Assembly (NCBI GenBank): GCA_951406725.2
Contig: OX597826.1
Span: 3,782,001 to 3,846,000, forward strand
DNA length: 64,000 bases
Direction of reading: 5' to 3'
DNA from: Octopus vulgaris
Taxonomy: Eukaryota
Below, piece after piece: positions 1 to 64,000 of this stretch. The stretch's first letter is position 1. Each line of letters begins with the position of its first letter. The notes under the pieces are model-generated. The model was not told the origin of the DNA and ran no database searches. It saw nothing but the letters and a program-made list of their open reading frames with translations. Position numbers and translations under genes: made by a program.

Positions 1-104
1 TGGGAACTCCCTTTAAAGTAGAAAGAATAGCTAGGATTTTGACTGCTATCTCTAAAACTTCGGTGTGTGGTGAAGCTAATCGTGGCTGAACCCTAATTAT
101 ACAG

Positions 105-163
<59 letters not shown>

Positions 164-292
164 TATATATATACATATATACACACACACACACATATAT
201 ATATATTATATATATACATACATGTACGTGCATACATATAAATATGTATATACATTCATACTAACAAAAGCGCATGCTATCAAATACATGTA

Positions 293-368
<76 letters not shown>

Positions 369-952
369 ACTGTATGTGTGTCTGTTAGTCAGTTTGCTGC
401 CTACTTACTGTTACGTTTGTGGTAAGCCAGCTTTGTAAATTTTGAACATCTCTTTACCCGTGTGAAATGAACATTATCGAAAATAGTCGGCAAATTCTCT
501 CTACCAATCTTTGTTGATCAGCCCACCATAATTTTGAGTGGTAAGTAGATTATTTCACAAGAGAAGTTAAGTTAAATTCTGCTGTCGTGGTCGTCGTCGT
601 TGCATATTTTGTACTCGTCCTTCACGTTGTTGTTGCTGTTGTTGTTGTTGCCGTTGCTTTTCCTGTTTTTGACTTTGATGTTATATCAATTGGCGATATT
701 TCTGATTTTGTTTTCTTTCGGATGTAGTTGCACTTATCACGGCGGCTCTCGGCGTTTGTGTTGTTGCGGCTGTTACTGTACTAGCTTTTGTTGTTATTAT
801 TATTATTGTGTCAACAGTTGCTTGTGTTGTTGTTGTTGTAGTTGTTGTTATTTAACCGAAGGTCAACTCTTTGTGAACAGACCAATGATCAAAAGTATTT
901 CAGCTTTCTGTCAGGCAGCTCTTTGCCAGGACGACATTATTCAAATACGTCA

Positions 953-1120
953 ACGTGGCGAGTTGGCTGAAACGTTAGAGCGCCGGACGAAATACCACGT
1001 GTTATTTGCCCCTATAATTTATTTTCTGAGTTCAAATACCACTGTGGAAAATGTTGTCATTTGTTTCTCCAGGGCCGATAAAATAAAGTAACAATGTAGC
1101 TGAGGTGTACGTAATCAACC
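953..1120 (+). mobile_element. Diverged SINE, family A (tRNA-like head, GGCGAGYTGGCWGAAACGTTAG ... GAGTTCAAAT)
   Basis: Aligns by eye to the better-preserved copies at 42952-43184 and 49551-49780. Confidence 0.65.
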
Positions 1121-1164
1121 CACCCCCACCTCTCCTTACCGTTTTGTCTAAATAAGGATGCAAT

Positions 1165-1426
1165 TAGGATAAAGGTCCTCTGTGAGTCAGATAGACTCAT
1201 TGGGCAGGTTTTCCGGTTTCCGTGGCGTATAAATCCTCCCCCACACACACTTGGACGGGAAGCCGGTCCGTCGCAGGATTACACCTTTCTATCAACCGAT
1301 TGGAATGGTACAACGTGAAATGAAGTGCTTTGCTCAAGTACGCAACTCGTCCTCCCGATCGAGGAATCGAAACCTACATCTTACGATCATGAGACCAACG
1401 CCCAAACCGCTAAGCCACCTGTGTCT
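1165..1426 (-). mobile_element. tRNA-derived SINE with head type 2 and V-SINE-like tail
   Basis: Minus strand reads GGTGGCTTAGCGGTTTGG (A-box-like) ... GGTTTCGATTCC (B box), then GTACTTGAGCAAAGCACTT, then CCTGCGACGGACCGGCTTCCCGTCCA. The same tail occurs on the SINE at 50480-50778. Confidence 0.75.
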
Positions 1427-2084
1427 GAATAAGAAACTATAATTATATTACGGTTCTTTGTACCCTCAACTCAAATCCCAACTTGTTCAATTTTGGTCTT
1501 CGTGTTTTCGAGGTCACCCAAATAAAATATCAGTCCGCTAATGGACTTGATTCTCTCTCTTTCTTTTCTCTTTCTCTCTCTCTTTTTCTCTCTCATTCTC
1601 TTTCTCTCTCTCTCCCTCGCTCTTGCTCTCCCTCTTTCTGTTTCTATTAGTCATTCATTGACACAAGAATTTCAAATTACCAATCTGCTCACTCTGTGTC
1701 ACTGATGCGACCTGGAAATTAAGTAAATGTGACACACGGCTGAGGAATACTCTGCCTCATGCACATTACCTTCACGTGTATACAGTGAATTAGTCACACC
1801 AATAAATGCTTCTCTTGGTATCCAATGAAGCCGCCACAGATGAATGTTAACAGTCTGCAAAGATGTCAATGGTGAGCAATTTAAGCGAAAATTATTTCCT
1901 CCTTATATAATGTTCTGTGACTATGTACACTTTCCTCTCATAGGTTTGCTATTATCTGGCGCCGCATTTTTTCCTTGTTGCCTTTGTTGTTAATTAACAC
2001 AAGGTCACTGCTGCTGCTGTTGCTTAAGTTGTTGTTGTTGCTGCTGTTACTGCCATTGGGGCTACTACTACTGTTGTTGTTGTT

Positions 2085-2600
2085 GTTGTTGGTTAAACGT
2101 TGCTCGATCGAGTAGAAACGAGATAATAAATGTTAAGAAACTTTTGATCTGAAACAATATCATGAAATATGTTCTTCCGTATTTTTAAGACCGTATATTT
2201 ATATACGAAATAGTTTTGTTGCTATTTCCAGGAGGTCGAGAATGAAAGAGCACAACAGAGATGCTTCCTTGTATGCTGTTGTTGCTGCTCCTGTGATTGC
2301 CGCAAGCTTTTTTTTTATTGTTAATCTTTTGGTCTTCCTTCCATAGGTGAAGATATTACTCCATAATGTAAATGTCTGCGTCTTTCTTGTTTAACCCCGG
2401 GTTAAGGGTGAGCGACAAGGCCCTGATCAAAGTCATGGTAGCTGTAGTCGTCACTTACTTTTTTCTCTTTTCAGATACACTTTGTTCAATATGAAAATAT
2501 CTACGCAGTCCTTTTAAAATACTTTTGAGTTGTGATTTTTTACGCAGGTTTTGACGGTTATTTCTTGTAAATCATGCAACCAGGGCTAGGGTTCCGCTTA
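2085..2600. repeat. Old dispersed repeat family (GTTGTTGTTTAACC... and TTTGGYTGCTATTTCYAG motifs), two degenerate copies
   Basis: The same motifs recur at ~840-915, 9995-10330, 11520-11585, 32700, 54535 and 56575. Highly diverged; boundaries approximate. Confidence 0.4.
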
Positions 2601-2863
2601 AACAAGGGCTCAATAGTTGTGACATGCGTCTAATCACAAGAAGAAGAAGGAGAAAAATGACGAAGAAAAGGAAGAAGAAGTACAACAACAGAGGCTAAAA
2701 GAAGGACTATGAAGAGAAAGAAGATGGACATCTGTAAACACCACTAGTGGTAGCATCAATAGCAACAGCAGACGTGCAAAACAAAAAACTACAAGGCTAC
2801 CGTCACCGTCAATATCAGCATCACCGCTAATATTATATAGGCCAACGAGACAACAAATCACAG

Positions 2864-2903
<40 letters not shown>

Positions 2904-2977
2904 CACCGTCGTCGGCGTCGTCGCAATACTTGTCATGATCATCATCATCACGTTGATCATCTGCAACAGCAGCAAGT

Positions 2978-3360
2978 GGAGGCGTAATGGCCCAATGGTT
3001 AGGGCAGCGGACTCGCAGTCGGAGGATCGCGGTTTCGATTCCTAGACTGGACGCTGTGTGTGTTTATTGAACGAAAACACCTAAAGCTCCACGAGCTCTG
3101 GCAGAGGGGGGGGGAGGCGACCCCTGTTGTACTCTTTCGCTCCAACTTTCTCTCCCTCTTTCTTCTTGTTTCTTATCCCCGACTTCCTACGCAACCGCTG
3201 AGCCTGGATGCGCATTCATCCATCCGTCGATGCTCTCGGTGTCGAGGGTTGACCTGTTTTCTCTTCTGCGGGTCTTACGAATAGCAAAGGACCACGTTTC
3301 GGACTTCTCTCACGCTGAGACGAAGACCGCTTCGCTCAACAAACAAACAAACAAACAAAA
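2978..3360 (+). mobile_element. tRNA-derived SINE, family B, with (CAAA)n tail
   Basis: GGAGGCGTAATGGCCCAATGGTTAGG A box, GGTTTCGATTCC B box. Body shared with 50480-50778 and 63178-63497; ends in AACAAACAAAC. Confidence 0.85.
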
Positions 3361-3517
3361 GCAACAGCAGCAACCTATCATTACCGCTTCCGCCATTTTC
3401 TATAGTATGGGGTCGACTTGTGTATTATGATGGAAATTGCTGAAGACTGACGAATGGGTTGCACTGAATGACGCTGAATCTTTTTCAGAATTATATTCAG
3501 GATATACGTCTCTGAGT

Positions 3518-3840
3518 GAAGGCACGTGGCCCAGTGATTAGGTTACTTCGCTGACGATCGTAAGGGCGTGAGTTCAATTCCCGGCGACGCGTTTTGTCCT
3601 TGAGCAAGACACTTTATCTTACATTATTCTAATATACTCAGATAGCAAAAATGAGTTGTACCTGTAATTCCAAGGGCCGGCCTTGTCACACTCTGTTTCA
3701 CGCTAAATCTCCCTGAGAACTATATTACGAGTACATGTACCTATCTAGTGCTCAACCACTTACACGTTAAGTTCACGCGCAGGCTTTTCTGTTGATCAGA
3801 TCAACTGGAAACCTCGTAGCCGTAACCGACGGTGTCCGAG
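3518..3840 (+). mobile_element. tRNA-derived SINE, head type 2
   Basis: TGGCCCAGTGATTAGG A box, GAGTTCAATTCC B box, GTCCTTGAGCAAGACACTT core shared with 1165-1426. Confidence 0.75.
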
Positions 3841-5430
3841 AGTGTCAGCTGAACGCTCAACTACTTACATCTTAATCAAATAATCGCGTAATTCAATGAA
3901 TGCGGACAACTGAATTGTTACTATTCAACAACTGAGATCCACATATCCTGAAGGTGTTTCGAGAAATCTTTTTCTAGTCATTCCCAACACACACTTCTCA
4001 CTAAGATATTGTCTCTTCTCATTCACCATATCTGGTTATCTCAATTTCCAGATCTTTATATTTCGCTAGATTAGGCAATTCGTTATTTCGTCTGTTAAAA
4101 TTGATACATCAATTAGGAGACACTTCTTTCTCTAGTGGTCTTTGACAGCACAATACAGTTGACTGCTTTTAATCTTTCTGTCTATTTGAATTAGCATGTC
4201 CTCATATATAGTAGTTTTGTCATATTTTTGGACCGTCTTCGTTGTAATCATCGATCATCTATATATATTTATATGAGTATTTAATAATGCCGGTATTATC
4301 ATCAGAATATAAAAGAATCAGCTACATCATATTTCTGTTTCTATACTCATTTTTCACAGAGCCTGAGCAGTCAAAATCAATGTGATTAATTATTTCATTA
4401 CATTTGCAACGCATAATCTGTTGGTAGTTTCTATATTCTGTCTCATTAAAAACATTTTGTTAATTTCTGTTCCATAATTAACACTATTTTTAATTTATTA
4501 ATATGCACATCTATTCATAACACTTCCCTGCAAACTTACAAACTGATAATACTTTCTCAGGGTGGAATTTGGTCCCAGATAACGTCTTATCACAATAGAC
4601 GATGTCCGCAGATACAAAACTTGCGCCAAATGGTGTTAGTAGATTATTACTGACAGCTGTTTCTACGCGATTGAGCTTTCGTCTGTGAAGACAAGAATTC
4701 TCCATTTTACAGAAAGGTGGGAACAACTGTTTCTGCCTCCAAAGATAAGCAAGCAATTTTTTGGCTGATACATGTGAAGACTTGCCAACCGGATTATTCA
4801 GTCAACTGTCCATCCATTCTTAAGATGAGCTTGCACAGGCAAACGTAAATCACAGTTTATGATGCTGGAGTGAAATGTGCAAGAGATAAAGAGAGGTGGT
4901 GGTGGTGTGTAATGCTTCCTAGCAGCTATATACATATACAGACGGTGTAAGTTTACAATATATCATTTACATTTTGAATAGTTATATACAGTGACTCTTG
5001 CAAGCGATGATAGCACCTGTAGACTCACTCACAGACTCATATAGCCGATGTCGCAAATCGCAAAGGGGCGTATTAAAAATGGTTAATAGACACTGATATT
5101 CTATATATCGTTGAAGGGAGACTGGGTCGCAATTGTGTTGCTGGACACACGTCACTGAGAAAACATTCGTAAGGAAAAATCACGAGATCTAGCAGTTCCG
5201 ACTCCGGTGGTGGGTATCCTCGTCTATTAAAGATACCATTACCTGTGCTGTATACACAAGTCCTTATGAGACATCCACTCAAGGTAAAAACTGTGCTCCA
5301 ATACAACCTCCATCTTAAGCTAGATATCAAGATTTCTCTTTATTATTAATACTGTTTCTGTCGTAATTAAGTGTGTGTGTGTGTGTTTGTCTGTGTGTTT
5401 TCAGATATATATTTAAATGCAGGAACACAC

Positions 5431-5472
<42 letters not shown>

Positions 5473-5473
5473 A

Positions 5474-5541
<68 letters not shown>

Positions 5542-5697
5542 TGTATGTATGTATGTATGTATGTATGTATATAAAGACTATATATATATCAAGAGTATTT
5601 ACGTATGTATATATACATCCACCAGTGCAGTTTTGAACACTCACTCTCAGTGTTCGATATTAGTGTATCTATCTATCTAGTTATCTATCTATCTATC

Positions 5698-6216
5698 TGG
5701 GCCGGGACCTATGGACAACTTCCAGAGATCCCTGGACAAGCGCTACCCGTTCGGGATAAGATCTATAGGCATGGCTCGAGAAACACGGGGCCGACCTGCC
5801 CGAGATGCGGGCAGAGCGATGAAACCGTTCTGCACGCAATCGTGCAGTGTCCAACAATCTCCGACCTGTGGGCTTATGTCAAACGACTGCTGTCACGTGT
5901 GGGACGTGTCGGTTTATCAGCCGAGTCTATCGTTGATATCGTCACGCCTCCTTCCTTCAAACGGGAAGGAAGAGCTATTTTTATCATCCTTGTGGCTATG
6001 GCGAAAGAATGTATCTGGTGGACGCGCCTGAAAGGATTAGAGACAAACAATTTCCTCTCTGGTCAATCTCTCATCAACTTTTTCAAGTATCACTTGAGAG
6101 GAAAGTGAGAGTAGAGAGGCAAGTTTTGTCTAGTGAATGTTTTTAAAAAAAGATGGGTGAATGTAGCAAGGATGGCACGTATGAATGACGAAGCCACCTT
6201 GACTATGATTCTATGA
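5698..6216 (+). mobile_element. 5'-truncated Tx1/L1-group non-LTR retrotransposon, ORF2 C-terminus with zf-RVT-like zinc knuckle
   Basis: ALPVRDKIYRHG...CPRCGQSDETVLHAIVQCP..LW...AKECIWWTR; a frameshifted continuation VRVERQVLSSECF/KKRWVNVARM ends at TGA 6214-6216. Begins directly after a (TCTA)n tract. Confidence 0.85.
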
Positions 6217-6300
6217 ACCGTAAAAATTAATACAGAGAGTTGCTTATTTGTAAACAACAACAACATCGAAAAACACCTACGGAATGAGAAATTTCCCCAA

Positions 6301-6345
6301 GACACCTGATGAAGGCTGGAGGGTATACAGCCGAAACGTTGTGTT
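6301..6345 (+). ncRNA. Minimal type I hammerhead ribozyme motif
   Basis: GACAC | CTGATGA | A | GGCTG-loop-CAGCC | GAAA | CG | T T | GTGTT. Both core boxes intact, 5-bp helix II, 5-bp helix I, palindromic ACGT helix III. Confidence 0.7.
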
Positions 6346-7569
6346 AACAACGAACAAGATGAGGACAAATATTCGTCAAATGTAAATAATGTAAATAATG
6401 TATAGCCACAGTCTATCAAGAGTAACGAGCAAACGTGAAAGAGAGTATAACAACAAAAGCGTTTCTGGAAATGCGGAGATTCATTGAATAAATTTTGACT
6501 TAGTGAAGGAAAATCGAAATTGGTTTCTGGATTTAATGGGGAATATGGATCGGATAGATTTGTCTTGTTATTTACAACTAAATATAGAAATATACCATCT
6601 AAGATATTTTTTATGAGGAGGGATATATTTAGGCGAGGGAACAACCCTGCCAGAGCCTACTTTCAACGTTATTGGAAATATCTACGATAGTGGAGGTGAT
6701 GGTGTTGATGGTGTTTTGTATTTTGTTGCTATTCGTGGAGAAATTTCGTTTTATTCTTGCTTTGTCAACATATTTGCCAATGTACACGTATCTATATATC
6801 GCCATTTATACATCAATGAATGTGTATTTGTGAGCTTATATCTTTGGGCATGCGTGTTTGTGTGTCCTTGTGTGTGCGAGTATTTCTGAGATAGATTTAT
6901 CTAGAGGTGTGGCGAAATCTATAGAAGCAGAATGCAGATCACACATGAGAGGAGAAATTCGCGCCTTCCCTCAACGAAAATAAACATAACCTATGTTCTT
7001 AAAAACCTTCCTCTTGAAGTCGAAGTGCTTCGTTCCTGATATTGTTGTAACCTGAAAAAGCCATTATGGCAAATGAAGAACGAAAGACAAGAAGCACAGA
7101 ATAACGAAATAAGGGAAGTAAGAATAACAACAACGTGGAAGAAGGGAAAAAAACAGAGACCTCCTCACAAAAAAAAAGATAAATGGGAGAGAGAGAGACG
7201 CTGAATATATATCCAGAATAAATAAATAGGTATATAAATAAATTATATCGCTCAGGAAGCTGAACGAGAGGAAAAAAATAAAAGGACAATGAAATATAGC
7301 TAGTTAGAAACGGAGAAGAACAAAAAGGAAGATGTACAGACGAAGAAGAGAGAAAAAAACGGTAAAAAGGAGTGAGGCGTAAAAGGCTGGGGAAGTATAA
7401 TACGAAAATAAAACGGGAGAAGGAGAGGAAGGCCAAAGAATAGCGCCAGGAAGAAAAAATGGTCTAGATTAATGAATGAAAATTTGGTGTAATAATAAAT
7501 GAGTTATATATTAGATATAAATATATGTGTGTGCTCCTGTGTTTGTGTGTTCGCGTGCGTTTGTTAGTT

Positions 7570-7570
7570 T

Positions 7571-7617
<47 letters not shown>

Positions 7618-7729
7618 TATAGAAAGAGAAATAGATAGATAGATAGATAGATAGATAGTTAGTTAGATAGATAGAAAGAAAGAGAGAGAGAGGTAGATAG
7701 ATAGAAAGAGAACTAGATAGAAAGAGAAC

Positions 7730-7761
<32 letters not shown>

Positions 7762-7762
7762 G

Positions 7763-7824
<62 letters not shown>

Positions 7825-7880
7825 AGAGATAGCTACACAGACAGACAGATAGATAGATAAATAAATAAATAGATAGATAC
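7570..7880. repeat. (TAGA)n compound microsatellite
   Basis: Direct inspection. Confidence 0.95.
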
Positions 7881-8369
7881 AAACATACATACGTAGAACA
7901 TTGAGTTAGTTATGCAGTGGCATGACCATGTGGTTCAGAGATCCGCGTAGTTTCTAGTACTCTCGGGGACACTTTGTTAATTACTACTACATACGATCTA
8001 GGTCAAGAAATGCAGTGTGTGTGTGAAACATGAATGGAGACTATACAGAAGCCCACAAATATATATATACGTGTGTGTTTTTGTGTGAGTGAGTGTGCGT
8101 GCATGTTTTTGTGTTGACGCACACAAATATGTACGTGTATGAATGTTTGTATATACATGGATATATGTGCTCATATATATATGTACATATATTATGTATA
8201 TATGTATATATATATATATGTGTATGTGTGTGTGTGCTCATATATATATATATGTACATATATATATATATATATATACATATATATAATAAATATTAGG
8301 GAATAAATCCAAATTTACAGGGAAAAAAAATCAGATTTTATATATATATATATACATAGATGCATACCT

Positions 8370-8400
<31 letters not shown>

Positions 8401-8419
8401 CTCACACACACACACACAC

Positions 8420-8455
8420 ATTACCAAGGCATCTCGGCGTTGCCCGGCGTTATGA
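8420..8455 (-). mobile_element. Helitron-like 3' terminal hairpin remnant
   Basis: Minus strand CCGGGCAACGCCGAG resembles the CCTGAGCAACGCCGGG hairpin at 63924-63939. The CTAG terminus is degenerate. Confidence 0.4.
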
Positions 8456-9308
8456 CTTACAGCCGCATAGTATTAATTGTTCCTTTCATATGGGCAGAAT
8501 CAGCACAGCTGATATATAGTGTGTCGCAAACTATGTATTGCTTCGTCGTATAAAAGTGTTTTATTTCGATTTTGCCCAGAAATCACGTTTTCAAAATTTT
8601 AATTTCCTCCCGTCCTCACCGCAATTTCTTAATTTGTAACTTCTTCGATATTTTTTTATCCTTTAGAAAATTACAGAGTTTGCGAATCTGGGAAATATAT
8701 TTTTTTTAAAGTTTAATTTTTACTCAATGCCCTCGCCCTCCCATCATCTACCTGCTTTGAAAAAGCTAAAATCATCCAATGGTCCACTTTCGTCTGATGT
8801 TTCACGCATGCGTAGAATTGTACGGAAATAGTCGACGTAAAAATATCAGCCCACCGCCAGAAAATCCGTCATGCTAGAAACAACAGGGGAATCTAGTTTC
8901 CATTATAATTGAATGTGGACTGTCTTGTAAAGGTTTGCTCTCTTAGATTTTTATCTTTTAAGAAATAAATTTGAGTAAACCTTTACAAGACACCAGTTTA
9001 AAAAAGAAAAGACGCCAGCGTAAAAGAGCAGCAGTACTAAAGGAATGGTGAGAGAAACAGCAAAGTAAAGTCAATGAACAATATTGTAGACATGTGTAGG
9101 TGTAGAAAATTAGCATATTTTACAGAGTTAATTACTGAAATTAGTCATACTTTTAGTTGGTATGTCTAGTATCTTATCAATTCGGTTATCAGAAAATTCC
9201 GCGATAGAAATTATAAACAGGAAGCAAAACATGAAAAAGGAATTAAAACTTATGTGGAAAATCCAGCCTTAATAAATAAATAAATAAAAGAATAAAAGAG
9301 AAGTAGTA

Positions 9309-9384
<76 letters not shown>

Positions 9385-9559
9385 ATACTGAAAGAATTAT
9401 GGCATTTGTTTAAAAAAAGAGAAAGACAATGAATAAATAAAAATGTAAATATACAGGAAACCAATGAAGAAAATGAAAAGGAAAAAGAAGGAACTGAAGG
9501 AAGTCAGAAAGACAAGCAGAGATAAAGAGCAAAGCAAGAAAAGAAAGTAGTGTCTTATA

Positions 9560-9908
9560 TCAAAGTGTTTGTACTGCGGCCATGCTGGGGCATCACGTCG
9601 ATAAATTTAGTGGAGCAAATCGATCGTAATACATATTTTTTCCGTCAAGTATTTATTTTTGTTCTCTTCGATCGAGTTACAAGGTTATAAACAAAACAAA
9701 ACGTATCAAGTGATCATGGGATACAAAGAGAAATATGAATACACACACACACACATACTCAAACATATTAACGACAAGCTTCCACGTAGTTTCCATCGAC
9801 CCAATTTACTAACAAATCCATTGTTCAGCACATGGCTATAGTAAAAGATACATACAGAATGTTGCATTGTGTGAAGGTTACGAAGCGAACTTCTTAGCCA
9901 TACAGCCT
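9560..9908 (-). mobile_element. Degenerate SINE, family C
   Basis: ACTGCGGCCATGCTGGGGCA, CAAGCTTCCACGTAGTTTCC and GGCTATAGTAAAAGATAC motifs match family C in reverse. Confidence 0.55.
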
Positions 9909-10054
9909 TTGCGGAAGTATTATTTTTGAAATAATAACGGTTAAATTGTTAATCATAAGCAATTTCTAAGAAATTGATTTAAGTATTGTAGTTCTTGTTG
10001 TTTAGCCTCGAGTGATCTTTGATTAAATAGATCACCATCGGAAGACACTTAAGT

Positions 10055-10326
10055 CAGGACCATCGTCTCCTGGTAGCAGCAATATCTAATATGTTCTTCC
10101 ATTTTGAAAATAATAATACGTTATTTGAATAAAATTTGGCATTATATCTAGCATGGCTATCGACTACGCCATGGTAGCCTCGTAGATACTGAGACGGTGA
10201 CGGAAGACCGCCGTCTCCACTTGCCTATTTTGAAAATAATAAGTTATTTGACTGAAATTTGGTATTATATCTATCATGTCTATCGACTACACCATGGTGG
10301 TCTCGTAGATACTGAGATGGTAACGG
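10055..10326. repeat. Diverged tandem duplication (two units of ~125-150 bp)
   Basis: TTTTGAAAATAATAA...TATCGACTACRCCATGGT...CTCGTAGATACTGAGAYGGT occurs at ~10102-10203 and ~10228-10326. Confidence 0.85.
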
Positions 10327-12019
10327 CTAGATCGATTAGTTTTTTTCTGTTGATGCTTATATGGAACCTGATGCATTTGTTGTAGGGGTTTGTTGCAAAG
10401 TATCCTTGGATGATAAAGATATCTGTTCAAAAGCATTCCTGTCGTTATCATCTCGTCTATTTCTCTACGTGCAGAAAACCCTTTCCAGTCTGGAACTAAT
10501 CAATCGCATGCTCATGGAGATCTATGACTGGTAACCATATGATCCAGTACTAATTAATACTAACTGCTCGTCATCGAGTGTTCGGCAACGAAACTAGGAT
10601 CTGATGCCTTACACTAGTAATGTAGATGTTTAAGCATACAGCTGCACTGCAAAACAAAACCTGTCAAAAGATGATGAGGACCATGGAAGCTAGAACCAAC
10701 CTTATCGGGGAATGTAGGTCGTTATATTCATGATCTCTAGACCGAAAAATTATTTAAGTGCGCTAATATTTAAATCTATACTAAACAGTGAAGGCCTAGA
10801 GCTCATAGGTCTAAGAGGAGGGGTTAGATTCAGGAACCCTAATGGCAGAAATCTTTGTAACATTGTGTTAAATTCACTCCTTAGATAGATATAATCAGAA
10901 ATTTCATCGGGTCTTACTGATGATACTGATATATGCCAACCTGCATTGTGCTAGTGAGCATTTGATGTTCTTTGATATACATTCATCTCCGGAAATCTGG
11001 CATAGCTTGAATGGCTGGTAACGTATAACTAATTATATATTAAACATGCAACATAATCACTTGATTGAACGACAAAACCGAATTCGATTTGGACACAGAG
11101 TCATATTAACAAACAGTTACCGAAAGAGCGAGGAATCTTCTACGTGGTCACCGAAACCGATACAAATAGATGATTAATAACTATAAATTAAAACTATACC
11201 ATTTTAAATGGCCATGTAGGGTAATGTAGTAATGGGTTACCTGCGCATATGGAAAATAAGAGATAAACAGGACTACAAGATGGGGGCACTTTACCTAGTT
11301 ATTCGGATGTTACATTCACGATCCTAAGATCATGTCTTCAATTCCCGATCCATGCGATGCTATGTTCTAGTTCAATCAACACTAAATGTGTAACCCTGCA
11401 ATGGTTTGGTGCTCCGCTCGGAGTGGGGTTGTTGTGATGATCATGGTCGTTTATGCTCCATAGGAATAACGTACAACAACGAGGCTTAAGAATCGAACCA
11501 GTACACTTTATTTTACTCGACTAGATGATCCTCCTGAAATAAGCTTGCTTAGTCAGAGATTGTCTGGGGGTTAAACAACAACAATATCGATAAACATAAC
11601 GACAACAACAAAATCCATGAGAGAACAAAGAAAATCTTTTAGGCCATGAAAATGATACGAAGTGGGTTAACGAATTTGAAAACCCTACCAAAAATTAAGG
11701 AGTGTGGCTATAAATACGTATATAAATCACACGCATGACGAAGTTTTATAGTTGCTGTCATACTTGCAAGGCAATTATTAGTAAGGAGAAATTTGTAAAA
11801 GGACGATTAGGGACATAAAAGATATTCGGAAGTAGAAGAAAATGTAAGAATGAAAACGTTGATGTGTAAAGAGACAAAGATATTCCTGTTTTATATGTAT
11901 CAATGCTGGCTACTACATACCTGGCCACACAAGTGGAATGCCTACTCCACATTTATGACTTGGAGACAATCAAATCGTATGAACAACAAAAACAACGCCT
12001 ACAGCAACAGCATCATCCA

Positions 12020-12190
12020 GATGATGATGATGATGATGATGAAGGAGGAGGAGGAGGAGGAGGAGGAGGAGGAGAAGGAGGAGGAGGAGAAGAAGAAGAA
12101 GAAGAAGAAGAAGAAGAAGAAGAAGAAGAAGAAGAAGAAGAAGAAGAAGAAGAAGAAGAAGAAGAAACTATGATAATGATAATAATGATA
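12020..12190. repeat. (GAT)n-(GAG)n-(GAA)n compound trinucleotide microsatellite
   Basis: Direct inspection. Confidence 0.95.
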
Positions 12191-12355
12191 AAGATAATTT
12201 TTTTCATTTATTGGCCACCAGGACATATCGGCGGAGGTGTTGCTGAGAAGTACGTGAATTGGACCTACCCATATTGTTATTCTTACTTGCCAGAATAAAA
12301 AAAGTCACTTCATGCACAAAACGATGCATATATACGTTCATACATACTTAGCTTG

Positions 12356-12429
12356 TTTCTGATGACGGAATGCCCATTGTACGGACATGCTAGCCTATCA
12401 CTTGGGATATTCCAGAAACAGCTGTAAGA
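12356..12429 (+). ncRNA. Hammerhead-like motif with long helix II (Penelope pseudo-LTR type)
   Basis: CTGATGA 12359-12365; GGAAT/ATTCC and CCCA/TGGG helix II; GAAA 12415-12418; palindromic ACAGCTGT helix III; UA cleavage dinucleotide. Helix I is weak (TTT/AGA). Confidence 0.55.
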
Positions 12430-12807
12430 TTCAAATTCACCTTACATAATTAGACTTTTCTAAATGAATTAAGATAGCCGTCCTGCATTGGTTATATATA
12501 TATATATATATATATATATAAGCAAAATAATTGAGATTCAGATGAATTAGGTAGTTTAGTTGAAACATCAAAATTTAGTGCGATATTATCCGTACAACTT
12601 CAAAAAAGGTGGAAAGAAGTCAAATGTATATATAAGTGTGTATACAAATATGTCCAACTGATTTAAAAAATTTTATTTAACTATTTGTTTAGCTGAGGAT
12701 AGCTCTGCATTTACACTGATGTAATGATTGCATTGTTCATTTAAATGGAGCCGCTTGAAACAGTCGTGCCTGCATCACCCCTGAATATCCTATTGCTTAT
12801 TTTGATT

Positions 12808-12855
<48 letters not shown>

Positions 12856-13016
12856 CGTGTGTGTGTGTGCATGTATGTATAATTGTATGTTTGTATTTGT
12901 ATATATGTATGTTTGTATTTGTATACATATATATATATATATATATATGAACACACAGTCCCCCCCACACATATATATATATATATACACGCCTTTATAT
13001 GACTTTAAAACATATA

Positions 13017-13178
13017 GGCGCATGAATGGCTGTGTGGTAAGTAACGTGCTTACCAACCGCATGGTTCCGCGTTCATTCTTACTGCGTGGCACCTTGGGCA
13101 AGTGTTTTCTACTATAGCCTCGGGCAGACCAAATAGTTCTTAGTGGAAATGGTAGACGGAAACTGAAAGAAGCCTGTC

Positions 13179-13270
<92 letters not shown>

Positions 13271-13501
13271 GTGCGAGTGTGTGTGTGCGTGTGTATGTTT
13301 GTGTGTCTGTGTTTGTTCCCCCAACATCGCTTGACAACCGATGGTGGTGTGTTTACCACCCCGTAACTTAGCTGTTCGGCAAAAGCGACCGATAGAATAT
13401 GTACTAGGCTTCAAAAAAAAATATGTCCTGGTGTCAATTTTCTCGACTAAAGGCGCTGCTCAAGCATGGCCGCAGTCAAATCCCGAAACGAGTAAAAGAG
13501 T
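13017..13501 (+). mobile_element. Full-length SINE, family C, with internal (TA)n(TG)n microsatellite
   Basis: TGGCTGTGTGGTAAG head, CACCTTGGGCAAGTGT core, internal microsatellite, GAGTAAAAGAG tail. About ten related copies in the window. Confidence 0.9.
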
Positions 13502-13854
13502 ATATATATAAATTAATGTAAATGTTCATATGCATATATATGTGCATGTGTGTATACATATATACAAATATATACACACAGCATATATACATATGTATAT
13601 ATGTATATATATATATATATACGTACATATATATATATGAGGAAGATAGCTTACTATTAACTTTGTAACTATTACTAATGTGCAGGCGTATGGTCATTTC
13701 ACTAATAATAACAATAATAATGATAATAATAACAATGGAAAGAATAATAAATATTTGAACTCAGTTGGAACAGAAGTAATATCCATGGTTTTCTCCTCAA
13801 GGTCTTATATTCTTTTGAGTAAATTTCCTTTCTATTTGCTTTAGAAGCAGACAA

Positions 13855-13923
<69 letters not shown>

Positions 13924-14065
13924 CACACGCACACATACAGAAGCACATTAGTGCGTACAGAAACACGCAAATACACACATGCAATCCTTCTTATTGTCTC
14001 TCTCTTACTTTACAGTATTTCTCCTTCTCGCATGTAGCAAATGTGTGTGTATACATATATATGTA

Positions 14066-14100
<35 letters not shown>

Positions 14101-14494
14101 AAGCATATCGTTCATTCATGAATATGTGTGTTCATGTACATCTATATGGCCACACACAAACTAAAATGGAGAATGCAAAAAAAGACAATTTATGGAAAAG
14201 TATTTAAACGAACTTAAATGCCCTACAATATGGTGGCACGGAAGTGACAAATTCAACAAACGTAAGATAAATATAAAATAACGATCTGGACATCTCCATA
14301 GACTCCGAGTTGAACAGGAGATAAGTGACATCTAACGGTTACCCAAATGTGTTTCAGCTTAGTGATCGTGCCTCCAGAGAAGGCGCATAAATTCTTGTGT
14401 GTATGAAAAATCATACACAAGCACAGATGTATATAGACTCTTGTGTGTGTGTATATATATATATATATATAAATACATATATATATATACATAT

Positions 14495-14525
<31 letters not shown>

Positions 14526-14990
14526 CGTATATATACATATGTATATATATATATACATATATATATATATACGTATATATACATATGTATATATATATAT
14601 CTATATATATATACATATGTATATACATATACCCTCACACCGACACACATATATACACAGACACACACGCAAACACACCACCAAACACACACACACACAT
14701 ATTATTTATATATACAGATATTTATGTATGTGTGTGATTGTGTTCGTCTGGGTATTTTTATGTGTGTGTATGTGTGAAAAACTTTTAGGAAAATATCCTT
14801 GATACATACACGACATTTGATGAAATATTTTCCCAAGTTCGAAAGTATAATATTGAAAAAAACATCATTATAAGAAAAACAAAGCAGGACGGTGATGCCA
14901 CAGACCAGTTGGAAGTAACTTTGCGCATCATGTTGGGTGTTTTTGCTATGTACATCAAATACACGCGTTATGTTATATAAACATACATAC

Positions 14991-15031
<41 letters not shown>

Positions 15032-15460
15032 ACACACACATGCACTGAGAGATAAATATCATTTAATGTACACAGGGCTTAATAAAGGGCTTCTAATAAT
15101 TCCATACCGTTGATATATTAGTACGCAATGTTTCCAATTCTTGTGAGTCAATGCATTCCGTTAGCCGTATCTGAACTCCACGGCACATGTATATGAAAAA
15201 TATTGTGGAAAATCTCGAGGAGAATCGTGAAAAGGTGGTGATGCAAACATTGGAAAGAGAAGATGGAATAGAAACATAAGAAAATCAAGATTTGCGTACC
15301 TCTTTGTCTGTAGACATCAAAATTAGACTAATTGATGTAGAATAATACAACGAAGGGAAGAAGTTTGTCCATGTACTTGCATTTGATAAAAATTTCGGAT
15401 CTGGAGTTAAGTAGTGTGGAAAATTTTCGGGAGGTAAACAGAAAGCGATAACATTCATTT

Positions 15461-15972
15461 ACGTATAGCTTGCAGTATTTTCACCCATTTATATTTGGTG
15501 TAGATTTCTCCACTAGATTGTGTGTGATGTGCAGTTGGTCAATAGAAGCCATACATGGCTAGCGAACTTAGTGGCTTCAGTTTTATCAACGTATAGCTTG
15601 CAGTATTTTGATCCATTTATATTTGGTGTAGATATCTCCACTAGATTGTATGTCGTGTGCAGTTGGTCATCAGAAGCCATACATGGCTAGCCAACTTAGT
15701 GGCTTCAGTTTTATCAACGTATAGCTTGCAGTATTTTGATACATTTATATTTGGTGTAGATATCTCCACTAGATTGTATGTCGTGTGCAGTTGGTCATCA
15801 GAAGCCATACATGGCTAGCCAACTTAGTGGCTTCAGTTTTATCAACGTATAGCTTGCAGTATTTTCACCCATTTATATTTGGTGTAGATATCTCCACTAG
15901 ATTGTATGTCGTGTGCAGTTGGTCATCAGAAGCCATACATGGCTAGCCAACTTAGTGGCTTCAGTTTTATCA
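15461..15972. repeat. Tandem array, 4 x 128 bp
   Basis: Units start ACGTATAGCTTGCAG at 15461, 15589, 15717 and 15845; near-identical. Confidence 0.95.
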
Positions 15973-16450
15973 ATGTGGAGGAAGGAAGACCGGTGGTGCG
16001 CATAGTGATTTTTAAAATTGCATCGCATGAACCGGCGAAATTTTCCTCTTCGATTACGGTATATGGGAGCCATGCTACTATTTCGGGTGCATAAATGATT
16101 GATTTTATAAAATGTGCCTGATCGAACGGACACGCTTCAGGGTCTCAACTGTTTCATGTGGGAATGGCCCCTTGATGTGACTTGCGAATGATAATATCCT
16201 TCAGCAGATGTGTAAAATTTTTATTGAGGGATTATTAAAAACTCTTCCTTTATCTGTGGTTTACTGGAAGATGCTGATAAAATAATACTTCGAATTTCTT
16301 GCCTATGTTACATTTAACATTTGAGAAAATGGGATGAGCCATATTATTTTCCTCTGTGCCTTTTCCTTTATCCATCTTTAATTGAAAAGTTATATGATAT
16401 AACTCTGAAGCCGGTGTTAGCAAGACCATAGTTATAGAAAGACGCAACTT
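15461..16450 (-). mobile_element. Decayed Penelope-like element: RT-endonuclease linker and GIY-YIG endonuclease fragment
   Basis: Stitched minus-strand frames give FYNYGLANTGF..RKIIW..FSNVKCNIGKKF..QHLPVNHR..VFNNPSIKI..CPFD..SIIY..FKNHYAHHRSSF..ATKLASHVW. This matches the PLE pattern IIWFNPP-S-NVKTNIG..F / CPL-G-C..IIY / FK-RY-NH-SSF..T-LS-HVW. Multiple stops and frameshifts. Confidence 0.75.
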
Positions 16451-17099
16451 AATCAAATATATATATATATAAATACACACACACATATATATATATGCAT
16501 ACATATGCAAATGTTTATGTATATGTGTTTGCATGAGTATGTGTGTGTGCATTTGTGTGTATGTGTGGGTGATTATAATGATGCGTTGGCTCTGTCTGCT
16601 GAGTTCAGTATCTCTTGTGATCGATACTACTTCCGCTATTCCATCCCTGACTTCCATCTTGATTCTTGTTAATTATGCAGTGCGAAACCATGATTCGTAA
16701 TGAATATACTGTTTTGGATAATGTGTGGCACATCTAAAGTTTATATATATATAAAATATATATATTAGTGTTTTGGCACTGAAGTTGTAGTTCTACCACC
16801 TGTTGTAAACTTCCCTTATAATCTTGATTATCAATTTGAAGATATAAAAAGTATTGAGCTGAATTCGCTAGCACTGTTGCAGCACATCTCAGAGATGCTA
16901 ACTTTATAATAAATATCTAAGTTGCTTTAATATATTTAATATAGGTACCATTTTATATATAATTAGAAATATTTATATATATATATTGAAATGAAAATTC
17001 ACTAAGCCAGCAAAATAGAAGTCGTTGGAATACTGAACACAATGACTTACAGCCAAGAACAAAAAATTGAAGACGCATACCAAAATGTATTACTTGTAT

Positions 17100-17470
17100 G
17101 AAACTGCACTTTTCATTTTAATTAAGATCCAAAGTTGTGCATGTTTCCGTCAGATTGATTTCAATAACACATTTTTCTGTGAAGAATATGCATTTTATAG
17201 CGAGTTATATCACGCTGACCCTCTCTGACAGGATTTAAAAGCTAATGAGAAATAAGTAGGCAGTAATAAAATAATATATTACGTATTTTGAAATACTGTT
17301 TTGATTGTCTCATCACATACGGGAAACACCTTACGATACGTTTCCATGATATTATGACCTCATCAGCGTTACATATTCTTACTGAGCTTGGAGAAATAGC
17401 AATGGGAGAACGAATACATAAATTCTCATTCATCTACTCTGATTGTCATAGGAAAATAGAGTAGTTCAGG
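17100..17470 (-). mobile_element. Highly decayed Penelope-like reverse transcriptase fragment
   Basis: TTLFSYDNQ / NLCIRSPIA / SWKRIVRCF / IFFTE..TLDL are collinear with PLE RT motifs TYF-FN..GL-MGSP..W-RYVDD-F..IKFT-E..FLD. Confidence 0.45.
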
Positions 17471-17540
17471 AAATAAATGAGGCCAAAACATACCTGGTGT
17501 TCCCTCACACTCTTGTCGATCTCAGCAGAATAGTATTTAC

Positions 17541-17611
17541 CTCTTTTACTCTTTTACTTGTTTCAATCATTTATCTGCGGTCATGCTGGAGCACCGCCTT
17601 TAGTCGAGTAA

Positions 17612-17646
<35 letters not shown>

Positions 17647-17817
17647 CATATATACGACGGGCTTCTTTAAGTTTCCCTCTACCACATCCACTCAAAATGC
17701 TTTGGTTGGCCCGAGGCTATAGTAGAAGACACTTACCCAAAGTGCCACGCAGTGGGACTGAACCCGGAATTATGTGGTTGGTAAGCAAGCTACTTAACAC
17801 ACAGCCACTCATGCGCC
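17541..17817 (-). mobile_element. SINE family C, internally deleted
   Basis: Reverse complement matches the head and tail of 13017-13501. Confidence 0.9.
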
Positions 17818-17867
17818 TATGATGATTATTTAGTATTTTTATTTCTGTCTAATTATTCCTAGTCAAC

Positions 17868-18560
17868 TTTCCAATGTTCTCGGCGTATACTCTCGTCAAG
17901 AAATATGTTCACGCTAACTTGCTATCAATAATGCTGCCGTAACATTGATCTACCTGTAAATCTATAAATATTTTGCTGACAGTGTACAGCGCAACGATTT
18001 GAATTTTGATAAACACTAAAATAGGTGCAAGAGGTAAACAAGTTTAAATATTTGAAAAGAAATGTTTCTATTGCCACAAACAACTCTATGTGATGGTGCT
18101 GAAAAATATTGAAAGACTAAATATGGTTTGACATATGAACATATTTCCGATAATTCGCTGAAAGGTAAAATCCACAGTTATCACCTTTTACGAAATAAAA
18201 CTTTAAATCTTTATATCCAAAAGGTTTCTACAAAGAATCAATACAGCTGCTTTCCAATATTGTCCAGAACTTGCGAAATATAGATGCCATGATGTTTCCG
18301 TTGCTGAAAGATTTCCTAAGATAAATTAGCGTTTTAACTACAAGTGCTTCTATATACAACCGCATATTTTTCCGACAGCAAATTAATGAATATTATGTCG
18401 AAATTTTATAATTCAAATCATATTTATGTCAAGCTTATCATTTGGAATCTGTTTCTTCTTGAGTTGTAGACTTCTTTCCCACCTACTTTAAACTGGCACC
18501 TGCTAGATCTTCGAGGGTATCCAAGAGAGTCCACTGAATCTCATATCTGAGAAAGGCCTT
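17868..18560 (-). mobile_element. Possible second Penelope-like C-terminal fragment ending in a degenerate hammerhead-like motif
   Basis: Minus strand SLGYP..VVYRSTC..QQRKHH..AIETFLFK followed by TTTC-TTGACGA-GAGTATACGCC-GAGAAC-ATT-GGAAA. Weak and heavily decayed. Confidence 0.3.
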
Positions 18561-18785
18561 CATATACTTGAATATTTTTTTAATTTTATTACGCTAGAGT
18601 TATTTGTAATAGGTTTCTAATAGATTAATCAATAATTTGGGTTTTAACTATATATTCAGAGCGATAAAAGAATCTTTGTTTAGCTCAACTGCAATAAATA
18701 CCGAGGTGTAAGTATATCAATATATCGGTTTATATATTTCGGTGCCGATACTTATATAATTTACTAAAATTTATAACACATACAC

Positions 18786-18786
<1 letters not shown>

Positions 18787-18877
<91 letters not shown>

Positions 18878-18886
18878 GTTTGTCTG

Positions 18887-18926
<40 letters not shown>

Positions 18927-18968
18927 GCTGTCTGTTTTTCTGTCCGTCTGTCTGTCTGTCTGTCTGTC
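18787..18968. repeat. (TCTA)n/(TCTG)n microsatellite
   Basis: Direct inspection. Confidence 0.95.
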
Positions 18969-19121
18969 AGTCTTGCTGTCCCATCGGCCCTATGGATCGC
19001 AGTGACGTGAAATTCTTGTCACGAAGCAGAAAAATTAACTTAAACGACACTCGGTACAAAATATAATCTTTTCGACTCTAGGCACAAGGCCCGAAATTTG
19101 ATTGTAATATTAGCGCTACGA

Positions 19122-19285
19122 GAAAGGCTGCGATCTGACAAAATCTTAAGTGCGTCGAGCAAAATGCATATCGGAATTACGTCCGTCTTCAAATCCCGCC
19201 AGGGTCGACTTTGCCGTTTATCATTTCGGAGTCGATAAAATATATACCAGTCGAATAGTGCTCTGGTGCCAAAATTTGAAACCTA
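19122..19285 (+). mobile_element. Diverged SINE, family A variant (GTGCCAAAATTTGAAACC tail)
   Basis: GGTCGACTTTGCC..TTTCGGAGTCGATAAAA core, as in 48840-49060. Confidence 0.65.
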
Positions 19286-20092
19286 AATGAGTTCTTCTAG
19301 TGAATCGTACGTTTCAATTTTGCCTTATAACTTTTATTTGGAGCACAGTATCAGAACTGTTTTTTTTATAATGCTACTTCCGAAATATTCAAATATTCAA
19401 ACAGCAACAGATGTACAACAAAACAAACATTTTGTAAACCCAATCCTAATGGCAGGAATCCGCAACACACTGAATATTGAGATGATCAAACAAAATATAA
19501 CAGTATACAATTACATTCGGTTATGAATCATATACATTATTAATGATTTACGTTTATTATATTCGGTTAAGAATTATATTTATATTATTAATCATTTACA
19601 TTTATTATATTATATTTATTATATATAACTAATTTAATTTTTGCATTACACGTGTAGATCAGTATAAATTTTAATCCAAGTTATGTCATCATCTCAGTGA
19701 TAAAATTCACTTAATCAATTTATAGAATTTTCAAAATTATTTGTCAGTAAAGATCTACTTCTGATATAAGTTCTTAATTAGTTTGATTCCATTTAAATGT
19801 AATCTAAAATTTTAACAGGAATTCAGATCACGATATTATTTGCTTTAAAATCCCAATTCCATTAATCAACAAGTAATAAATTCCATTAGTTAAAAAGCAA
19901 AAAGGAAAAGTGTTTCTATATTCTGTATGTCTTTGATTTTCTTTTTTATAATTCTGAACAGAATACTTTTTTGTATAACTACATTTGTGCGCACACTCAA
20001 ACAAACACACATTCACTAATTCACACACACACACATATATATATGTGTAATACTTTTATTCGAGTCGACTAATGTTTCAGTTGATTCAATCT

Positions 20093-20140
20093 CTACCTAC
20101 TGAGAGTTTCACCTGCACGTAAAGAGGTTCTTCAGGCAAC
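20093..20140 (-). ncRNA. Hammerhead-like motif
   Basis: Minus strand GTTGC-CTGAAGA-ACCT-loop-AGGT-GAAA-CT-CTC-AG-T-A-GGTAG. Core and helices II and III intact; helix I is off by one base. Confidence 0.5.
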
Positions 20141-20797
20141 TCAAGGTATTATTGTAACGATGTTCAAACTCTGAGTAACAGGAGACAGGCTCGACAACTA
20201 AGAAGATTTTTAAAACACTACTATTGTATCCTGTACACTACCTTACGATAGTCATCACTAAAGATGTAAGTATGTGTATCATATGTCTGTGTGTATGAGC
20301 ATAAATTTTGTGTGCATTTTTTTGTGTGTGTGTGTGCGTGAATGTGTAATGTACTGAAATCTATTTCGTGATCGTTGAATGTAAAAGATATAAACCAATG
20401 CCGATATCAAAGTCCGAATAGTTTCAGATTATAAACGATGTACACATGTTTTGCGAAACCTTAGTATGTTAGACTACAGAAGACAGAAGTTACACTGCAT
20501 TCATTCAACACTGTAAAAAAATCAACACAAACTATACTTTCGGGACCGAAGCATAGAGGACATTTGTAGTTATTGACTTGTGAGTTATGTAAAGAATTAC
20601 ATTTCTACGAATATATGTTAGCAGCAAACAGATTTCTAATGGTGTAGAACATTCTAAATGAGCGAGTTATATTTCAGTCGACCATACGGAAGAAATATCT
20701 GCTCTCCATAACTAACCACTTTAATAAATCACATTGAAGAGAAGTCATGCTCAGTTTTAGATATACGATCAGTCAACCTTGTTATGTCCCCACCATC

Positions 20798-20870
<73 letters not shown>

Positions 20871-20938
20871 ATGTCTGTCTGTCCCTCTATCTGTCTATCT
20901 GTCTATTTATCTATCTACATACATATATATATATATAT

Positions 20939-20998
<60 letters not shown>

Positions 20999-21117
20999 AT
21001 ACAGATATATATATAGAGATAATGTGTTTATATGTGCGTGTGTATGAATGTACATATATGTATATATATATATGCATGTATAAGCATGCATATGTATGTC
21101 TATATCTATGTATACAA

Positions 21118-21233
<116 letters not shown>

Positions 21234-21912
21234 GTATATATATACACATACACACATATATCACTCTATCACTCTCACTTTTTCTCCCACCTCTCTGTCT
21301 TTGTCTTTATCTCACTACTACTCACTCCGACTCTTTATTCCAATGACTTCAAGATCTGCTTCTAGTCTTATCCATCATGATGTATTAAGCGTAAGCATTT
21401 CCCAAAGCTATATATTAAAGTCATCATGTGAAACTTAAATCACTTAAGTAGACGTTGCCGCAAAAATATAAGTTAAATGCCACTCTAATTACAACTATAA
21501 AATCAGATGAAAATACATAACTTTAAACAAAATGAAGGAAAGAGAAGAACCATTATTGAATATAGAAAGCTATAATTCATTGCAAGCTGAAATTTCACAA
21601 ATCGTTATACAGAGTATGTGTGAAAATATCTATATATATGTAGAAAATTACGCTTTGTCAAAATCATACTAATAAACGGTTGTTAAAATTCAATATACAC
21701 ATGTCCTAGTGTAAAATATCAGGTGTGTACATTGCACAATATCAATTAAATGATGACAAAAGAACAGGAATTATTGGAACGCTTTCATTAGCTCTAGGCA
21801 TGTTTGCGCACTGAGAAAAGTAGCATCTGTATACTAGTGATTGTGTAACTCCTCTTTGTTTTATATTAGTATATATATGTTTGTGTGTGTGTGTGTGTGC
21901 GTGTGTGTGTGT

Positions 21913-22104
21913 GGGGGGTAGAATTGACGAAAAAGACAAAACACGAAGACAGGTGGAGTAGAAAACATATAAATGTATTAGTATAACGCTTGGGATTGAA
22001 AAGGTCTTTAACGTTTCAAGCCTACGCTCTTCCACAGAAAGGAACACAGAAAGAAACAAGGAGAGAAAAAAATGTGTGTAGTGGCAAGCGATCTATCATG
22101 GCGA
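21913..22104 (-). mobile_element. ~190-bp microsatellite-embedded element (family D) carrying a hammerhead-like core
   Basis: Minus strand CTTT-CTGTGGA-A-GAGC-GTAG-GCTT-GAAA-CG-TT-AAAG at 22006-22041. Related to 41472-41637 and 62947-63148. Confidence 0.65.
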
Positions 22105-22682
22105 ATATATATATATATATGTAATCTCTTCTTTTCTACGTGGATTTAAAAGAATCGAAAAAATTCTAAAAATAAGCAATTGTTGTAGGGAAGGAGGAAA
22201 GTAAAATTTTGAAAACGTGATTTTTGAAAAGAATCGTATTCTCCTATATCGAATAATTTTTTTTAAAAAAGATGGATGTGAGTGGTACGGAAAATGTGCC
22301 AATAATTGTGGCAATAAACATATTTTTGCTCGTGTTTTCTTTGACAAATAGGGATTTGTGCATCACAAATGCACACATAACACTCCTTGTACATTGCTGC
22401 ATTTTCCGACATCAAACATTAAAATTGGCAACATAGATTAGAAGTAAATCCAAATATTGCTCGAAAATGCCTTCAAAGTTGTGCGACCCGACCTCGTTTT
22501 CGAGGTAATTTTGGTTGTAAAAAAGAGTCGATGCGCAAGCAACCCACTTTAAATGGTAGCCGAAACATTACTGAATCTTTTGATACGTCATACGTTAAAA
22601 TCGGCAAGACAGCTTTCGAATCCATAAGGAATATACGCACCACGCACAGACCATACATACACACACAACCCCCCTCTCTCTC

Positions 22683-22718
<36 letters not shown>

Positions 22719-23500
22719 GAGAACTTTATTTAGGGAACAGAATTATACAGCTAAAGTGGAGGTTGAGTGGTCATGCAGTGAGATATCTACTTGTTTGTGT
22801 TCTTTTCTCTCTTCAACCTTCAGCCACTGCGTGTATATATTTTTCTATGTACAGACACTCTTATGTTAGCAAGCATTAACAAAACATACAAAGCCACACG
22901 CATACACACAGGCAGAAATTTACACAACTTAATGTAAATATGAAGCACTCGTAAAAATAAACACACATGGAACTGCAGACGAACTCTAATTTTTAAAACT
23001 GAGATTCGCTTCATATAAATATACATGCCGGTTATGACCATTCGAAATGTTCCCTCTAACAACTTACTTGGGTATTTGCCACGGCTATCTGCGTCCTTTT
23101 CATTTGTAAGACATACAGAGGAACAAAACAAATGTTATGTAAGCCTTGTTCTTAATTCAGCCCCCAAAACAAATGTACAATCAATTAGTTTAGCTGTAGG
23201 TAAAGCACAAACCTCATATCCTCATAGATGGAAATTGCTTTCGAGATTTAAAGAGTGTTCTCTTGGTTCGTACTTCGTATTTTATTTACTTCAAGAAAAG
23301 CAAGGACAACAATTCTGGCCATTCTATAGATTATATATTTCGGAAAATATTTCGGGTATTGATTGCAGAACGACGACAATCCATTATTCTCTCTCTCTAT
23401 CTCTCTCTCTCCCCCCCTCCCTCTCTCTATCATCTATCTCACTGTTTATCTATATTTATATATCTCTTTTTCTCTCTCTATCTATGTATCTATCTCTCTT

Positions 23501-23548
<48 letters not shown>

Positions 23549-24548
23549 CGTATATGTGTGTGTGCGTGTATATACATGTGTGTTTGTGTGAGTGTGTCAG
23601 TGCATACGTGTGTTTGTGCGCTTGTGTATATGTATGTATACTCACACACAAACCAGCACGGATGTGAATGCATAAACGCATACACAATATATATGCATAT
23701 ACTTTCTAGATATAGACAAAATACAGACTCGAATTTAGAGAGTACAATATTCAGAGGAATATATATTGAATAGTGAAAGGGTTAACATTAAACGTAAAAC
23801 TAAGATACATAAATATGTTGTAAAATGAGTGGGAAAATAAATATATACTTTTTTCTTTGAATGTCAAATGTGGTTGTAGGAATACAGTTATATAAATTGT
23901 ACTTACAATGTTCATTGAGTGTCAAATGATAGTTCTTCCTTTGAATGAGTATCACATGTTGTACAAATAAATATTCGTACAGATGTAAAAGAAAAGAATA
24001 TGACACACTTCTTTTCACACGAAACTCTAGATCGTGATATCGTCTAGCCTATTACGAAATTCCTACCGGATTTTGTGTGTTCTTCATGTCAGAAAAGAAG
24101 TGGAAGCGAGAACAGATTTGAGGGAATGTTTTCCACCACATCTTTTTTGTTCATGACAGAACAATGGATGATTTACTTAGAACAAACAATAGTTAAGATG
24201 GGAGGAATAGTGTTACCTTAAATGAAATTACTTGTCAGTGTGTCTCTGTTTGGGAACTGAGTGATGGATTGAAAAGGAAAAAAAAAAAAAAAAAGGATGT
24301 TACGCTACGACAATAATGATTTCTACAGAAGTATCAAAGAACCACAGGAAAAGGATGAGAACAAATGTCTTAAACCAATAACCGAATGTTACAAATCAGG
24401 GCGAGAATTAAATTTTCTGTTGGGGGTCGCACATGATGTGGGTAACGTAAAAATTGGAAAATCTCCGATTAAGGGACACCAATACTCTGGATAAAGTTGA
24501 GAGGAATATAATTACCAAGACGATATTTTTCTCTCACAATATGTACAT

Positions 24549-24603
<55 letters not shown>

Positions 24604-24661
24604 AAGTATTAGTGTAACATGACCGTTTCAAGCGACTCCATTTAACTGAACAATGTAAACA

Positions 24662-25192
24662 TTACATCAATTTAAATATCTCCAGTTGCAATAAGCAATA
24701 AGATACTAATAGTTCAGTTTTATCCTTCGACAAAGACAAGTCTCTAACTAAATCATTTAACTCTCCTTGAGAAAACTTCTGTGGTACGTCTTCATTTTCA
24801 ATCGTGAAATCTGCATCCACTTCTGTGTCTTCCACAGCAGCAGTGTTTTCTTCAGGAAATACATCTTCATCAGACTTTACAATAAACCCACAAACATTAA
24901 TGTTGCAGAAATAACAGTCCATGAAATGATCTTTTGGCTCTCTCCATATCATAGGTATTGCAAATGGCATTGTTCTCTTCCTCTTATTTAGGAAATCCCT
25001 TAGTACATTTGAACAAACTCACCAGATGATGTGCAGGGTCCAACTCTTATCTTGATCCTAGAGAGAGCAGCCAAAGTATAACTGGTAGATCTTCTTGATT
25101 TCACTTGTGATGGCACGTTGCTGAGCTTTGGTGGTAAATGAACCACAGACATGACAAAATATATCAGGACTGTTCTTGCAATGCCTTGACAT
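24662..25192 (-). pseudogene. Chapaev3-like (CMC group) DNA transposase N-terminus, pseudogenised
   Basis: MSRHCKNSPDIFCHVCGSFT..IYQLYFGCSL*DQDKSWTLHIIW*VC..MPFAIPMIWREPKDHFMDCYFC..FSQGELNDLVRDLSLSKDKTELL carries the characteristic FCxxCG / GDQDKSW / PMxWREP / DCYFC / ELNDLVRDL motifs. Two in-frame stops and an apparent internal deletion. Confidence 0.85.
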
Positions 25193-25943
25193 CCTGAGTA
25201 GAATTTGATGATGATGATGATGATGACTTGGCACCTTAAACAGAAAGTAAAATGTATGAAAAGAAAAGATTATGAAAACATAAAATTACAAAATGTATAC
25301 AATTAATTATAAAACAGAAGTCAAAATTTACCTGTATAAGACGTTTACCTGTAGCGATACTGCTGATGGGAGTGATATACCTCTCTTATATCATCAGAAA
25401 AACTGTGCCTGATAGAAGGAAGCCGATTGCATTTTTGAAATCTGCGGACAAATAATCTACATATAAAACACCATATAATATCCCTGATGAAAATTGGATG
25501 TTGACCAGTGTAATTTATCAGTACTACAATATAAAAGAATTTATTTATGTTTTGATCCAATTTTTTATCCTTATATATATACATCGCCAGCAAAAGAACG
25601 AATAAAATGACCCAAGATGGATGATACTTACAGCAACTGGAGTGAGATCTAAGGAGCGAAAGGTGGCTGTGCACAGGACGGGAGAGGCAGCTGAAAGAGC
25701 ATCTTGCTGGCTTTGATGTACGAGAGAAGAGCTAAGCTGGCAGTCAGGAGGAGTTGAGGAACAGTATTTTGGCCACCTCTGCTGACCCGCCAATGGAAGG
25801 GTGTTACGGTTCAGAGTCGAAACACCTGATGAACGGTGGATAAGTTGTGACGATATCAGCTCCTCCTGGCCAAGGATCTATTCACTTTGCTGAATGGATA
25901 AAGCACCTCGTTATTATAATATATATACATATATAAACACACA

Positions 25944-26032
<89 letters not shown>

Positions 26033-26252
26033 GCTAGAATTGGTTAGAGTAATATTGATAGATAAACAATAGTAATTAGAGAAATGTGTTCCATCTTACA
26101 CATATCGTAACTTCAATAAATTAATTCATAGTAAAATAAACATGAAAAATAAATGGATTTCATTCTAGAAATATGTAGAATACGAACTAAAGTGACATAT
26201 GTATATATAGTATATACGCCTGTGTATATATGTATATATGTACATATATATA

Positions 26253-26286
<34 letters not shown>

Positions 26287-26359
26287 ATACATTCACTCAT
26301 ATATGTATATTTACACACATGCACAGACATATACCTATATACATACATATGTATGTATG

Positions 26360-26397
<38 letters not shown>

Positions 26398-26438
26398 ATA
26401 TATATATATATATAAATATATATAAATGTACCTAAACG

Positions 26439-26505
<67 letters not shown>

Positions 26506-26572
26506 GTTTAAATATTTGTTGTGCAAGATTTTTTATGTGAACGTGTGTTGAAATATGACCATTCCGAAATAT

Positions 26573-26693
<121 letters not shown>

Positions 26694-27669
26694 ATGCACT
26701 CACACACACATTCATATATAAACAATTGCTATCTGAAGGATACTAAACTAAGCTAATCTTCCAGAATATTTACAATTTCTGCAAACTGAGCATCGAAGCC
26801 ATTCTTACCAACACCATAACCGCCCAGCCACACATATCAACCATCCATCCATGCCACCACCCTCTAAGACTAACCAATCAACGTACGAGATATGTCTTTC
26901 AAAAAAAAAATATCAATAAATAAATAAATAAAACCTACATGCCATCGTATAACTAAAAGCTGTCTAAATAAATAGATGAGGAAAGAATAACAGACACATC
27001 TTAAGCGAAGTTGGACGATGTAAAAGACATCAACTTAATGTAAGGAAAGAAAAGGGTCTCCTTTAAAATGAGAATCTGGAGCAATCGGAATATTTCTCTG
27101 CCAGTTGTTTATAATGTAACTTACTATCTGGCAATGTTGAATTGTAATTCCTATGTAGCAGGGCGTGGGGGGGGGGAAGGCACTATAGATGTTACTTGAA
27201 GACATGCCAGTTTGGCTGACATTTGGCCGGCGTTTATTTTCATACACATTTATATATGTACATTGATATTTACGTATACGTATAAAGGGTACAAACACAT
27301 AAAATTATAAAGGAGGGTACGTGTGTATTTGTATCTGTTTGTATTTATATGTGTCTACTACGATTCTGTGTGTGTGAGTGGGTGTGTGTGTGTGTGTGTG
27401 CCTGTCGCTATGAGTACGCGTGTAAGTGATCACGTGTATGTTCGTCTACTCGAAGCTAAAGCATTACACTGTCGCTAATAGCGACGCAGTGTAAAGGTTT
27501 AACTAAGGACATATGAATAAATAAACTCTACTTAATGTTTTGAGTACTCTGTTGTTCACTTTTATAAACCCAAATGTGTGTATTTGAGAATGTATAAATA
27601 TGGATATCTTTATACGCGCACGCACAAATATTCATGCAAACATACACATGCATATATACATACATACAT

Positions 27670-27720
<51 letters not shown>

Positions 27721-27961
27721 TACATATATATACATATATATATATGTATATTTATATATATACATATATATATATATATACAGGTACACATATATATACA
27801 TCTATAAAACTATCTGTCTATCTATCTATCTATCTATATATATATATGAATATATATATACATACATATATATATATATATATATATCAGGTAATGACCG
27901 ACTTTTTAGATAATTTTAGATAGAATTTTTTTAAATTGTATCTTTTGTCAGTATATATATG

Positions 27962-27999
<38 letters not shown>

Positions 28000-29553
28000 C
28001 ATATATATATATATACACACATACATGTATACATATACATGTGATTGCATTCTTACTTACATATGTATATATGTGTATTTATATATATAATTGTGTATGT
28101 ATATGTATGCGTGGATGTGTATGTATGTATGTTTGTACGTATAAAAACATCCCAAGCAATTATTCCGTGTTCAGCCCAGTTTGGACTATTCATAACTAAG
28201 CGTAAACATAAGTGAGAAAACTCAGCCTGGGCGAAACTCGTAGAACGTGCAACTTCAATATGATTAGCATGCTATACCACTTCCTCTCACAACAAATTGA
28301 GCCCTACATTGCATAACTTTTTCCCCCTATAAAATAGATCTTTTGATGGACATTCGAAATCTGACAATGTGCTGTACATATACAAACGTTTGTGCATAAG
28401 CGTATTTGTATATATATTGTATATATATCCATGTATATATGTGTGTATGTGTATGTGCATGTTTATATACATGTGTACACGCATTATATTAATCGTTTAT
28501 ACGTTTCGGCCTGAAGACTATGGACATGCTGGTGCACAGCTAGTAAGCGCAAGTTGCGTCCGCTGAGACTTGAACTGGACCTACTCGCATAGGAGGTGAG
28601 CTTACTACTACTCTGCGCGCGCGTGTGTGTGTGTTTGTGTGTATGTGTGTGTGTGTGTACGCATGCGCGCGAATATAACTGGTTGCACACATACTTACAT
28701 ACATATACATGAACACATATGCACGGAGAAGGCACCTACTTTTTGATATGGATGATGTCTCTACGACACTCGTTCTTTAAACAATTCTAAGTTGTCTACG
28801 ACCAGAATTTTGCCTAATTCACGTTTCTTCCATCAATACTTCAACATATGCGGTGCAGACTACGCTCCGCTGACGCCGCACAACACTGTCAAAGCATCTC
28901 CTGAGATTAACGTATTAGTAAGAATAATTAAAATTTCAATGGTTATCTATTATTGCTGTTTATGTTACTTAACGGAAGGTTATTTCTTCGTAGCTTTTTA
29001 ATGTATTTGGCTTTAAATATGTTAACACTAATTCAACAAATAAATAGTTCAGCAACATTGTGTCTTTATTGCCCAAGTTTTCAATACATTTTAGTGAAGT
29101 TTCACCCTCTTACAGCTAACATTTGTGTATCTTTGCTCTTGGGTCTCAGCTGAGGAGAACGAAAGTACTAAGTGACATGGCATATGTTCGGATACATAAA
29201 ACTTGTTTTCACTTACGTAGAACACATTCCAAACGATTCTGTCAGTGGTACAATTGGAAGAAAAATGGTTGTTGAGTTCATTCTGATAATGATTACATTA
29301 ATACTATTTGTGGTATGTAACAGAATATATTGAAGATGATAATGATGATGATGATGATAAAGAGGAGGAGAATGATACTGGAGACGGTGAAAATAAACGA
29401 CATTAATAGAAATGCTACTATGATGTAAATAGTATTCCGGCTGTTTGGCTTAATGATCGGACTAATGATCAAAGATATACCTCCCTGGACCACATTTCTT
29501 GAGCTGTATAAACACATACACATACATTTATAAAAATGATATCTATCTATCTA

Positions 29554-29652
<99 letters not shown>

Positions 29653-29673
29653 GTATATATATATATGTACATG

Positions 29674-29755
<82 letters not shown>

Positions 29756-30029
29756 TATAAATATATATATAGCGTGTGCAGTAAGTTTCCCCCGCAGTAA
29801 GTATTTTTCATCTTGAATCTCCAACATGTACTTCAAAACATATAAAGAGCAGTCAACTTTTTTGAAAATGAAGGACGACACTGTCGGCAATTCTTATAAT
29901 TTTTTTGTTTTGTTTTTAGAGTCTTCTAAAGTCTAATATATTCTTTTGCAGTCTTATACCATCTTATAAATATTTATTCTGCAAGAAAATACTGCGGAGA
30001 GACTTTTTGAATACTCTGTATACATACAT

Positions 30030-30101
<72 letters not shown>

Positions 30102-30655
30102 GTATGTGTGTGTGTATATATATAATATATATATACATATATATATATATGCATACGTACAAATATATAAACCAAGATAGTATTATATGGGTGTGCGTGT
30201 TTGTGTGTGTTTGTGTGTCTGCATAGAAGAGTTGTCCGATATTTCCTTGTATTAACACTACTGAGACCAATGGGGAATTTTATTGGTGATAATGGAATTA
30301 CTGGAAACAATTTTGATGCGGTTCTAATAGTGGTACTGCGCTAATCTTAGATTAGTATTGGAAGGAATATGTTGATATTAATATGGGGGGGGGGGGTCGG
30401 GCGGTATGTCTAATGGTGCAAATGCTAGTGTTGTAGTAGTAACGGTATGGTAGTTTGAGCAGTATACTGTTCGTCTTAAAAGCATAATAATGGTATAAAA
30501 GTTGTTCTAGTATTGTAATATTGACAGTAATTTGCTGGTGAAAACTATGCTTTGTATATTAGTTTATTATATTTAGTCATGACTTTGAAAAGATACCATT
30601 GGCGGCAGAGGAAGTATATTCCGATTTCGTATGAGTAATAATAATAATAATAATG

Positions 30656-30701
<46 letters not shown>

Positions 30702-30718
30702 TAATAGTAATAATAATA

Positions 30719-31043
30719 TATGTTCCTGTTATTGTAGGTGCCTTAACTATGATAAAAAGGGGATGAGGAACATCTAGATAACATCCCAGGAGAACCATAT
30801 GTCAGAGAAGTCCAAAAGATTGTACTTACAAGTACTGTACTACCAACGTCCTTCGAAAAATGCTATCCATTTAAATATCTATGTTGTATTACCTGAAGAT
30901 ATTTCGCTACTGCACTGCCTCTTCCTCTCTCCAAATTTTCAGTTATATTCTAACATTTCATATCGTTCAATCACCCTACAACGCTGACTGTCTCTCAGCA
31001 AATGATTGTAACAAATATACTGTTCCATAGCTCGCCGCCATAC
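30719..31043 (+). mobile_element. R4/Dong-type restriction-endonuclease (RLE) LINE, extreme 3' fragment, in a (TAA)n tract
   Basis: VPVIVGALTMIKRG/EHLDNIPGEPYVREVQKIVLTST..VLRKMLSI*, flanked on both sides by (TAA)n. Confidence 0.7.
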
Positions 31044-31109
<66 letters not shown>

Positions 31110-31110
<1 letters not shown>

Positions 31111-31490
31111 CAAACAGTGGCTCTCATGGCTTCTGATCTTAACTGATTGGAAGTGTCATCATGTACATTGTTTTGTCTTGGTATAAAAGATGGGCTACAG
31201 CAAATATTCTGCTCAAAACCACAGATTTGCTTGTCAGTTGTTTAACCGTAACCAGTTGAGCATGTCCCTTAGTGGCTGAAGATATGTGCATCTCTGATCA
31301 CAAGCAGAAGTAGTGGGGCAGCATCATAGCCATGTGTTGAAAGGAATTCTTGCAGGTTTGGATAATTCACATTTGGAAACATGGGTGGTTCATTTAACAT
31401 CCTTATTCAGGGACCTTTTGAGCGTGATGGGCTACTCGACAAGAAGAAAATTCTAACTGGGCCCCACCTGCAAGGTGATGCGGCATATTA
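31110..31490 (-). mobile_element. Probable retroelement 3' segment ending in a (TTA)n tail
   Basis: Non-simple sequence abutting the (TAA)n tract in the opposite orientation. It resembles a common octopus interspersed repeat from recollection only; unverified. Confidence 0.35.
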
Positions 31491-31694
31491 TTCTCTCAGT
31501 TTGAAGCATTTATTGCAGAAGCCCTTTAAAAGAATTCGAAAGGTTGGATCCCCAACCGAGCCTTTCGGATACCTTTAAACCGAAGAACTTTCCAACACCT
31601 CGTCATAAGTAACACCTGCAGTAATATTTCTAGTAGTGTTAATACTACCACGAATATTAGCAGTAACGGTAGTAGTGGTGGTGTTAGTGTTAGA

Positions 31695-31752
<58 letters not shown>

Positions 31753-32500
31753 CAACCATCATCATCAAAACCACCACCACCACCAGAATCACCAGCAGTA
31801 GTTGTAGTAATAGTAGTATTCGTAGTTGCCTGGTAGTAGTAGTAGTAATGGCGATGACGTCGACGTAATGAGGGGCAGAATATTTAATGCAAGATGGCGA
31901 TGTGAATGGAGTGTTATCATTGATAGAAGTTGCGTTTGCAGTGGTGGTGGTGGTGACGGTGCTGGTAGTGTTGGTTGTTGTTGCTGTTGTGGCGGTGATT
32001 GTGGCGGTGGTCGTTCGTAGTTGTTATTGTAGTGGTGGTGGTGGTGGTGGTGGTGGTGGTGGTGGTGGTGGTGGTGGTGGTGGTGGCGGCGTTAGTTTGA
32101 TAGAAGAGCTAATAGTGATGATGGTCACGAAGACGATGGTTGTACGCAGTGGTGGATGGTGGTGGATGATGGTCTCTGCAAAAAAACCGGTGATAGTCAC
32201 GCTGATAGTAGCAGCGGGTAGCGGTGACCGTGGCGGTGGAGACGATGATGATGATGGGGGGTGTAGGGGGAGGTGTAGGCGGAGGTGGATGGCGGTGATC
32301 AGTTTAAGCAGTGGTGCAAGAGCGGTACTGGTAGTGAGGGTGGAAGTAGCAGTGTTGGCGGTGGTTCATGAAAAGCGGACGGATGAAAAGAGCCTACTTA
32401 AAATACGCAGACTGTATTTATTATGTCGGAATAGATTGACAATCTCTAAAAGGTTACAACAACAACTACAAAAGCAACAACAACAACAACAACAACAACA

Positions 32501-32537
<37 letters not shown>

Positions 32538-32787
32538 TTGCTGCTCCTGCTGCCGCCGCTGCTGCTATTCCTATTACTATTACTACGTGAACAACAAAAC
32601 CAACAATAGCTGGCCGCAACAACAGAAACAAGAAGAGAAAAACAAAGAACATAGTAAAATAAGCAAAAATTTCGGTACAAGTTTCAAGCGTAGTCTCGAC
32701 GTCCTAGCAATAGCAGTGAACTCTCCCTGCGTACTCATTCTTTCTACAAGGTCATCCCAAGTAGACTTGACCGAGCGGTAAAATAGA

Positions 32788-33458
32788 AGGCACAAATTTT
32801 AACCAGCAGGGACAAGGGACAGCTCCTGGATGTTTCGATCGATAGGCACATAGTGAAAGTAGGTCCAGCCATTTTTAACAACTAAGGACAAGTGACAGCT
32901 TCTGGATGTTTTCAGCTGATTTCCAGCACCTGGTTGTTTTCACTGATAGGCCCCAATTTAAGCGTAGGTCCATCCACTTTAGCCACCATGTGCAAATGAC
33001 AGCTCTTGGATGTTTTTAATTGATTTCATGCTACTAGAGCGTGGTCTGCGGGGTCACTCCGAAAAGCTCTATCTACGACGATTTGATCTCAATCGAAGGA
33101 GAGGGGCTTTCTCCGTCCGGGTTGCGGATCCATGGAATAAGCTGCCGGACGAGATAGTGAAGATGCCGACGACCGCTCGGTTCAAAGTTTCTCTTGACTA
33201 GAAATGGCCTGAACTCTTTGTATGACCACCCTCCCTGTACATAACTCCCTGTCCCCCTACATGGCCTTGATTTTGCTTTTTGAGCCAATAAAATTGAATT
33301 GAATTGAATTGAAAATTTGATCAATAGACACATACTGAGCGTAAGTCCATCCATGGGCCAGTGACATCTCCTGAATTTTTTTTCTATTGATTTCCAGCTC
33401 CTGGATGTTTTGATCAATAGGCACATATTGAGAGCAGTTCCATTCATTTTGACCATCG
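32788..33458. repeat. Diverged minisatellite (CAGCTCCTGGATGTTTT..GATAGGCACA..GTAGGTCCA units)
   Basis: Motif recurs at ~32820, 32897, 32925, 33000, 33365 and 33394; interrupted by a CR1 fragment. Confidence 0.8.
33028..33313 (+). mobile_element. CR1-group LINE 3' end with (AATTG)n tail
   Basis: LRGHSEKL..RRGAFSVRVADPWNKLPDEIV..RFKVSLD matches the CR1 ORF2 C-terminal motif; short 3' UTR, AATAAA and (AATTG)n tail. Confidence 0.85.
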
Positions 33459-34849
33459 GGGAATTCACTTCTAAGTACAACTTGAAAGTGCTGATGAAGG
33501 CATGAACGAAGTAGAAACTATCTGTCAACAAACCTTTTTAAGCTTCGCCATCCATAGCCTCCAGATAAAACAGGCTGTTCTACGTAGGTGTACAGTTCAG
33601 TTTGTTGAGAAACCATATAGAACACATGTAATTACTACTACTACTAATACTACTACTACTACTGCAACTAGTACAGCTACTTATGTTGCTACTGCTGCTG
33701 ATACTGCCACTACTACCATTAATGATAACGGTGATGATGACGGTGGTGGTGGCTGGATGTAAACGACTTACTCCTTCCTCTTAATTGCTGGCCTTGTACC
33801 AAAATTTGTAACCAATTATAATAACAACAACAACAACCAGAATACCAACAAAAACACAACAAAAATACTGACAATAATAACTTTCTCATTGTCAGACACA
33901 ATACACGTTAATAGATAGAATAACGAAGTGTGGGAGATACACTATATAAAGTTGTAGAACACGAGGGAATGGGCTATGTCCTTAAACGATGAACGGTTAA
34001 AACTTGTGAATGAAGAGTAGATATAAAATGATCTAATTTTGTTAAAATATAATTTCAAAAAGTAACATGAAAAAACGTTTAGGATTACCACTCTTTCACG
34101 TTTCAGAGCCACCCTTTAACTAAGCCCAGAACTCTCCATGACACTGAATCCCTACCAGTCTTAGAAACTGCTATACACAAAAGCAACCTTCTCCGCTCAC
34201 TAAAAATAATTATAAAAATTTAGAGATGTTGCATTTCCTTACAATATCGGAACCATATCCTTCTTGTTCAACTCTACCACGCCCTCTCTCTTATTTCAGC
34301 TTGTTTATTTCTTTTATGAAGACGACATTTGTTTTGAGAAACATTGAGAAATTCTATTCTATGCGTGAGAAAATTCACTTTTACTCATACATTTTGTTTG
34401 CCTCATATTGGGTATGTATTATTTCATTCGGGTTTCCTTGACTTTTCTTTCTTATTGTCTACAATAATGTTCACACCCTACTCTTAATATATACGCGTTA
34501 ATCAAAAATGACAGAATGGTGCTACAGTTTATGGCTGCAAAACAAGGATGATTCCTGGATATGTCGACGCGGTGATTACTTTCGACTTTCGGAACCTCAT
34601 ATATTTCTCTTCCCTTATCAGCTGATTTTGCAAAATGCTTAAGCTGGTTGTTTTTTCTGATCCTATTTATCTTACATGTACAAAAATGTTTTGTATGATC
34701 TTCCGTGGCTCATGAAAGGGTGGTTTTTCAGTCCTGAAAGATGAGATATAATGCCTTTTCCTCAGCACCCGCAAATGCCTCACATCCAGAATTTTTACGT
34801 GGTTTTGTGCGGTCATAACATATTTATGTATGAAGTACTAACTGATACA

Positions 34850-35230
34850 GACTATTTGTTCCGTTCTTAATGTTAAAATGAACATGTACAATACGATTAG
34901 TTCTGCTCCAATCAAAGACATCTCACCCCACGTGTCCACGGTGCATTTAAGTTTTCCGATAGCGCAAGTTAGTTTCAATGGCTGTGGAAATGCTAACGAA
35001 GATCAATGTTCTTCCCTCACTCATTTTTACGCGAGCTTCACGAAAAAAAACAGCTCTTGTTTTTGTCACACAATGCTGCCATAGCGAATCGTTTTCTCCC
35101 ACAGACATCAATGATTTCAATTGCGGGGCACCTGACATGTTAGCATTTTTAGATGCAAAACCTCGTTGCACCTTGACGTCCTGCTTGTGACTTGGGCGCA
35201 TCTCGTATAAATTAAAGCAAATGCAAAGCA
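34850..35230 (-). pseudogene. Possible highly decayed hAT transposase fragment
   Basis: QRGFASKNANMSGA..LWQHCV..KLKCTVDTW is loosely collinear with hAT RGQGYDGAxNMSG..HC..TRW. Weak. Confidence 0.25.
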
Positions 35231-35363
35231 ATTAATAAAAACAGTAATGCTAATAATAATAACAGTATTAATATTAATAATGATAATGATGATAATAATA
35301 ATAATAATAACGATGATGATGATAATGATGATAATAATAATAATAATGGTAATGATGATGATG

Positions 35364-35431
<68 letters not shown>

Positions 35432-35434
<3 letters not shown>

Positions 35435-36430
35435 GCGTACGTTTTGAGCACGGGAGCTTAATGTGATATTTGTCCCAAAATAAGGAAACCTTGCTTGTGT
35501 CAGTTAGGAATAAGGGAGTATTCAACGCAGAGAAAAAAAAGGGGGAAACAAAGGAAGAAGTACAAAAAGAACATGAAAAAGCTTTACGCAACCAGAGACG
35601 ACAAAACGAATTCTGTGTGGCTATTACTGAAGTTGCTGGAAAACAAAAGTGGAATTGGCTGAAGAAAGAAACACGGAAAAAAAGAGACTGAGAACATTAC
35701 TGGCAGCGCAATACCAATCTTTGGACATGAAGTGGAGGATCAACTTTAGGAATGAGAAAGTTTCTCCGCGGTGCTGCATCTGTAATAAAGTGGACGAAAC
35801 CATTGCCCATATCACGACTGAATGCTCTAGGCTTGCCCCAAGATCTCTACAAGTTGTGGCAACTCGATGAGGTAGCGAATGTGATGCACTGGAAAATGTG
35901 TAAAAAGTGGGAGGTTCGAGATAGGCAAGACGTGGTATGAGAACAAACCGCGATGAGTGCGGAATTGAAAACTTTGAAAATCCTTTGTGATCTCTCAATC
36001 GAAAGAGATCAGGTGCTAGAGCATAACAAACCGAACCTAGAACCACGTATGCTATATAGTTGATGTTGCGTGCCCCTTTGACCTACGAGTAGTGAAGAAG
36101 GATAGCGAAAAAATAGATATATGCAATCTTAAGTAGAAATTGCCCGGCTATGGACAATGAAGATAGTGGCAATAGTGATAGTTATTGGTGGGTCCTTGCG
36201 TACAGTGTCAGAAAGTATCAAGAAGAATATAAAGAAAATCAGAATAAAGTACCCAGAATAGAGCACCCAAGTCTTACAAAAGTTTTGCCTCCTTGGCACG
36301 ACCAGAATAATCAGGAAGGTATTTGATAGTTGAAACGAACTGATATTATGGTACCGTAGGCTGCAGGCAGCAAACCCACAACGCATACGTGTCTGCAGCA
36401 AATTTTAAAAAATCCTGAGAAAACATAAAA
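35432..36430 (+). mobile_element. R4/Dong-type RLE LINE 3' fragment (CCHC knuckle and RLE domain) in a (TAA)n tract
   Basis: KWNWLKK..LAAQYQSL..PRCCICNKVDETIAHITTECSRLA..VMHWKMCKKW..IVDVACPFD..VEIARLW..LQKFCLLGTTRIIRKVF*, with many frameshifts; (TAA)n on both flanks. Confidence 0.85.
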
Positions 36431-36967
36431 ATAATAATAATGATAATAATAATAAAAGAAGAAGAAGAAGAAGAAGAAGAAGAAGAAGAAGAAGAAGAAG
36501 AAGAAGAAGAAGAAGAAGAAGAAGAAGAAGAAGAAGAAGAAGAAGAAGGTAATGATGATGATGGTTTCGAACACAGGACAAAGTCAGAAAGTTCAGAGTA
36601 GAAGAATAATGGATATAAAATTATTCTAAATTGTGAGTGGTTCATTCTTGTGTCGAACGCGGATTGATGAATAACGAAGTGTCTCTCAGCAGCTTTGACC
36701 TCCAGCTTTGAACATAGAAAAAAAAATAACGAAGAATGCCGCTAGAGAATTTACCCGGCGAAACACAATTACTACAAGACAAAACAATCATAGTTAGTAA
36801 TACTAGTACTAACAGCGCTCCATCTCTCATTAACGCTGACGCTGTCACTACTACCATGACGAGTACTTCGACGACGACGACGACTGTTGCGAAACGGTAC
36901 TGGCGAGACTGACCACTAACATCACCACTAACAACAGCAACAACATCTGTCTTTTGGTCATCTGCTC

Positions 36968-36985
36968 GTGCTACTGCTCCTGCTT

Positions 36986-37027
<42 letters not shown>

Positions 37028-37093
37028 AAAAAAAAAAAAAATAATAATAATAATAGTAATAATAATAATAATAATGATGATGATAATAATAAT

Positions 37094-37134
<41 letters not shown>

Positions 37135-37152
37135 TAATAATAATAATGATAA

Positions 37153-37201
<49 letters not shown>

Positions 37202-37209
37202 ACTACTAC

Positions 37210-37246
<37 letters not shown>

Positions 37247-37320
37247 ACTACTAATAATAATAATAATAATAATAATAAGAATAATAATAATAATAATAAA
37301 AATAATAATAATAATGATAA

Positions 37321-37378
<58 letters not shown>

Positions 37379-37386
37379 ACTACTAC

Positions 37387-37447
<61 letters not shown>

Positions 37448-37495
37448 AAGAAGAATAATAATAATAATAATAAAAATAATAATAATAATGATAAT

Positions 37496-37552
<57 letters not shown>

Positions 37553-37620
37553 ACTAATAATAATAATAATAATAATAAGAATAATAATAATAATAAGAAG
37601 AAGAAGAAGAATAATAATAA

Positions 37621-37662
<42 letters not shown>

Positions 37663-37788
37663 GAATAATAATAATAATAATAAAAATAATAATAATAATG
37701 ATAATAATAATACTACTACTAATAATAATAATAAGAAGAAGAAGAATAATAATAATAATAATAATAAAAATAATAATAATAATGATAA

Positions 37789-37865
<77 letters not shown>

Positions 37866-37868
37866 GAA

Positions 37869-37901
<33 letters not shown>

Positions 37902-37913
37902 GAATAATAATAA

Positions 37914-37955
<42 letters not shown>

Positions 37956-37967
37956 GAATAATAATAA

Positions 37968-37998
<31 letters not shown>

Positions 37999-38012
37999 AA
38001 TAATACTACTAC

Positions 38013-38058
<46 letters not shown>

Positions 38059-38063
38059 ACTAC

Positions 38064-38095
<32 letters not shown>

Positions 38096-38170
38096 CCACT
38101 ACTATTACTGCTGCTGCCACCAGCACGATTACTACTGCTGCTGCTGCTACTACTACTACTACCACCACAA
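36968..38170. repeat. 1.2-kb compound (AAT)n array with AAG/AAA/GAT/ACT variants
   Basis: Direct inspection; variant triplets recur in an ordered pattern. Confidence 0.95.
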
Positions 38171-38260
38171 TAACAGCAACTTCGAAGACCTTTGAGGTCA
38201 ATATGTCGCGTAAACACTAAATTTTAAATCGATATTTGTCATGTTGACCAGACAATAGAA

Positions 38261-39722
<1,462 letters not shown>

Positions 39723-39824
39723 TAAATGTATAAATATATATATATATATATATGTATGTATCTATCTATCTATCTATCTATCTATATATGTGTGTGTGTG
39801 TGTGAGTGTGTGTGTGTGTGTACA

Positions 39825-40967
39825 CTAGCTGGTCAACTCGGTAATTCCTGGGGGTAAGATGTTCTATTGAAACGCCTTATTAATCTGATATAAGAAAGCA
39901 ATTTCAATATAACTGCCACAAATGGTGTATTTTCCATAACGAAAACGTACCAAAACTGGGAGAGATTGTTGGAAGTTGGTGAGAGAGGTTGTGGGAGGTT
40001 GTCGTGGATTTTAAAGGTGAACTTTATGAAGGTCAATTTATTGAAGGTAATATATAAATGTAGTATATATGTATAGAAATATATGAATGAAGTGTTACAA
40101 GAAAGTGCAGTAATTACGTTCACACTCACTGATGGTCGCTCTCAGTAACTGCATTTAGCGTATGGAGTTCTTGTATTTATAACTATCGAATAGCAGCCAG
40201 AAGGATAGACATATTGCTGAGAACAAATGATTTCGTTCGAGGTCTGTTATATCCATTCCAGTCCCTGGTGACCTAGAAGAGGTTAGTAAGGTCGAGTGGC
40301 AAAGACATTAATCTGCTTAGCGGAGGCATCTGGGAAATGTATGACTGCTGTCATTCATAGAAAATCAATTGTTTTACTATGAGAAAAGCGTTGTTCAAGT
40401 GTTAAGTGAAATTTGGCAATTGAGGATCGAATCCACGCTTTGCCTGCATGAAGCCACTACCAATACGTTGTGGAATAAAAAATTATCTACTGTCATGGAG
40501 AAAGTGTAACTAAAAATGCATATCTATCAGCGTAATGAGCATTCAAAAAATATGTCTATAGAAATGTATGAACGAAGAGATTCAAATTAAGTAAGTGCAA
40601 TAATAAAATTTAAAAGTTCAAAATTATGAGTAGTGAAATGCAGAATTAGGTCAGCTGATCGTTGGTTCAAAGTAATCGAACATAAACAAGGAAATAGTTT
40701 ATTTCCCTTGAGAGTTTAAAAAATAATAGTGTTGGTGGTATGAGTTAATTCCCTTACGTATTTAAAAAAATACTTATATAAGGTATATATAAAGGTCCCT
40801 TTCAAGGGTCATATTATCTAGTTTTTCAACAATCTAAGTATGGCACGAGTTTTCCAGACATGAGTTCTACTCATGTATCAAGTTTCATCAAAATCAATAA
40901 AACGATAGAGGAGGAGTTACGTAACAACGCCACAAACAAGCACAAACCCCTTTTCCCACATATGTAG

Positions 40968-40968
<1 letters not shown>
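39825..40968 (-). mobile_element. Non-autonomous Helitron-like element (~1.15 kb)
   Basis: Minus strand ends ..CCCAGGAATTACCGAG..CAGCTAG|T. Near the other end, GATTTTGATGAAACTTGATACA matches GATTCTGATGAAACTTGACACA of the Helitron at 63575-63951. Flanked by microsatellites. Confidence 0.55.
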
Positions 40969-41000
<32 letters not shown>

Positions 41001-41094
41001 TAATAAAATATTAGGGAATAAATCCAAACTTACAGGGAAAAATCAGATTTAGGATTAAATCCAATTTTATAGTATAAATATATTATATTATATT

Positions 41095-41360
41095 ATATTA
41101 TAATAAATTAGAGATAAAACCACTATTAGGCAAATCAAACAATGAAAAACATAAGCCAATACATAATATTAATTTAATTTATATTATTTTAAATATATAT
41201 CAAAAGTATTAAAAGTTTAATAAAAGATAAAGAGTAAAACTTTTAATACTTTTGATATATATTTAAAATAATATAAATTAAATTAATATTATGTATTGAC
41301 TTATGTTTTTCATTGTTTGATTTGCCTAATAGTGGTTTTATCTCTAATTTATTATAATAT
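41095..41360. repeat. Near-perfect inverted repeat, 124-bp arms, 18-bp spacer
   Basis: 41095-41218 is the reverse complement of 41237-41360, with one mismatch seen. Confidence 0.95.
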
Positions 41361-41364
41361 ATAC

Positions 41365-41696
<332 letters not shown>

Positions 41697-42132
41697 GTTT
41701 GTAAAAAATATAAAACCGAATAAAAATGAACACTCTTAGATATAGAACAGTATATGACAAATATCTTTTCCAGCTCAGTATACATGTGTGTGTGTATGTG
41801 TGTGTATGTGTATATATATATTTTTGCGTGTCGCGCGTGTGTCAGTATCAGTCTAATTATGTACATATGGCTCTTCGAGTCATGTTCCTTCCATCTACTT
41901 AGCTGAAAATGAATACCAATTGATTAACGGTGGAACCTCATCTCCTCCAAGTGTCACATCGTAGGTGTTCCACTTGACTAGTTTAGGGCGTCACTATGTG
42001 CTCACTGCAACACAGACACGTAAAAAGGATTAGTATAAACGTAGTACAACTTACTCTGGTAAACTCATTTGAATTTATGTCAAAGCATTGTCCCCATTTC
42101 CCATTCTTTAACTTTAACTATATACATACATA

Positions 42133-42372
42133 GGCTCAGGAGTGGCTGTGTGGTAAGTCGCTTGATTACCAACCACATGGTTCTGGGTTCAGTCCCATTC
42201 CGCTGCACCTTGGGCAAGTGTCTCCTACTATAGCATCGGGCCGACGCTAGAGTAGATTTGGTAGACGGAAACTTAGAAACTTAAGGCGGCAAGGAGGCAG
42301 AAACGTTAGCGCGCCGAGCGAAATGCTTAGCGGTATTTTGTCTGCCGTTACGTTCTGAGTTCAAATTCCGCC
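42133..42372 (+). mobile_element. Two stacked SINE 5' halves (family C head 42133-42273, family A head 42283-42372)
   Basis: Direct match to the heads of full copies elsewhere in the window; both are 3'-truncated. Confidence 0.85.
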
Positions 42373-42374
42373 AG

Positions 42375-42762
42375 GTAACACATTGCCTAAATACCTATCT
42401 TGAAGAATTAGACTTCTCGAAACCAGAAAGGAGGAAGCTGATTCGAAGACTACATATTTAATCCGTCACTGGAACTGTAAAAATATCTGTAAAACTTTCA
42501 AGAAGTTTATCATTTATCATATATGAGCATGTCTAGATCTGCAAGTACATGCATGAGAAGACATACATAAAACAAAGCATACAAATCTGCACGAATGCCT
42601 CTATACATACATACAAACATACATACATACACACACACATACATACATACATACATACATACATACATACACACACACATACATACATACATACATACAT
42701 ACATACATACATGCATGCATGCATACATACATACATACATACATGCATGCATACATACATAC

Positions 42763-42793
<31 letters not shown>

Positions 42794-42930
42794 CATACAT
42801 ACATACATACATACATACATACATACATACATACATACCCTGTTGTAGATGAAGTAGCTTTGGGTCGAGGTTACGAAACGACTCTTTTTCTCTTGGCAAG
42901 AAATCTTGAAATAAAACTGAATAATGACTG
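42375..42930 (+). mobile_element. RLE LINE 3' end with 3' UTR interrupted by (TACA)n
   Basis: VTHCLNTYLEELDFSKPERRKLIRRLHI*SVTGTVK/ICKTFKKFII, then UTR with AATAAA. Homologous to the C-terminus of 43625-44160. Confidence 0.7.
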
Positions 42931-42951
42931 GCATACAAAACATACACATGT

Positions 42952-43184
42952 AAGGCGGCGAGCTGGCAGAAACGTTAGCTCGCCGGGCGATATGCGTAGC
43001 CGTATTTCGTCTGCCGCTACGTTCTGAGTTCATATTCCGCTGAGGTCGACTTTGTCTTTCATCCTTTCGGGGTCGATAAATTAAGGATCAGTTACGCACT
43101 GGGGTCGATGTAATCGACTTAATCCGTTTGTCTGTCCTTGTTTGTCCCCTCTGTGTTTAGCCCCTTGTGGGTAATAAAGAAATA
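42952..43184 (+). mobile_element. Full-length SINE, family A
   Basis: AAGGCGGCGAGCTGGCAGAAACGTTAG head, GAGTTCATATTCC B-box-like motif, AATAAAGAAATA end; close to 49551-49780. Confidence 0.9.
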
Positions 43185-43621
43185 TGTATACATACATACA
43201 CACATACATATACACATACATATACTCATACATACGTACACACATACACACATACACACTCACATACATACACACATACATACATACATACATACATACA
43301 TACATACATACATACACATTTACATACATACATTCATACATGCATACATACATACATACATACATACATACATACATACATACATACATACATACATACA
43401 TACATACATACATACATACATACATACATACATACATACATACATACATACATACATACATACATACATACATACATACATACATACATACATACATACA
43501 TACATACATACATACATACATACATACATACATACATACATACATACATACATACATACATACATACATACATACATACATACATACATACATACATACA
43601 TACATACATACATACATACAT
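43185..43621. repeat. (TACA)n microsatellite, ~280 bp uninterrupted at the 3' end
   Basis: Direct inspection. Confidence 0.95.
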
Positions 43622-43624
43622 AAA

Positions 43625-44160
43625 GGAACAGGATAGCGGAAAAGGAAACACCTACAAGCGAAGTTGACTCTATTAAGACCGATGGTCAGAAGAATTTTGG
43701 AGGAACTTAAAAATTTAAGCAGTCACCAAGTTCAAACACAACCATGCGGACATTATGTGGGACCACAAAAACATAATTATGTTCTGTTGTGGAAATCAGC
43801 TGCCCTCCGGCCATAGATGTAATTAGTAAAATACAAGAGGAGGACGAAATTTAGGGACCATTGATAGGGCCTTTGCAAATCCAGTACACATGGTACACGT
43901 TCAACTTCCTCCCTATTATTATTATTATTGCAGCAACAGGATACCTACGAACCCGGCTGGAGCAAAGCACGACTAAATTTGGGATCTTCAGGGAAATCAC
44001 GGATCCTTAATTCATACATTGCAATTGAACACCATATCGGGGAGCATAAAAAAACCTACAAAACTGTCTTAAGATTTAAAGGATGTTGCTTAAAACAAGA
44101 TACTCTCTTCCTTCACAACGTAGCTTGTGGGTGGCCGGTGAAAATTGATTCTAAATTAAA
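43625..44160 (+). mobile_element. Older RLE LINE fragment (PD-(D/E)xK endonuclease region)
   Basis: EFWRNLKI*..KFKHNHADIMWD../[38 protein letters not shown]../[16 protein letters not shown] matches the RLE KHNRPDI..VEISCP..KE..Y pattern. Lies between TACA and CA tracts. Confidence 0.65.
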
Positions 44161-44188
44161 AAGAAAAAGAGAACACACACACACACAG

Positions 44189-44250
<62 letters not shown>

Positions 44251-44306
44251 TTATATACACGTAAATGTCGAAGGATGGAAATGTGTATATATATGTGTGT
44301 GTGTGT

Positions 44307-44339
<33 letters not shown>

Positions 44340-44385
44340 GTATATATATGTATATATATATATACACACATATATATATATATAT

Positions 44386-44466
<81 letters not shown>

Positions 44467-44743
44467 TATATTTATATATATACTCATATCCGCTTGAATG
44501 TGGTTATTTGCTTTCTTTCTCTTCTTTTTATCAGTATTTATACACATATGCACATATAAGTATACATAAACAGACTGAAAGCTATAAACATTTGAACAGG
44601 CAACACACCCAGAAAAGTTTGTCCTCGTTGACAGCTTTGCTCCATTGATCTTAATAAGGAATTTCCCATAAAGTGCAACTTAAAATAATGGACGAGTTTC
44701 GAGTGCTAGGAAAAGTAAACGAAATAAAAAAATATAATGATCG

Positions 44744-44774
<31 letters not shown>

Positions 44775-45209
44775 GAGGAGGAAGAGGAGGGGGAAGAAGT
44801 GGTGGCGGTTCTGGTGTTCGTGGTAGTGTTAATGGTGATGATAGTCGCTGTAGTGGTGGCGTGGGCAGCGGTGGTGTTTGGGAGGATGAATACATGTGAG
44901 AGCAAATACCGAACGGAAGAATGTAAAGAAAAAAGCACATAAAAACGTAAGTAAAAAAACACAGTATGATTTTTCAAAGCAGCACGTGACCACAAATACT
45001 ACGAGCAAAGCATATTTGGTCTGAATAAGTCTTTTGTGCTCTCACAAACCTCACTACCTCCACTATGACATAGTGAACTGACCGGCTCTTCATGGAGTTT
45101 GATCACTGACATAAAAACTTATTGGAGTCTGATATAACAGCATGTGGAATACATAAAACATATTCAGAAATACACGCCAAATACACACATGCATACATAC
45201 ATACATATG

Positions 45210-45331
<122 letters not shown>

Positions 45332-45493
45332 TTTTTTTTTTTCTAGTCTCAGCTCAGAGCTGCGGCCATGGTGATGCACCGCCGTTTTGTGCTACACTGT
45401 TATTGCGACCGACCTCGTCTAATATGTGGCACTTATGCATATATGTGTATATACATATATATATGTATATATATTATATTTATACATATATAC

Positions 45494-45526
<33 letters not shown>

Positions 45527-45559
45527 CATATATACATATATATGTATACATATATATGT

Positions 45560-45634
<75 letters not shown>

Positions 45635-45889
45635 TATATATAAATATATATGTAAATATGTACTTATGTGTATTTGTATATATCAATGTTTCTTTTATGT
45701 TCATTTACATTCACAACAATTTAACATTCATCTGCTGGGTTACTCTATACTCACGCAGTGTACAAATCTATTATTCTTAAACAATTATGTTGCTGTCAGC
45801 GACTTCGAAGTTTCGGCCACCGAAGCCATCCTGGGCACAGTCCGAAAATGACATAACAGGCTGAAACTTCCGAGTCACAGGCAACAACA

Positions 45890-45928
<39 letters not shown>

Positions 45929-46226
45929 AAATCAAACAGCGTTTCAACTCTATTTGAGTATATGTGTACACGTATGTGCGTGTACAAGGGATGTATGTGA
46001 ATATTGTATCTGCGATTATTATATACCTTGTTTTGTACCTTATTTTTGACGGCACGGTGTCAGGTAGTTATATACATATATATAAATAAGGTACAAAATA
46101 TGATACATAATAATCACAGATACAAACATTCGCATACTTCCCTTGTACACGCATTCACATGCACATATGTTGTCACACAGAGTTGAAGCGCTGTTTACTT
46201 TTTGTCTTCCCCATCCCATTTCCATT

Positions 46227-46526
<300 letters not shown>

Positions 46527-46600
46527 ATTTGCCATCCAAAAATATAAGTATTTTAAAAATTTAAACAATATCAAATTGATTATGGCTGGGAGATAACAGC

Positions 46601-47015
46601 TTACTCAAAGTAGCCATCCTCAGCTTGCAACACGGTTTCAAGACGGATGTAGAAACCGGCGCATGCGTTCCACAGTGTCCTTGTGAAGATCTTCGAACAC
46701 CTCCATTATCTTGGCTGCCGGCCTATATTTGATGTTGCAAGTAGAGCGGTTGGTGTCTTACAGCATCAACCCTCTCCAGCCTAGGACTGACCAGTTTCCA
46801 GCATCTTCCTGTCTGAATGGAGCCTAAGGCTCTCTTCAAAGATGTGAGGATGGATTCCAGCGTGCGGATGCTGTCAGAAAACCTGTTATGTCCCTTCCTG
46901 CTATCCAGGTTTCCTTAGTTTTTATTGCAACTCTCCATGTCACATCTTACAAAGCAATGAGCAGTTGTCCAGGTGTCAGCATTTTGATACCTAGCGTGAA
47001 TCATCATGGTATTAG
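46601..47015 (-). pseudogene. Internally deleted Tc1/mariner-superfamily (maT/DD37D-like) transposase
   Basis: RKGHNRFSDSIRT / PHIFEESLRLHSD / PRLERV / KDTNRSTCN..AKIMEVFEDLHKDTV / NACAGFYIRLETVLQAEDGYFE* shows the typical C-terminal AC..F..RLE.V..A.GGYFE motif. Confidence 0.75.
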
Positions 47016-48451
47016 TAACTCTTGTCCAACATTTTATTGACGGCTTACAATTATCTTCATCAGCTAACATTTTCTCAACTACGTCTTAATCATTATGCAC
47101 TCCAATGCCGTTGACTGTTCATTAATACATCAAGCTATTCCTGAAAGAAAAGGGAGGCATAAGTAATTGACGGATTTAGCCCGAACACCTTGTATATTTC
47201 TGTATCTGTGATCTTTGTGCGCAGAATTGTGTATCGGTATATATAACGTAATGCTACGAGAAATCATTCTGTATATGCGTGTGCGCATGTGCGATAACTA
47301 CTTATTTTACTTACTTTCAACAAATAAATTATTGATTCTATATTTGCTAAAAGACACTAGCTATAATGATAGTGAATTGCACTTAAGAATTTTTTTAGAA
47401 TTCTGATCTGTTACTGTTCAAATTATTTAGTAATTTTAACCATCTCCATTCGGCAAGTTAGTAAAATAAATTGTTTATTATAAATCTGTATTGTTCAACA
47501 TTTTATTTATTATTGCACCATCAAAATAGATACATACAAAATAGAGACTTACAGCGCCGTGAATAGCCAGCTATTTCAGTTATAGACAAATTTAAATTTT
47601 AGCGAAATAAAATGAACGAGAGAGTGTCTGAAGAGAAGAGGTATTAGTACATATACTGAATATATTCACGCACTGGCGCGTCGAACAGTTTCTTTTAACG
47701 TTTAAGCATAGTTCGAAATGCTTGTTATAGACATAATTCTTAGTTATTTGAACAGATAACTATGTTGCTAAAAATGAAGCTTCAAACCATTTACTGTTGA
47801 TAGAATGTAAAATTTTACCACACAAATTGTTTAATTGTATTTTAACATAATATACTCTGATTTCTCAAGGAAATAACTATTATTTCAGCAATTATTTGGG
47901 AGAATGGAAATGAAACGCAGAAAAAAATGAAACACATCATGTAATGTTTTTTTAAAGCTGAAGCGATTATCTTAGCTTCTAGTCTTATATTAATGATGCT
48001 TCTGTAGAAATTCTTGTGTCATTTCCCTTATACTGGGAAAGAAAAAATTTAGATAAACAGAAATCTTTCTTAGTGTTAGTTCGTACGTTTAAACTATTTT
48101 TTGGATTATGTCATAAAATAAATCCTGGTTCCTTTTAATGCGTCGGAATTGTGTATCTGTTAGCGTATTTTATTTTATTAAACCTACGATGTGGAAAAAA
48201 CATTATTATAAATATTGCGATGAGGCTCTAAAAATACGAAACAGTAAAGTAGATAAAGGCATCTGAGAATGATTATTGAATTGTACAAATACTGGATATT
48301 TTGTATCGTAGAATATCATGTAGGTGAGTATTGCGTAGGATTTTACTGATTGATCTTTCGAAAGGTTTTCGATGATGAAAGAAAACATTCTTACCTAAGT
48401 TTAAGGTACGACGCAAAATATTAACCATGCTAATATTACCGGTAACAAGGA

Positions 48452-49060
48452 TCCGAGCTGACAGAATCGTTGGCACATTCCGCTGAGGTCGACTTTGCCT
48501 TTCATCCTTTCGGGGTCGATAAATTAAGTACCAGTTACGCACAGGGGTCGATGTAATCGACTTAATTGGCTTTGTCTGTCCTTGCTTGTCCCCTCTATGT
48601 TTAGCCCCTTGTGGGCAATAAAGAAATAAGAATCGTTGGCACATCTGGCGAAATAATTAGCGGCATCAGGTCCGTCTTCACGTTCTGGGTTTAAATTCCA
48701 CTGTTGTAGTCTTTGCCTTTCGTCCATTCGAGCTCGATAAAATAAGGACCATTTGAGTACAGGGTTTGATGCCATCGACTTACCTCTTCTCCATCTTGGT
48801 GGTCTCGTGCCAAAATCTGAAACAAATATTAGAGGCAGCAAAGGCGGCGAGCTGACAGAATCGTTACCCGTGCAGGGCAAAATGCTTAGCGACATTTAGT
48901 CCGTCTTTATGTTCAGAGTTCAAATTCAGCTGAGGTCAACATTGCCTTTCACCCCTTCAGGGTCGATAAAATAAATACCAGATGAACACTGGTATTGATG
49001 TAATCGATTTACACTCTGTCCCATAAATCCTTGCCTAGAGCTAAAATTTGAAACCAATAT
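48452..49060 (+). mobile_element. Cluster of three family A SINE units, including a nested 150-bp insertion with 16-bp TSD
   Basis: AGAATCGTTGGCACAT at 48463-48478 and 48629-48644 flanks a young 5'-truncated copy; a third unit starts at ~48840. Confidence 0.85.
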
Positions 49061-49550
49061 CGGTGGCACGGAGCCATAAACCAAATATATTATATGAATT
49101 TCTTTTTCATGCCATTTGTAACTCGATGTAATTCATGATCATTTGCATTTCTTTAAGAACATGTTTCTTTTCATACACCTGTCCGTAATGTAAAGAATCA
49201 TTAATGGAAAAGTAATTCCAGAACATTTCGCTTACTTCATAATCAGCATACGATGTTAGTGAATCCTTAAATCATCTGTCTCTGCTTTTTAGCCACCTCC
49301 AGAATTTGTGCAAATGATAAGTTTAGATGCAGAACAAGTAATTGCTTTTAAATAAAAACGATCTACAATTGTTGCAAACGTCTTTTCAATTTGGTAAAAT
49401 TAGTAATCACAACGGAGTTACGGAATGTCCACAATAGATTCCAAAGCTCGTTAAGCAAATTTAACATCATTACGTAATTTCTTCAACGTCTAGTTATCAG
49501 GAAACGAATTGAAAACATTATGGCACAGAACACAATACGTTTCAAAAAGT

Positions 49551-49780
49551 CTGCGAGCTGGCAGAATCTTTAGCACGCCGGGCGAAATGCGTAGCCGTAT
49601 TTCGTCTGCCGTTACGTTCTGAGTTCAAATTCCGCCTAGGTTGACTTTGCCTTTCATCCTTTCGGGGTCGATAAATTAAGTACCGGTTACGCACTGGGGT
49701 CGATGTAATCGACTTAATCCGTTTGTGTCTCCTTGTTTGTCCCCTCTGTGTTTAGCCCTTTGTGGGCAGTTAAGAAATAG
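49551..49780 (+). mobile_element. SINE family A
   Basis: Close match to 42952-43184. Confidence 0.9.
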
Positions 49781-49798
49781 AGATTTCATCTGTTTTAT

Positions 49799-50200
49799 GT
49801 GCAAGAGTGGTTGTGTGGTAAGTAGCTTGCTTACTAACCACATGGATCCGGGTTCAGTCCCACTGCGCGGCACCTTGGGCAAGTGTCTTCTACTATAGCC
49901 TCAGGCCGACCAAAGCCTTGTGAGTGGATTTGGTAGATGGAAACTGAAAGAAGCCCCTCGTATATATGTATATATATGTGTGTGTGTGTATGTGTGTGTG
50001 ATAGAGTGTCTGTGTTTGATCCCCCAACATCGCTTGACAACCGATGCTGGTGTGTTTAAGTCCCAGTAGCTTAGTGGTTCGGCAAAAGAGACCGATAGGA
50101 TAAGTACTAGGCTTACAAAGAATAGGTCCCGGGGTCGATTAGCTCGACTAAAGGTGGTGCTCCAGCATGGCCGCAGTCAAATGACTGAAATAAGTGAAAG
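49799..50200 (+). mobile_element. SINE family C, full length
   Basis: Collinear with 13017-13501, with a short internal microsatellite. Confidence 0.9.
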
Positions 50201-50226
50201 ATGTAAAAATAACTATTACAAACATT

Positions 50227-52894
<2,668 letters not shown>

Positions 52895-53378
52895 GGTTTT
52901 CAAAAGACACATGATTTACGGCAAACTAGTCTTGCTCTAAAACATTTGCGGGTTCAATTAGCGATTTATTCATTTGATTAACTTGCCGTTGGTGAGACGT
53001 AAAACAGTATTTAATTTGAAAGACATTTTGAGAACGTATATAAGTGCATATACCTTTGACTTCCTAAACATTCTAAAAGATATTTCTAGTTCATGGAAAG
53101 TGTAACAGACCGGACGTTATGAACAGTAGGGGGTATTTTGCGACAAATTATAGTCGAAGGCCTTAACGGAAGACACGACATGACAGCTCCGAGATATATT
53201 TCTCCATGCTGTACACTCGCTTTTAATTCACATATACTCTTTCAATCTGTGCGACTCACTTGCCCTTGGAATGTATTTAATATCTAGATCTCGTTGTAAG
53301 GGTCACGCAATTTACAACTCAATACGTTTTGTTTTATTTTTGATCGAAGATATGTGTATATGTATGCATATATATATC

Positions 53379-53442
<64 letters not shown>

Positions 53443-54677
53443 GTATGTATATATGTGCGTATGTTTGTGTACACGCTCGCGTGTGCATGCGTGTATGTTT
53501 GTCTGTATGCATACATGTATGAAACTGAAGTAGATAAACGAAATTTATACAGCACACAAACATGTTTCTACGCGTTTTTACATACATTTATGCATGCATA
53601 TCTACACACACACTACACACTACACTCACATATACCCGCACGCATATATACATATATAAAGGATCAGTCAACATCAGCGTATGGTAGAAAACACGCTCCA
53701 GACGTATCGTGTACTAAGATTGAATTAAGTAACAGATCGTCGGAAACGAATATCCTCGGAAACGACGCCACCATGCCTTTGCTTATATTAATTGAAGCTC
53801 TATTAAAAAATAAATAAATATAGGCTATGGAGTAATTTAGCATTGGAATAATAAGATTACTAAATGAAATACCAGGCTAGGGCTGGATTCGATCAACTAT
53901 CATATTCCTTCGAAATTGTTGACCATATGGATAATCGTAATATATGAATAATATAAAGAAGATCGTGTTTATGTTATATGAGACTCAATACTGGTAAGTT
54001 TTTGTTTCTATTCTTTTACTGATTTCTCTTCGAAATTATTCTAATGTTATAAATATAGCACAATAGAACATTCACCGGAACAAAGTCTGCCAGAACCTAA
54101 CATCTCTGGAATAAAATAATGGTCGACAAATGTATATTTTACACACGAATAAAATGGCAGCTGTTATAACATTCATATTTTTCCTAAAAGAATTTATCAA
54201 CGACGTAAATGATAGAGAATGGCTTCCTCTCTGTTGCACAAAATCAGCAGCGTATATATTGTCCTAGAATTCTCGCTATACAATAGTTCGTGACATTAAT
54301 TGCATTGTAGACTCAATAAACTATTGTCAGCGTTCCCATTATTGTACTTATAATACTTAATTAAATGTGTGAAATAACTTGTTAAGAAAATTGCAATTTT
54401 TGAACTGTTAACTGTATATTTAGAGATGAAATTAATAAAGAATAGCATCTTATATATATCTATACAGTCGCTTTATTTAGTCTAACCTTTAGTCGTCACC
54501 GCGATGGTTAGCTGGAAGATAAATTATTTCACTGATATTTCCAGCATGCTCAGCGAATGATTTCAAACTTTTTTCTGATGTCTCTAAGCGCAAGACAAAA
54601 AGAGTTATTAATATCTAAGGCTAGTCCTCTATTATAAGCGAGCGTATGAAAAAAGTTAACTAATTCTCAGTTAACAT

Positions 54678-55162
54678 GGGCGTAGGAGTGACTGCGTGGT
54701 AAGTACCTTGTATAAGAACCACGTGGTTCCGGGTTCAATCCCACTGCGTGGCACATTGGGCAAGTGTCTTCTACTCTTTTATTTGTTTCAGTCACTTGAC
54801 TGTGGCCATGCTGGAGCACCGCCTAAGTCGAGCAAATCGACCCCAGGACTTATTCTTTGTAAGCCTAGTACGTATTCTATCGTTAAGTTACGGGGACGTA
54901 AACACACCAGCATCAGTTGTCAAGCGATGTTGGGGGAACAAACAGAGACACACAAACATACCCACACACACACACACACATAAATACATATATATACATA
55001 TATACGACGGGCATCTATCAGTTTCCGTCTACCAGATTCAATGACGAGGCTTTGACCGGCTTCAGGCTATGGTAGAAGACACTTGTCCACGGGACCAAGC
55101 AGTGGGATTGAACCCAGAACCATGTGGTTAGTAAGCAAGCTACTTACCACTCAGCCACTCAT
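54678..55162. mobile_element. Inverted pair of family C SINEs (plus-strand head 54678-54775 fused to minus-strand copy 54772-55162)
   Basis: Head sequence is present in both orientations at the two ends. Confidence 0.85.
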
Positions 55163-55241
55163 ATATATATATTATATTAAATTAGAGATAAAACCACTAC
55201 TAGGCAAAATGTATGTATGTATGTATGTATGTATGTATATA

Positions 55242-55331
<90 letters not shown>

Positions 55332-55386
55332 TTTCGAACAGATTTTCGAAATCAGCAAATGTATTTTGCTTGAAAATCTATATAAG

Positions 55387-55517
55387 AAATCCTGCATAGT
55401 GAGAATTCGTCGAGGAAGCGGGGGCCTACCACACGCCGATGATAGGCAATACACCTTGAAACCATGGTCCGTGTGTGGTTTCCGCTTCATCGGGGAATTA
55501 CCTCCCTTTGCAGGTTT
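55387..55517 (+). ncRNA. Type I hammerhead ribozyme variant (U4C) closed by a long extended helix I
   Basis: CACACG | CCGATGA | T-AGG-loop-CCT-T | GAAA | CCATGG | TC | CGTGTG. Outer pairings GAAGCGG/CCGCTTC, AATTC/GAATT and CCTGCA/TGCAGG. Confidence 0.7.
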
Positions 55518-55816
55518 AGGGCACCGTGACGGTGTCGAGCCTTTCTGGTGACGTCGATGTTCGCCTGGGGCTAAATGCAACAGTAACACCCCCACCACCC
55601 TGCCCTGTCCCTAGCCATATTCAGATGGCTTTAGTCCCTTATGTTATATATATAGTTATATATACATACACACATACATATGAGTAAATACATGCATATC
55701 AAAACAGTTGCAGTGGCATTGCACTTCTGACCAATCAGTGGACAGTCCCTTGGCGATATCTCTCCTACGATTCGTGCCTGCAATACCCCTACAGATAAAC
55801 TTAATAGAATGGACAC

Positions 55817-55857
55817 TTAGGTTAATTAGGTTAATTAGGTTAATTAGGTTAATTAGG
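55817..55857. repeat. (TTAGGTTAA)n 9-mer tandem repeat, ~4.5 copies
   Basis: Direct inspection. Confidence 0.9.
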
Positions 55858-56296
55858 AAGCTGCTATCAATGTTCTTATCGTCACACGAAGCTGATGTTG
55901 GCTGATGATAGGACAAGCTACACTTTCTGACAGGAAGGAAGGGAATTTTAAACTAACAGTGAACTGTAATAAAACAACTATTATGAAAGCAGAAACAAAA
56001 ATATATGTATGTAAAAGAGCATAAGGGTAGATTGATTGGTCTAATAAATACACAATGAGAAAAGGAAGAGGAGAAGGAAAAGAAAATAAGCCACATTTCT
56101 CCTTAATGAAATGCAATATTTAGTTAGAAAATATATGTGTTTCACTGAAATGAATATAAAGAAAATGAAACAAAATAAATAAAAGATGACATGCATGTAT
56201 GTATGTATGTATGTATGTATGTATGTATGTATGTATGTATCTCTTTATTTGTATGTATGTGTATATATATATATACATATCTATCTATACATATGC

Positions 56297-56378
<82 letters not shown>

Positions 56379-57452
56379 TCGCGTGGACATCTTAAGGGTA
56401 ACGCGACATACATACATTCTTAGATAGAAATGCGAGCAGAAAGAAAGGTTAAAATAATAACACATAAAACAGAACTAAAGAACATCAAATTGTACGAAGC
56501 TGTTCATGAGAAAAGCTTCTCTATATTCAGTATGCAGTATATAATATGACCTAGATACATGGTTGCTTACTCTTCTAGAAATAACAGCCAAAACCGCTCA
56601 AATTACTTTCAACCTATGAGTAGTTTCTCCCTACATATCCCTTAAAAAGGAGACGATTACGTTCGGAGTCCTCTCAAAACCAGATTATTAAATCTGAGAT
56701 GAAACAATTACTCTACATATAGTAGAATTGAATCTGATAACCAAAATGCTTGCAGGGTCTGTACTTATTTCATTAAATAAATACTGGACTGTTAAATCCA
56801 CATCCGATATGCCTACGGAAATATATACTGATTTGTTTAATTCAATCAACGAACATTAGAATATTATAGAGCCAAATGATTGAGCGCTGGTTTATTTTTT
56901 GAGTACTGCGATCGCTTAGGCTTATTGACTTTATAATATTTAACTTAAACTATCTGGCTCCAGATAATGTATTGATAAGGAAGTTATCAATACATTCCTT
57001 ATTGATAACTAATAAAGCATCGAAGACTATAGAGATATAATCAAAAGCGATCCAGCTGTGGGTACAATGACTTTTATCGCCTAACTATGGTTGCTATTTT
57101 GAACAAGATGGTCAGTACCGAAAAGCTTGGGTCGTTTGTGGGGCTTCAGGTGCATTTTCGTTATCCCCGTTTAAATGGCTCCTAAATTCCATTGTACATT
57201 GTTTGGTCATGAATCTTAGAATTAGAAAAAAGTGTTGGTTTGATTTATATATTCGTGAGAGTAGATTTGGGTATCTTTTATAATTTTTCATTGAATTTGC
57301 TTATGTTTGGGGGTTCATTATGGAATGGTACTGCTTGGTCAAATATTGTTTTGTCGGAAGAGTTTAAGGAGATTACAGGGCTTAGGTTCCTGACTAGTTT
57401 CTTTATTATTAAAGGTGGGTGGTCATTCTCTCTCTCTCTCTCTTTCATTGTT

Positions 57453-57490
<38 letters not shown>

Positions 57491-57834
57491 TCTCTCTCTC
57501 TCTCTCTATCCTTCTCTCTCTCTCTCTGTATGTATATATTTACACACTCACTTATTTGTAATTCCTTGTGATTTGTATGCACTTCAGTGTTTGAGTGTGT
57601 GTCCGTTGCGGGTACGTGTATATGTATATGTGTGTGTGTGTGTGCGTATGTGTGTGTGTGTGTGAGAGAGAGAGAGACAGACAGACAGGCAGACAGAGAG
57701 AAAGAGATAAAATCTCTTGGCTGTTATTACTTCGTCGTCGTGTGTGTCGGTCTGCATCTAGGAGAGTTTACATTAAGACTTACATATATAAACATATAAC
57801 ACACTCCAGTTAAGAAAAGAAAAACCGAAAAGAA

Positions 57835-58025
57835 CCTATGACTTTTCCCATGTCATCTGTTCTTCCCCAAACACCAAATGCACTCTATCACCTTTCTCAT
57901 TATTTCAAAGATTCAAGCTCTCTCATGACACTCCACAGTGCTTCCATTCTGCCGGTATAACCATCGTGAAGCACATTTCTAAAATTCAGACTCCTGTCAC
58001 CTACAACCATTTCGTGACCTCCCCG
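57835..58025 (-). mobile_element. Possible decayed RTE-type LINE C-terminal fragment
   Basis: GYTGRMEALWSVMR..GR../MTWEK loosely matches GHV-RM..GRP..TW. Weak. Confidence 0.25.
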
Positions 58026-58571
58026 TTAACAGTTAAACATGAATTGTTATTTTGAATACGTAAAAATAAAAAAAAAATAACAACTTTACCCGGAATAACG
58101 AAGACACTGTTTAATATAATACTCTCATTGACTACTCGCTATATATGATTTATATTTGGTATTAAATTGTTTCCTTATAAAGAGAAAATAGTAATTACCA
58201 TTCTTTCATGTTCTTTGTTAGTTTATGTGAGCTGCTTTCTGAACTGGACTTAATTCGATCCACAGTCATTCACGCACAGATCTTCTAAGGCCGCTGCGTA
58301 GCACAAGTAAACATGTGTCTGTTTACTTAAGAAACCTGCGTATTTAATCATCACGCGAACGTACTATTTAACAACGTTGCCTTTATGAGGGCGCTTGACG
58401 TGCTATTATTAGCCACTGAATCTCTCGCGTGTCGTAAAATAGCACCCAAGACAAAAGCGTTTTGGAACAACCTACAATAACTTAATCCTAGAAATATTAT
58501 GCCCAAAACATAGTATGAAACAACTCTCTCTTTCTATGTATGTATGTATGTTATGTAGGCATATACATACG

Positions 58572-58633
<62 letters not shown>

Positions 58634-58786
58634 AATTTATATAAATAAGGATAAGATCGTTAATTGAAATATCGATCTTATCAAGTGGCCAGCATGGAAA
58701 TAAAAACCTTCAAAGGTAATAATGATTGTTATTAAAAATATAATTTAGGGTATATCTTAGATACCCTAAATTATAATTTTAATATA

Positions 58787-58845
<59 letters not shown>

Positions 58846-58866
58846 CTGTGTGTGTGTGTGTGTACG

Positions 58867-59059
58867 CTTTTACTTATTTCAGTCATTTGACTGTGGCCAT
58901 GCTGGAGCAACTCCTTTAGTCGAGCAAATCGACTCCAGGACTTGATCTTTGTAAGTCTAGTACTTATTCTATCGGTCTCTTTTGCGTAAACACTCCAGCA
59001 TCGGTTGTCAAGCGTTGTTGGGGGTGGGGGGCATACACAGACACACAAAAGTATACACA

Positions 59060-59107
<48 letters not shown>

Positions 59108-59247
59108 CATACATACGACGGGCTTCTTTCAGTTTCCGTCTACCAAATCCAGTCACAAGGATTTGGTCTGCTTGAAGCTATAGTGGGACTGAACCCGGAA
59201 CCATGTGGTTCGTAAGCAACTACTTACTACACAGCCACTCCTACGCC
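58867..59247 (-). mobile_element. SINE family C
   Basis: Reverse complement of family C with internal deletions. Confidence 0.85.
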
Positions 59248-59263
59248 TATGTATATATATTCC

Positions 59264-59408
59264 TCCGATGTCGACTTTGCCTTTCGTCCTTTGGGAGTCG
59301 ATAAATTAAGTACCAGTTACGGACTGTAGTCGATGTAATCGACTTAATCCCTTTGTCTGTCCTCGTTCATCCCCTCTACGTTTAACTCCTTGTGGGTAAT
59401 AAAGAAAT
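59264..59408 (+). mobile_element. 5'-truncated SINE family A
   Basis: GTCGACTTTGCCTTTC..GTCGATAAATTAAGTACCAG..GGGTAATAAAGAAATA. Confidence 0.85.
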
Positions 59409-59409
59409 A

Positions 59410-59483
<74 letters not shown>

Positions 59484-59504
59484 ATCTATCTATCTATCTA
59501 TCTA

Positions 59505-59561
<57 letters not shown>

Positions 59562-59577
59562 TCTCTTCTCTTCATCT

Positions 59578-59631
<54 letters not shown>

Positions 59632-59767
59632 AGATTGCTCTAAACACGCATATATGAAATATGCATATACATGCACACAAACATACATGCATGCGTATAT
59701 ACATATGATCACATATTCATGTATGTGTGTTTGTATATATGTAAAAAAAAAAAATCAATATATGCAT

Positions 59768-59940
59768 TCTTTTACTTAGTTCAGTAATTTGACTGCGGAA
59801 ATGTTGGAGCACCGCCTCTGAAATCTACTCCAGGACTCATTCTATTCATTTATTTTCCCGAACCGCTATGTTACGGGGACTTAAACACACCAACATCGGC
59901 TGTCAAGTCATGGTGGGGAGACAAACAGACACACAAACAT

Positions 59941-59987
<47 letters not shown>

Positions 59988-60155
59988 CATATACACGACG
60001 AGCTTTCAGTTTCTGTCTACCAAATCCACTCCCAAGGCTTTAGTTGCCCCGAGGCTATGGTAGAAGACACCTGCCCTAGGTGCCACACACTGGGACTGAA
60101 CCCGGAAACATGACGTTGGGAAGCAAGCTACTTACCACACACCCGCTCCTACGCC
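59768..60155 (-). mobile_element. SINE family C
   Basis: Reverse complement of family C. Confidence 0.85.
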
Positions 60156-60913
60156 TACATATATATACATATACATAAATACACACATATACCATTTCCT
60201 TAGAAAATGTTTCAAAAAAACCACCCTGGGTCCTATATGCAAAGCTAGTCCTTATGTAAGTTAATTAGGTACCTGGCTCATTGTCTCCCACTGTAAGCGC
60301 TGCTGAAATCCCTAACCGTCTATATGCCTGTGCCTCTTTAATGCCGTCAAATCCGTTAACTTTCGCCCTCTAACTCACTGATTTACCACCGGTTTTCATA
60401 ATCACGGACCCACTCCACTCACTTGAAAACCATCTGGCAAGATTTGTTTAAGAAAGTTCTTTGAACCATGGCTCTGTTTCTTCTCTCTCTCTCTCTCTCT
60501 TTTTTTTCTGAAACTATAACAATTCGCCGTTTATTCATTTTTTTCTTTAATATATTTAACTTCGACTTAAGTCATTTTCCTTTTAATTTTTTTCCTTCCT
60601 TCTTTCACTTTGGTTGTTTTCTTTAAGTATTTTGCCATTGGTATTTTCATTTATTTCCTTCCTTGCATCCTCCTCCTCTTTAATAGTTTCTGACATGTTG
60701 GTATTATTTTTCTAAGATTTTCTTCATCACACGTTTCCATATTTGCATGTTACCTCTTTGGGCTGTTTTCCTTCTTCTCTTCTTTTATGTGTCCAATCTT
60801 CTTTTCATCCTTATTTTCCTTTGCCTCTTCTACTTATACGGCTGCTGTTACTACTACAATCACGACCCCCACCACCATTATCATTACCACTACTGCTGCT
60901 GATGATGATAATG

Positions 60914-60944
<31 letters not shown>

Positions 60945-61103
60945 ACCAGCATTACCACTACTGCTGGTGATCATGATGAAGCTACTACTACTACTACTAC
61001 CACCACCATATCACCACTAGCACTACTACTGCTGCTGCTGGTGATGATGATGATACTACTACTACCACCACTACCACTGCTGCTGCTGCTGCTGCTGCTG
61101 CTG

Positions 61104-61154
<51 letters not shown>

Positions 61155-62500
61155 TAACTACTACTCGTCCTTTTTCAATCTGCAATTCTACTTTACCATT
61201 TTTTACCCTTCTCTCGTCGTTTCGCTTTGTCTTTTTTTATATTATTTTTCCTATTTTTATTATTTTCTTTTACTCCGTTCTTCATGTTTCCCTCTTCATT
61301 AAATTGTTTTCCTTTTTGTGTTCTCCGTTTCTTTTCTTTTTTTTTTTTTGTCTTTTTGCAGCCAACTACAAAACCACTATGAAAATCGACGCCATCATCA
61401 CCAGAAACACCATCATCATCATCATCGTTACCATCATCATCATAATCTGCCCGCTGTGATAATTTAACCCACACCATCACCAACAATAACACCAATGACG
61501 AAATGGCCACCACCAGCGGTCGGAATGGAGAATTTATGTAAGACAGACGGTGGTAACATATAAATTGCCACCGCCACAGCATAATTAGAGCTGCTACTAA
61601 AATTATCGGAACAAAAAACAGCGCCACCGCGAAAGGCATCACAACCGTCAATATCATTATCATCATCATCATGATCATCATTATAATATAATACCGTTTA
61701 CACAGTAACTACCTTCACTGTCACCACCTTTGCAACCACCACCGGCAAAGTTAGCATTATTACCACCAAACACCATCCTCCTCCAACTGTTTCTCCTCAT
61801 CCTCATCATTATCATCATCCCTAACTTTTGTATCAAGTTACTTGCCTATCTATCTATCTATCTATCTTGCTTATTTGCAACAAAAAAAAAGAAATATAAA
61901 TTTGACTTCATTGACCGAGGTTACCGTGGTCTTTTCCGTAGGCTTTTCTTTCCACGGGTAAACCTCACCTGTCCTCCCCTTTACACTTCATATTGACATT
62001 TCTGTGATAACGATCCCTATTGATCAATTTTTTTTCCTTTCCCTTTTTTTTTACTCCCCCCCCCCACTTTTTTTTAAAATGTTATTCCCCCCTTTTTTGT
62101 CCTCTTTCTTTCCCTTTACGATCCCTTTTGATCGAAAACCAAACCTCCTTTTTACCCCCAAAAGAAAAGCTCTACCTTGTAATTTGTCCTGTCTGTGTGC
62201 AGCCCTGTGTAGCTAATAAAGAAACATATCTATCTGTCTATCTATCTATCTGTTTATTTATCTATCTATCTATCTATCTGTCTATCAATCTGTCTATCAA
62301 TCTATCTATCTATCTACCTATCTATCTGTCTGTCTGTCTGTCTGTCTGTCTATTTATCTATCTGTCTAGCTGTTGTCTTTCTATTTGTCTGTGTATCTGT
62401 CTGTCTGTGCCTGTCCATGTGCCTATCTGACTGCCTCTCTCCCTATACATCTGTCTATCTTTCTATCTAACATGTACCAACCTACCTACCTACTTATCTG

Positions 62501-62534
<34 letters not shown>

Positions 62535-62888
62535 TATACACATATCTTGCAATCTATTTATCTATGTTCAAAATATAAACACCCCGTATTCCTTACTTAA
62601 CATCGTCTACCGCTTGGGGTAAAAAATATGAAAACTTGGTTTTCAAAATATTCTCTGATGTTTGGTTAGTTTTGATGTTATTTCCCTTCATGACTTTGTA
62701 GATGTACTCGTTGCAACGCTTGTGGCTTTACAGCAGTTTAATATTTATGTATGAGAGAAACATGGTTTTCGTAGTGGAGTATTAACATGATATTACAAAA
62801 TATTGTGCTAAAAGCTGTGTATAAGACAGCAGTATGCATATATGTATATATATATATATATTTCAATGTGTATCTTTGTATATTGGTA

Positions 62889-62925
<37 letters not shown>

Positions 62926-62946
62926 GAGAGAGAGAGAGAGAGAGAG

Positions 62947-63148
62947 AGTTAATGCAAACAAGAAAACACAAAAAAACACAGCAACGCGAGGACGTGGAAC
63001 AAAAAAGTATTATGGACGCTCAGGAAAGAAGGGAAGAAGGAGGATTTAACGTTTCGAGCGGAGCTCTTCGTCGGAAACAAAGGAGAAGGAAAGATCCCGA
63101 GAGGGGAAGACAGGAAAAAAAATTGCTGGCGATGCTCACGAGGTCACT
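62947..63148 (-). mobile_element. Family D-related element with hammerhead-like core (U4C variant)
   Basis: Minus strand TTT-CCGACGA-A-GAGC-TCC-GCTC-GAAA-CG-TT-AAA at 63045-63077. Confidence 0.65.
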
Positions 63149-63177
63149 CATATATGTGTGTGTGTGTGTGTGTGTGT

Positions 63178-63497
63178 GGAGGCGCAATGACCTAGTGGTT
63201 AGGGCAGCGGACTCGCGGTCGAAGGGTTGCCGTTTCGATTCCCTGACCGGGCGTTGTGAGTGTTTATTGAGCGAGAAAACACCTAAAGCTTCACAAGGCT
63301 CCTGCAGGGGGTGGGGGTAGCAATCCCTGCTGTACTCTTTCACCACGACTTTCTCTCACTCTTTCTTCTGTTGGTCGGCTCGCTTAGCGAGTGGGGTGGC
63401 GTCATTTAAAGGCTAAAAGAAACAATGTGAAGCGCATTGTGACCAGCGATGTTTAGCAACATCTGATACCCTTGTCAGTCACGGTGATCACGGTGAT
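63178..63497 (+). mobile_element. SINE family B with a third tail type ending in (CACGGTGAT)2
   Basis: TAGTGGTTAGG A box and GTTTCGATTCC B box; body shared with 2978-3160. Confidence 0.9.
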
Positions 63498-63536
63498 ATG
63501 TATGTATATATATATATATATATATACTGTTATCTA

Positions 63537-63574
<38 letters not shown>

Positions 63575-63575
<1 letters not shown>

Positions 63576-63950
63576 CTATATAAACGGCAGTTTGTCTGTG
63601 CGTTTTCTGTGTGTCTGTTTTCTCGTACCCTCACTCTGACCACGGCTTTCAACCGATTCTGATGAAACTTGACACACACATAGCCCAATGTCATAATTCA
63701 AAACTAACGCAGCGAAAATTTTGTAAAGTTCCCCCAGTTCTGAAAAAAATCGATAAATTCGACATGGGGTCGAGAATCAGAAACCCAAACCACAGACCGT
63801 CTAGGGGACGCAACTCCACCTTTTTTAACTCTCAAAAAAAATTTACCATAATTTATTTTCCATTTTTTTGCTATTTTTTGCTATAACTCTCTAAAAATGC
63901 TTTATAGTTATTTCCCTTACAAACCTGAGCAACGCCGGGCGATACTGCTA

Positions 63951-63951
<1 letters not shown>
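63575..63951 (+). mobile_element. Non-autonomous Helitron (377 bp)
   Basis: 5' TC after A, 3' GC-rich hairpin CCTGAGCAACGCCGGG (63924-63939), CTAG terminus followed by T, no TSD, inserted in (TA)n. Confidence 0.85.
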
Positions 63952-63989
<38 letters not shown>

Positions 63990-64000
63990 TACACATACAC

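Follow-up and report, generated by a model that had tools for sequence, protein, structure and literature searches.

In this study, we analysed a stretch of 64,000 nt from the genome of Octopus vulgaris (hereafter the window) that contains a hammerhead-bearing insertion. The insertion is very probably a truncated daughter of a young, non-coding 359-bp hammerhead repeat that belongs to the animal non-LTR retrozymes. A Penelope-like element (PLE) likely supplies the reverse transcriptase-endonuclease that copies this repeat into TA microsatellites. Alignment to the array unit of locus L020 places the copy at 55328..55646 on the plus strand, where it comprises unit positions 218–359 followed by 1–177, with unit numbering starting at the base after the GUC cut. 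With a length of 319 nt and a single arm, it lacks 40 nt of the unit and carries one substitution relative to the L020 unit (55423 A>G, converting an A–U pair into G·U), which is also found in other copies. A preliminary description of this DNA had regarded the island as a retrozyme-sized monomer of about 310 bp. This view has to be revised, since the real unit measures 359 bp and the window copy is a shortened daughter with a single hammerhead, which presumably could not release unit-length RNA on its own and is likely inert.

The copy is embedded in a microsatellite target, with (TATG)n and then (TA)n at 55212..55327 on its left side and a TA-rich tract at 55647..55666 on its right side. No target-site duplication is readable within the microsatellite at this copy, and no coding frame of at least 130 codons runs over it. 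Its 3' end (55640..55646, plus strand) lies at site A (unit 177), one of two positions at which copies of this family end consistently, and would represent the start of reverse transcription. Its 5' end (55328..55332, plus strand; unit ~218) falls inside the tail region where arms preferentially stop, and this junction is unique in the genome. The right flank (55700–56000) is single-copy and outside the element; it harbours 4.6 telomere-like copies of TTAGGTTAA at 55817–55857 as well as CTGATGATAGG at about 55902, which is not followed by GAAAC. Directly left of the TA tract, two repeats with tRNA-type B-box motifs occupy 54680–55160, which we take to be SINE-like. Further upstream, paired weak matches together with paired (TAA)n(ATG)n tracts at 51100–52750 suggest a local duplication of ~1 kb.

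The type I hammerhead motif spans 55430..55475 of the plus strand. Helix I is formed by CACACG (55430–55435) and CGTGTG (55470–55475), the catalytic core CCGATGA at 55436–55442 corresponds to C3 C4 G5 A6 U7 G8 A9, and helix II pairs AGG (55444–55446) with CCT (55454–55456, CCU in RNA). GAAA is located at 55458–55461, the predicted cut follows C17 of GUC at 55469, and helix III is the 8-nt palindrome ACCATGGT (55461..55468, plus strand), which is predicted to pair with a second copy in a dimeric hammerhead. Every motif coordinate of the preliminary description could be recovered at its position. We additionally observed U·U instead of G–C at positions 10.1/11.1 (55443/55457), a second core-adjacent deviation absent from that description. 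The main family departs from the canonical core (C3 U4 G5 A6 N7 G8 A9; G12 A13 A14), and the canonical G10.1–C11.1 pair is likewise missing, these positions being unpaired in 8 of 13 distinct motifs. A strict descriptor, consisting of a 5-bp helix I and a palindrome of at least 8 nt, matched this site alone in the 64 kb and found no match in 30 locally shuffled windows; together with the genome-wide copies, this rules out a chance motif. An Rfam scan returned no hammerhead family here at E up to 10, and only microsatellite-driven miRNA matches. Two further minimal hammerhead motifs of PLE type lie elsewhere in the window, one at 6300–6350 (plus strand) with a canonical CUGAUGA core and one from 63080 downwards (minus strand) with a CCGACGA core, in which C4 recurs in an unrelated repeat; other copies of this latter repeat, in L085 and L131, have CUGA.

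Folding confirmed the ~130-nt hairpin that had been proposed to extend helix I. The segment 55385–55520 reaches −58.1 kcal/mol (z −4.65, with 0/200 shuffles as good), the long imperfect hairpin itself covering 55391..55517 on the plus strand, and a similar rod is predicted in related families; for 55327–55640, the z value was −4.16. The hammerhead within this hairpin cannot be called fully folded, as had been claimed, since both the minimum-energy and the centroid structures are devoid of the hammerhead junction. Forcing this junction costs 7.4 kcal/mol (−50.7 vs −58.1), and helix III amounts to only 2 bp in the monomer. When folded as a circle, the RNA of the unit has 67% of its bases paired. 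Given the C4 core, the U·U at 10.1/11.1 and the palindromic helix III, we predict a slow ribozyme that requires two copies. The same core change is found in a natural viroid variant, for which Perreault 2011 (PMC3088659) describes lowered hammerhead activity of U4C in vitro, and an activity sufficient in vivo.

A search of the 2.8-Gb genome (227 contigs) with 55380–55530 as query gave 1,282 first-look candidates, of which the best 40 were scored; the full-length matches among them are 99–100% identical and lie at 359-bp spacing. Copies are dispersed over more than 700 genomic sites on many contigs, hammerhead motif copies number more than 1,200, and only 39 differences occur in 22,856 aligned bases between copies. 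The sequence is therefore not single-copy but abundant in near-identical form, and the tandem arrays to which the preliminary description had pointed are present, with a period of 359 bp and arms of up to 10 units. The unit has a G+C content of 46.8%, contains neither a coding frame nor an LTR, and its ends abut (TA)n directly. For the U4C change, both a family-wide core variant and a decay mutation of this copy had been considered. We found the exact C3C4 core in 1,215 copies and a U3(U/C)4 core in 154, with U3U4 in all of the 100 matches listed, while the canonical core occurs in the main-family context only once, among 61 matches of a looser CUGA pattern. On account of these counts, C4 is the consensus of the main subfamily; they bear out the family-wide variant and rule out decay of the window copy. 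Public contigs under other organism labels (four runs) contain the unit with a 359-to-1 join and the same subfamily variants, a join that arises from tandem DNA as well as from circles.

At least four further related retrozyme families of ~340–360 bp display the same back-to-back two-site insertions. Family B (615 matches; loci L114 and L123) has a UUGACGA core and G·U at 10.1/11.1, family C (L096:4850-5250) a C3C4 core, and family D (L185) helix II GAG/CUC and the canonical CUGA core in 59/61 matches of the looser pattern; older relatives are found at L171:660-890 and L173:2740-3050. In L119 and L120, family-B insertions are duplicated together with their flanks at periods of ~1,380 and 1,630 bp, which indicates later tandem duplication of genomic DNA. 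The compensatory changes among copies, to which the preliminary description had looked for its hammerhead, are present in the set of 13 distinct motifs. Here, 94.5% of cells are paired and 10/14 pairs show both-sided change; 0/500 shuffles scored as high and slid structures reached at most 51.9%. All three helices are thus kept across the related families by compensatory changes, of which few are independent, because the motifs come from a few related families. G5, A6, G8, A9, GAAAC and GU are invariant over the 13 motifs, and helix III is a perfect 8-nt palindrome in 13/13, in five spellings, which fits a putative cleavage as a dimer.

The anatomy of the insertions points to the copying machinery. 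Among 13 insertions picked by hammerhead similarity only, ten are two-armed with the arms back to back and three, including the window copy, are one-armed. All ten two-armed insertions have one end at unit 170–178 (site A) and the other at unit 218–222 (site B), with the 3' ends of the arms facing outward, mostly in (TA)n, and the inner ends scattered. Sites A and B are 44 nt apart in the unit and sit on opposite arms. Exact junctions with TA were counted 533 times at site A and 754 times at site B, while reversed controls gave 0. We further inspected 60 site-A-anchored insertions, the first listed of the 533 on contigs C1 and C2 with three already-examined insertions left out; 50 possess an opposite arm and 10 are one-armed. 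By exact-word mapping, 49/50 opposite arms end at unit 199–222 (38 at 222), and the remaining one runs off the fetched DNA. The predicted cut site is crossed by 62/108 arms, up to ten times, so that the template was not a cut linear monomer, and this candidate was discarded. Within the crossing arms, 20/62 stop at unit 175–228, to which 15.6% of the bases at risk belong (p 0.0008); this range was set once the data had been inspected, and with all 108 arms included p is 0.028. The 5' end of the window copy at unit 218 lies within this range.

The same genome contains a young PLE whose 781-codon frame, encoding RT and GIY-YIG, is intact; it was obtained from a search with 20,139 first-look candidates, of which the best 150 were scored. 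Copies of this PLE terminate in (TA)n at one of two positions 40 nt apart, +72 or +112 relative to their own hammerhead, and in L154, L178 and L180 an inverted PLE arm uses the other of the two ends. AT-rich or microsatellite targets are common to the retrozyme and the autonomous PLE. Since the insertion ends of the retrozyme resemble those of PLEs in the same genome, a Penelope enzyme likely copies it, and the shared end geometry suggests that the retrozyme works like a PLE substrate. PLE insertions are described with an inverted 5'-truncated arm and a 30–40-bp tail at one end (Craig 2021, PMC8557442). According to Frangieh 2024 (PMC11167929), a PLE enzyme cuts both strands of AT-rich DNA and extends them, using two internal RNA sites on either side of the tail as starting points; the protein is predicted to be a dimer, and ribozyme cleavage is not needed. 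Together, the tandem arrays, the more than 1,200 motif copies, the covariation and the Penelope-type ends uphold the proposal of the preliminary description that the sequence belongs to a retrozyme or PLE-dependent element.

The hammerhead of this abundant intact PLE (U3·A8 core) and its end sequence are unrelated to the retrozyme unit. Terminal homology to the unit was found neither in 30 GIY-YIG loci nor in the other PLE loci examined, all of them best-scoring candidates, no PLE frame was found in 30 family-D loci, and no RT or GIY-YIG frame lies within or adjoins the unit in the loci examined. Two candidates for a partner were rejected, namely a PLE piece in L120, which is an insertion separate from the neighbouring retrozyme, and the intact PLE found via L120, which has its own hammerhead and a different end. 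In the young PLE (L170:2807-6470, at G000:C6:133.34 Mb, and L175), a TTTTTTA run marks the overlap of a 466-codon upstream frame with the RT-endonuclease frame (−1 frame), where ribosomal frameshifting may occur; L172 and L180 carry a disrupted version of the upstream frame. Immediately before site B, families B, C and D resemble one another and the PLE tail in a small CTC/GAG hairpin, by visual impression only.

These end structures also bear on the proposal that the unit is a detached terminal repeat of an unfound autonomous Penelope, or a satellite grown by unequal crossing-over, with the hammerhead as a dead passenger, which we consider improbable. While the core deviates at two places without any Rfam match, and frog retrozymes are described as derived from PLE terminal repeats with local tandem growth proposed (Li 2026), ready-made arrays lie on both arms with fixed outer and scattered inner ends, and the loci examined show no PLE frame next to the unit. 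A dead passenger would moreover be at odds with the invariance of G5, A6, G8, A9, GAAAC and GU in 13 motifs and with helix letters that change in pairs.

We therefore favour a model in which a retrozyme RNA serves as substrate of a Penelope protein. The tandem arrays would be transcribed, and the protein would bind the RNA near unit positions 178–221. Both (TA)n strands would be nicked and cDNA started at 177 and 221, one site per strand, after which each enzyme would copy backwards through circular or uncut multimeric RNA, across the ribozyme site. Joining of the two cDNAs by their far ends would yield the back-to-back arms. For the copy in the window, a single arm, that of site A, would have been made, with synthesis completing one turn and then stopping at the tail region. 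Several points weigh against this model: the loci examined yielded no autonomous element whose terminal repeat is homologous to the unit, cleavage was reported for 1/9 predicted frog retrozyme dimers (Li 2026), and C4 lowers activity in vitro (Perreault 2011, PMC3088659). Moreover, the cells of the covariation set are not independent events, coming from few related families, and the sample of 60 insertions is site-A-anchored and drawn from C1 and C2 only.

With element and enzyme unchanged, two forms of the template must be weighed. In the published retrozyme model, the template is a monomeric RNA circle arising from hammerhead cleavage and ligation, and arrays form by rolling; we give this form about an even chance. 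It would account for arms of up to 10 units and for most long arrays being uniform from unit to unit (L049, L050, L077, L079), although a uniform source array would yield uniform arrays as well. Stops in the tail region following one full round would be expected if synthesis comes back to the bound protein, palindrome and helices are both conserved, and retrozymes of coral, mussel and axolotl are reported to yield circles (PMC7229834). However, haplotypes are mixed between units in some arrays (C9, C2:164, L057, L097), and at C2:164 the same five changes occur at the same unit index in both arms, which a monomer circle cannot give. Such a mirrored haplotype switch would be expected from the other form, a long linear RNA left mostly uncut by a weakened ribozyme, in which cleavage is rare, protein-assisted or regulatory only. 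We regard this form as a serious candidate whose probability falls somewhat short of one half. It agrees with the absence of a 5'-end pile-up at the cut site (3/108 at unit 1–5, p 0.20), with the prevalence of C3C4 (1,215) or U3(U/C)4 (154) cores in the abundant young subfamilies compared to a single canonical core in context, and with unprocessed RNA being the main PLE substrate in vitro (Frangieh 2024, PMC11167929). Yet arm-to-arm conversion could also explain C2:164, and in the 60-insertion sample, from which L049, L051 and L077 were excluded here, 0/55 unit-specific variant rows were exactly mirrored: 45 occurred in a single arm, and the other 10, though present in both, sat at differing units. 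Family D, in addition, has spread with the canonical CUGA core (59/61 matches).

The retrozyme class itself is already known. As in the animal non-LTR retrozymes described by Cervera and de la Pena 2020 (PMC7229834), among them mussel repeats of 350–390 bp, the octopus family combines a tandem unit within 150–450 bp, dispersed as dimers to multimers, with a G+C content below 50%, a single type I hammerhead in each unit, the lack of LTRs and coding frames, a highly self-paired RNA and co-existence with PLEs. In contrast to these, it has C3C4 or U3U4 cores and non-Watson-Crick 10.1/11.1 positions, and the arrangement of its arms, back to back in (TA)n with both outer ends fixed, is undescribed in the available text of that paper, where the word 'inverted' does not occur. 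Furthermore, our family is known here from DNA sequence, with cleavage and circles as predictions. PLE dependence of retrozymes has been proposed before (PMC7229834; Li 2026). Li, Clavereau and Pollet 2026 (bioRxiv 10.64898/2026.07.22.740005) likewise conclude that PLEs are the mobilising class, from co-occurrence and terminal-repeat homology in vertebrates in a text that, as available, does not use the word 'tail', whereas for the 359-bp family the evidence is insertion geometry and a homologous terminal repeat was not found among the loci examined. With PLEs, the family shares the inverted 5'-truncated arm, the tail at one end and the microsatellite targets (PMC11167929, PMC8557442), and MRC1 of Chlamydomonas is a comparable multicopy head-to-tail non-autonomous PLE derivative (Craig 2021, PMC8557442); unlike PLEs, the retrozyme has no coding frame, its tail measures 44 nt (30–40 bp in PLEs) and its unit is a closed permutable repeat. 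The minimal dimeric hammerheads of PLEs (Cervera and de la Pena 2014, PMC4209133), also the subject of Lunse et al. 2017 (via the review PMC6765202), have a short palindromic helix III and low predicted monomer activity too, while in the 359-bp family the 6-bp helix I extends into a 130-nt rod and G10.1–C11.1 is not kept. In the U3U4 subfamilies, the partner of U3 is G8 instead of A8. A literature search, with subscription journals, Repbase, Dfam and the supplements of Li 2026 outside its scope, found nothing on an octopus retrozyme, on this 359-bp family or on tail-type ends in retrozymes.

Until now, a Penelope-like RT has been proposed as the copier of retrozymes from co-occurrence and homology. 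In the 359-bp family, hundreds of very young insertions bear this footprint of Penelope directly, beside an intact PLE with the same footprint. With a 359-nt RNA whose start sites are predicted at 177 and 221, the family lends itself to direct testing in vitro and to the question of whether the template is a circle or an uncut multimer. It also contributes natural hammerhead cores, C4 and U3·G8, that standard models miss. As a more speculative and on balance doubtful extension, the most successful young retrozymes may spread by means of tuned-down hammerheads, which would leave uncut multimers available to a dimeric Penelope protein; this protein would prime the two target strands from two fixed sites of one RNA and be stopped at the next bound tail. 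The features conceivably tuning the ribozyme down, an assignment we make with equal hesitation, would be the C3C4 or U3U4 cores, the open 10.1/11.1 pair and the dimer-only helix III. If this reading were true, monomer circles would not be an obligate intermediate of animal retrozymes, and the thousands of near-identical insertions would document the entire Penelope integration pathway as it runs in vivo.
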